Shown here one piece after another: positions 1-64,000 of a stretch of DNA of 64,000 nucleotides. The DNA is from Nageia nagi (taxonomy: Eukaryota; Plantae; Pinophyta). How positions within the stretch are numbered: position 1 is the first letter of the stretch; each line of letters begins with the position of its first letter. The translations under genes were made by a program, and so were the position numbers. The notes below the pieces were generated by a model. It saw only the letters and a list, made by a program, of their open reading frames with translations, was not told the origin of the DNA and did not search any database. The stretch is from contig JBITNC010000001.1 of assembly GCA_050084985.1 (NCBI GenBank), positions 48,360,001 to 48,424,000 on the forward strand. Direction: 5' to 3'.

Positions 1-490
1 ATCTTAACACCTTCTTCACAATAATAGGTGTTTACAAGATTTCTCCAAGAGTGGCTAATTTGTTTACCACATCTTTGAATCTCATACAATAATCTCCTAC
101 ACTTTCAATTTCTTTCATCATCAAATTTTCAAAATCCTTCTGCAATGTTTGTATCTTGACCACCTTCACTTGGTCACTTCCTTCATATTCCTCTTTGAGA
201 TACCTCCATGCTTCTTGGGTTGTTTTGCTTCTTGCAATTATTGGGAAGAAGCTATCATTTAGTGTTGAATCAATGTACCGCAAGGTAAGGGAATTATTTT
301 TTATTTCTTCCCTCTTGCTTTTTTATAAATCTCCTTTTAATGTGCTCCATTCAGTTGGTTCAACATAACCTTTATCAATAATATACCACAAATCCTTTCC
401 TATTAACAAATGCCTCATCTTAATGCTCCAATATTAATAATTTTGATCATTGAATTTAGGGATGAGTAGCGAATTGTTCAAGTTGGCCAT
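1..490 (-). mobile_element. Ty1/Copia gag (UBN2-type) N-terminal remnant, truncated by the window edge
   Basis: ATG at 490; reads MANLNNSLLIPKFNDQNY*YWSIKM...LW...GYVEP, continuing into ORF 32..283 (TTQEAWRYLKEEYEGSDQVKVVKIQTLQKDFENLMMKEIESVGDY), typical Copia gag. In-frame stops present. Confidence 0.85.
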
Positions 491-1099
491 GACACATAAG
501 CAAGTATAATTGAAGACTTCCTTTAACAAAGTTTGCTCAAAACTTGAGTCTCTTTCTACCAAATGTGGGATTCAAGACAGGGCATTATTTCTCTCAGGTG
601 CAAAGCGACAACGCTAGAGAACATGAATATAGAGTGATTTCGTACGATGTTTGGGGGCTAAACCCTTTAGATTTATTATAAAGTCTTATGTTTGGACTAA
701 CTCGTGTAAAAAATACAATATCAAAATAAATACATAAACAAATAGAAGAATACATGCTCTGCAAAAGTCTACTTCATCATAAATGTTCCTCACACATAAA
801 TGGAGGGAAAAACTAATAAAATATACTCAATTATGATTAATTAAAGTGTTTCTAAAATAATTTGCACACTGCTAACTCTCCTTCAAGGTTTTTTTTATTC
901 AATCAACTTGAATACGAAGTGATAATTACATATTTTATCAATAAAAGGCTCTTCAAGACACCTAAGAATCATAAGACACTAAAGGACTCTTTTGAATTCT
1001 TTCTACACTACTAAAAATATGGCACCTACAACAAATAACAATATTTGCATTATGTACATGGAATAATGCTTAGCATCAATCCCTAACAAATTAGTTTGG

Positions 1100-1850
1100 T
1101 TGCAAAATCTCTTTATCAAGAGATTAAATCACATTCAAATCAATAGGGATGTTTTGTTGGTTCAATGTTCCTTCATTTAGTTGTTGATCTAGTTTTGGTG
1201 TAACCTTTACGGTTGGGATTCCTTTGAAGGGATAATAGGTTGGGTCATTTATGATTATTCATTTGGTAAGGTTGGGGGTATTTGTTTGAATCTTCAATGG
1301 TGTAAAAGTTTCACCAGCGACTCTTCCATGGTTTGAAGGCAGTGGTAATAATTATTATTTTGAGTATCTTGAATAGGCATTATTTACTTACAATTTGTAT
1401 TTTTTTTAATTTGGGTTGCTAAAAAGGATCAAGTTTTGGGGGAGCTAGAGGGAATCTTCTTGCTAGTTGGACATAATTATAGTAGATCTTGCATCTAATT
1501 ATAATATTTTCATAGTGTAGGGATATATCCCATTTAGAAAGTTTGTCTTGGATTTTAATTTTAGTCGGTAGAGGAAGCAACAATTCAAGGTTTACATAGA
1601 TTCTGACATAATATAATTTTATATAAGATTTTGTCTTATCAGAGGAACCTATGAAGATTCCCAAGGAATTACCAATGGTGTTAAAAATAAAATTTTTATA
1701 GAGCTTGAAAGGAATTCTATGCAGTCAAACCCATACCAAAGTAAAGAAAAGGAATTCTTCACTCGACATATATCCCATGTTCTATGGTTTCATGAATAGA
1801 CCAACTTTACCAAAAAACCAAGTAGCTCCTTAGAAAATTAGGTCTCTGTA
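1100..1850 (-). mobile_element. LINE ORF1 remnant (DUF4283 + degenerate zinc knuckle)
   Basis: Degenerate W-V-x-L-x-x-I-P...IGNSLGIFIG...YVRIYVNLELLLPLPTKIKI...LHYENIIIRC, the pattern of plant L1 ORF1. Confidence 0.7.
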
Positions 1851-1858
1851 TTATTTAT

Positions 1859-3560
1859 TGTAGATGCCTAAATATGATTTTTTTTTAATTAATAATTCAT
1901 ATTTATTGAATTAAATAATATTATTGTAAAAAAGATGTAGATGCACCACAAGCAATGTAATAAGTAAATATAAATGTAAAAGGTGTAGATCTCAAGAACA
2001 AATGCATCTTTAAAAGAAGATCAAAGCAAGATATTCCATACATAGGCAAGTCCAAGGAATACATCATAATTGAAACAATATCTTTAAACACCACCAATTA
2101 ACCTTGGATTTTTTATGCCCTAGTTGCGATGATCATATTCTACTCTTTGTGTGAGATCAGATTCTTCATATTTCAAGCCATTAATGACATGCGTTATGCA
2201 TGGTATGTCATCATGTTTGAAGTTGAATTTGCAATACTCTTCATCTTGTTCTACATACTTCAATTCATGTGCATGAATCTACTTCATTAAGGCCGTTAAC
2301 GATGTGCATTTCTTATAATGAGTTATCGCAATCGATGTATGATCTATGTTATTTCATTTTGATGGGATCTGATAAAGGTACCTAATTTATCATACTTGTT
2401 TATTGACATATCTCTAATATATGCTTCAATATTATAATGTGAAGAAATAGTCCTTCAATTTATTATTCATGCATTATTTTTAGTCTACATTTTGGTGAAC
2501 CCATTATTTCAAAGGATTTTTTCCCCTGGGGCAAGATTTTATGCAAATTTGAGGAGTTTCATTTGAATCTCTCTTTTTATCCAATTCGTCATTAGCCACT
2601 GCTTTAGTAGATTCTAATAGTGACTCATTGGCCATTGCTTTGATAGTTATTAATGTCAATTTATTAGCCACTACTTTGGTAGATACCAATATTGATATGT
2701 TGGCCATTATCTTTTAGATACCAATGGTGATTAACTATTGTAGTAGATACCAATATTGACATGGTGGGAAAGCAAATCAGAAGAAAGAAATTAAGATAAA
2801 AAATGAAGGAGTTACCCCCATCCATCAAGCAAGGAGAAAAGAGTTTTTGGTTGTATCATGGGAAATGGTCGAAGGAATTCATATGGAGAGTAGATCCAAA
2901 TATATCATTAATCCTTCAAGATGAGAGTTTCTAATGAATTCCTGGGAAAACCTCAAAATATCATCTTCCCCATTTGATTTTTATCTTGGTCACCCCATTC
3001 ATAGAGATTTCTTGGGGAAATCAAGTCAAAAAGGGGCATACAAGAGGCATCAAATCAATAATAATCAAGGAGAAATGGTTCAATTTTAGGCATATATTTT
3101 TTTCTTTAATTCTTTGGATTATGCAGCTTCAATGCCTTTCATTACATATCGAAAGAGGGGCAAACTGTAGATGCCAAAATATGATTTATTATTAATTACT
3201 AATTCATATTTATTGTATTAAATAATGTTATTATAAAAAGGGTATAAATGCACCAAAGCAATGTAATAAGCAAATATTAATGTAAAAGGTGTAGATATCA
3301 AGAATAAATGCATCTATAAAAGAAGATCAAAGCAAGATATTCTATATGCAAATGAAGTCCAACGAATATGACTCAACTAAAATGATATCTTTAGACACCA
3401 CCAATTAACCTTGGATTTGTTATGCCCTAGTTGCAGTGATCATATTTTATTCTTTACATGAGGTCAGGTTCTTCATATTTCAAGCCATTAACAACATTCA
3501 TTATGCATGGTATGTCATCATGTTTGAAGTTTGATCTATAATATTCTTCATGGTGTCTAT
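1859..3560 (+). mobile_element. Small non-autonomous LTR element (TRIM/SMART-like), 3' LTR truncated
   Basis: LTR1 1859-2489 (TGTAGATGCC...GTCTACA); PBS-like TGGTGAACCC at 2493-2502; ~675 bp non-coding interior; PPT GAAAGAGGGGCAAAC at 3151-3165; second copy of the LTR from 3166, alignable to about 3560. Confidence 0.75.
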
Positions 3561-6384
3561 GTTAAGGTCCAAATCTGAATTGTTCGACTCCTCCTTCAAA
3601 AACACCTCTATGTAATGCTCTTATTTCTTGCATTGCCTTGGCAACAGTACCCTAGCTCCCAAGACTTCTTGCAATATAAGCCCTTATCTTCCTCCCTTAT
3701 TTTCCTTTGTGTGGTTGTGTCCAACTGGTTCATTTGAGGTGGGGGGAAAGGTTTGGTCTTGCTAGGCCCCTCCTTATCTACGTAGGTATTTTGCATGGCC
3801 GATCCCTTGAATTTCTATCCTCCCTTGAGGGATTTCATTATTGGATGAAGGTTGTATGTAGCCCTTATAGCATCATCAAGGTTCTTAAGAGAGGAAATCT
3901 TGACCATTCCGTGTAATAGCTCCATCAAGCCCTTTATGAAGAGGAATGTCAATCACTTCTTAATAATGTGATGGATCATGACTACAATTTTTGGGAAATT
4001 TGATACATACTCATCCATTACTCCTTGCTACCCTAATGATGTTAAATCTAGAAGTAGTCATTCTCCCTCTTTCGATCAAATCTCTTAACCAGTTGCCTGA
4101 CAAACTTGTCAAAAGAGATCATGAGTGAGTAATGTTAGATGATTAATCCATGTTGCCACCACTCAAGGGCATCCCCCTCAAAGTGTAAATATGTGTAATG
4201 GATCACATCTTCCTCCATCATGTTTGGGCTCAGGGTGAAGTAAGTTTGTAGCTGATGCAAACATGCCCTAATAGTCATCCATTTTCCATCCTACATCTAC
4301 ACTTCCATTTTATTTATGTTCTGTTACAAGTCTCTCATCTCCCCATGAGTTACTTGGGGTATGTGTTCCATGTGTACTACTCCCTTTCAACCCTAAGACT
4401 TTCAGGTAACGATTGAAGTTAACATCTCAGTTCAACCTTAGATCCAACATGGAATACTTCCTAAAAATCTAATTCAACTATAATGGACTAGGAACCCTAT
4501 TCTTCATCTCCTCTCTTGACTTCTTGATGAACATGGGCTTTGATAACTTAGGGATGATGGATTGCTCCATCGTCTTGCCAACTTCCTCCACTAGGTACCT
4601 CCTTATTAGAGGGTTAGTACCATATGGTGCTCAGTGTGAATGGGATCTCAGAAGTGTGGGTTTTAGATGAGCCATAGATCTATGGTGAGTAGATTATTGA
4701 TCTCTCGAGCTACAAGATCTCCTCATGCTTAGCTCCCTATATGCCCTATCCTCCTCATGCAACTCCTTTCTATCACTTGGAATAGGATGTGGGGGGCTGA
4801 CTTACCTTTTTGGCTTCTCATGAACTCCCACATGTCTATTTAGCTACCACTGCATGGTAATGATGGCTCTTATCATGTTATGGATGGCCAAGATGAGTTC
4901 ATTAAACTTTTGTTTAGGTGTGGAATCCTAAATCAAAGTAGAACCTCTTCTCTTTATTGATGTAGGCCTTCATCTTGGTGCATCATCCTCCTCTCCAGAT
5001 GCACCCTCATTCGGTGCCTCATTCATCCATGGTTGATGATCCTCCTCATGGATGACCTTATGAGGTGTTTCTTCGATATGTGACTTTTCACTCTTCCTTA
5101 TGGATGCCATCTCTCTTCAAGTGTTAAATATAGTGTAATAGCGATGTACTATCAATTTTATACATAGGTTGGTTAGATCTAAGCTTTGATACCACTGTAA
5201 ATATTCGATTACCAATTCAAGTGCAATTAAATTAAACATGACCAAATATACCCAACATTTAGATAAGAATAGCAAGAATAAGCATTCAAACCCTCAATTT
5301 GCCAATGTTAGTACTAGGGCATCTAATACAAGTTTGTACAACACAATTATGCCAACGTATGCTAACTACAAGCATGCATTAATAAATAAACCACAACATT
5401 GTAAATAGTAAAGAATATACAAGATAAATATGAAGATCCAAATGCCCATGACTGTATGTAAGGTAAATGATGAATAATAATATAATACCAAGCTCTCGAA
5501 GCTGGAAATTGGCCTCCAAGGAGCCAACTAGGGCTCAAATGATGTTTCTCACTACTGGATGAATGATGGAATAATGGATAGTCTTGCTCCTCAAAACTTA
5601 ATTCCTCTCCATCGAAGGAGCCCTCCTCTGATCTCGATAACCATTAAAGGTATAAGTGTAACCTCAAAATACCACTGAATGGGAAAGGGTGTACACCATT
5701 TACGTAGACTATAGGATCCCTCATCCTGATAGCCCTCCTATACGCTACACCTAAGGGATTGCTTAGCATTTATAAGACTTGTGTCCACTAGACAATATCA
5801 AGAGATAATAATAATGATCAAGTATATCTAGCTATGAGGCTCTAATGCCTCTTTATACATAACTATATTTGGATCTCACCCAGGAGTCATCACCCATCTC
5901 CTTAATTCCAATGTTAGACTCCTAGGGATCCAAAAAGTCCAATGTGGATGCTTAGGAGTCAAGCATACCAACATGGGGGCCTAAAGTACTATAAATACCA
6001 ACATGGGGATTTAGGAGTGCCACACATGTCCAACGTGGGTCTAGGATCCATGTGAGGGGTCTAGGTGTCATCATGGACCAACGTGGGGGTCTAAGAGTCT
6101 GCCTAAGGTTGATGCATGTATACAAGTGCTCATCCATCCATATAAGTGCTAAACAAACCTTGGGATTCTCATAATCATGATCAGGAACTCCAAGTATAAT
6201 TAAACACCTATATCTATGCTTGGGAGGGAGACATCTCATTTGGGGCTCACAGTAGGGTCCATTTACCGATTAAGTATTCTATCCCAAGTCTTAACTTAAA
6301 ACATAACATAATAATAAAGTATGTTACAAAAGGGAATTCATAGAGTTCTAAAATCAAGTACAATAATATAAGGGGGACATCAAA
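3560..6384 (-). mobile_element. Truncated Gypsy element (5' LTR 5196-6384, PBS, gag remnant), same family as 55180-60741
   Basis: AAGCTTTGATACCA at 5181-5194 is a Met-i PBS on the minus strand. ORF 3608..3796 (VDKEGPSKTKPFPPPQMNQLD...YCKKSWELG) matches 57846..58046 (VDKEGPSKAKPFPSPRTNQLD...CFYCKKTWEPGH). Confidence 0.85.
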
Positions 6385-6980
6385 AGGGTTTAGAGGTTTA
6401 CAATACAAGGTGTATGATTTAGGAATTTTACAATTTTAGGATGTTTAGGGTTCTAAAATTCAAAGTGTATAATTCAAGGGCTTAATATTTTTAGGGTTTA
6501 GGGTATAAGGTTTTAAGAGTGTAGGGGTTAGGGTATAAGGTTTTAAGGGTTTAGGTATTTAAGGTTTTGTCTAGGGATTTCAAGTTTTACAAGTTTAAGG
6601 TTTAAGAGTTTTATGATTTTACAATTTCAAGGTTTAGGATTTAAATTTCGAGGGGTTAAGGATTTAGAGTTTAAGTTTATAGGGTTTATGGTTTAAAGGC
6701 TTAAGGGTTTTAGTGTTTATGATTTTAGGAGTTTAAGGTTTAGGGTTTAAGGGTTTACAATTTTATGATTTTAGGGTTATGCTTTTTAAGATTTAAGGTT
6801 CATAGTTTAAAGGCTTAAGGATTTTAGAGTTCAAGGTTTAAGATTTAAAAGTTTAGGGTTTAAGGGTTTAGGGTTTTATGATTTTAGGGTTTAAGCTTTT
6901 AAGATTTAAGGTTTACAATTTAAGGGTTTAGGAGTTTAGGGTTTAAGCATATAGGGTTTTACAATTTTGGGTTTAATCAA
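6385..6980 (+). repeat. Degenerate plant-telomere-like (TTTAGGG/TTTAAGG)n array
   Basis: Dozens of TTTAGGG, TTTAAGG and GTTTAAG variants, e.g. TTTAGGGTTTAAGGGTTTAGGG near 6850. Confidence 0.85.
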
Positions 6981-7294
6981 GGTTCAATGTTAGACTTAAA
7001 ATAATAAAAATATGAATTAGTTTCTTTAAAATATGACTTAAGTTAGTAAAATATAATTGAAATATAATGAAAATCAATCCTATAAGACTATATCCATCAA
7101 CCTTTTGACCAATGACATTAACTACCATGCCAAGAATAAAAAATAAAACATAAAATTCCCTCTCAACTTAATTATCGATTTCCCCATGTAGTGACAATAT
7201 TGAAAAATATATGAGCTCACAATTATCATTAATTATTAAATCATATACATCATTGTATATGATTCCATTTGTAAATATATATTTATGCATGTAC

Positions 7295-7545
7295 AATAAC
7301 CCATAACACTAACACCAACCATAACCCTAACCCCTAAATCATAATCATAACCCTAACAATAACCCTAAAAATTCATAACCCTAACCATAACCCTAAATAT
7401 TTATAACCTTAACTCTTAATTGCTTACCTTAACCTTAACCCTAACCCTTAACCTCTTACCCTAATCGCTTACCTTAAACTGAACTATAATCCCCAACTAT
7501 TAAAATCTAATCCCTAAACCACCTTAACCTTAACCCCTAAATTTG
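7295..7545 (-). repeat. Degenerate telomere-like (CCCTAA/CCTTAA)n array, inverted relative to 6385-6980
   Basis: Repeated AACCCTAA, ACCTTAA and CCCTAAA units. Confidence 0.8.
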
Positions 7546-8489
7546 ACTTAGGTCAATAAATTTTTGACTTATGTTAGACCTAGGTCGTTAAAACTTTAAC
7601 TTAGGTCATACTTATTAGGTTACTAAAAATTTGATTTAGGTTAGTAAAAATTAAACTTAAATAATTTGATACTATTTTTTTCTTTTAATATACACTACTA
7701 ACATTAAATATTTGATTTGTAATAGTTTTTGTGCTATTAGTTAAATAGTTAATTGTGATTTTATATTCATGAAATGATTGTTAATTTGTGAGTATTTACT
7801 AACATTTATTTAATTATCATTTGCAGGGTTCTTCCAGAGTGCTTGGTAATTAGGGGGTAGAAGACGTGGATGAAGAAAACAATGGCAATGAGCATGGATG
7901 TGATGGTGATTGATATAGAGTAGGGGATAGTGAGGGTTTCTGGATTAGATGATAGTATTGATGATAGTGATCATTGTACATGTTCATTACAGATATTTTC
8001 ATACATTTACAATGTCTATATGTTAAGTTTTTAATGTGTTTACAAATTATTTTGAGTTTCAAAGTTTTGCTTCTATTGAATTTAATTATATTTAATTTAT
8101 TTCAATTCAATTACATTTATTTAATTCAATTAAATATAATTAATAAATTAAAATTCACTATAATGAATTAATTCAATTTAATATAATTTTTTCAAAAATA
8201 TCATTAAATTTTTTTTTTAAATGCAAATTTTATTTTTCAATTATAAATTCTTGATGTTAATACCAATGTTATACCTAACAAAAAAATACAAATTGATTTT
8301 TTTTAATTATATTTCATGACAGTATAACTAACAACAATAGTGATAGAAAACATAATGTTTTTATGGTATATATGACATCCTTGACATTATGCATGACAAA
8401 AATTATGATGAAATTGTATTGATTTTATGATGAAATACCTAACATTGTGTGTGACATGCACTGATAAAATGCCTAATGAAAATTCTACT

Positions 8490-8602
8490 AGTAGTTCTGA
8501 CGGACACGTTAACATTAACCATATCATTAGGGGTTACAAATAAAAAAAATACAAAGGGGCCCAACGTTATTTCTAATGGTGGACCCCTATTTTCTTATAG
8601 TG
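8490..8602. mobile_element. CACTA (En/Spm) terminus remnant
   Basis: ATTTTCTTATAGTG ending at 8602 is the reverse complement of CACTATAAGAAAAT, close to the CACTACAAGAAAA TIR consensus. The partner end is uncertain. Confidence 0.45.
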
Positions 8603-8679
8603 CTTGATTAACACTAATAATTTTGAGCTCAATTGCCACCCTTTGAAATTGATTGCCTACCTCTTTTTTGAACTAATAA

Positions 8680-9150
8680 TACATGCTTGATAATACTTAA
8701 AAATACATTGATAAACACTTGAACTCATATGACAATACTTGAAAAGAGTTTGATAAACACATTAAGGCATATGATAATACTTTAAAATAATTTGATAAAC
8801 ACATGATAGAAACATTGATAATAATATGATGAACACATTGATGAGCTCGTGATACACACAATGATAAGCACATGATAATCATATTCATAATCACTTGAAA
8901 AATATATTGATAACCTTGGTAAAATCATAAAAATAAATTTATAAACTTTATGAAAGTACATTGATAAACTCATGAAAACACAATGGAAATCTTCATAAAG
9001 TACATTGATAAACTCATGAAAACACATTGAAAATCTTCATGAAAAACAATTGATAATGTTCATGAAAATACATTATTAAGCTCATGAAAAAAACATTGAT
9101 AATCTTCATAAAAATACATTGATAAAATCACTGATGGACTTATGAAACTT
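8680..9150 (+). repeat. Degenerate ~20-23 bp tandem repeat (ACATTGATAAACTCATGAAA-like)
   Basis: About 20 imperfect units visible by eye. Confidence 0.7.
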
Positions 9151-9245
9151 ATCTTTCCTAAAGATTGCATTTTATGATTTTACCTTGATAAGATTTCCAA
9201 CTATTTATTGATAACTTTTCTATTTCCATTCAAAATCGATGAAAC

Positions 9246-9730
9246 TGTTAGAATTTGTAATGAAATATTGTGAATATCTAAACTCCTTGTAAGTTCAATT
9301 AATCACTTAAAGGATATGTAGATACCTTAAGGGATTAATTGAATTCTTTATTATGTGTGGACTTTGACCTAACCATGGGGTTAGTTGGTAGGTTAAAGTT
9401 AGGTCATGCATTTATTGTAACCCTAACCTTACCCTTGGGTTAAAGGGAGGTTAGGGAGGTGCTCTCAAGCTATAAATAGAGGGTCTCTCCTCTTGTAATT
9501 AATATCTTAGATTTGGAGTAACATTACTAGTTTGTAGGAGAGGAAGAGAATAGTTGTAAGAGGGGCATACTTGAGAATTGAGATACTAGTTGTGGATGTA
9601 CTCCCAAGGAGGGAGGAACCACATTATATTGGTGTCATATTGTGTGAATGGTGTTGTTAGCTAGTAGATGATGAATGATTTAGCTTCCTAGTCTTGGACC
9701 TTGAGAATTAGATCTAGGCTAATTCCATCA
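9246..9730 (+). repeat. Copia 5' LTR (485 bp)
   Basis: TGTTAGAATT...TTCCATCA; differs from the 3' LTR by about 5 substitutions and one 5-bp indel (counted by eye); TATA-like CTATAAATAG near 9470. Confidence 0.97.
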
Positions 9731-9745
9731 AGTGGTATCAAAGCT

Positions 9746-9857
9746 TGGTGTGGAAGCTCTTCTTCTACATCTTGGAGGTTCTTCATCCTTCTTCATTCCT
9801 TTGGTGTGGAAGCTCTTCTTCTACATCTTGGAGGTTCTTCATCCTTCTTCATTCCTC
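9746..9857 (+). repeat. Tandem duplication of ~55 bp just after the PBS
   Basis: TTGGTGTGGAAGCTCTTCTTCTACATCTTGGAGGTTCTTCATCCTTCTTCATTCCT occurs twice. Confidence 0.9.
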
Positions 9858-10417
9858 ATCTTACACCCCATTGGTGAGGTAAATTTTAAGAGAAGGTATA
9901 AATTTCCTCCTCATTTGGTTATCTTATGGATTATTGCATTAGAAACTAACATATTTTGTGAGATATTGGAGCTTATTTTTGGCAAAATATGATCAAAATG
10001 GTAATGCAAGCATTTTTTTATACTAACCTCTTATGTTAGTAGCATTTTTTTTTACAAAAATGCTTAATACATGATATACCTTTTAAGAGGATACTATGTA
10101 ACGCAAATATTTTTTTACTAACATTTTGTTTGTTAGTAGCATTGATTAATAACTCTATTACAAGGATTTCCAAGGTGTAATAGTTACATAATACTTTATT
10201 TCTTCTCTAAATTTTCTTATTTTTTGCAAAAATTTTAATGCAAATAGAGGGAAATAATTTCTAGAGGCAATTCTTTAAAATTTAAAGAAAATATGGGGAT
10301 ATTTGCCCTCTCTCATTTTTTATTGTTGAAATAAAAAGTGGAAGACTTTACAAGTTTTTTTGAAATATTTACAATATTTTTTTTTACATATAAATCAAAA
10401 AAATTATTGGAGGGGGG

Positions 10418-10665
10418 ACAAAACAAATTTGAAAAGGTCTGCAAACTGTTTGACAAAATTCCTCGAGCCTCCACCTCCACGACCTGGTAGACATGTATGC
10501 AAAATGTGGAAGCGTAGGGAAGGCACAGGAATTATTTGACAAGATGCAGACAGAGTTTCATGGTCTGCAAATGGTATTGATAGAGTTTCATGGACTACAA
10601 TGATCACAGAATATGCACAAAATGGATACGTTAAGGAGAGTTTGCACATTGTTTGATAGAATGTC
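10418..10665 (+). pseudogene. Captured PLS-class pentatricopeptide repeat (PPR) gene fragment in the Copia leader
   Basis: From 10484: LVDMYAKCGSVGKAQELFDKMQ; then DRVSWTTMITEYAQNGYVKESL; upstream QNKFEKVCKLFDKIPR. These are hallmark PLS-PPR motifs; the fragment is frameshifted. Confidence 0.88.
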
Positions 10666-11845
10666 TCCCATAATCAGCTCCTAGTCAAACGAGTTTAAAT
10701 GTCACCTGGCTGCTGCCTTCTCGTTGTGTGTGGAGGTGAGGAAGACCCGAAGGAGTCAAACTAAGGTTGCCTACATTGAAGAGAGTCTACCTCCACCGCA
10801 TCCTTCTCCCTCACTAGCCAGGCACGACCTCTCAGAATACCAGTCGCCAAAACGTGAGATGCCATCTCCTCGTCACTATATCTCCTTGCGCACCTCTGCC
10901 TACACACATGAAGATTTGACCACCACCAGCCTCCCTCTCGGCCCTTCGCACACACAGTTGGGACTTACTTGCCATGTTGTCTCAAGCGACGTAGAATACA
11001 AAAATGGTTTCATGTAGATCCCAAAGAGACGTCTACACCAATGTGACTGTCTTTAGATGTAAAACCAAACTCTACAAAGGCTAAAGGACAATTTAACATT
11101 CTCCTCCCTTACCAGCTACGCCTTCTCCCTCCTCCCTCACCATCTAATCTACTATTATGCATGGCCACCATCACCTCCATTGCTGACCTTGAACTCTCTC
11201 CATTGGCTGTCTTCTAGTGCCTCCATGTAGGTCATCCTACCTCCCACGGTCAAGTATGATGGCTGCCAACTCCTTACAAGTCTTCTTTGTCACTTAAATG
11301 CACTTAGAAGCATTAATTTCTTGTTGACCACTTGCAAAAATGATGCACTTCCAAAAGCAACGTATGCTCTTCTTGGTAGAAGAAAAAGGGGGGGTCATAT
11401 TTTTACAACTACAAAGCATTTAATTGTTTTTTGACTTAGGAGTATTTTTTTAGTGCTTGAGGTAGGAGAAGCATTAAAATGCATAAGTAGGGGTATGGGT
11501 CTCCTTCTTTTTCCATTTAATTCTTGGAGACTTGGTAAGTGGTGAATATTTTTAACTTATTTTAAGTTAAACTTAGCTTAATTTTTAAAAAACAAAAATG
11601 CTTATAATATTTTTAATATTGCATGTTTAATTTACTAAGGTGCACATGCAATTTCTAGAATGCTAACCTCTTAGCATTTTTTTTCTCTAAGCATAGTAAT
11701 TTAGTCTAAGTATGCTATCTTTTTAAGTAAATAAGGGAATTTTTTTACTTAAAATACTTACTTATAAGACAAGTCTTAGCATACAAGTTTTTTTTTAGGG
11801 ATAAAACTTTAAGTGAAAAGGGGGGAATTGGTATAATTTTTACTT

Positions 11846-12010
11846 AAACTTTATCTAGATCTTGCATGCTAGACTTGTGATGCATGTCTCTTTATCTTGT
11901 AAACTTTATCTAGATCTTGCATGCTAAACTTATGATGCATGTCTCTTTATCTTGTAAACTTTATCTAGATATTGCATGCTAGACTTATGATGCATGTATC
12001 TTTATCTTGT
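11846..12010 (+). repeat. 3 x ~55 bp tandem repeat in the Copia leader
   Basis: AAACTTTATCTAGATCTTGCATGCTAGACTTGTGATGCATGTCTCTTTATCTTGT occurs three times with few changes. Confidence 0.9.
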
Positions 12011-12888
12011 TTGAGGAATAAAGCATGCTTAGGACTTAAAATTCTAAGTTAAATAATGCATGATGCATGATATTACTTAAATTTTTTAAGTCATGGAACA
12101 ATGCATGTTTTTTTAAAGTTATGGATTAATGCTAAGTAGGACTTAGTTCTTTTTTTCATGAATTGAACAAAATATACAAAATGTAAAATGTCCTTTAGGG
12201 GTTAGTACAAAACCCATTGGACTTTTAAGGTTTTTCAAGCTCGTGTGGATGATGCAATTTTACTTTACTTTATATTTTTGCACAATTTGCTTTATACTTG
12301 CAAAACACAAATATTGAAAGTAACCCTAAAATGAACACATCCGCACGTATTCTTCCACAACATGACTTGTTTGGGGAGCCACGAGGTGAGGATAGGGCAG
12401 ACTGGAGCCCTTTTAGTTCGAAGACCCAAGTGGTGGTAAGTCCGTCTTAATTGCCCCTAAGACCTCTGTTGGATTGGACATAACTCTATTAGGTGGACAG
12501 GCATGTGTGTAGTGATACCACATGTCCGCACGTCCATTCAGGGATTATCCTGATAACCTAGGAGGAAAATTGAAAACCTTAATCAAGATCATTAAAATGG
12601 TCGGTCCAAGATACGTCGGATCCTTGGAAAATAGTTGGTACTTCTCCTTGTGAGAGTATATTACTGACCAAGGTGAACTGGTTGAGGACTGGTAGTACCT
12701 GGGCTCCACCTTGCAGGCATCCAGGTGAAGGCCTAATTCTATACAAGAAAACAACCCCAACTTTATTCCTCTACGGATCGTGGTTTATAAGTTTGCACAT
12801 GTGGGACATGTTTACTTATGTTTGATTTGTATAGATGGAAACTTGTAAAAATTTGCATTCTTATTGCATATTTACTTTTGTACAGACA

Positions 12889-15800
12889 ATGGTTGAAACC
12901 TTCATACTCAAGCATATACTCGACGGTTCTAACTTCGGTATATGGGAACCTCGTATGAGAGCTGAGTTATAAGCAAGGAAGTTGTGGCAGACAGTTAATG
13001 AAGATCTAGTCGCTCCTACAGATGAGAAGGCTCTTGAAATTTATAACTCAAAGAATGAGTTAGCAACCTCAATGATCTATCGTGTAGTTTCAGATGACAT
13101 TCTTCTCATGATCTCTTCTTTGACATCAGCAAAAGAAGCTTGGGATAGACTAAAGAAAATTTACCTTGGGTCCAAATTTTCAAGGAGGTTCACCATTCTA
13201 AAAAGTTATTGCAATATCATCAAGGTGAAGATGAAAGTGCCTCAATCTACTTGAACAAAATCATTGACCTCAGGACACAACTGGTTGGCTGTGGGTGCAA
13301 TTGGATCAATGATGAGTTCATGGTCTTCATCATTCTTCAAAGCCTCTCTACAAAGTTCAGTAACTTTATCACAGTTATGGAGACTAGGCTCGATGATGAA
13401 GAAGATGTCATCTCTCTTGACAACCTTTCTAGACTCCTTCTAAGCATGAGGAAACTTTGAACAAGAAAATGTTGAACCTTTCTCCAAAGGATAATAGCAT
13501 TGCTCTAGGAGCAACCAAAACTCCTTTCAAGAAGACATTCAAACATTATAAATTCAAAGATAACAAATCCTCATCTACCATCAGGAAGCACGGTAACTTC
13601 AAGCAAAGGAATGATAAAGCTAGATCAAGCAAACCAACACCTATAGAAAAGTTTGATGGAAATTGTAACTTTTGTGGCATCTTTGGTCACAAAGAGCATG
13701 ATTGTCGTAAAAAGAAATTTGCTCAAAAAGGCAAGGGAAATGCAAATGTAAGAAATTTCAATAATAAAAAGAAGAACAAGCATGCTGCTACTGTTGCCTA
13801 CTACTCAATGACTCAAACTATTTCAAATGATTGGATTATTGATTCAGGATGCACAAATCACATGTGTTATGAAAAGGATAAGTTTGAAAAGGATAAGTAC
13901 AAGAAGGATGCAGTTGTGATAGGTGATAATACAGTCCTTGATGTTCAAGGAACATGGAGTGTGAAGATTCATGGAAAGGCTCTTGATAATGTCTTTTATA
14001 TGCCTAAACTAAGGATGAATATTATCTCTGTAATTCAGATTACAAGAAAAGGATACTCATTTGAGTTTACCTCACACTCCTGGTGTGTTAAGAAAGGACT
14101 TGCCACCTTGATGAAAGGATCAGTAAAGGATGACCTTTATATTATGTATCAAGTTCCTTCAAAGATGTGTCTTGCTACAAATGTTTGTTTAAAGGGCAAT
14201 CTTTGGCATCAACGATTAGGGCACCTTAACCACAAGAGTATTCAAGATATGAAAAATCAAGAACTTGTGGAAGGTTTACCTAATATTTCACCCACAAATG
14301 GTCTCTATGAAAGGTGCATTCTAGGAAAGATGAATAGGTAAAAGTTTGAAAAAAGATAAGGCAACTCGAGCCACTCGTCCTCTTCAGCTTGTGCATTCAG
14401 ATTTGATGGGTCCGTTTCAGACTAAGTCTCTAAGGGGAGCTTCTTATGTTCTGACCTTCATTGATGACTTCAGTAGGATGACATTTGGTTATCTACTTGA
14501 GCACAAGGATCAAACCTTTGACAGGTTTAAAGACTTCAAGGCTCTTGTTGAAAATCAAACTGATTTTAAGATCAAGATGCTGAGATCTGATAATGGGGGT
14601 GAGTATAATAGCAATGAGTTTAACGACTATTGTGTTAAACATGGGATCAAGTGGCAATTCATAATCCCATACACCCCTCAGCAAAATGGAGTTGCTGAAA
14701 GGAAGAATCACACCATTATGGAAATGGCAAGATGCATGTTGGGTAACCTTCCTAGTTTCTTATGGAGAGAAGCTGTTCACACTACTGTTCACACCCTAAA
14801 TAGGTGTCCTACTAAAGCAGTTGAAGGAAAAACTCCGTATGAAGCATGGACGGGAAAGAAACCTAACATCTCACACTTCAAGGTCTTTGGTTGTGATGCA
14901 TTTGCCTTCATTACCTCAGAGAAAAGAAAGAAGCTAGACAAAAGATCAGAAAAATGCATCTTTATGGGGTATGATAATCAGCATAGAGGTTACAGGCTCT
15001 ACTCCTCATCCCATAAAATAGTCTTTGTTTCTAGGGATGTTAAATTCAATGAACTTCCTAAGGATACGACTTCTCATGCTGAGGTGTCTGATTCAGATGA
15101 TTCTACGCCTGAACCTAACTGGTTGGATGATCATGTAGGGAAGTCACCACAAGAGCAAAATTCTCCAGCTCAGAGAATTACAAGGAGTATGACCTTGAAT
15201 AAATCCTTATTTGCCAAAATTGATAATATGAATGAGCCATCAACATTCAAAGAAGCTTCCAAGCAAGAGTGTTGGATGGAAGCTATGAAAGTTGAGTACG
15301 AGGCACTCATGAAAAATGAAACTTGGGATTTGGTTCCTTATCCCAATGAGAAAAATGTGATTGGAAATAAATGGATATACAAGGTCAAGTACAATTCTGA
15401 TGGAGAAGTTGAAAAATATAAAGCAAGGTTAGTGGCCAAAGGATTCACTCAGAAATATGGTATTGATTATGAGGAAACCTTTGCTCCTATGGCCAAGATG
15501 CCTACTGTTAGGATAATCCTTGCTCTTTCTGCAGCTCAAGGTTGGAAAGTTTTTGAACTTGATGTTAAGAGTGCATTTCTCAATGGTGACTTGGATGTAG
15601 AAATCTATATGAATCAACCAGAAGGATTTATTCCAGAAGGAAAAGAGTCTCTTGTGTGCAAGCTAAAGAAGTCTTTGTATGGACTTAAATAAGCACCTAG
15701 AGCATGGTACAAAAAAATTTCAGGATTCTTTACAGATATTGGTTTTTCCAAGTGCTTCTCTGACTCAGATCTCTATGTACTCAATCAAGGAAAAGACGTG

Positions 15801-16779
15801 GTCTTAATTCTCCTTTATGTGGATGATCTTCTCATAACAGGCAACAATATTGAAATCATCCAAGAGTGCATATCCAAACTGAAGGCAACATTTGAAATGA
15901 CTGATCTAGGTCTATTGCATTACTATCTTGGAATGCAAGTATACCAACATAAAGATTTACTTATCTTAGTCAATCTAAGTATATATCAGACATCTTACAA
16001 AAGTTTGGAATGGAGGAGTGTAGATATGCTGCAATACCTGTTTCTCCTGGAATCGTTGTATCACTGAGCTCAGATTCTCAATTGGTTGATGCTACAACTT
16101 ATAGGTAATTGATTAGTAGTCTTCTGTATCTGACTATCTCTCGACCTGATATTACCTTTGCAATGAATCTGATGGCACGATTCATGCAAAAACCATATGT
16201 TGAACACCTCAATGCTGTTAAGAAAATCTTGAGGTATGTGGCAGGGATAAAGGATCTTGCTCTTAAGTATTCCAAAGTGCCCTCAATTGTTCTCTCAGGG
16301 TTCTCAGATTCTGATTATGGGGGAGATAGAGATGATAGAAAATCAACCTTACATATGTGTTCAGCATTGGTTCAGGTGCTATCTCTTGGGCTTCCAAGAA
16401 GCAACCTGTTGTGACTCTTTCTACCACCGAAGCTGAATATCGAGCCATGTCTGTTACCGCCCAAGAAGCTATTTGGCTAAGGCATCTTCTAAATGAAATT
16501 GGGTATAAGCAAAATGGCCCATATCTTATTTCTTCAGACAATCAATCGGCTATCTCTTTGGCTAAGAATCATGTGTTCCATCAGAGAACCAAGCATGTGG
16601 AAATCCAAGCCCATTTTAGCAGGGAGAAGGTTCTAGATGACATCATACACTTGGAGTATTGTCCATCTACTGAAAACTCTGCTGATTTATTCACCAAGCC
16701 CCTTCTTGAAGCTCAGTTCAGCAAGCTTAGGGATTCTCTCGGGTTGGTGAAGTTGCCCTCAAGGGGGAGTGAAGTTTGA
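12889..16779 (+). pseudogene. Copia gag-pol polyprotein, disrupted
   Basis: ATG at 12889 (MVETFILKHILDGSNFGIW); zinc knuckle CNFCGIFGHKEHDC; protease WIIDSGCTNHM; GAG-pre-integrase LWHQRLGH; integrase LVHSDL/RSDNGGEY/QQNGVAERKN; RT YKARLVAKG and LYVDDLL; RNase H FSDSDY, STTEAEY, ADLFTK. Several stops and frameshifts. Confidence 0.95.
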
Positions 16780-16826
16780 ACTTTTGTTAGTGATGACAAC
16801 TTCACCTCTAAGAGGCCTTTTTTTGA

Positions 16827-17372
16827 TTGTACATTCTATACCTCCGTGGTAAGTTTGCTCTGCGTGACAAACTTGTTGTACAATTATTATTATAGAGTGT
16901 TGATTATTTTATACCTCCGTGGTAAGTTTGCTCTGCGTGACAAACTTGTTGTACATTTTTATACCTCCGTGGTAAGTTTGCTCTACGTGACAAACTTATT
17001 GTACATTTTTATACCTCCATGGTAAGTTTGCTCTGCATGACAAACTTGTTGTACATTTTATACCTCCGTGGTAAGTTTACTCTGTGTGACAAACTTGTTG
17101 TACATTTTATACCTCCATGGTAAGTTTGCTCTACGTGACAAACTTGTTGTACATTTTTATACCTCCGTGGTAAGTTTGCTCTGTATGAAAAACTTGTTGT
17201 ACATTTTATACCTCTGTGGTGAGTTTGCTCTGCGTGAGAAACTCGTTGTACAATTTTTGAGCATATAATTAATATACCTATGTGGTAAGTTCGCTCTGCG
17301 TGACGAACTTGTTGTACATTATATACCTCTGTGGTGAGTTTGCTCTGCGTGAGAAACTCGTTGTACAATTTT
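16827..17372 (+). repeat. Tandem array of ten ~49-50 bp palindromic units in the Copia 3' UTR
   Basis: Consensus ATACCTCCGTGGTAAGTTTGCTCTGCGTGACAAACTTGTTGTACATTTTT; units start near 16838, 16911, 16961, 17011, 17060, 17109, 17159, 17208, 17274 and 17323. Confidence 0.95.
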
Positions 17373-17852
17373 TATGCTCTATTAATAATCAACACATGTC
17401 TATATACAACAGGTGATTATGAGTGATGGCTTGGCATCTCCGTGATGACTTATAGTGCACCATTAATCAGTTATTTATAAGATGACATTATTTGATTCTC
17501 TTATTTGAATATATGATGCATCTAACTGATTTTGTTCATGAGTTGCTTGTAGCATGCAGGATCTTCTTCAGAAATGCAGGTTACTCACCTTGTGAAAGCA
17601 AGCTCATGGAGAATCACATGTCAACTTAAAGTTGATCGACTACTATGTACAAGTGAAACCAGTTGTGGTTAATGATTGTATTGTAAACCATTTTGTCAAA
17701 TGGTAATGTAGTGAGTCTCATACTAGTTCTCAAAAAGATTCTCAAATATGTAAATGTTCTCATCTCCACTTGTATCTCTATGGAGGAGAACTCTCTCTTA
17801 CTCTCTCTCTTCTCTCTTCTACGCTCTATCCCAATATTGCATTAAGGGGGAG

Positions 17853-18342
17853 TGTTAGAATTTGTAATGAAATATTATGAATATCTAAACTCCTTGTAAG
17901 TTCAATTAATCACTTAAAGGATATGTAGATACCTTAAGGGATTAATTGAATTCTTTATTATATGTGGACTTTGAACTAACCATGGGGTTAGTTGGTAGGT
18001 TAAAGTTAGGTCATGCATTTATTGTAACCCTAACCTTACCCTTGGGTTAAAGGGAGGTTAGGGAGGTGCTCTCAAGCTATAAATAGAGGGTCTCTCCTCT
18101 TGTAATTAATATCTTAGATTTGGAGTAACATTACTCTACTAGTTTGTAGGAGAGGAAGAGAATAGTTGTAAGAGAGGCATACTTGAGAATTGAGATACTA
18201 GTTGTGGATGTACTCCCAAGGAGGGAGGAACCACATTATATTGGTGTCATATTGTGTGAATGGTGTTGTTAGCTAGTAGATGATGAATGATTTAGCTTCC
18301 TAGTCTTGGACCTTGAGAATTAGATCTAGGTTAATTCCATCA
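17853..18342 (+). repeat. Copia 3' LTR (490 bp)
   Basis: Near-identical to 9246-9730; preceded by the PPT and followed by TSD GAAAC. Confidence 0.97.
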
Positions 18343-18791
18343 GAAACTAAAAAATATGGGATGAATATGATCTTAACATATCACATAAAACCTTTTACTA
18401 AAGTTTTATCATTTGATTTTTCATTGAGAAGATTGCTAATGACCCTTTTTACAAGTTAGGAGAATTATCGATGATCTTATCATATCAGATAAAAAAGTTT
18501 GCTCTACATGTAGAATTTTTCTACTCTTTATCTTGTTGGAAAGATCTTACTAAGATATACAATCTTGATAAACTTGATTTGCAAAAATATAAAAATAAAT
18601 GATTAATAATCTAGCTTGAAAAACCTTATTGTCACATCTTCAAATTTTTGGAAGCCATAACTTTGAGATGATATTTTTAAAAAAGTTAACTATTTTCTTT
18701 AGATCTCTCCATTTGTAAAACTTATTTTATGAGAATTCCTTAGTGTTAGGACCATTAGCAATCTATTTTTAGGCAACCAAAGGTCCTTTTA

Positions 18792-20327
18792 TGTGATGTC
18801 CCATTTGATCTAAAGATAAATTATATCATCGCCACTTTGTAATCTATAGTTAGTTAATGTGTGTAGTATGATTGTGCAACTCAAGGTGAAAGCTTATGGT
18901 CCTATGGACCCCATTGTGATCCCAAAAATGGGACATATCCCTTGAGTAGTAATACGTGATGTCATGTATGGGTAATCCCAGATTGTGGGAATCCTTATAA
19001 CATCCCCTTTTAGAAGATAGAGTTCACCACAGGTCTTGGAGAGTTGATATGATTTGTTCTTTGAATAGGTCATCTCATGGGAAACATTTTGATAGGTCAC
19101 ATGACATAGTTTCATTAAGAAATGAAGGAGTTATGATCTCTTGAAGTTTTCCAATCGCATTAGTCTTCCGCCTTGTGGCCACCCATGAAAATCTATAAAC
19201 AACTCCATATTAACTTCTTGAAATGTGACATCCCACTCCTTTGTATGCGAGTATGTTGTGATGTGTATTCAATGCATGTAGCAATAGTAATGGGACCATT
19301 TTTCTAAGTTGTGATACATGATTCTAAGGCATTGCATATCTACTAATTGGAACTTATGATTAAGGGTATCCCTAGGCAACATTGGAATAGAGAGGCATGC
19401 ACATGATTCTTAGGTGAGATCTAGGAGAGATTATAAATAAGGCATGAGGCCTCATTATGAGGTTACCACTTATATTATACTTTCTATACCGATCTTGATT
19501 GGGAAACAAAGTCTTAGCGATGCCAAGCAACTATTCTTAGATGGTGTCTAGAGGAGTGGTAGGGTTAGGATTCTAAAATTCTATGGCTTAGGTGGGTCAC
19601 CTAGCCCATCCGATGGAATTCTAAGGATGAGCTTCTACCTTTAGTGGTTTTTAGGATTCAAGGAGACTAATTATAAGGATGATCTTCTACCTTTAGTGGT
19701 TTTTAGGATTCAAGGAGACTCCTTTGCAAGAGGGGATTTAGATTACCGAGGAAGTCAATCAAATCCTATTATTTGGTTCAACTTGTTGAGGGTTTGGAAC
19801 CCTAGATCTGTTGGTGTACCTCCATTGTATATTCATTATCTCTCATAATAAAAGACAGTTCATTATGCCCCTTATGATTGTGTTGTTCCATTATGTGTTC
19901 CATGTGTTTGATATACTAGTGTGGGAAGCCTCATACTTGTGTTATATTGCATCCGTTAGTGTTATTATGTTGTGCATTATTGTTGTTAGGCATTTGTAGG
20001 GTTTACAAGGTGTTGGAGGAGCCCTAAGGGATGATTTTAGTATTTAGTGGCCCTCGTTTTGTGTTATGTGTTGTTTGGAAGGCCTATGAGGCCCACATTG
20101 GAGTGTTGAGGGGTTTATATGCCCTGGAGGCCAATCATAGGATTGTGCTTGCATTATGGTGTGGTTGTTGGGTGTTTATTTGTTTTTGCTTATTTTTCTT
20201 GCCCCTAGTTGATATAAAATTTTATCTTGATATTTATTCTCAACTTTTGATTTTGCTTTTGACCTTTAACTATTCATTACTACCTCATAATTTTCCCCCA
20301 AGTTAAATCATGGTGGACCCCATGATA
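18792..20327 (+). mobile_element. Probable old solo LTR related to the TGTGAC/TGTGAT-starting Gypsy LTRs
   Basis: Starts TGTGATGTCCC; contains GGACCCCATTGTGA like the family LTR; internal ~45-bp duplication near 19624/19676. The TSD is not resolved. Confidence 0.45.
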
Positions 20328-20384
20328 ATTTTCCTTTATTTTTGCTAATCATGAAATGTACTTTGTTATACTTTAGATGCACTT

Positions 20385-20760
20385 TGATCGACATGATAAG
20401 TTGATGGGTGATGATAAGATGCTATGATTACAAATGATAGAAAGATACGATGAATATGTAGATAGTGATAACTTTGATGATAGAAAAGACTGATGATAGA
20501 CATGATAAAAAGCATGATAAGATACTTGATGAGATACATGATGAGAAACTTGATGACAACCTTGATGAGAAACTTGATTATTTTTTAATGAAAAATCTTA
20601 TAATAATGTCGATGAAAAACTTGATGATAACCATGATGAGAAATCTTATAATAATGTCGATGAAAACTTGATGATAACCATGATGAGAAACTCATGAAAT
20701 TTGTTATGAAAATTGATGATAATCTTGATAAAAAGAACTTGGTGATATTGCCCATGTTAA
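20385..20760 (+). repeat. Degenerate (TGATGA-rich) ~12/24 bp tandem repeat
   Basis: Repeated AAACTTGATGA / CATGATGAGAAA units. Confidence 0.65.
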
Positions 20761-23279
20761 TCAAGTGCATTTAATGGTCTAACTCATATAATGTGCAACC
20801 TAAGGACAATTCAAATCAATATGATGATAATAATAAGATGGCCTATCTATATTCATTTTGTTTGGTCATGCTAAATCTAAAACAAGAAGGAAGTGGATCT
20901 TTTTTTTCCCAAAAGGTGCCAAAAATGAGATTGATTATACTTTCCTATGCAACTTATTCTACATAATACACCAGCTTACACTACATGAAATGAGATGCAA
21001 GTGATGATACAATCCTATCCTATATGAGATATAATTAAAATAAAGTTATAATGTGATATTAGGTAACTTGTTATGTGTTTCTTCAAATGTATGACATAAT
21101 ACCTCACTAACTTCTATTGCTATGTTGTGACCATATTTCATCAACATTTTGTTAAAAAAAATTACACAATACTCTCTGTTCACTTTTAATGTTGATTGAT
21201 GAAATTATTATGTCTCTTGAGCTTTGTGTACTTTCACTAGAAAATCCATGAATACATCATCATCTTAAATAAACTCATTAGTAGCATTATCATTAATGGA
21301 AGCATTATCATGATTTATATTTATAGGATCATTATCCTTAACATATTTATTGTAAATAATAATACAATCCTTAACATCAATGATAATGCCATTATTGTTC
21401 TAAGTGTTGTGAAAAATAATCCTACTTTTATAGGGTTGATGATTAGCCCTATTTTTAGTTTTCTTTTTAATATCATCATATAGGAGAGTCATCATAAACA
21501 ACCTATCATTGATTATTATATGATCTTTTACTTTTATTAGTTTTATTTGGTATGATATATTTTTGAATGCAATGTCGTAATATCCATGCTCATCCATATC
21601 ATCATCTATGAATGGTCCAACATCTATAACAACATAATAAACATTATCATTATCACTATCATTCTCATGATTATATACAATTGACACATTATTTACATTA
21701 GGTATTTTTTCCTAGATTTTGTATATCACCATCAATGTCACTCCTATTTGTAAGTACATCATCATCAACTAGAGAAATCTCATCAATAGGAATTTTGTCA
21801 CTTGTATTGCTTAAGCTTGAATTTGTTAAACTAATTTGATCATAAGATTACCTTCTACCATGATCATCTTGCATATCAACAATTTGCAAAATAACCATAT
21901 TTTCAATCACCTTATCCACCTTTGGCATGCCATTATCATGTTGTGGTCTAAATGCACATAATAGCATATTAAATCCGTATTTAAGTAATTAAAACTTTAT
22001 GAAATCATTATTGCACATAAAAGCCATGATAACTTAAAAATATTTTCTTCCTATGATATATATGACTTGGGGTGAAGTTTGATGATGCAACGAAGAAAAA
22101 TAACTTGAAAATATAGGATTTTATGCAAAAATATTTTGTTCTTCAACCAAAAACCTCAAGAAATAGCATGCAATAATCCTAATTTACCTTCTAAAAGTTT
22201 CCTAACATGAATATATAAGGTTTTTCTAAGGTTTTAGGGTAAAATCATCCATATTATTTCCAAAAAATAGGTTCAAAATCTAGTTTTTGTTTTTTTTTTC
22301 CAAAAATAAAATTTCACAAAATAAAAAGCCTTAACTTTTTTACTATTTCTCAAAAAATATGATTCCTAAGTTTTGAGGAAAATTATGATGATCGCAAATC
22401 AAGCAAAACCTAGGGTTTCCATTGAAAATTTTCAAACAAAATGGATGCCCTAAAATTAAAATTTTTGATTTTTTAAGATAAGTTAGATTCACTAAATTTG
22501 TAGATATATAAAATTGGATTTGAGACATAAATACCTATGAATAGTGATCCAAAATATCCACTATAGTTGAATGCATACAATGACAATAATAAAAATATAT
22601 AGGGCATAAACCATATATAAATGATAAATCTAAATATTGGACCATACCAACAAGAAGAGAAAGATAACTTAACAAATGGACGAACTTACTTTCTGGTGTA
22701 ATTAGCTTGCAGAATGGATGATATATCATGACTTAAAAGGACTGTTGATGTTTGACGATATAATCTATGATAGTAATTTACCTAGGAATGGGTTGCCAAT
22801 GATCTTCCTTATCCAGAGTAGCTCACGAGTAGTCTTCTTAAGATGGATCTATCGTCCACAATCAAGACCACAACTTTAGTTACCGACAAATATGTTAGCA
22901 AATATGTTTGTAAGATTGTAAAATCTATAAGCAAGCTCAAGTAAACCAATTTCAAGTTTGATAGGTGACGTTGATAAACACTATAAAGTTGTTTGTCTAT
23001 GTTATCAAGTATTGAGAAGATTTAATAGTGGATTAAGGTACCTCCTCTCCTTTATGTACTTTCCAAACAAGCTTGAAGGTTACAATCTATTAACTCTACA
23101 AGTATAAAAGATCTTGAAATAAATAATATTTAATTGATATTCATTTATGATAAATATAATTGTATTTTAATTAAATATAAATTCAAAGTAAAGTATCTAC
23201 AATTTTTCCTTTTCTAACATTAACCCTAAATTTCAATAGGTAACTATGATGTGCCAAATAAGATAATCATAAAGAGTAT

Positions 23280-24460
23280 ATCATAATCACCTTACTATTT
23301 GGCATGTCCTTAACCACTATTAGTTACCTTAATTGCCTTATCACTCTTAACTTCCATAATTATGTATATTATGTTATATCTATAGAAAATTGTAAAGCCC
23401 ATCCATCATTATTACTATTTTTGTACCAATTAGACCCCCTTCTTATTGAAATTTTGCTTTTCTTTTGTTCCATTATTTATTTAAAATTGTTAGAGATATA
23501 CAAGGCCATCTTTATAAGGGTTTCTTAGAACCCTTTATTCTAAGAGGGAATAATAAGTTATTTTATTTAAGATTTGTTAGTATTTATTTCTCATTTTTGG
23601 GGTATTCTTACCTTTGGCGTATTTTTCCAAATCTATAAGCTTCCTTTGAATTATGGTTAATCAAACTAGTCTAATTACTTCCTTCTTTTGCATCTTTTTT
23701 TGAATCTCCTTCACATCAACGTATTCCTGGAGCTATTGTTTGACAAACTACTCTTTCTACCTTCTTTGTTAGCTTAAAAGAATCGTCAATCATTTTTGGT
23801 GCTTCAATTCCACTTGTATAGTTTTGTTACAATTTTTATCTTCATTTTTATTGTATTTTTTATATCTCTTCCATCTTCTGACCAATTTGAGATTATGTTC
23901 ATTGAATCTTCCATAAAATCCATGTCTTCAACCTCTTATTTTTCTCTCAAAATATGAATGGAATTATCATTTTTACATTCCTCATTTTTTTTTATATGCT
24001 TCTCCTTCTTGCTTCTTCCTTCATATTTTAGTACAAGATTTATTCTTTTTCTCTACATCTCTAAATTTTTTTCCTTTGATATTGCATTTCCATATGTTCC
24101 ATTTTCTTACAAACATTGCAACTTAATAGAATATTCTCATATTTGATGGGTTGTTCCAATACTTCGCCCTCTACATCCAATATAATACTCTTCAAAAGAT
24201 GTTTGGACACATTTACAAAAAACCTAGTTGTTAGCATTATGGTTTTGGCCTTTGTTATTGAATCAATAATTACCAATTTTCTAATTGATTTAGCTATGTC
24301 TACTAGTACATTCACATCCCGTAACTCTATGGTAGACCTCAAAGGGTTACCAAGATAAGAGTTACATGGATATTTTCTACCTTGGATAACATTTCTTTAA
24401 AAGTAGTCATTTTCTACCAAAAACCATTGCCAATCGCTTAAGATCATAACTACAACTTCA
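23280..24460 (-). mobile_element. LINE remnant (ORF1 DUF4283/zinc knuckle and start of ORF2)
   Basis: ORF 24061..24342 ends EQPIKYENILLSCNVCKKMEH (zf-CCHC_4-like); preceded by a degenerate W-V-x-L-x-x-L-P motif. Confidence 0.65.
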
Positions 24461-24791
24461 CTTGCATCACTCGATTAACTTTCATATTCACAATAATGTA
24501 AAAATAATTTAATACTCAACACAATTATACAAATATAAAATTTTAACAAAATTTAATAATTATTTCATATAGTACATTGTAATAATGGTATGATTTTGAT
24601 AAATTGTAATAAGATCTTCAAAATAATTACAACGAATTAATTCTACCTAAAACTTTTAAAACTTATATGCTCTATTATTACTTGAAATCTAACTTTTTAA
24701 TTAAAGAATCAAGATACATCCACCTAATTTACTCCATATAAATGACTATTTAATTATACTTATAAATAATAATATAATAATTCTTATAATT

Positions 24792-24813
24792 TATATATAT
24801 ATATATATATATA
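24792..24813. repeat. (TA)n microsatellite upstream of the host gene
   Basis: TATATATATATATATATATATA. Confidence 0.9.
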
Positions 24814-25153
24814 AAAGTTTCTTGAAAAGTTATCTTAAACATCAATATTAGCATATAAAGTAACAAGATCAATTTATCCGAAGTGAACCCTCTTATCCTA
24901 CTTAGATCTCTACACTACCGAAATGGACAAATGGCACATTTAAAGTGCAAAGGAAGATATTTTCCTGAGAGGAATCCAAAAAAGAAGTGGACGCTACCAT
25001 TCTTGTCTGAAGGTGGAAGAAAAAATTGCACACTGCTGCTCTTACGTTAGGCCACCCACGGCTACATTCAGTGCTAACTTGTTCGTAATCAAACCACCAA
25101 CAACAATAAAAAATTGCTATTGTTTTTAATCAACCAAAGTACTAGTTATCATA

Positions 25154-25378
25154 ATGTCTGCCAGTACTGCCGTATCGTTGCAGTCTCTACTGATTACACA
25201 TAGCGGGAGCCTTAGCCTAAGAAGAAGAAGATCCGAGTCTTCAATTTCATTTTGTGAAAGAATTAGAGGATCCCATCATCCTCTAGGTTGTAGAATGATA
25301 GCTATGGCATCCAGGAAACACAAGGAATCATCTGAAGACCAGGGATTGTCAGTGCTCAACTGGGTCAGGCACAGGAAG
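25154..25378 (+). CDS. VGT3: VGT3-like exon 1 (Ser/Arg-rich transit peptide)
   Basis: [13 protein letters not shown]...RHRK followed by donor AAG|GTATGC; phase 0, compatible with exon 2. Confidence 0.75.
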
Positions 25379-28300
25379 GTATGCGAATGAATTTCGTTCT
25401 TTGTTTGATGGTTCTAGTTTTAGAAATCAGAAATGGGCATCACGCATTAGTGGGATTTGAAGTTTTTTTGAGAACAATACCCACAGAGTTTACTTCTTTG
25501 AAACAAGCAGAACCTCGTAAGGCTGATCTTTTTGAGTTTATGATCTTCATTTTTTTTTTTTTTCAATTGTTTGTTTAGTTAATGTGCCCTGTAACTTATC
25601 TATCTTTTTACTACCATGGGCATATTGTGAGCAGAAGTGATGGTATGGTCATGCTTGGCTCGCATCTCGGCAGTTTTTTCAAGCACTCGTCGAGTCTCAC
25701 TACTATGGTCCCAACGATACCACAAGCTCTCAACAAGAGGGGTCTAGGTCAATGGTGTCACTTAAGAATAGCAAAAAAATGAAAAAGATAGTTGTAAATA
25801 TAAATGGTAGATCTGAACTTTGTTTCTACGAAATTTCAAATTGGTAGATTGGGCCTTAGCCTTCATTTTATACACTAAAAGTTTGCACACAAACATCAAA
25901 TGTACACTAGATCTAGCCCTCCTCAAGCTATGTCGTCATTCCTGACAATTAGAATTTAGATGACTAAAAGTAAAGTGAATCTCCTCCAATGTATATGTTT
26001 GGAAGCCAATGAACAAGGATGGTCATCTGCTCGCAAAGTTTGTTTAGTGATAAGATTTATAGGTGCCTCTTCTAGAAGTTGTGCTATCTGTCCAGTCACG
26101 CTTTTCAATGTTGGTAGTGGTCTAGCCATCAATGGCCTCTTTTCTCCAATCATACAACTCGTCTTATTTTGGTGGGGGTCAAGGGAGCGCTAAAACCCTT
26201 GGGGGTTCATGTACAAAAGGGGAGTGAATGTCAAACATGCTACTACCATAAAATAGTGTCTTACCGAGCCTCAAGGATACCATTTATAGAACAAGCATGT
26301 GATTAGTTTGTAGATGTAGTCAGCTCATTAGTATACTTGTTCATGGAAATAAGAAAGACCTGCATAATATACCGACCATTATTACTCTTCTTATAGAAAA
26401 ACAATTATTCTCCTACTTGTTCAATGGACATGCTCAAAGACATTAACCTTGAAATTTAGGGGAGTGTACCACCCATTCTTGCCTCACTCAAACCTCATAG
26501 GCATTAAATATGTATATCTATGCCCGACCCACTTCTTAGCATCAAAATTATGATCCTCCATATAATTATTAATGGTAAAGATCGTAGGCACTACGCGTAA
26601 ATAACATTGTTGTTGTATTATCCTAGCATCCATGAAATCAGCTGCAACTTTTTCCCAATTCTCTAATACAGAGTGACAAGGATTAACATTATATCAATGT
26701 TGGTGATTGTCCAATTATATAGAATATAGCTGAGTTAGCTTTGTCCAGATTGAATCTGATGAGAACTAGTCAAATGGGATAACAATGTTCTTCACCAAAT
26801 TGATGGTGCATCCACCTATCAAGTTAATTTATAATCCAGTTGTTCTGGCAAGCTCCAGTCCAACTCTCTAAGAGTGCTTTGAAAAATAATGGAGAGGATG
26901 AAGTGTCACAATAATTTTCCTTGACAAACACTAGTTCTCTTGGGCAGATCCTCGCCTAGCAAGCAGATAATGAAACCAAGCTGCAAGAAATGATACGGGC
27001 ATTTTACACAGTGCTCTTCCAAAATCATGCACTGACAACATGATAGATTCCTTTTCAAAGCAAATTTCAAGATCTCTAAGGTTTACGATAGCTCCTATTC
27101 TGAGAAGCGCAAGTTCTAGGTATGCAGCTTTGAGCATAGTTGAGAGATTCAGACACAAACAATGCGTAAGGTATAATCTTGTCAAAAACATGGATTTTTC
27201 ATAAGAAAACATCAAGATTTTTAAATATATGCAATTTTAAAATATTTGCCAAGAACATGGTGATTTTTGGAATATTCCAAAAGATAATGACTGTTTGTGA
27301 TTACTCTGTGAGTAGTACAATTTAAATACTTGTTTAATTATGTTAACATATTTGGGATTCAACTAATACTGGGAAGGTGGACTCTTTTTAAAATCTCAGA
27401 CTTTGCGAAAAAAACATAAAACTTATGAAATTATATGTAATATTGAACAGCAAAACCTTGTTAACTTGTGAGATTTTGAAAAACTTGCCAAAATTGGCTA
27501 TTTTTGGAATATACTAAAATATGTCAGTTTTTCTTTTTTGGGTGAGATGATGGATGTAGACAAGTCTCTTATGAATAAGAGATTGTACACTATTGGTTAC
27601 CAAAAAAATCGAGATTAAGATGACTTCAATGCAGGTAACTTCTAGGCTAGTCCATCCAGCAATAAATTGAAGGTTCAACAGGCTTCAAGTCAAGTTGGAA
27701 ATTCTTGATTTTATATTTTCAACTTCCATCATACTTCATGGCCTACTCTGTCCCTTACTATTGGGTTGGGTTAACGCTACTACATTTACATTGCTGGTAA
27801 CAAGGCATTGTGCAACCAACTGTTCCATTGAATCCTTGAAGAGTACAGTTCAGTGAGATTTCACTTCATATTACTGCTTTGAGTTAATCCTTAGGCATCC
27901 TTATCAATATCAAAGACATGCTATTCATGATGGGCAATAGACTAGACTTCAGAAGGATGGTCAACTTTTCAAACTTACATCTTGAACATACATTATACTT
28001 ATTAATATTCTTTTCTGTTTGGTTGTAGAAATAGCTTTAGACTTTTGAGCCCCTAGGGGGGAAACATTTCTTCTTTACATATTGTTGCAGCTTCAATATA
28101 TAGAATCTGAAACTTGTCTAAAATTTTACAAAACTCAAAATCCAACATAAAATGAAAGATAAATCTAACAATATTTTTCAAAATAGGAAAACAACTGCTG
28201 AATCCTTATAATAGATATAAAGAAGAGAGAAAAAAATTACAAAACCTTTTTTGATAAGGGAATGATTTCTAATTATAGGGATAGGAGTGTCCCATCATTT

Positions 28301-31300
28301 CCACAATTTTCGTCTCATCCCAAAAGGGCTCTTGATAGTTTGTTTTCTTCTTCTTTTGGCTCTTTTATCGCTTACATGTGGGATAACTGTTACAACTTCG
28401 CAAGGAAAAATAGTACCTGTTATAATTTATACGAACAAAAAATAATCTCAAATATAAGCATTGTAATTATATATTAGGGAATATCAGAAATAGAAATATG
28501 CAGATGCAGATTGTAAAAAATAAGAGCACTTCTTTATATTATCGTTTGCTTCTTCGAGGGTGCAACCTCCAAAATAATCAGAGCTTGAATTACAATTCTT
28601 CACACTCATCCTTTCACCTTTCACCAAGAGTTTTTATAATGTTTTGAATCTTCTCTTCACTATCACATTGTCCATCCAAATTCTAATCCTAATATATCAC
28701 TTTGGTGGGAAATAAAACAATACAAAGCACCATAGGACATATAACATCTAAACATTACTTATGTATGATAATTACACCTAAACATTATAAGGTAAGATTA
28801 TTATATAATGCGGACATAGGTGGTTACGTAACATGCCACACGCTTGGAAAGCTTTCACCTCAAAGCTTGAACTTTGGAAATTGTTGTTGAATGTTGTAGA
28901 GCAATTCCCATGTGGCACCTTCAGGTTGTAGCCCATACCATTGGACCACCACTTTTGTAATTGTGTAGGTGTTCCATGATTAAGGATGGCTTTAGGTTTG
29001 AGAAGTATGGAAGCCTCTTCATCTAACTTAGGAATTGTGTGTTGAATCAGAATGTTAGTGGAACATTGGGTGAATTTTGGAAGTTGGTGGTAACTCCAAT
29101 TTGTAGGCAACCTGTTTGATTTGTGGAAGTTGATCATAGAATTGTGGAGCTAGTTTTTGACAACCCTTAAGTTTCAAGGAGGTTTGGTTATATGTTTGGA
29201 GGTGAAAATAAATTATGTCTTTATTATTGAATTATCTCTTTGACTTGTATTGATTTGCTTATTGTTTAATATTATTATGAGTTGCTACCAACTTGTCCTT
29301 GAGAGCCCTAATTGTATCATTATGCGTTGTGAGATTTGAATTTATTGCATCAACCCTAGAATTGCTTGATAGTTGTGAAATCAGAGATGGTGGGGGTTGT
29401 TTGTGAATGACTTCATTTAGTGTCATTTTAGTTGAAAAAAATTGATAGGAAGTGTTGCACCACCATTCTACCAATGGAAGCTGTCAACCCCATTTGGACT
29501 ATTTTTCAATACAAACCGCTTATTGCAAGTCTACAAACATTTGTTAACTACTTCTCGTTGGCCATTTGTTTGCTGGTGGTAAGTTGAGCTAAGCTTTAAT
29601 TGAAGCCTTTTCTATTTGAACAATTCTTGCCACCAAAACTTATTGGCGAAGATGGGGTCTTTGTCATTGATAGTTGATTGAGGCATGCCATGCAATCTGA
29701 ATGTTTACTTCAAATGGAGTTGTGCTATAGTGGTTGCTATGAATTGGTGGGCTAGAGTGCAAAAATGAGCATATTTGGTAAGTTTGTCAACCACTACCAT
29801 AATTGTTTTGCCCTCTTGAAGTTGGAAGTCCCTTAATGAAATCCATCGAGATGTTAGACTAAGGAATGGTGGGAATAGGAAGTGGTTTGAGAAGATCATG
29901 AGTTTTAATGTTTTTCCCTTTACTGTTATTAACAATGGTCAAAGATGCTGAAAAAAATCCTTGGCATCCTTTTTTCTCCCTTCTCGAAAGAAGTTCCTTT
30001 TCACCTTATTATCATAGTATGATAGAAGCCTAAATGACCTATTGGAGTGGAATCCAACCCATGAAGCAACTTTGTTTTAAGGTTGGACTGACAAGGAAAC
30101 CAGTTGTCCTTTATAGTGGAATATCCCACCTTGTCACAAGTAATATTTTGTGACTTGGAATCAACATCTTAATTTTGAAGGATTTTGGAATTTTTTGGGG
30201 TTGTGGGTCCATTCTGCCTTGACCTACTTTATCCAATCTACCCTAGGTAAGGATAGGACACAAGGATTCCAAATTCTTCGAATAGTCTAGAAAGTGTATC
30301 ATCCACCACATTCTCTTTTCCTTTCTGGAATGTGATTTCTTAATCATACCCCAATACTTTGATAACCCATTTCTCTTGATCAAGAGAGGATACTTGTAAT
30401 TCTACTTTAAATTGTGGTGATCTGTCTTGATTTGAAAGTGTCTCTTGAGTAGATACAATCTCCAATGATGAAATGCATACATGATTGGCCAACATTTCCT
30501 TGTCATATGTAGATTTTGGCAAGATTTTTCCTATGCAAGGCCTTACTGATGTAGGCAATGGAGCATCCTTCTTGCATGAGGACTGCTCCCATACCTATTC
30601 TTGAAGCATCACTTTCTATAACAAATGCCTTTGTGAAGTGTGGCATGGCTATTACTGGACTGGTACACATGGTGTGCTTTAGTTGTCCAAAAGCCCTTAC
30701 AGTTGTCTCAGTCCAATGAAACAATTCTTTCACAATATGAGGTGTGGTTGTTTTCCATAGTCCTTTACAAATTAGGATTAATACTCAGTGAGTCCTAGGA
30801 ATCTGAACAAACTCTTCAAAGCAGTGGGTTTTGCCCAATTCGGCATGGCTTCTACATTTTTGGGGTCAAGCCATATTCCTTTCTCTAAAACTCTATGCCC
30901 CAATATTCTGCTTTTTAAATCCCAAAAGCACATTTGGACCTTTTGAGATAAAGCTGATTTTCCTAGAGCAACTGCAATAACTCTTTGATGTGATGAATAT
31001 GATCCTCCCAAGATTGATTGTAAATGAGAATGTCATCAAAGAACACCAACACAAACTTTTAGAGATATGATTACAACACTTTATTCATCAAACTTTAGAA
31101 GGTGGAAGTGCATTGTGAAGAATTAATCATGTATAGAGATTTGTCTATTGGGTTTTAAGCATACAAAGAGACATGGGAGTTATAAAAAACATTATGAAAC
31201 TCAACTACCATTGGAAAGTGAAGGGTCATGCTTGAAATGTATTATATTGCAGAATAGTTTGCTCATTTGAGCAATCTGCATTTGTGTCATAATTGTAAAG

Positions 31301-34300
31301 CAATAAAAGGCTCCATTTGGCATATAAAATCTTATATTCTTGTCTCTATCATTTCACTATTGTGTTATTGTGTTTAGCGTGCAGGCTATCATCTTTCAAG
31401 GCTTGTTGGGCAAAATCTATGACCTGTATATGCATACTAATGGTGATCTAGATATTCTTTGTCCTACAAAATCTAACCCAACTTATTTAACCTTGTCGGG
31501 CACACAATTTTAGACTGCTCGTGCTTTGAAGCATTAGTCTTAGATTGAATGCGGTTTGTAGAGTTAGCCCAAAACACTCAAAACTTGTTCTAGTGAATTT
31601 GATTTCCTGTCCTAAAACCACTTTTTCCATTTTGGATTTTTTTGTGCTTGTTTATAGACTTCTTGTTCGATTCTTGGTAATGTTTGGGCTTAATCAAGTA
31701 GTGAGGAGATTTTCAATGTTTGAGGTAAGGAATATCTTCCTTGCTCATTCTAATTTGGTGGTTTCCCGAGCAAAGGTCCAAATTGGTGAAGAATTTCACC
31801 TCATACAATTCATCCAATAAATCATCTATTGCAAGGATTGGGAATTTGTATTTGATGGTGATATTTTAGTTCCATGAAGTATAAGACTTTTCTTGCTTTA
31901 AGATCAATAGTAGTAGAATTGAAAAAGGGTTGACACTCTTGCATTGATAGTTTCCTAACAATCTGCTCAATCTTGATTTTTTGTTGGTTAGGGTGTCCAT
32001 AGGGATGAATGTTGGGTGGGTGTCTTCCAAAAATTAGGTGAATTTTATGATCTTGTTTTTTGACAGAAGGTACGTAAGATTTCTTCAAATAGGCTAGTAT
32101 ATCCATTCAAATAGCTTGCATATCTTGAGGGGTTTCTTTGGCCAACATTGCGGATTAGTTAAGATCTAAGTTGCATGAAAAGTGGAAACGTTTCCAAGTT
32201 TCCGAAATAGGCATGCTTGAAAAATGTGACCCCTCCAAAATGGGTACATCGGAAATTTTTATATATATATATATATAAACTTGCAAAAAAAAAGAATGAT
32301 AAACATATATAACATTTTAGAAGGAAAACCATGTCTATATTAACTCCCATAGATGATTACATGATGTAAAATCCAAAATAAGGCTTTATAGATGAAGCTT
32401 TACAAGTTTCCCAAGGTTTCCGAAATGGAAATGCAACTGTTTTAGATTTTTCTTGCAACTTAGGTTCAAATGATAGATTTAGGTACTTACTCCATGAGAG
32501 CTCTTTTGGAGTAGCTTATCCATCCTACGTGAGGTGATAATCTATGTAGGACTTGTTGGTTCAATGTATGGAACCTTCTACAATAAATTTCATCAATAAT
32601 TTTGAAAATCCCATAATATTGACCTTAGAGTCCTTAACTATTACCATCCTAACACCATATCACAACCACCTAATCGAAGGGCATATATAGTGGCGATTTA
32701 TAACTACCCATGGCTAAGTGAATGTTGGACACTTCGTTTTGTAAGACATCTTTCCCCCATTGGCCACCAACATTTGGAAATAATTGTAGAATGGTTGGCC
32801 ATCATTGTAATAACTGAAGTATGAGCACTACTCAAATCTAATAACACTACCACCTTTTTTCCTTTAATTTGTTTGATCACTCCATTCCTAATTTTTTCGA
32901 TCATTTTCAATCTTAATTTATCTCATCACTCTCATTCTTTATTTATTCAATCAGTTTCATTGTTTGAGGCATGGTGATCCTTGCTAGGGCATGTATAGAA
33001 ATCTTGAGAACTTCCTCCTCTAGTGATTGTTCTGCAGATTTTACAAGGGGCTCCTCCAGAGATTCTTTTGTTACTACACATACTTAAATTGAGGAGTCAA
33101 TTTCCATATCTAATAAATAGATTTCTTGTTCCTTACATTTGTGCCTTGATGTTCATTTTTCATCACAATCATAATAGAGCTCCATTTCTTCTGATGACAA
33201 CCTTTTGACAATAACTGGTTTAGGTGTTGTACATGTTATATTCCAATTGGGCTGATTAGTTTTATTATTAAAAGGCGGTAGATGATTGCTCTTTCATTGC
33301 ATGCTACATTTCCCTTTAACCAGCTTGGCCAACCTTAAACTTTCATCCAAGTGTTTGGGTTGAACATATGAACCTCAACTTATTACAATCGTGCAAGGAA
33401 AAATACTACTTGGTATAATCTATGAACAAAAATAAGCTTAGAATGTAAACATTTTTATTATATCTATGGAACAAGAAATACTAGAACTAGAAATACACAG
33501 TTGAAGATGGTCGAAAATAAGAGCACTTCCCTGTAATATCATTAGCCTCTTTGAGGGAACAACCTCCAAAATGAGATAAGTTTGGATTACAATTATTCAC
33601 ACTCATTCCCTTGGTTTTCACCAAGGGTTTTTATAATGCTACGAATCTTCACTATCATACCACTCACCCAAACTCTAAACCTAACATATCACTTTTGGTG
33701 AAAAATATAACATTACAAAGTACCATAGGACATATAACATTTGAATATTATGGAATATACCTAAACTTTATCCCTATATTTATCGCATACCTTGAAAGTA
33801 ATTTTTCCACTTTCTTCAACAAAACTTTGCAAATCATAATAGCATTTATTTAAATTACTTTACATAACAACTTTGTTGCATCTACCAATAGATATCCCCT
33901 TTTATGTGTATGGAATATGTCTAATCCTAACAATTTTTTTCATAAATACAAATATATAACAATATAACATTTAATGGGAATCATTTTTTGCATTGCATCC
34001 TTGAAAGATTGTTTTGATTAAGCATTAGGTGATTTTATCCATATTATAGACATGCCATTCATGATGGGAAATAGAATTCAAAATGATGGTCAACAATTCA
34101 AACCTAAATCTTCTTGAAGTTGTACGAGTCTTGTCAATATTTGTTTTAGTTTGGTTGTATCATTAGCTGTAGCCTTTTGCTAGCTTTAAGTCTCTATGGG
34201 TTCCTTTTGCTTCTTGAACTCAAGCACCTACTATCGAGTCCTACTGACCTACTTTGGTCACTCGGGGACATGAATAAAACTTCTTTCTTTCTTCTAACAG

Positions 34301-37300
34301 GGATTCTTTTCGTTTTGGAAGACAAAAAAAGAGGAAAATGCATGGAGATTATGCATAGATTGGTTAGAGTTCAATGGAACAATTTTAAAAGTTGATACCC
34401 ACTATGTAGGATCAAGGCTCTCCTCAACAAATTGAAGGGGACCAAGTCATTAGATATGTATGGACCCATCAGATGTTTGGAAACTGTCTTATAAAACAAA
34501 ATCTAATTTATTTGAGTGGCTAGTCATTTGTTTGGTTTTTTAGATGCTCCAATAAAGTTCATGAGGCACATAATTTTTTCCATGTTTAGTGGAATGAATG
34601 TGTTCCATGAAGTTTTCAAGACGGGTATAATAGGGATGCTTTTTAAGGACGGCTAGGATCTGGCCAGATTTTGGGTTCGACTAGGGGATATCTAGGAGAC
34701 GACAATATTAAAATATATAAAAAATATAATACAAATTTCTGATTTTTAGTATTTACATTTTTATTTGAAATATTCAAATATTAAATATACTTTTAAATAT
34801 TTAAATATTTTTTAATCATTAAAATACACTTTTCTTTTTTAAGCTGATTTTTTTTCTTTACCAATAACTTTATGCAAGTTTCTCTGACCCATTACAAGAC
34901 TTAGAATTCTTTTTTCAGAGTCACTTTATGCCACAACTAAGAAACTAAGAATTAAAATAAATTTAATTAAAAAAAGAAGACTATATTCATTTTGACAGAA
35001 ACAAGTTAACAAAACAAAAAGTTTAACACTTGAATATTTTTTGTTGGCTCTGTGCGTCCAACTGTGGGGGATGTTGGATGTTAGTTAAAATACCATCACA
35101 GATTTTGGATAAGAAAGAAGGAATGTTGAAAGATTCATCATTAACAATGCCTTGATTGAAGATATTGTCACCTTAAACAAGAATGGAAGACTATAAATCC
35201 ATGGACACCAAAGGAGAAGAAGATGTTTCTTAAGAAATTTTTCTTGTGTAACAAAGATTTTCAGAAAATTGCATCATTTATAGAACGCAAAATTGTTGTA
35301 GATTGCATTGATTTTTACTACAGATACCATAAATCAAAGGAATTTGAGATAGTGCGATGTAGGCAATAGCTTAAGAATTGTAGAGATTATCCATGACCAT
35401 TGACATATTTAATTCATTCAACTCCTCCAAATAATCGATGAAGGGAAATAACAGCTAACTGTGTCAAGAAGTTGTCTACTACCTTAGCCATGGCATCATA
35501 TAAAGAGGATGGGGTAGCACTCTATGACAATTCAAGTAAATTTGTTGAAATTGATCATATTGATTTTGTTAGTGCAAACAACTTTGAGAATCTTCCAAGA
35601 AATTCTAAGATAGTTAGGAGATGCTTGGGCATCTTGGGGATGACTAGGAGCCTTTGGGATGCCTACAAGTTTCAAGGATGCCTACAAGTCACCCTAGACA
35701 TCCCCAAAAGGGGTATTTTCTAGTTTGGGCCCTTGGGCAGGAAATGTTATGGGGAAGTCACAAGGACGTTTCGCACCTGTCCCTAAGTATTTGAAATGTT
35801 GCAAACTTTTCATGGATGCATAATTTATTTTGACGTCCCCTTTGAGTATTGTAATTAATTTTGGAATCCAACGGATTCCTTCTTTGTACATATTTAATTA
35901 TGTTTTTATTAGTTAGTACTTGGGATAGAAGACTTAATGGGCTGTTGGACCCCACTGTGAGCCCCAAGTGGGAAATCTCCCTCCCAAGTGTAGTTTAGTG
36001 TATTTTAATGTACTTGGAGATCGCGAAACATGATTGTGGGAACCCCAAGGTCTATTTAGCACTTAGAGCATGGATGATCACTTAACGGCCCCAACATTGA
36101 GATTGGGAGCACCTGTACACATACGCCAGCCTTTCGGAGACTTCTAGACCCCCATGTTGGCCCATGACACCCACGCATGCCCCCTATATGCCATATGCCC
36201 ATGCATGCCTCCTTGACCCACGCATGCATTCGTAAGCCCACGTTGAGCTTGAGGACCCACGCGGAGCATGAGGAGGCCCAAATACCCATGTTGGGCCTGG
36301 AATAACTCCTAAGTGCCATCGTTGGGGTTTGAGGGGATTGGGTGATGACTTTGAGGTGAGTTCAAATCTAGGAAAGTTATCTTAGCCCTTGGAGCATCAT
36401 TGTTGGATATACAGATTATTGATTATACACTTATAGTCTAGAGGACAAAAGTCTTGGCGCAGCGTCAAGCAACATCCCTAGGTGCAACATCTAAGAGGGA
36501 TGATAGGCTAAGGGATCTTGTTAATCTACGAATATGGTGTAGCACCCTAGCCCATCCGATGGTATTCCAAGGTCACACTTCTACCATTCAGTTGGTCGCC
36601 AGGGTTTGGAGAGGGCTCCTTCAGTGGAGAGTATTTAGATTCTAAGGGAGTGAGGCTTTCCCATTCAATGTTCCATCCGTCTAGCATTGAGGATATTCGT
36701 TGTGCCTTAGTTGGCTCTTTGGAGGCCAACGTTGAGCCCTGTGGGCCTGGTATTGTATCTTTGTTCATTTTGCATCATTAATACAAGCTGTGGGCTGTTG
36801 GATCTTATTGTTGTGTTGTGTATACTTGTGTATTGGCATCGCTGGTTTACTTTTGCATGTATATGTTTGTATGAGCCATACGTTGGCATTGTGAGGGTTT
36901 GAATACTTGTATCTGCTAGTCTTGGCCAAACGTTGGGATTATTGCATTGCTTGAACTTTATTTGAATGCCCTAGGTCAGGCGTTGGAGTATACTTGTGTG
37001 TTTTTGAGTTAATTGCACTTGAATTGTATTTGGAATTCTACATTTATATCACCTTGACCCATAATTGATGTTACCTTGGAAGATTAAAAGCAATTTGAAC
37101 ATGTTTCACATGAGTTTCAATATATTAATCACAAATATGACAAGATTCTTATAAGACTTAAATTTCTTTTTCAAAGCCACTTTATGTCACCTAGACACCT
37201 CAAACTTTTCATGGATGCCATCGAAAGCTTGTTCGGACTAATTATATGTCATAATTTCTTGGGATACTACTATGTGTAACACTTAATTGTTGCCCTCTTT

Positions 37301-40300
37301 ACAAAAGACTTTTGGTGATCTGAACTTGGTGATGAAAACCAAATTAAAAAATAACGTAAGTTTCGAACATGAATTTTATTTGTGTGGATTTATTTTGTAC
37401 AACTTTTTAGTGGGCTATGGGGCAACCCTGTCTAACTTTGTTCAGAAATTATCATGAACAAATGCAAAATCAATTATCGTCTACATTTACATGGAAACAA
37501 ACATATATTGCCACTGTTTCCTTTCATATTATGCAACTGAATCGAATTGAAACTGAATAAAAAAAGATGCCTAAAATGCATGCCAAAATGAAAGCATCGT
37601 CTTTTGAATAGCTTGTTTGAATGCTAGTTTATCCACACATGAAATAAATTAGTTATAACGGCCTTGGAGAAGGTAGCAAAAGAAGTATTTATATTTGTTA
37701 AGTCTTGTGTGTGTAGCACTTGTGGCCTTTGACCATTCTCAACAATGTCCATCTTTATGAGGCCAATGACAGATAACATGGGACTGCCTTATTTATCAAA
37801 GTTTTTGTCTGTAATTTCATTGTTTCTTGTTTCTAATTGCATTGGTTTTTTCCATCGTTAGCTTTATTGTTAAATGTGAATAATTTTTTTTGTTATTTTT
37901 AGTGTTTTTGATACCATCCTTTTTATCTTTTCTAATATTGCGATGCATTTTTTTTATTAGTTCTAAGCCAACATTTATGGTGTATAGATGCAAGTTGAAG
38001 CAAATGCATCAGGTTCGGACATTGAAGACCCTAAACAACCTCTTATTGGCTCAGAGGAAACCAAAGAAATATTTACTTGGTCTTCTCTCATTTTACCGTG
38101 AGTGTCATTACGTCAATCATCTTTCCATTTCACATTTTAGAAGTTTGCAGGTCATGAAGAATCGCTAATGAACTTATGATTCCATAGCTTTGTTATTGTG
38201 TAGGTAAGCTGTACAATTTTCTATTTTGTGATTTTGAAAAAATAATATCATGCATATGATGCTTTCATGAAATATTTAAGGGATAATTGTAAAGTCCTTA
38301 AGTTTTTTGTTAGTGCTTTTTTCTAATGAAGAATACGTATTATGCATATGATACTTTCATAAAATATTAAGGTTCAAATGATAATTGTACAACCTGTAAT
38401 GTACATTTCATAAATAAAAGATAATGCATGCATACACAGCAATTATAGTCTCACACATGCACAGTAAGTCATTGTGTTGTAATACACACTGACATCATGT
38501 AAACTATTAATTTTGCTTTGGGAAAATTCCAAGCATTATATTTTTGTAGCTGGGACTTGTAGTAGATACTGTCAAACACAGATTTTAGAGATGGTTATGC
38601 CTACCCATGAAGAACAACAAACATCTTACTGTAAGCCCTATTGTCAATAGACACGCTATACTCTCTAATCAAATGTAACTTAGCACAAATACAGGTTGTT
38701 TAGTGCTATGCTACTGTAGAAGAAGCCAACAAATTGCATATAAAATAAGAATGGAGTTATCTGCACATCTGTAAGAATTGCACCTGGAATTTCTGCTTAG
38801 AATTGGAGAAGCTTGGCTGAGCTTTCATTTCATTGATAGATTTCTTGGAATAATGACATGCTAGAATTATGATTTCATTTCCTTTTATAGAAGGGGAGAA
38901 ATCCTTAATCAATTAAGTAGTGGTCACCACAATGTCATGATTAACTAGTAGCGAATGTTTAACTAACACATTGATAAACTATTCCAAGTTGAAATCCCAC
39001 GATCCCTCTTGTTGTTACTTGTATTAAGTTACATTTGGTTTTCCAACACACTTATAAATAATATCTATTATACCTAATAAAGTATGTTCTGTCTAAATAT
39101 AAATTCCTCCTTGGAAAACTTTGTCCATAAAGCTAGTAAAACTCCCAATTAAGTAGGTCTAACCTGGAGTAGCATTAGGATGGTTGACCATATGGGACAT
39201 CCTAATATTGTAACCTTTTATATATCTTGTTACAGAACAAAATTTGTCCATGGGAGGATTGGAGTGCAAAACCTCAAAGACTACACACTAATAGATAACA
39301 TAGTAACTAGCTAAGAAACACTTAATTTATAGGAATATATTAATGGTAGATGAGGCCTTTTTCCTAGACCTGAAACCTTTCACAACATTAGTAGGGCTTG
39401 ATGGACCTCCATGAAAACCTTGTCTTTCCAAGTAGCAACATTTGTTGTAAATGTTGTCCACTTTATCCTGTACCTCTGCACTACCCTCCTCCTTTAATGT
39501 CACCTCCTTGTGTGGTTGTAGCCTCACAAACACCACGTCTCTAGCCTTACACTTCCTCCTTGTTCTGCCTTCCTCATTGGAACCCATGAACAACATCAAC
39601 ATCCCTTATGTCCAAGCCCCAACTTTCTTGCATATTTGTTATCAATGATGTTCAATGTATTTCCATGCTCTATTAAACTAATGCCTTAAAGTTTATTCTC
39701 TTCATTAAGCCAAAAATTTGAAGGTGTCAAAGCGGTCTAATCTTACTATAGCAACTAAAGAAACAAAAGTCTTCATGAAGGTGAAGTGTCCTCATTTTTC
39801 TACCCAAAAATTCACACCAATTTTTTTTTACATCAACAAAAATGATAACCAATTCATTCAATAACACAATAGAATGAAATGTTAAACTCATTGACACATT
39901 CAAGAAAGTATATACATGAAGGCATAATATATCTTTCCTTATTTACATTTTGATATACAATCAAATCACATTTACATTGAGACAAATATTTTCACAACAA
40001 GGTCTTCATAAATCTTCATTCTCCTTCCTCATCCTAGTTTGGCACTACTGGCCAAATTCTGAGATAAGCAAGCTTTTCGGGATCAAAACCAACTCTTAAA
40101 TGAAATGCATATCTAACTATCTTAATACATTTTCATATATTAACATAATATGACAAAAAAACTCATCTCAAATCAATTTAACTAACATCCATACATATAC
40201 AACATTCAATAACAACAATTTCCAAATTAAGGAAAATATCAAATAATCTCGTGAACTCTTCATCATACATCTATAATGTCTCCTTGTTCAACTTCACATT

Positions 40301-43300
40301 ACAAAATATACTTTCTTTTCAATAAAGCTTTTCATAACATACTATTCAATATTCAAGAACCTATCATTAGCATACTACCCTATGCCAATGAAGACTTCTC
40401 ATCCTTTCTTAAGCATATAACATATATCATTCTTTATGTCTACTCACATAAAATACTTCTAAATTAATATCATATCATTTTCTAAAAGAAAGTACCAATA
40501 TTTAAGTATAAGTTTAATTCCAATTTTATCAAGTTCAATCAACTTGTCTACATCTTAAGCCACATCCAAGGTAACCAAAAATTTCTATAATTACTTCCAT
40601 TATTTCAAAAAGAAAAAGGTCAAACATTCATCCAATGTGAGAAGTCAACACACAATAAAGAAAAAAACATTCATCCAAGATTAAAGTCACCATATTAAAT
40701 AAAGACTTTCGTAAATTTATTTAGTTCTTTCATATAATATTAAAACATCAAAGAAACCATACCAAGTGTATGCACGGAACTCAATCATATACATGATTCT
40801 TAATCCACATTTATTCTTTAAAAAAATACTTATAAGTCTAAATCATTATTCATTAATTCAGAACGCATTATTTATATGTAAATATGACTGTTACTTTAAT
40901 CTCTATCACCTATACTTAACTCTTTCAATGATATTAAGGTTAATTATGTGATTAGGAACACTAGAATATCTTTCTTATAGCTGCAAAATGTGACTTGCAA
41001 CCTGTTAAGAATTTGGGTCATATTTTCTTACCTCTAAGCGGATTCAATTCTAAGATTTGAAATATAGATGTTGTGTGCTAGCCTCATTGAAAGCTTCAAC
41101 TTTGACTCAAAAATTTGAAATTTCTCCATGTACTCTTCCTTTGATAAGTCTTTGATAAAAATGCATGATCTGAACTTTAAAGGGCTCATCCTAGTTGCAA
41201 TTTGCCCTTTGGGTCAAAGCATTTGCAATTTCCTTTTTCTAAACATGCAACATTTTATCAATCTTAGTACTTGTTTGTCATTGGTGGTGTTTTTTCCTTT
41301 AGAGATCAACACACAAGTATCTTAAGATATATCTATCTATCTATTTACGTGCATATGTATGTATGTATGTGTTATATTTGCCAAACTTGATGAGTTGCGT
41401 GTCAAGCAAGGGTTGTCGTGCAACTTGTGCTTTGCTCTCGAGTTTTTCTTTTTCTTTTGGCAATCATGTAATTGCAACTAAATAGATGATTGAATCGTCA
41501 AAAATTTGCTGTGACTCAATAAAAACTCGGCTGTCCCAACAAAACTAGGCATGAGCTTGTTTATTTTGTTTTAATTTTATTTTTTAAAAATAAAATAAAA
41601 AATGTTATAATATTGTTTTTTGGTATTGATAAGATAGGTTTTAAAGGCTCTTCAAACTTGTACAAAATAGGCTAGGATTTTAACTTAGCAACTTGTATAT
41701 GCCAATCAAAACAAAAAGATGCTACTCTTTGGGAAGTCACCATGTAACCAGTGACAGAACAAAACAAATGTAATCTTAAACACTAGGGGTGTTCAAAATC
41801 CCAACAATTACTACAAGCATTGGGCATCATTCTTGAGGAAATCTTGGACTTCTTGAGTGACCATTGCCTTTAATTTCTTGCGAGATTCATTTAGGAATTG
41901 AGTCACTTCATGGGCGAGTAGGTTGAGACAAGCTATCTTATTAACGAGGGTCCTAGAAAGGACATTCAACAACTTTTAATTTATGATTACCTTATTGGTC
42001 GCCTCCTTAGAAACTTCCTTGGGCTGGGTTGCTAACTCCGATCTTCATTTTGTTGGATGGTTTCATCCACCTCTTTCACATCCAGATTGATCTTTTTCTC
42101 CTTTGTGGTGGCTTCATCCTTGTCCAAAGAATCCTCCAAGTCCACGGTAGTGTTTTTCCTCATCGAGCTCTGGAGTTTGGTCGACCTTCTGCTGCACTTT
42201 GCAAGGCTTCTGGGCTAGCACAAGTGATGCACTCTCCACTTTTGCTCTTTCTTCTCCTGATCGAATTTTGTAGTTCTTTACTTCTTGAAGAATTTGGGCC
42301 TTTGCTAGGTTCCCCAAGTTGCTTTGGGCTCACCCCAAGCATGAGTTGTGCCTTCGTCAAGGGTAACCTGCTTCACCTAGCCAACCCCAAAGACTTTCGC
42401 CTCAAACTTCTTCGTTGCATGATTGAACATTAGTTTGAGTAACCCCTGGTTCAAAGGTAGCTTACTTTTCCATGCTTTCACCATTTTGATCGATTTTTGC
42501 TGCGAACTAAAAAGGAACAAGGGGATATTAACCTTTCCATAATTCCAAATAGAGTTAAGATTGGCCACATGATACCTAAAGATACGCCTAAACTTACTTT
42601 CCATTGTTAGGTATCTCATCACCAACATGGTGACCTTGTCCCAAGGTTCGAGAGTGACTCTTGCAAGATCCTTGACTAAAGCTAGCAAAAGGTTTTATTT
42701 TCCTTTAAGAACTTAGCAAGTTGTGCAGCTTGGCTCATCTTCTCTTGGAGGATCACCTCCTCAATGTTTGACAACCCCTGATACTTTTGTAATGAACTTG
42801 GCCAAGATGGTGAAAGAAACATTGTTCACCATTACCTTCCCGTCCTCTCGAACCCTACCACCTAGCTTGATATGTTCTCATCAAAGCCAATGATTTTTTT
42901 GAAGAAGGTCAACAAACCATAATTCTCCATAAGCAGAGCCACCGCTTCATCAACTTTCAACAATGATGACTTAGTTGTAACCGGTTCACTTCTCATTGTG
43001 TTTGATCTGTTCTTCTCAATCACACTACTATCTTTGAAAGTGGAAAGGGGGAAAATGCTGATGCAGGAGATCAGTCTTTAGTGTTTAAGCTTTTCCCTCT
43101 CATGAGTAAACTCTTCCCACATGACAACTAACATAACACCACTAGGCGGATAGTGTTGTGTGTCCAACTAAAATGGTTGATTGCTCTTATCATCCACACA
43201 TTACCACCCTCCAAGTCAATACTATCATTTCTCAAATGCGCTATCAAAGTTGCCATCATTAACTTGCGTGGGGTGTAGAGCCTTTGATCCATAGTGGGAC

Positions 43301-46300
43301 TTGCAACACTTAAAGCCTTGGCAATTGGGACCTTCCCTGCTCGTGGGCTTATTTTTGTCTGTTGGCAAAAATCATTTTAAATTAAAAAAAATATTTTGTT
43401 TATTTTATTTTATTATTTTGTTGATTTGTTTTTTAAATTTAAAAACAATAAAGTCAGATATAATTTTTAAGGAAAAATAAAAATTGAATTTTTTATTTAA
43501 AAAGTTGAAAACAGAATATTAATTTTTTATTTTCTTATTTCATGTTTTAAAACACTTGCATAAATATATGAATTATATATTCTATGTGAGATGATTAAAA
43601 TTTTTTGTTTTCATATGAAAATAATAAATTATGTATATTCTTCGTTCTTCTTTCAAGTCCAAGTGTATATATATATATATATATATAGAAAGAATCTTAG
43701 GTACAATATCTATCTGCAATTCTATAGTTCGGTTTAAAGAAATGAAAGACCCTAGTTACACAACAAAGCAAATCAACTCAACATTGATACCAAATGCTAT
43801 ACTACTCTATAGAAACACATGGAATAACATAAAAAATGAGAATGGGGCACTTGGATGCCCGTAAGAATTGCATGTAACTAAGAGTTAGGGTTTTTTTCCC
43901 TTTTATAGAAGTAAGGTGAGTAATCCCTAATTATTACTTAAGTGCTAGTTATCCTAATGACATAATTAACCAGTAATGAATTTTTAATTAAACATTCATA
44001 AATAATATCTAATATGCCCAACCAAGTATGCTATGTCTTAACTGGATACACAACGGTTAATGCATCTTGGACATTCTGATTATCGTTTCAACATTTTTTT
44101 AATTTTGAAAGTCACATATAACTTAACTTTCTTGTAAAATTCTGACAATTGATTTTATGAAAGTAATTATTTATAGCTTGCAAAAGCGCATGTTACACTT
44201 TACCTTTTTGAATCATATTAACAAATCATTGCTTGATGTTTAAGATATCTCCTTAAATCTTACCTGGCATTTAAGAAATACTGACAATCTATTTTGGAAG
44301 TCTTTCTAAATGTGTGAACATTGAACTGCGTATCTCCATGTCTCATACAAAGTTCATCTGCTTGTAATCTGGATATTGATCATTATCATGTTGGCAGTAA
44401 ATCAAACCATGCAAATCTGTCTTATCGGATGTCTTCAAAGAACATAACTAGACCTCTAATACTAGTGCTACCCCTAAAAACAGTTTTGAGTGGTACTGCT
44501 AAGGAGTCAAAACCTAGCATGCAACAGCTATCTACACGTTATACACAACCTGGATACAATTCACTTGGGATTAGCTAACTAGTACAAGAGTAGGTTTATG
44601 CATTATAATCTACTGTAAAAGATAAGACCTATAATGTCTAAGCTTGTACAGATGCTGAGACTGCTTAATGAGCATGCAAATAGTACTATGTGTTTCTCTC
44701 TATTCCATCTTCTGGGTACGTATTTATATCTGATATTATTTTGATGTTCAATCTTCTTAAACATGTTTTTTGCACCAAAAAAAACAGAACTCTGCATAAT
44801 CAAGTATAAGTTAAGAATTGCAAGCATTCCATTACATATAGGTTATGTAGGTTTGAACTTTGATACCTTGTGTCATTCACATCTATTATGCAGATTTCTA
44901 TTCCCAGCCTTGGGAGGTGTATTATTTGGGTATGACATTGGTGCTACTTCAGGTGCTGTTGTATCTTTAGCGGTACAAAAATCTATAACCTTGTTTATTT
45001 ACATTGTCCAAAATCATGTTCTCTTGGTCATTTCTTGTATTCTAACTATAACTCTAGAAACTTTAATCTAGTTAAATGTAAGAAATCTTGCTAGAGATTC
45101 TCTTTATTTTGCAATTAAAATTCTGATTTAACTACAGAAATTTCAGAACTGAAAATTATGAACAAAATTTCATAGAAAATTCTGAAAATTTCTCAAACAA
45201 CACTCAACAAATTTAAAAAAATTATTCAAAAGTGGAAACAAGGAATATAGCCAAAAGGGCACCAAAACATACATTAAAATATGGATATGAACTTCCTAGA
45301 GTTGGAAGTCCCACCTAGGGCACAAAATGGATCTGAAAATGTTCTCAAACTACCCCCAAAATGGACGATCCTCCTTGACTGATTTCTTAGGTTGAAACTT
45401 GCACAATTTCACTTTTCTTTCTCCAATCTGATGGCTTTAATAAAACTGAAAAACCTTTGAAGCACACTTGTAAACTCTGAATAAGTTTACCACAAGGAAC
45501 TAGAGGCTGGTCACTCCTCAAGTTCTATCTAGAGAGGTTGGCCTTTCTCTTTGGATCGCACTTTTGTAGCCGACCATCTGCAGAAGGAATGATATTGTTG
45601 AAGCAATAATGTCTAGGGTTTCTAAATGGCAAAAAGATCCTTGCAAATGACAAACACCTCCTTCAAATAGACCCACGTTCCACTTTAGGGTTTATGAACA
45701 TTCTTCTAGATCCAACCATCCATATTGCTCCAAGTTGGAGATTAAATCTCCACCCTTATATGCTCATAACATAATTTTTTTTTTAGCACATGTTGAAATA
45801 AAGTACTAATGTTAATGACATATTATAATGTCACTTTATAAAAAAAATAAACATATTACTTAAATACTCTAGCACTTCACTTAAATATCTCTAAAACACT
45901 TCTAGACATACTAGAACACCATTAAACCTCTTCTAACTAGAATATCCACCATAAGGAGCCAAGTTTAGTGTTCCTTGACAACTTTAAGAGGTTATTACAT
46001 CAAAAGTAATTACAAAACACTTACTAAAACACTTTAGAAAATTTTGTGCAATATTTACAAAGCTGTTAAAAAATGGGGACATTACAATACCACCCCTCCC
46101 AAAATTTCAGTCCTCAAGCAATTTAGACTGAACTTGGCAATCCCTTCCACTAAATCAGGTACTTAGAAATAGTCTGACTTGCCAAGTGCTATGTTCAGAA
46201 GATCAGCTGTTATTTCAAACCAATTCTGTCCATTATCCTGCAAACTTCCAATAAAGTATGCCCATGATAAAAGAGCATTGCTACAGAAAAGAAATGGCTT

Positions 46301-49300
46301 GTCTCATTGTCAATTAATCCACAACTATCTTCGAGGCAATGTTTTTGAACAAAATATGTACTCCCATGTCTAGTTGCAAAGTGATTTGATGTTAGAGTTT
46401 GCTCAAACTCCAGGTCCCTCTTGACTGATCTAGTGTCACCTGTAATATAATCAAACTTGTCAACATCTAACCCATTCCGTGCATTTGCTACAATATCAAA
46501 CAAAATATTCTGCTCTTATATATATACTGAAATCATATGAAAGAACAACATGACGAGGATGCAAATTTTTTGTATTATAAGGCACACATTGAATTTGTTG
46601 CCACTGAGACGAGGTCTGCTACTGTTGATCCATCTTCATAGCTGCCCTAGTCTCATTACTAAATATCACACCTGGGTCCCAAGATTTGGAGCGCTTGTTT
46701 CTTTTTTCACAAAGAATATGTTCCGTGTGTTCCTCATGAGTGATTGTCTTGCTACATTCATCACTTACTAATTCATCCTCATTAAAATCATTATGCATGC
46801 CCTTCTCCAAAGGAATCAAACTTAGGGAGTCTAAATAAAAATTTCCAACTTATGCAATGTTTGAACCTCATTATCAATGCTATGAGAAATAAATCGGCGA
46901 TTGTCATAAAAATTAGAATTGGCTTCATACCTGTCAATAGTAACTCCCTTACTGTTTATTTCTTTACCAGTTTTAGTAGTGTCAAGCTTCACAAGTGGGT
47001 TTTCCACATTCACTTCTGCTTCTATCTCAAACAATGAGTTATCTATAAATTGATAATTATTTTCACTTGTTGCTATTACATTTCTACTCTTATCAAAATC
47101 ATAATTTACCTCATTCCTTTCAACTGTGACTTTTTTACCAAAATCTTCAATGCTAGGCACTAGTACAAGACCCTGGTTCAAAAATCTGCAGGTAATCCTC
47201 GGATTCTCGTGAGAAATCATGGATTGGAAGGGTGTCAAGTTATCTAGGGGTGAAATCCAGCTTCCGCGAGTTTGAGACGTTTTCTGGTGAGTAACTCGGG
47301 CAAAAATTGTGACAACTTGGTGGAAATCCGGACGGTGTTGTTCGAGGAGTGGAGTACGACAAGGACGTGATTCGTGGGTGGAAGGCTTTGCGCAATGCCA
47401 TCAAACGCTAGATTCAGATTGGTTACCAAAAGTGCATCCCCTCTTCTCTCATGGATTCGTATGATTGTTATGAAAATGATGTGAGTGACTCGAAACTAAT
47501 GGACGAGACGTGGATCTGATTACAAGTCAAAAAGAACAAAACTAAAGTTCAGCACTGGGTAGGAGAGCATCACAGCTTCCATACACTTTTTTCAATTCGA
47601 CATATTCACGAACCCCACCTCTCATCCACTGCAATTTACCGTGTGGCCAAGCTTTGCTTACTGGTCCAGTTGCCTTAAATAAACCACGTCTTGCCTATGT
47701 GATTGGTGATGATTTGATTATATATTTGATTCTTTATAGATTTTAGATCACTCAATAATCCTACTAGTCCCACCTTCTTCTCGTAAAAAAAGTCTTTATT
47801 TTGACAAACAAAATCTCATATAAAAATGATATTTTAATTACAGATTTTTTATAAATCCCTTTTATATTCGTTCTATTTCACTCCATTTAAAATTTGATAT
47901 ATTATTATTTCACATAAATTTACTTCAACTAGAAAATCACAACTATTTAATGTTGTCCGCTGCTAGTATCTTCCCTTCAAAACATTACACACAGAGAATT
48001 GGACTTCCTTGAAAATATTAAATGTGATCTTTGCTTAATATATTAAAACAAAATTGAATTTTACCAATAAATTTAAAGATAAAATTTAGTTTTACTAATA
48101 GTATATTTAAATACATTATTAAAAAATTAAGAAGATTAGACATATTTTGAAAAGTACTGATAACATATTTTTTTGTTGAGTTTTTCCTGAGTACTGCCCG
48201 AGTTGCCGAGAACTTGCGGAAGTTTTTTTGGCTGAGTAATTCCTGAGTCCAAGTTTTCCAACCTTGTACAAGACTATAGAATTCTGATTTGTCCTCAACA
48301 TTTTCTGTTTTGTATTGTTCATTTGGCTGCTTATTGTCTTCATGACTATCTTCAATTTTGTCTTCAATTCTTCAAAAGAAGTTGATTTAGCTTGAGATTT
48401 CTTTTCTTCATTTGACATAATTAATGAATCATGGTGCCCATGTCCATCATACAAAACTCTAATAGGATTTTCCTTTCCATATTCTTGTCCATACTCTGCA
48501 ATAGATAAAAATTTATTAGATTTTTCCTCATACAAATAAACTATTGTTGGCATTTTTATGGCATGTGTGACCATTAGCAATTCAGGATCTCCACCCCATA
48601 CATGTGGCTTTCTAATCTGGTGAACATAGGCATCAAAGTATCCCATTAAAAACCATTCCATTTCTTTCCTTCTTTTTAGAAATTCATTTGCAACTTTAGC
48701 TCTCAAATCATTAGCGAAGTCTCTCATAGTGCTCTCATTTGGAGAAGTTTCTCCTTTTATTAAACAAACACCGAAAGAAATAGCTCATTATAAACAACTA
48801 CCATCACCTTACATTCCTGTAATCAGAACATAATCTTCAATATCCATTTTTGATTTTTTTGTTCTTTTGTTGCTTCTCATTGCACTTTTCTTGATCTGGT
48901 GTGGAAGTATGAGTTGTTGAATGTCTAGGCCCAGAGCAAGTAAGTTTTTGTGGCTGATCTCTCTTGGCATCAACACTACTGCTTTTCCGTCTCACATTTT
49001 TCGCCAAACTTTTCCAATAGCTATCAAAGGAAACTTGTTTTTGGAAATTTTCTGATTTTGCTTCATGTTCCTCAAATATGACATACACCCCTTCATATTC
49101 CAAAATTAGGGTATCCATTTCCTCAATGGATACATGATTTGGATGTGGATCAAAATATTCAGGAGTAAACCTAAGGATCTCCATGAAAATACAAAAAATA
49201 CTGCAGAAAAGCCTCATAGATCTAGTTTAACTGAAAAATATACCTTGCATGCTTGAGTTTACGCTTGCATGTCACATGCATGGGCTTTTTGGATTGAATC

Positions 49301-52300
49301 TTAGTATACACTTTCCCTTAGGCTGGCAGAAAACTAGCTCTGATACCACTATAAGAAACCTTGCCAAAGATTTTCTTTATTTTGCAATTTAAATTCTTAT
49401 CTAACTATAGAAATTTCATAATTGAAAATTATGTAGAAAATCTCATAGAGAATTCTGAAATTTTCCCAAACAACACTCCACAAATTTTATAAAAATTATT
49501 CGAAAGTGGAAACAAGAAATATATTCAAATGGGTATCCGAAACATACATTAAAATTTGGATATGAACCTCATAGGGTTGGATGTCCCAACTAGGGAACAA
49601 AATGGATATGAAAATGTTCTCAAACTACTCCCAGAGTGGATGATCCTTCTTGACTGATTTCTTAGGTTGAAACTTGCACAATTTCACTTTCCTTTCTCCA
49701 ATCTTATGGTTTTAGTAAAACTAGGGTCTTCACCCTTATATCTGAAATTGAAAAACCCTTGAAGTACACTTGTAAACTCTGAATAAGTTTACCACAAGGA
49801 ACTAGAGGCTAGTCACTCCTCAAGTTCTATCCAGAGAGGTTGGTCTTCCTCTTTGGATCCCACTTTTGTAGCTGACTGTTTGCAAAAGGAATAACATTGC
49901 TAAGCAATAATGTCTAGGGTTTCAAAATGGCAAAAATTTCCTTGCAAATGAAAAATGCCTCCTTCAAATAGACCAACATTCCACTTTAGGGTTTCATGAA
50001 CATTCTTGTAGATCCAACGCTCCATATTGCTACAAATTGGAGATTAAATCTCCACCCTTAAAATGTTCATAACTTAAAAAATGTTTTAGCACATGCTGAA
50101 ATAAAGTACTAATGTTCATGATATATTATAATGTCATTTTATTAAAAAAAACATATCACTTAAATACTTTAGAACTTCACTTAAATACCTCTAAAACACT
50201 TATAGACTTGCTAGAACACAACTAAACCCCCTCTAACTGGAACATCCACCATAAGGAGCCAAGTTTAGTGTTCCTTGACTACTTTAAGAGGTTATTACAT
50301 CAAAAGTAATTACAAAACACTTACTAAAACACTTTAGAAAATTCTGTACAATATTTACAAAGCTTATAAAAAATGCAGACATTACATTAAAACAAACAAA
50401 TACAAATTACATTGTATGATTGCTTTAGCTTGCCTTTTGTAGAGGCTATCAACCCTCTTTTTTAAACCATCATTATTTCCCTGTGAAAACATCATAGCTT
50501 TAGCATTATTGACTGGTGACATACTTGAATTCCAGTAGTTCTCTATTAAGCTATCATCTCTTTAAGGGATGTGAGCCTCATACATAGCCATTTCAAGTTT
50601 TGAACTCTTCATTATTGCATTTGGTTGTGTCTTTCAAGGATTTCATAGAGGTCTATTTGACCCTTGTTACTCTCCAATGATCATTATCAGATCTTGTATG
50701 GACTTGTTTGGGAGTCCATAAGAGGGAAAGAGAGAATGACCCTTGTCCCACATGTTGTACTAGATGCCGCCTACATGACTCTCAGGATCTTTTGAGGACT
50801 CGACAGATCTCATCCTACTTTTCTTCTAGCAATGCTATCACGCTCCGCCCCAGCAAGACCCAAGTGGGTTTGGTTTTTTGACCGCCCCAACGCTTGATAT
50901 ACTCGGATGTGTCTTTGTTTTTTTTTAGGGTTTTGGCACCCCTCTTTGTATTCACTTTGGCTGTAATTGTTTATTTTCCTGCTTTTTTTTCGAGGATAGC
51001 CCCTCTAAGGTCCCCACTTGCTCTTATTTCATGCTTGTATTCTCTAATCCCATTAACTGCTGTTGGTCATCTGCAAACATTAATATGTTTTCTTTCTTTC
51101 TTCAACACTCCAATGTTATTCAAGTTCAGGCACAAATCTTACTCAAGAGAAGAGGAGTTAGTTTCATAATCAGATCATGTATGGGCTTGCTTGGGTTGAT
51201 CGGTGATGAAACTATCTTAAACAAGTAAAGTTGTGAATCTTTGAAGTTCGTGCAATGTTACTCGAACAGTTTCTTTTATATTGTTTTAATTCAGTTCTAT
51301 TTCCCTTTTTACTTTTTTTTGTTTCAGAGCTCCTTTTAGGCTTTTACAATTTATTTTCTCTAAAGAAACATTTTGTCATAGAGACCCATTGACTGACTTT
51401 GATCATTAGTGAATATTAATTAATTTTCTTTCTGTTTTATTTCTTGAAGAGTTTTGGGCTTCATACATAACCTTTTAAAGTTTTGAACTCTTCATTATTG
51501 CTATGGTTTGAGTCAAAGCACTTGGTGATCCACTTTAACTAAAGCCCATGCTAATGGACAAAAATCACAGGGATGTTTTTTCAATATACAAAGACACACC
51601 TTTAAACTAAGCTTATGGTAACTCTTTGTCAATCCAAGTCAAAGTTTTGCTACAGCTTGTTTATTTGGTAGTATGAGCATCTAATGGTAAAATGGGGCAT
51701 TTGTGTTTGTGTATGTTATGGAAGTTTTTGGTGTAGGGGTCAAAAGTTACTTACCATCCTGATTTGCAGTATTCTTGAGATTCAACATGTTTGCCTTTTG
51801 ATGAGCTATTGATTTTACGATATTACAATGATGTGTCTGGAGCTAGTTAAATGGAGAGAACTTTTCCTTGTAAATTTGTGATCTTATCATATAGCAACAC
51901 AATGAAAACTTGATTCCTGGAGGCATTGTTATGTTGTGCATGCTCAAATGCATCCATCTCATCTCTGTCCTTTTTTATTGCATGTCTTAGCTTTGTTGAT
52001 GAAAACAACTAGGCAAGAAGATCAATGAAAAATCAAGCTTGATGGTATTTAAAATCAAATATTGAAAATCATTTGCATTCTTTATATTGTTTAAACTGGA
52101 ATGTGATCTATGAAACCAACTCTTTATTCAGGTACCCTATTTCAAATTTGATTTGTTTTGATTTCAATATATGCTTCGGGTTCTGACAGCTTGTTTTGTA
52201 TGTCACAGTCAGCTGAATTAAGTGGAACAACCTGGTACAATCTGACATCAATTGAAACAGGCCTTGTGGTGAGATTAATGGCTTAAGCATATAGTCATAT

Positions 52301-54035
52301 ATATCTTTCAACATGAAAATGGTACTGACCTTCCAGTTTTTTCTATAGAATTTTGTAAAATTGTAGGACGTTTTGGTGAATATGAGAATGTAAGTCGTTG
52401 TGTCTGTATGCAGGTTAGTGGTTCCCTTTATGGTGCTTTATGTGGGTCTATAGTTGCATTCAATATTTCAGATTTTCTAGGTATTTCGTCTATCCATCTT
52501 GAGAAAAAGCATTTCGTGCTATATTTTTCAGCATGCACATGGACTCATATTTAAGGATCAAGTGCTCTGCAACAAGGTTTTGCATTTTTCATTGAATATT
52601 ATAAAGATATTAAAATAATGATGTAAATTTTTTGGCTGAAGGAAGGCGAAGGGAGTTAATTTTAGCAGCTCTGCTATATATGCTGGGAGCTTTAATCACG
52701 GGCTTCGCACCTGCACTTCCTGTGCTTATAGTTGGTCGGCTGTTATTTGGTTTTGGTATAGGTTTGGTAAAGCTTATGCATCTCTCTTCATAGAAGGATG
52801 ATTTGCAGTTCTATTTTAGTTTGTTTATTGCTTTAATTGAATCTCTTATGGTGTCAGTTTTTGAATTACAACCAACATTTGCTATTTAATTTAAGTTTCA
52901 CTTCCATATGATAAAGCCTGTTGGACATCGAACTGTTGCAGAGTGTTTTGTTTTTTCAAATTCAGGTATACATAGAATATAGTGTTTTAAATAGGCCACC
53001 ATCACCTCAAAAAGCAAGAGTATTGCCTCTGACTGTTTCTATCAAACAGGCCATGCATGCAGCTCCATTGTACATTGCAGAAACTTCTCCATCAACAGTT
53101 CGTGGAACACTAGTATCTTTGAAGGAGCTTTTCATAGTTTTAGGAATCTTGGTAAGTGTGAAAAGAATTCATACTTATCTGATTCCTGATAACCATATCA
53201 TAACACTGGATTGGTTGATGTTAATACTGACTCAGTTTCCTTATGCAGCTTGGTTACCTTTTGGGTAATCTAGAAATTGATGTGGTTGGTGGATGGAGAT
53301 ATATGTATGGCGTGAGTGCACCAATTGCTGTAATCATGAGCATTGGCATGTGGTGGTTGCCACCATCCCCACGTTGGCTTCTTCTCCAGGCAGTGCAGGG
53401 GAAAGGAAATCTTCAAGCATTGAAAGAAAAAGCGATTGTTGCATTGAGTAGATTAAGAGGTCGTCCTGCTGGTGATGTAGCCAGCGATGAGCAAATAGAA
53501 GAAACCTTGAGATCCCTACAATATGCACTTCGAGATCAAGACAAGGAAGCTAATTTCTTGGAGATTTTTAGAGGAAGCAGTTTGAAGGCCTTCATTATTG
53601 GTGGAGGAGTGGTGATTTTCCAGCAGGTTGTGTCATTCCAACATTTTTATGGGTTCTTGTGACGGTTTTTTTTTTTTGGATTAGACTCTATTAACTGTCT
53701 AGCCATGGAAGTTCTTGTAAAATTCGACTATCTATTTTGTATTTGAATATTTATTCATACAATTGAGGATCTCTGAAAGAAAATGTGTGTCCCTGATAAA
53801 TTGGAAACACTTTTTTATTTGTCAGATAACTGGCCAACCAAGTGTACTGTATTATGCAGCTTCCATTCTTCAGGTAGACAAGAAATTTAAATTTTCATGA
53901 TATCAGATGGTGATAAAATCCTAGAAAATGCCATGCTATTTGTTACATAATATTGGCGCTTCTGATTTGTAGAGTGCAGGATTTTCTGCAGCATCTGATG
54001 CCACTCGGGTTTCTGTAATTCTTGGCTTTTTCAAG
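25154..54035 (+). CDS. VGT3: Plastidic MFS sugar transporter, D-xylose-proton symporter-like 3 (VGT3/pSuT, At5g59250-like); exons 1-10, 3' exons outside the window
   Basis: Ten GT-AG exons with consistent phases join into one frame: transit peptide, [103 protein letters not shown]. Confidence 0.93.
28388..33750 (-). mobile_element. Old degenerate Ty3/Gypsy (chromovirus-like) element in intron 1
   Basis: Diverged direct repeats at ~28388-28765 and ~33381-33750 (LTRs). Minus-strand remnants of protease (KKVVVLLD), RT (FLGLTEY), RNase H ([29 protein letters not shown]) and integrase ([22 protein letters not shown]). Confidence 0.85.
32166..32463. mobile_element. hAT-type MITE nested in the Gypsy remnant
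   Basis: TIR CTAAGTTGCA / TGCAACTTAG; subterminal GTTTCC/GGAAAC motifs; degenerate 8-bp TSD GTTAAGAT / GTTCAAAT. Confidence 0.7.
34604..35816. mobile_element. Probable hAT-derived non-autonomous element carrying a host gene fragment
   Basis: Imperfect inverted ends TCCATGAAGTTTT / AAACTTTTCATGGA; GC-rich subterminal GGGGAT/GACG motifs; TSD not resolved. Confidence 0.5.
35085..35497 (+). pseudogene. Captured SANT-domain fragment of a POWERDRESS / NCoR-SMRT-like gene
   Basis: [11 protein letters not shown]...[11 protein letters not shown]...[51 protein letters not shown] resembles the first SANT region of PWR/NCoR; frameshifts and stops. Confidence 0.85.
35829..37042 (+). mobile_element. Solo LTR of the non-autonomous Gypsy family
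   Basis: T(T)TGACGTCCCC...TTCTACA; TSD TTTAT at 35824-35828 and 37043-37047; aligns with the LTRs at 55180 and 59470. Confidence 0.85.
37988..38097 (+). CDS. VGT3: VGT3-like exon 2
   Basis: TATAG|[37 protein letters not shown]|GTGAGT. Confidence 0.85.
39300..39650 (-). mobile_element. Gypsy integrase C-terminal remnant; possible very old LTR pair at ~38600-39070 and ~43740-44015
   Basis: [16 protein letters not shown] resembles the Gypsy GDWVFLRLQPYKQ motif; the flanking repeats share GTAAGAATTGCA and CCTTTTATAGAAG. Confidence 0.5.
41616..43340 (-). mobile_element. Degenerate retroelement-like insertion with a single disrupted ORF and a LINE-like 3' tail
   Basis: Minus-strand broken ORF ~43020-41800 (NKMRSEP...[27 protein letters not shown]); minus-strand end CTTATCAATACCAAAAAA near 41616-41635. 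Confidence 0.45.
44894..44972 (+). CDS. VGT3: VGT3-like exon 3
   Basis: TGCAG|a [26 protein letters not shown]|GTACAA. Confidence 0.95.
46429..46515 (-). pseudogene. SAMHD1/VENOSA4-like HD-domain dNTPase fragment (29 aa)
   Basis: [29 protein letters not shown] versus the family motif EKxFLYDIVANxRNGIDVDKFDYxxRD. Confidence 0.85.
47172..48266. mobile_element. hAT non-autonomous element inserted into the LTR element's ORF
   Basis: Perfect 8-bp TSD TACAAGAC at 47164-47171 and 48267-48274; imperfect TIRs CCTGGTTCAAAAA / (rc) CAAGGTTGGAAAA; ACTCGG-type subterminal motifs. Confidence 0.88.
48422..48847 (-). pseudogene. Intronless OTU4-like (At3g57810-type) OTU deubiquitinase domain inside the LTR element
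   Basis: [26 protein letters not shown]...[23 protein letters not shown]...[22 protein letters not shown]...[28 protein letters not shown]. Cys box, WGG and His box are all present; three stops near the Cys. Confidence 0.93.
50640..51060 (+). mobile_element. Probable LINE 3'-end fragment
   Basis: GC-richer degenerate coding-like stretch followed by CCCCTCTTTGTA...GGATAGCCCCTC, a 3' UTR style resembling plant LINE ends; weak. Confidence 0.3.
52209..52268 (+). CDS. VGT3: VGT3-like exon 4
   Basis: CACAG|[20 protein letters not shown]|GTGAGA. Confidence 0.93.
52414..52480 (+). CDS. VGT3: VGT3-like exon 5
   Basis: TGCAG|[22 protein letters not shown] g|GTATTT. Confidence 0.95.
52642..52766 (+). 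CDS. VGT3: VGT3-like exon 6
   Basis: TGAAG|(G)[41 protein letters not shown]|GTAAAG. Confidence 0.95.
53050..53151 (+). CDS. VGT3: VGT3-like exon 7
   Basis: AACAG|[34 protein letters not shown]|GTAAGT. Confidence 0.96.
53249..53626 (+). CDS. VGT3: VGT3-like exon 8
   Basis: TGCAG|[21 protein letters not shown]...PPSPRWLL...GGGVVIFQQ|GTTGTG. Confidence 0.96.
53826..53873 (+). CDS. VGT3: VGT3-like exon 9
   Basis: GTCAG|[16 protein letters not shown]|GTAGAC. Confidence 0.96.
53973..54035 (+). CDS. VGT3: VGT3-like exon 10
   Basis: TGTAG|[21 protein letters not shown]|GTCTGT. Confidence 0.96.
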
Positions 54036-55179
54036 GTCTGTATAAGATATTCATCCACATTGCAATTCTATTTGTTTTCTCATCCATTCTCTTCTCAAAA
54101 CTGTTCTTTCAAGCTTCTGGATTCCCTAATTTTGAAGAACAAGGACTAGGACCTGAGAAATAGATCACTGATTTGCTCATTATAACATATTGTGAATGAA
54201 GGATGGGCATCTCAGGAGAAACTATAATCTGCTATCCACGAATAAACCAATGCTTACAGTCATGATGTGTTGGAAGGCTTCTTACATCATTCAACTATAT
54301 TGTTTTTATGTTCTTCATCAAAGCAATAGATGACAAAAGACTAACAGTATCTGATATATCCGCACAATCTAGCTTTAAAATTGTATTTAATTTCTTGTCC
54401 TTTTCTGAGAACCCGATGAAAATTGTAATCAGTCTATAACAACATTATTTTCCTTTCCATGTGCCTGGGAAATTTGCCAGCTATGTATTGTTTCCTTGTC
54501 AATTGTTATTTGGTTTCAGTCTTCCCTTAGAATGCTAAGTATTGCTTTAAGTGTAACATGTAATTATAAACAGCACAACTGTTTACAGGATGGAGCATGC
54601 TTGTTCTACGATAACAGTTTCTAAAAGGCTTCCCTTTTAACAAGATATGGTTGTTTATTTTGGTAAATTTATCAAGGATATACTCTTTAATATAACAGTT
54701 AACTAAAAGTAAATCATAGTCGCTTCATGACCTCCTTCAAATGGTTGAAAGATCTGCATTTTTAAAACATCACTCTTTGGTACACACATGTATGTATGTA
54801 TATATATAGTGTAATGTTGACTTTCAGTGTATTAATGCTGATATTTATTAATACTATTGGCCATTGTTGCTGAACTGACTATGATCAGAGGATAATTATT
54901 TCTTGGTATTGATACCATTATGTTTAATCTTACTGGAGGATTATTTTTAACATATGTCAAGACCAATTCTAGAGATATGTATATTCTTTGGTGAGTGTGG
55001 AATATTTGTGGCTGTATAATCAAACCCAACCACTCACCTAAATCATCTTATGCCACATTGTAGTTCATGTGAAGATGTGTCATTGTAATGATTTGTTTTC
55101 TTCTTTTGCTTATGATACTATTTGGGTCTAAGGACCCCATCAATTCTTTTGTGTATTTTTTCAATCTTTTGATTTTAAT

Positions 55180-58100
55180 TGTGACGTCCGCTTTGTCCAA
55201 TTGTAATTAGTTGTGGGGTCCGAAAGGTTCCTCTTGTAATATATTTTTTGTACTTTCATGTTGTAACTTAGGATAGGAGACTTAATGGGTCAATGGACCC
55301 CACTGTGAGCCTCAAGTGGGATGTCTCCCTTCTAAGGTTAGATTAGGTCTCATCGTCATACTTGGAGATCCCGAAACATGATTGTGGGAATCCCAAGGTC
55401 TATTTAGCATTGTATGGATAGATGAGCACTTAATGGCCCCAACGTTGAGATTGGGAGCATTTAGACACTTGCACCAGCTTGGGGGAGGCTTCTAGACCCC
55501 CACCTTGGGCCTTGAGACCCACGTTGCCCCTTAGGTGCCCACGCATGCTTCCTAGGCCCACGCATGCATTCTTGGGTCCACATGGAGCATAGGGGAGGCC
55601 CAAATACCCACGTTGAGCCTGGATTGATCCCTATGTGCTAACGTTGGGCCATGAGGGGATTGGGTGATGACATTGAGGTGTAATCCGGACCAAGGAAGGC
55701 TATATTAACCCTTGGAGTCTTATTATTGGATATACTTGATCATTATTACTTTCATATTGTTCAGAGGACATCAAGTCTTAGCGGTGCTAAATAGCCTTCC
55801 TAGGCGCAACGTCTAGAGGGCATTTAGGTTGAGGGGTCTTGTTTGTCTACGGCATTGGTGTAGCATCTTTGCCCATCTGATGGTATTCCAAGGTATTGCT
55901 TGTACCTTCGGTGGTTATCCATAATTTGAGGAGGGCTCCTTCGATGGTGAGGATTCTTATTTTGAGGAGGCATACTATCCCAGGGTTCTGATATTGTTCT
56001 AGTGGTGAGAGACACATTGTATTGCCCTAGTTGGCTCCTGAGAGGCCAACGTCAGCCCTTCTGGGCCTGGTATTGTATTGATATTCATTTTGATCATATA
56101 TACAGCCGAAAGGGCATTGGATCTCATATTTTATTATTGTTGTTCCATTATTGCAAGGTTGTGGTGCACTTTCCTATTTATGCATGTATGAGCCAGACGT
56201 TGGCATTATGAGATGATATTCATTGTTGTATGATTGTACTAGCTAGATGTTGGTGTATGAATGTTTTATTTTGTAACCCTAGCTTAGACGTTGGCATAAT
56301 TGCATTATGTTAGCTTGGTTCGGATGTCCTAACCCTAATGTTGCCATTTTGAGGGTTTGAATGCTCGTTGTGGATGCCCTAGGCTTGATGTCAGGGTTTG
56401 TTGGTTGGAATTGGTTGTTTTTTCTTTGAGTTCCATTTTGGATCATCATAAGTAGTATCAAAGCTTGGATTTGGCCAGCCTGTGGATGAGACTTGCAGTA
56501 CATCGTTACTACACCAGATCCAACACTCATAGAGAGATGGCATTCGCTAGGAAGAGCGGGAGATAACACACGGAGGAGGCATCTGCAAGAGCCGCCCATG
56601 AGGAGGATAGACGATTGTGGATGGAGGAATTGCCAAATGAGGATGCATTCGCGGATGAAGGGGAGGTGCAGAGAGAGAGAGATAGAGAGTTGCCAAGAGG
56701 AGTCCAACTACGTTTTGAGAATCCACCCTCGAATGGAAGTTTGATGAACTCATTTCGACCATTCACAACATGATTGGAGTGGTTACTACTATACAGCAGC
56801 AGTTGAACATGCATTTGGGTGTTCAAGAGGAGCCAAAGAGGCAAAATACCCCCCACATCACACTAGGGATGACAAGGAGGCCCCACGTCACACCAAGGAT
56901 GACAGAGAGGCCCCATATCACACCAAGGATGAGCATGAGGAGATCTTGTAGTTTGAGGGATCGAGAGTCAACTCACCATGGGTCGATGAGGTGTCTAGAG
57001 GCCACATTTTTGAGGTTCCACTCACATCGAGCACCCTAGGGTACAAACCCTCTCCTAGGGAGGTACTTGGAGGAGGACGTTGGCAGGATGGAGGAGCACC
57101 CTATCATCCCAAAACTATCCAAGCCTATGTTTGCAAAGAAGGCTGCAGAGGAGACAAAGAGTCATATTCCTAGCCCATTGGAGTTGAATTAGATTTTTAG
57201 GGAGTATTCTATGTTGGATCTAGGGTTGAAGTGAGACGTCAATTTCAATGGCTACCTATAGCTTTTGGGGTTGAAGGGAAGCAATTCGCATGGTCCATGC
57301 ATTTCTAGCAATTCATGGGATGAGAAGGACCTGCAACACAAAATCAATAAAATGCAGGTGCAAATGTTTGATGGAAAGAAGATGACGGCTAGGGCATGGT
57401 TACATTAGTTGCAAACCTATTTCACCCTAAGCCCTAACATGGTGGAGGAGGATGCGATTCATTTCACATCATTACATTTTGAGGGAGATGCTTGGAGTGG
57501 TGACAGCATGGGGTGATTAGCCAAGGGTATTCTCTCATCGCCTCTTTTGATGAGTTCGCCAAATGTTTGGTTAGGCGGTTCAACTGGAAGGAGGAGAATG
57601 ATTAATTCCGGGATCTAACATCATTAAGGCAACAAGGGATAGTGGATGACTATGTGATAAAGTTTCAGAGGATTATTGTCATGATCCACCATCTTTCTAA
57701 GGAGAGGTTAACATTCCTCTTCATTGAAGGTTTGATGGAGCCGTTGTTGGGGATGGTCAAGGTATCTTCCCCTAAGAGCCTTGATGACGTTATCCGGACA
57801 GCATATGACCTTGAACCCATGATGAAATCCCTCAAGGGAGGGTAGATGTATAGAGGGCCTGTTGATCGGAAGCCATTCGTTGACAAAGAAGGTCCTAGCA
57901 AGGCCAAACCCTTCCCTTCGCCTAGAACAAATCAGTTGGATGCAGCCAAACAAAGGAAGTTAAGAGAAGAAGGCAAGTGCTTCTACTGCAAGAAGACTTG
58001 GGAGCCAGGGCACCTTGTCATGGGAAAGGAAAAGTGCACTACATAGAGGTGTTTTCAAAATATGAATCAAATGACTCAGATTTCAAGATTGGAGTTGACA

Positions 58101-60741
58101 CCCTAGAGCAGGGAGCACCTCAGGCAGAAGGAATGTTGGGTAGTATGATAGCTTCACTACATGGGGTGAAGAAGTACCTTACCTTGAAGTTGGTAGGGTA
58201 GGTCGGAGGACAGGATGTGATGGTATTGATTGATCCAAGAGCATCTCACAACTTCACTGATGCAGGCTTTGCAGAGAGGAAGAACTTGAAGACCAAGGGA
58301 CTTGAGGGTTTTAGGGTTTCCAACGCCAACAGGAAGCTCACATTGGTAGACCACTTCGTTGAGAGGTTTGGTGTAAGATTGCAGACTTGTATAGTGAGGG
58401 AGGACTTCTACATCTATCCTTTGAAGGGACATCCTCACATCATCTTAGGAGTGCAGTGGCTGTATGACTTGGGTGATATCCACACCAACTATCAAAAACT
58501 CACTATGAGTTTCGAAATCGATGGGAAGACTCACACCCTACAGGGGATTAGAGATGATTGTCCATAGGTGGACAATAAGCAGCTGGAGGTGATCGAAAGG
58601 TGTCAAAAGGAGGCATAAGATGGAGTCATGTTGGGAGAGGAGGAGTGCAAACGTGAGATGAGGGGTATTGGTGAGCTTCTGTGCCTCACGTTGCAGCCCA
58701 GGGAGCTTGGAAGAGCTACGTTGGGTTTTGGGGAAGTTTGGTACCCCACGTTCAACCTTGGAGAGGATTTCCACCTCATGCTAGATATTGAGAAGGTTGA
58801 CCACCTGACATTGAGCCTTGAGGAGGTTGGACATCCCAGTTGGACTCAGAGAGTTAGGAATCCCATGATGAGCATCCAGGAGGCTTACTATCAAATGTGG
58901 AACTGCAAGGAGATGAGATACCCCACGTTGGGTATTTGGGAGGATTGCCTTCTGTTATTGAGCTTTCGGAAGACTGGACACCCCACGTTGGGTATTTGGG
59001 GAAATTACCACTTGACGTTGAGCCTTAGGGAGAATGGGCAACCCACATTGGACATCTGGAGAGCTAGGCATGCCATGTCAAACTATTGGGAGTTTGGGAA
59101 CCTCTCATTGAAGCTTGGGGAGGCTGGATATACCATGTTGAGTTTTGAGGAGTTCTGGCCTCACTCATGGAGCAAAGGCTCTACTTGTTTTCACTTACCC
59201 ATGATTTTCTTAAGGTTCTTGCAAGGACACCTTCGCTTTGATGCACGTGCATCCTCATGTTAATGGAGGACAACCATAGAGCAACTAATGAGGAGTGACA
59301 GCTACAACAAACTACATTGGTACATGGATACGAAGCTTCAACAATATATTCCATTTTGCTAGCATTTCATCATCATGAGCCCAGCTACTAGGGCTAAAGG
59401 ATTCTTGGAAGAGAATATGTTTAGTCTTCCACCATTGCTTGAGGGCAAGCAATTCGAGAGGGGAGGCTTTGTGACATCCCCCTTGTCCAATTGTAATTAG
59501 TTATGTGGTCCGAAAGGTTCCTCTTGTAATATACTTTATTTATGCATTGTACTTTCATGTTGTAACTCAGGATAGGAGACTTAATGGGTCAATGGACCTC
59601 ATTGTGAGCCCCAAGTGGGACATCTCCCTCATAAGGTTAGATTAGGTGTCATTGTCATACTTGGAGGTCCCGAAACATGATTGTGGGAATCCAAGGTCTA
59701 TTTAGCATTGTATGGACGTATGAGCACTTAAGGCCACAACGTTGAGATTGGGAGCATTTAGACACCTACACCAGCTTGGGGGAGGCTTATGGACCCCCAT
59801 GTTGGGCCTTTAGACCCACGTTGCCCCCCAAGGTGCCCATGCATGGTTCCTAGGCCCATGCATGCATTCTTGGGTCCACGTGGAGCATAGGGGAGGCCCA
59901 GATACCTAAGTTGAGCTTGGATTGATCCCTAGGTGCTAACGTTGGGCCATGAGGGGATTGGGTGATGATATTGAGGTGTAATCCGGACCAAGGAAGGCTA
60001 TATTAACCCTTGGAGTCTCATTACTGGATATACTTGATCATTATTGCTTTCATATTGTCTAGAGGACATTAAGTCTTAGCGGTGCTAAGCAACCTTCTAG
60101 GCACAAGTCTAGAGGGCATTCAGGTTGAGGGATCCTATCTATCTACGGCATTGGTGTACAACCTTTGCCCATCCGATGGTATTATAAGATATTACTTCTA
60201 CCTTCGGTGGTTATCCAGAGTTTGAGGAGGGCTCATTTGGTGGAGAGGATTCTTATTTTGAGGAGGCGTATTGTCTTAGGGTTTCGATATTGTTCCATCG
60301 TGAGAGACACATTGTATCGCCCTAGTTGGCTCTTGAGAGGCCAACGTCAGCCCTCCTAGGCCTTGTATTGTATTGATATTTATTTTGATCATATTACAAC
60401 CAAAAGGGCATTAGATCTCATATTGTATTGTTGTTGTTCCATTATTGCAACGTTGTTGTGCACTTTCCTATTCATGCATGTATGAGCCAGACGTTGGCAT
60501 TATGAGATGATATTTATTGTTATATGATTGTACTAGCTAGATGTTGGTGTATGGATGTTTTATATTGTAACCCTAGCTTAGACCTTGGCATAATTGCATT
60601 GTGTTAGCTTGGTTCGGCTGTCCTAACCCTAATGTGACCATTTTGAGGGTTTGAATGCTTGTTGTGGGTGCCTAGGCCTGACATCAGGTTTTGTTGGTTG
60701 GAATTGGTTGTTTTTGCTGAGTTCCATTTTGGATCATCACA
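55180..60741 (+). mobile_element. Complete non-autonomous Gypsy-derived LTR element (gag + protease + repeat ORF; no RT/RH/INT)
   Basis: TSD TTAAT at 55175-55179 and 60742-60746; LTRs 55180-56450 and 59470-60741; PBS TAGTATCAAAGC at 56453; PPT GAGAGGGGAGG at ~59456-59466; gag CFYCKKTWEPGH; protease VLIDPRASHNF...ILGVQWL. Confidence 0.95.
58680..59170 (+). repeat. 30-bp (10-aa) tandem repeat within ORF 58628..59263
   Basis: CCCACGTTG-type motif recurs at 58688, 58718, 58748, 58778, 58808 and onward; translated units such as WYPTFNLGED, DHLTLSLEEV, GHPTLGIWGN. Confidence 0.85.
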
Positions 60742-61499
60742 TTAATATTTTATTTCTCCCTCCAATGCTTGCTTGTTATGTTGTCTATGTACTGCTCATT
60801 TTTTTCGTAGGAAATCCTTATGCAATTATTCATGTATTGAGAGCTAGGAGAGCTTTCATCAAACACTTGGGAATTAGGGTTTTTTTGCGATGGTGGCATG
60901 CTATTTTTGTAATTTTGGAAGTTTGGAAAAGCAGTTGGTAAATTTCATCTTGGTAGGCTCATTGTGGAAGTTGTGTTAGCCCTAGTCCAATTTTTGGGTT
61001 GGATTGACATCTTGTGAGATATTTCTTTGGGAATATTTTTCATAAATTGCAATCCTGTAGAATCTTGCAGAATTTGCCGATTTGATTGCAGAATGGGATT
61101 CCTCATTCCTTGGAAATTTTGGTAGGGGTGTAGTTTTGATTTATGGACCCCATTTTTGGTCAAAATTCGATGCTCTTTGTGTATTCTTGTGGTGATGTGA
61201 GGTACAACTAGTTCCTAATTGGCAGCCTTGCAAAGTTTTCAAGCAAATATGTGATGAATTGTACCCATTTTGAGGGTTTTGTAGCTAATATGGCATCCTA
61301 TTTTGACATTGACGTGGGTAGGTGAGAGGTGTTGCATGGGTGAGCACCTATGTGGTTTATTTATCAATTTTCATATTGTCTTGGCCCTTGGGTAGCCCTC
61401 TTTTTTTTGTGCGTGTGTGGGAGGAATAATAAGTAGGCACCTTGGCCTAATGGCTGTGATGCACATCCTTTGTGAAGTCTCTAGTTCTATTCCATAAAA

Positions 61500-62806
61500 G
61501 AGCACTTTGAATTGTACCATAAAAATCATATTCAATCTCATCTTGCTTTATCATTAATGATTTCAACCTTTCCAATTTTTTTTCTGAATTTTCTTATTTC
61601 TAAATTTGAATTTTTTTGACTTGATTGCCCATTTTGTGTCTGACTACCATGTTGACTATCATTCTCACTACCATTCTGATTTTGTTGCACTGAACAGTTT
61701 TGTCTAAGGAACAAATTGAGCTCTTCAACCAACCAATTCTTATGCAAGAATTTTCTAATTATCTTTGGATTTCATAGTATGTTTTTAATTATTAATTTTT
61801 AATTTAGGTGAGATCTAGATGTAAGTGAACAATTGGGTTCACAAAAAATGTAGACAAAATAAACTGGATTGCAATATTATAATTAACAAATATTATTTTG
61901 CCCAACCATGAGAAATAGATATATCAATATAAAAAGATGTAGCAATATGGTGCACTTTTGAAACTAGAGTATTCAAGAGGTCTATGACAAACTGAAACAA
62001 AGAGGTATAGCGGTCTTTGATTTAGCATATATGAAGCATGAAAAACAATACTTATGCATCTGATTTCGGTGAATTTAACCCCTTGTTGAAACTTTCAACC
62101 TCTCCTAAATGATTCCTACAAACAATGTTTTGGAGGGGTTTTGATATTTTTCCTAGATATTCTAGGTTGTTAAGACCAACTTTGATGATGATCAAGGTCT
62201 CTGCCATATGTTAGTGAACAAAAACCAGAAAGAAATAAATAAATGACTTAAAATATGCATTTGATACTTGAAACGAACAAACCAATATCAAAACAAACTT
62301 GGAATTTGAGTTCAGAAGCCACTACAACGTTTTAGGGTTGAAAAATCTGGAAAGAGGAATGATGGCAGTCCTGTTCTTTGGAGAATTTCATGGATTTGAA
62401 TTTTGTGGAGGTTGTCGGATGATTTCAAGACTTCGGCTCTAGGGTTCGACTAATTTTGTTAGTCTTGAAACTTTCCATTTAGGCACAAATGAATTCCAAT
62501 TTGGCATAAAATTGTAGCAATGTCTTTTTCAACAAATTATCTTGAAATTGATGATCATGGAGAGCTTGAAGGGCTCATGCATCAAGAGATATAACAATTT
62601 GAATCTTTGCTTGTCAAGAAGTTTGATTGTTTGAAATAACATTGAGCTTGTTATTTATATTAAGACATGATTTAAAATTGGATTAGCTGATCTTATCTTA
62701 TAAAATCTGAATTTACTTTATTATTATTCTCTCCAAATAATAAATCATTTTAGATACCTAAATTTTGTATTTAATTAAATACGAAAATGAAGTTTAGGTG
62801 TCTACA
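61500..62806 (-). mobile_element. 5' LTR (61849-62806) with PBS and adjacent internal remnant, related to the 1859-3560 element
   Basis: TGTAGAC...GTCTACA ends; adjacent GGGTTCACAAAAAA is the reverse complement of the TGGTGAACCC-like PBS at 2493; minus-strand start TGTAGACACCTAAA resembles TGTAGATGCCTAAA. Confidence 0.65.
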
Positions 62807-64000
62807 TTCTACAATATTACGAAATGTTGTTGGGACATTGGTCAACCTACATTGCATTACATAAAATTTATAGTGACCATAATGAGTTCTTAATGTTGCC
62901 TTAAATTGCTAACATTCCCTTATCCTTATTTTGTGATAACCAAAACTCAAATCAATATTTGTAATAAATGTTGTATTAAAACAATGCAATAATCAATATT
63001 TGTAATAAATGTTTTGTATTGTAAAAACAAAAATAATGAACAATGTATTAAAACATGTACATTTATTTATGTTTATTGAATGAAAATAATTAATAGCCAA
63101 ATGCAATATGAGATCTAGCAATTAGGATTATGTGAAATTACAAAAGGAGATACAAGGAATTTATTTGGAAGGTGGAGGATTGGAAGTTTGATGGTAGACA
63201 ACTTGTGATCTCGAAGGGTGAAGCCTGGTTGTAGCCAAATGATAGATTTAGATAATTTTGAGATAATTCTAAAGGGAATAGTTTGTCAATCAAGAGGAGA
63301 AGCAAACAATGAAAGTCAAAAACATAGCTAAGGAGCTCCTCGTAAAGGCAAGCAAAGTCTGAAAACAAAGGCAAAAATTCCAAGGAAAAAATATGTATGT
63401 TCATAAGGGAGAACCAAGTGATTACTGAGATAACCAAAGAACTATTTAGTGGTTAACTAGATGTGCATGAAACATGAGGCTACCAATGCAGTCAAGTTAG
63501 GTTTGATACATATGCAACTATTCTAACCATGAAAATGCAAGCGTAAGATATGCAATTTGATAATGCAAAATACAAAGGGAAATTTTGAGAAAACATACCT
63601 TATGTGGTGTAGCAGTGGATGATACTTACCATTCATGGTAGATGGTTTGTAAATGATAGGAATTGCACTATTGTCCACAGAGATGAACATAATTTCTATC
63701 CCGATTTGACATTGCATGTCTTGTGAGCATGTCCTTATAATAGTAGAATATATGCTTAAACGAACATTATGTGAAAGACAACTGTTAGGAGCATTGCAAG
63801 TTTCATCATAAGGATCACACAATTCAGTGTTGGATGAATTAAACGAGACATGATATTCTATTTTATTTTTACATTGAACAAGTGGAAAAAAATGGTTATA
63901 TAGGTCATCACGTGCGATATCATTGAAATATGGATCAGAATCATTGGAAGGTATTTGGAATGTATCATGGCTATCATCATGGCTGTCTTCATCTACAATG

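Follow-up and report, generated by a model that had tools for sequence, protein, structure and literature searches.

The 64-kb window, the whole stretch of 64,000 nucleotides of Nageia nagi DNA analyzed here, contains a complete LTR element (45077–50386) that reads on the minus strand, as does the OTU domain segment in its interior. It is probably an old, inactive copy of a non-autonomous, LARD-like and Bs1-like gene-transducing LTR family, in which a processed copy of the host OTU4 gene travels as passive cargo. The features of the element and of its surroundings are collected in Table 1.

Table 1. Features of the LTR element and its insertion site (positions in the window).
Feature	Positions	Strand	Evidence
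Exon of host MFS sugar-transporter gene	44900–44962	+	Contig of run X3 matches only there, with unrelated sequence on both sides (spliced pattern)
Left target-site duplication (TSD), TTAAA	45072–45076		Direct reading; same pentamer at 50387–50391
3' LTR in element orientation, 1010 bp, TG..CA	45077–46086	−	Direct-repeat families D1–D9, blastn, MAFFT
Polypurine tract (PPT), reverse complement TTTTGGGAGGGGTGG, abutting the 3' LTR	46087–46104	−	Direct reading
SAMHD1/HD-dNTPase-like fragment, 27 residues, same sense as the element but in another frame than OTU	46423–46503	−	phmmer against PDB
Open stretch of 112 codons, part of the family interior	46834–47169	−	Multicopy in relatives
Private nested insertion, 1094 bp	47172–48265		9-bp direct repeat GTACAAGAC at 47163–47171 and 48266–48274
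OTU4-derived block: intronless, single-frame, with a complete OTU domain, extending to the host C-terminus	48392–48841	−	Pfam, tblastn
Primer-binding site (PBS) TGGTATCAGAGC, initiator tRNA-Met type, exact, 1 nt from the 5' LTR	49337–49348	−	Direct reading
5' LTR in element orientation, 1037 bp	49350–50386	−	Direct repeats, blastn, MAFFT
Right target-site duplication, TTAAA	50387–50391		Direct reading

Anatomy and genomic setting of the element

The insertion site is the intron that follows the sugar-transporter exon listed in Table 1, and the element is antisense to that gene. A downstream exon of the transporter is found at 53243–53659, with PF00083 relatives and a Ginkgo model as the best match (70%). 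Paired LTRs, a short TSD, and a PBS and a PPT at the inner edges are all present, as in a structurally defined LTR retrotransposon, and every component of the intact frame given in the preliminary description (two LTRs of ~1 kb, TTAAA TSD, initiator-Met PBS and PPT) was recovered at its place. The PBS sequence has its sole match in the 64 kb at this site, and only 2 of 100 shuffled sequences yield one. The purines of the PPT are read at 46090–46104(−), beside the other LTR. In the MAFFT alignment, the LTRs are identical at 902 of 1006 positions (89.7%, K2P 0.112, 35 gap columns), and blastn gives 86.7% over 1042 columns; across the first ~143 bp (repeat family D4) the identity is 87%, in agreement with the ~13% divergence initially counted by hand. 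The left copy has the ends TG..CA and the right copy TA..CA, the inner terminus of the 5' LTR being mutated to TA in place of TG on the plus strand. No further copy of the element was found in the window by blastn.

An identity of merely ~90% could also be expected of two unrelated solo LTRs enclosing, by chance, ordinary DNA with gene scraps, but we give this arrangement next to no weight: the 5-bp TSDs are identical, the PBS and PPT occupy the correct inner edges in the correct orientation, and in related organisms the interior has been amplified together with the LTRs.

The interior is interrupted by a non-autonomous DNA transposon, hAT- or Mutator-like, which has weak terminal and subterminal inverted repeats at its ends. 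In the relatives, contig depth drops to 2–10 over this insertion, and contigs link positions 47082, 47162, or 47171 straight to 48266–48300. The CpG observed/expected ratio is 0.83 in the insertion versus 0.12–0.25 around it. Once the insertion is subtracted, the interior measures ~2.16 kb.

The interior carries neither gag nor pol

None of the 20 ORF pieces from both strands has a Pfam match to reverse transcriptase (RT), RNase H, integrase, or gag, which agrees with the earlier observation that no RT, RNase H, or integrase core is present. A zinc knuckle is absent from every frame of the element, and the Copia proteins encoded in the window show no similarity to it. The element does not hold the set of gag, protease, RT, RNase H, integrase, and chromodomain that defines an autonomous element or a chromovirus. 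Its proposed non-autonomous nature is borne out; the label of chromovirus derivative is unsupported because no RT, integrase, or chromodomain remnant is left to classify, and the type of PBS and the length of the TSD are both generic. Similarly, to say that the element replaced its pol gene merely describes the absence of pol. No match was found in Rfam at E ≤ 1 for 44000–51500, nor any relative among viral contigs.

The 112-codon open stretch has no match in Pfam, in 5.8 billion proteins (within the length band), or in the PDB at E < 1. A candidate Gag-like N-terminus was rejected, having neither a Pfam match nor a zinc knuckle; its atlas look-alikes (0.79, Myb/SANT) were below the useful range. 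A single long chimeric ORF, restored by removal of the nested insertion, was rejected as well: calculated from the coordinates, the OTU frame is one base off register with the ORF at 46831–47238.

A second host-derived scrap is found at 46423–46503. It matches 27 SAMHD1-type PDB chains (phmmer, best E = 7e-4), all on query residues 1–27 only, and no more SAMHD1 pieces were found in the neighboring ORF pieces. It does not amount to a SAMHD1/VEN4 dNTPase, with its HD domain, metal-binding His/Asp residues, and ~450 residues, of which 27 align here.

The OTU segment derives from a spliced OTU4 mRNA

The Pfam domain PF02338 (OTU) is detected on 48122–48727(−) with E = 7e-16, and eight plant OTU4 proteins align by tblastn in one unbroken frame at 48392–48841 (E 1e-55 to 1e-63), with weak homology running on to about 48976–48988. 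As in the preliminary description, the OTU domain is complete and collinear with plant OTU4, and it has kept the GDGSC and WGG motifs and the His box (GHGHH). The frame stays open for ~42 codons beyond the host C-terminus. The best protein matches in a 5.8-billion library are plant OTU4 proteins with 57–69% identity, and no relative above 69% was found in this library or in a 1.84-billion representative one. Among solved chains, the OTU of a viral replicase comes closest (E = 0.0035). In a quick, unfinished tree, where its branch is very long, the element copy falls outside the angiosperm clade. Metagenome contigs contain only host OTU4 genes and transcripts and no family copy, and our literature search found no paper tying OTU domains to plant LTR retrotransposons. 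Among the long OTU matches, only Hibiscus syriacus KAE8719670.1 (P0257) combines Retrotrans_gag with OTU; this single truncated gene model, 59% over ~50 residues, looks like an annotation chimera and was rejected as a relative.

Nine plant genomic OTU4 loci, a set that does not include this species' own gene, have common exon boundaries at about residues 202, 243, 257, and 289 of Rosa OTU4. All four conserved intron positions fall within the unbroken OTU block of the element, and the four introns are missing from it; the OTU segment therefore derives from spliced mRNA, as had been supposed. Documented cases of plant LTR elements that transduced host genes in sense orientation include Bs1 (PMC7264820, PMC13317346). 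An ancestor of the element would have taken up a spliced host OTU4 mRNA in sense orientation, covering the C-terminal two thirds of the coding sequence or more. This would likely have happened while the ancestor was being reverse-transcribed, through a template switch to, or recombination with, a transcript that was either co-packaged or produced by read-through.

A multicopy family carries the OTU segment

In the DNA assemblies of two related organisms, 769 and 831 contigs align to the element at ≥80%, most of them with <95% likeness. The summed contig depth, which is not a copy number, is 24–322 over the LTRs, 82–253 over the OTU region, and ~1 in the flanks, and sampled sites of the OTU region carry an alternative base in 10–23 contigs. 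The contigs tile 48369–49289, joining the OTU segment to the interior on both sides, and family contigs also cover the SAMHD1-like region. These many diverged contigs at LTR-like depths sustain the earlier proposal of a family and contradict the confinement of the OTU segment to one copy: it is part of a multicopy family, not a retrocopy private to this element. The cargo is sense-oriented, intronless, and shared by family copies, as in Bs1-like elements. A processed pseudogene of independent origin, or an insertion that reached this one copy later, would equally yield an intronless block that stops at the host C-terminus; such an origin is very improbable, given that no poly(A) run or flanking duplication surrounds the block, which is multicopy in the relatives and connected there to the neighboring interior.

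As the chimera retained LTRs, PBS, and PPT, it remained a template for copying in trans by proteins from an autonomous partner, and in this way it may have spread to many copies, with the OTU sequence carried along as cargo. The present copy would have inserted antisense in the sugar-transporter intron, the 1.1-kb DNA transposon would have entered afterwards, and the erosion was probably in large part CpG decay.

The present copy is decayed

In the present copy, the OTU sequence is a pseudogene, and likewise the SAMHD1-like scrap and the remaining interior. Three stops are in frame (48809–11, 48788–90, and 48785–87), and 22 of the 79 near-invariant OTU4 columns are changed (host mean 0.97, maximum 8), in keeping with the initial view that this copy is dead. 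The terminal branch of the element OTU is 1.54 versus a median of 0.079, roughly 20-fold the length that is typical of host branches. The sequence does not qualify as an active OTU deubiquitinase, with an open frame, catalytic Asp/Cys/His, and a conserved core, of which the motifs are visible; with no gag and three stops, it is not an expressed chimeric gag–host ORF either. Run X3, RNA by guess, gave only low-depth, diverged contigs on the element. The CpG observed/expected ratio is 0.15 in the 3' LTR and 0.12 in the 5' LTR, and the commonest differences in the relatives' contigs are C>T and G>A.

The changes in near-invariant columns, the long branch, and the SAMHD1-like scrap alongside together form the pattern of passive cargo and speak against the accessory or counter-defence protein that had been suggested; the use of a retroelement-encoded deubiquitinase against host defence appears unlikely. 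Neutrality during the family expansion is inferred from this one decayed copy because it is the only one readable base by base. As a counterpoint to the cargo reading, the catalytic motifs are still recognizable.

The OTU could once have been a working deubiquitinase encoded by the element (accessory or counter-defence, possibly fused to Gag in a more complete ancestor) that aided its spread and of which the present copy is a remnant. Consistent with this are the family-wide OTU segment, whose abundance in two relatives is close to that of the LTRs, its sense orientation with visible Asp/Cys/His motifs, the open frame past the host C-terminus, and the ULP1 protease domains conserved in plant MULEs (PMC13317346). 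We nevertheless regard it as unlikely in view of the changed near-invariant columns, the stops, and the branch length, of an element without gag, start context, or zinc knuckle, and of an interior shared with a plainly non-functional SAMHD1 scrap. It seems quite improbable that an LTR lineage with an acquired host OTU4, perhaps fused to Gag, spread because this deubiquitinase shielded the proteins or particles of the lineage from ubiquitin-dependent host control, the pol-less and gag-less copies being deletion derivatives.

Comparison with known systems

For transduced ORFs in plant LTR elements, reports usually concern a single copy or a few. In the family described here, a processed deubiquitinase gene was taken to high copy number and persists in at least two related organisms, and the family offers a clean, datable case of mRNA capture followed by amplification. 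The many OTU4-like genomic sequences could feed small-RNA cross-talk with host OTU4, a type of conflict described for maize (bioRxiv 10.1101/777037). For annotation, unmasked copies will be miscalled as OTU genes.

An OTU-fold cysteine protease within a selfish element is also known from RNA viruses and from Helentrons, and Dualen-type non-LTR elements carry an OTU domain. The Helentron OTU is mentioned in PMC4067079. In these systems the OTU is intact and within the element's own polyprotein, whereas that of the Nageia element is broken and a recent-looking derivative of host OTU4 (57–69% identity). The Kaonashi and other ULP1-carrying MULEs likewise represent a plant transposon family with a captured protease for a ubiquitin-like modifier, but they are DNA transposons that acquired it by DNA-level transduplication, and their ULP1 is conserved across eudicots (PMC13317346); the present element is of class I, with an mRNA-derived capture and decay in its only readable copy. 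With LARDs and non-autonomous LTR retrotransposons it shares LTRs, PBS, PPT, a non-coding interior, and a requirement for mobilization in trans; classic LARD interiors have no recognizable host gene, whereas about one fifth of the interior here is processed host coding sequence. Bs1 of maize and the gene-transducing LTR elements from surveys of rice and sorghum are similarly pol-less and carry pieces from two or more host genes, in sense orientation and without introns, and the same RNA capture route has been proposed for them (PMC7264820; PMC13317346). Bs1 differs in having gag, a low copy number, and an expressed chimeric ORF, whereas the Nageia element has no detectable gag and is abundant in at least two relatives, and its cargo, OTU4, is not among the captures in PMC7264820 or PMC13317346.

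Architecture of the element and its setting

Two direct repeats of about 1 kb, recovered by a direct-repeat search and by blastn, enclose an interior of 3.26 kb, and with the TTAAA sequence on both sides, a primer-binding site, a purine tract and an OTU block they bear out the LTR element observed in the preliminary description. The primer-binding site, unique within the 64-kb window, lies on the minus strand at the right-hand repeat and the purine tract at the left-hand one; the element is therefore on the minus strand, with the right-hand repeat as its 5' LTR. When aligned with MAFFT, the LTRs are identical at 902 of 1006 aligned positions (89.7%), with 60 transitions, 44 transversions and 35 gap columns. 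The resulting K2P distance of 0.112 translates into an age of ~4 My with a rate of 1.3e-8 per site per year and ~25 My with 2.2e-9; the host's own rate may differ from both.

Features of the element and its flanks (window coordinates)
Feature	Position	Strand	Remarks
MFS sugar-transporter exon	44900-44962	plus	spliced in run X3 (public run, guessed RNA)
TTAAA flanking duplication	45072-45076 and 50387-50391		both sides of the LTR pair
Left-hand LTR	45077-46086	minus	
Purine tract	46090-46104	reverse complement	adjoins left-hand repeat
SAMHD1-like fragment	46423-46503	minus	27 residues, motif around DVDKxDY; best E=7e-4
Nested insertion	47172-48265		1094 bp; bounded by 9-bp direct repeat GTACAAGAC; weak terminal and subterminal inverted repeats
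OTU domain	48122-48727	minus	Pfam, E=7e-16
Primer-binding site TGGTATCAGAGC	49337-49348	minus	one base inside right-hand repeat
Right-hand LTR (5' LTR)	49350-50386	minus	
MFS sugar-transporter later exon	53243-53659	plus	best protein a Ginkgo model, only 70% identity

No further SAMHD1 sequence flanks the SAMHD1-like fragment on either side, and no homologues were found for the interior outside this fragment, the OTU block and the nested insertion. The element carries no detectable gag, pol or zinc knuckle, which leaves its proposed chromovirus ancestry unsupported.

An MFS sugar-transporter gene (D-xylose-proton-symporter-like, PF00083) hosts the element within one of its introns, in antisense orientation. 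Just outside it, a 76-nt direct repeat (50556-50631 and 51439-51514, 883 bp apart) is 80-83% identical. Elsewhere in the window, a Copia-type element (13457-16779, plus strand), unrelated in sequence to the OTU-bearing one, has extended open frames for gag, integrase/RT and RNase H (294, 448 and 140 codons). GC content is 45-47% over 56000-60000 vs ~33% elsewhere, and an ORF at 58628-59263 reiterates a ~20-residue peptide motif (…GHPTLGIW…).

Origin of the OTU block

Searches by tblastn with eight plant OTU4 proteins returned one frame from 48841 to 48392, ending at the host proteins' last residues; with some queries the homology weakly reaches ~48976-48988. The closest proteins are OTU4 of the At3g57810 type, at 57-69% identity (Cryptomeria, 62%). 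For the intron comparison, plant OTU4 genes and transcripts were drawn from a metagenome scan. Rosa OTU4 aligns in five blocks, with breaks at about residues 202, 243, 257 and 289, to nine genomic loci (L012, L015, L018, L021, L022, L023, L033, L035 and L040) of other plants, probably angiosperms; it aligns as one block to two transcript-like loci (L001 and L002). Since the element matches residues 197-333 unbroken across these four conserved intron positions, the comparison supports derivation of the block from a spliced mRNA, as had been proposed.

A diverged family in related organisms

Only three public runs share words with the element; their contigs were placed on 44700-50699 at ≥80% likeness. 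Two are DNA runs from two different related organisms and gave 769 and 831 contigs, most of them <95% alike. Summed contig depth, which does not equal copy number, is ~1 in both flanks vs 82-253 over the OTU block; it is 62-137 upstream of this block, 24-322 in the LTRs, 17-91 over 46100-47299 and 2-10 in the nested insertion. Where sites were sampled within the OTU block and immediately downstream of it, an alternative base occurs in 10-23 contigs, and contigs tile 48369-49289 and span the nested-insertion site. These data point to a family of diverged repeats that carry the OTU sequence along with the LTRs. The family claim of the preliminary description thus gains support, and the diverged multi-contig cover of both OTU and LTRs removes the alternative of an OTU segment confined to one copy. 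Insertion of an independent retrocopy is likewise removed, as no poly(A) run or duplication was found around the OTU block.

Decay of the OTU block

Three stops lie around the catalytic cysteine. With X at each stop, the block was aligned to 120 host OTU4 proteins: 22 of the 79 columns at least 95% conserved among hosts are changed in the element copy, vs a mean of 0.97 (maximum 8) in host proteins. A counter-defence role, suggested earlier, is therefore unsupported. In a quick, unfinished maximum-likelihood tree, the terminal branch of the copy measures 1.54 vs a median of 0.079; the copy joins outside the angiosperm clade, near Cryptomeria, a placement made unsure by the long branch and the unfinished tree. 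Several residues are common to Cryptomeria and absent from the angiosperm majority. The lineage of this copy has thus drifted, a statement that covers this lineage and not the period of family expansion. C>T and G>A differences are in excess among the family contigs and, with the CpG depletion, are consistent with long-term methylation and decay. The match of one X3 contig to the element OTU is confined to 48438-48502, the peptide of highest conservation, and beyond it in either direction the contig is unrelated; it fits a host OTU4 transcript elsewhere <80% identical to the element.

A private nested insertion

The nested insertion is almost uncovered in the related organisms, where contigs link 47082-47171 straight to 48266-48300; it is therefore private and later. 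Its CpG o/e of 0.83 compares with 0.12-0.25 elsewhere in the element and 0.24-0.30 for the flanks, which marks it as an island that is either much younger than the decayed element around it or unmethylated. The 9-bp duplication would fit a Mutator-like element and a hAT equally well. An 858-nt X3 contig (depth 375) matches 47426-47699 at ~84%, and a 1650-nt DNA contig of public run X1 matches 47426-47823; the insertion thus includes part of a sequence that is either abundant or strongly expressed, and the 47426-47699 stretch has no Pfam or Rfam match.

Comparison with known gene-capturing elements

Among the long OTU hits checked for gag, only one public gene model, Hibiscus syriacus KAE8719670.1 (P0257), carries both Retrotrans_gag (residues 173-222) and OTU4, the latter as a truncated domain (472-552); annotation has probably fused a transposon with the OTU4 gene next to it. 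Two reviews of extra ORFs and gene capture in plant LTR elements cover Bs1 and large rice, sorghum and maize surveys; they explain capture by read-through or by a template switch from one co-packaged RNA to another (PMC7264820, PMC13317346). Neither mentions OTU, and according to one of the two, transduced ORFs usually occur in one or few copies (PMC7264820, PMC13317346). The element thus belongs to an already known type, the gene-transducing plant LTR elements, and is notable for the identity (OTU4) and the abundance of its cargo.
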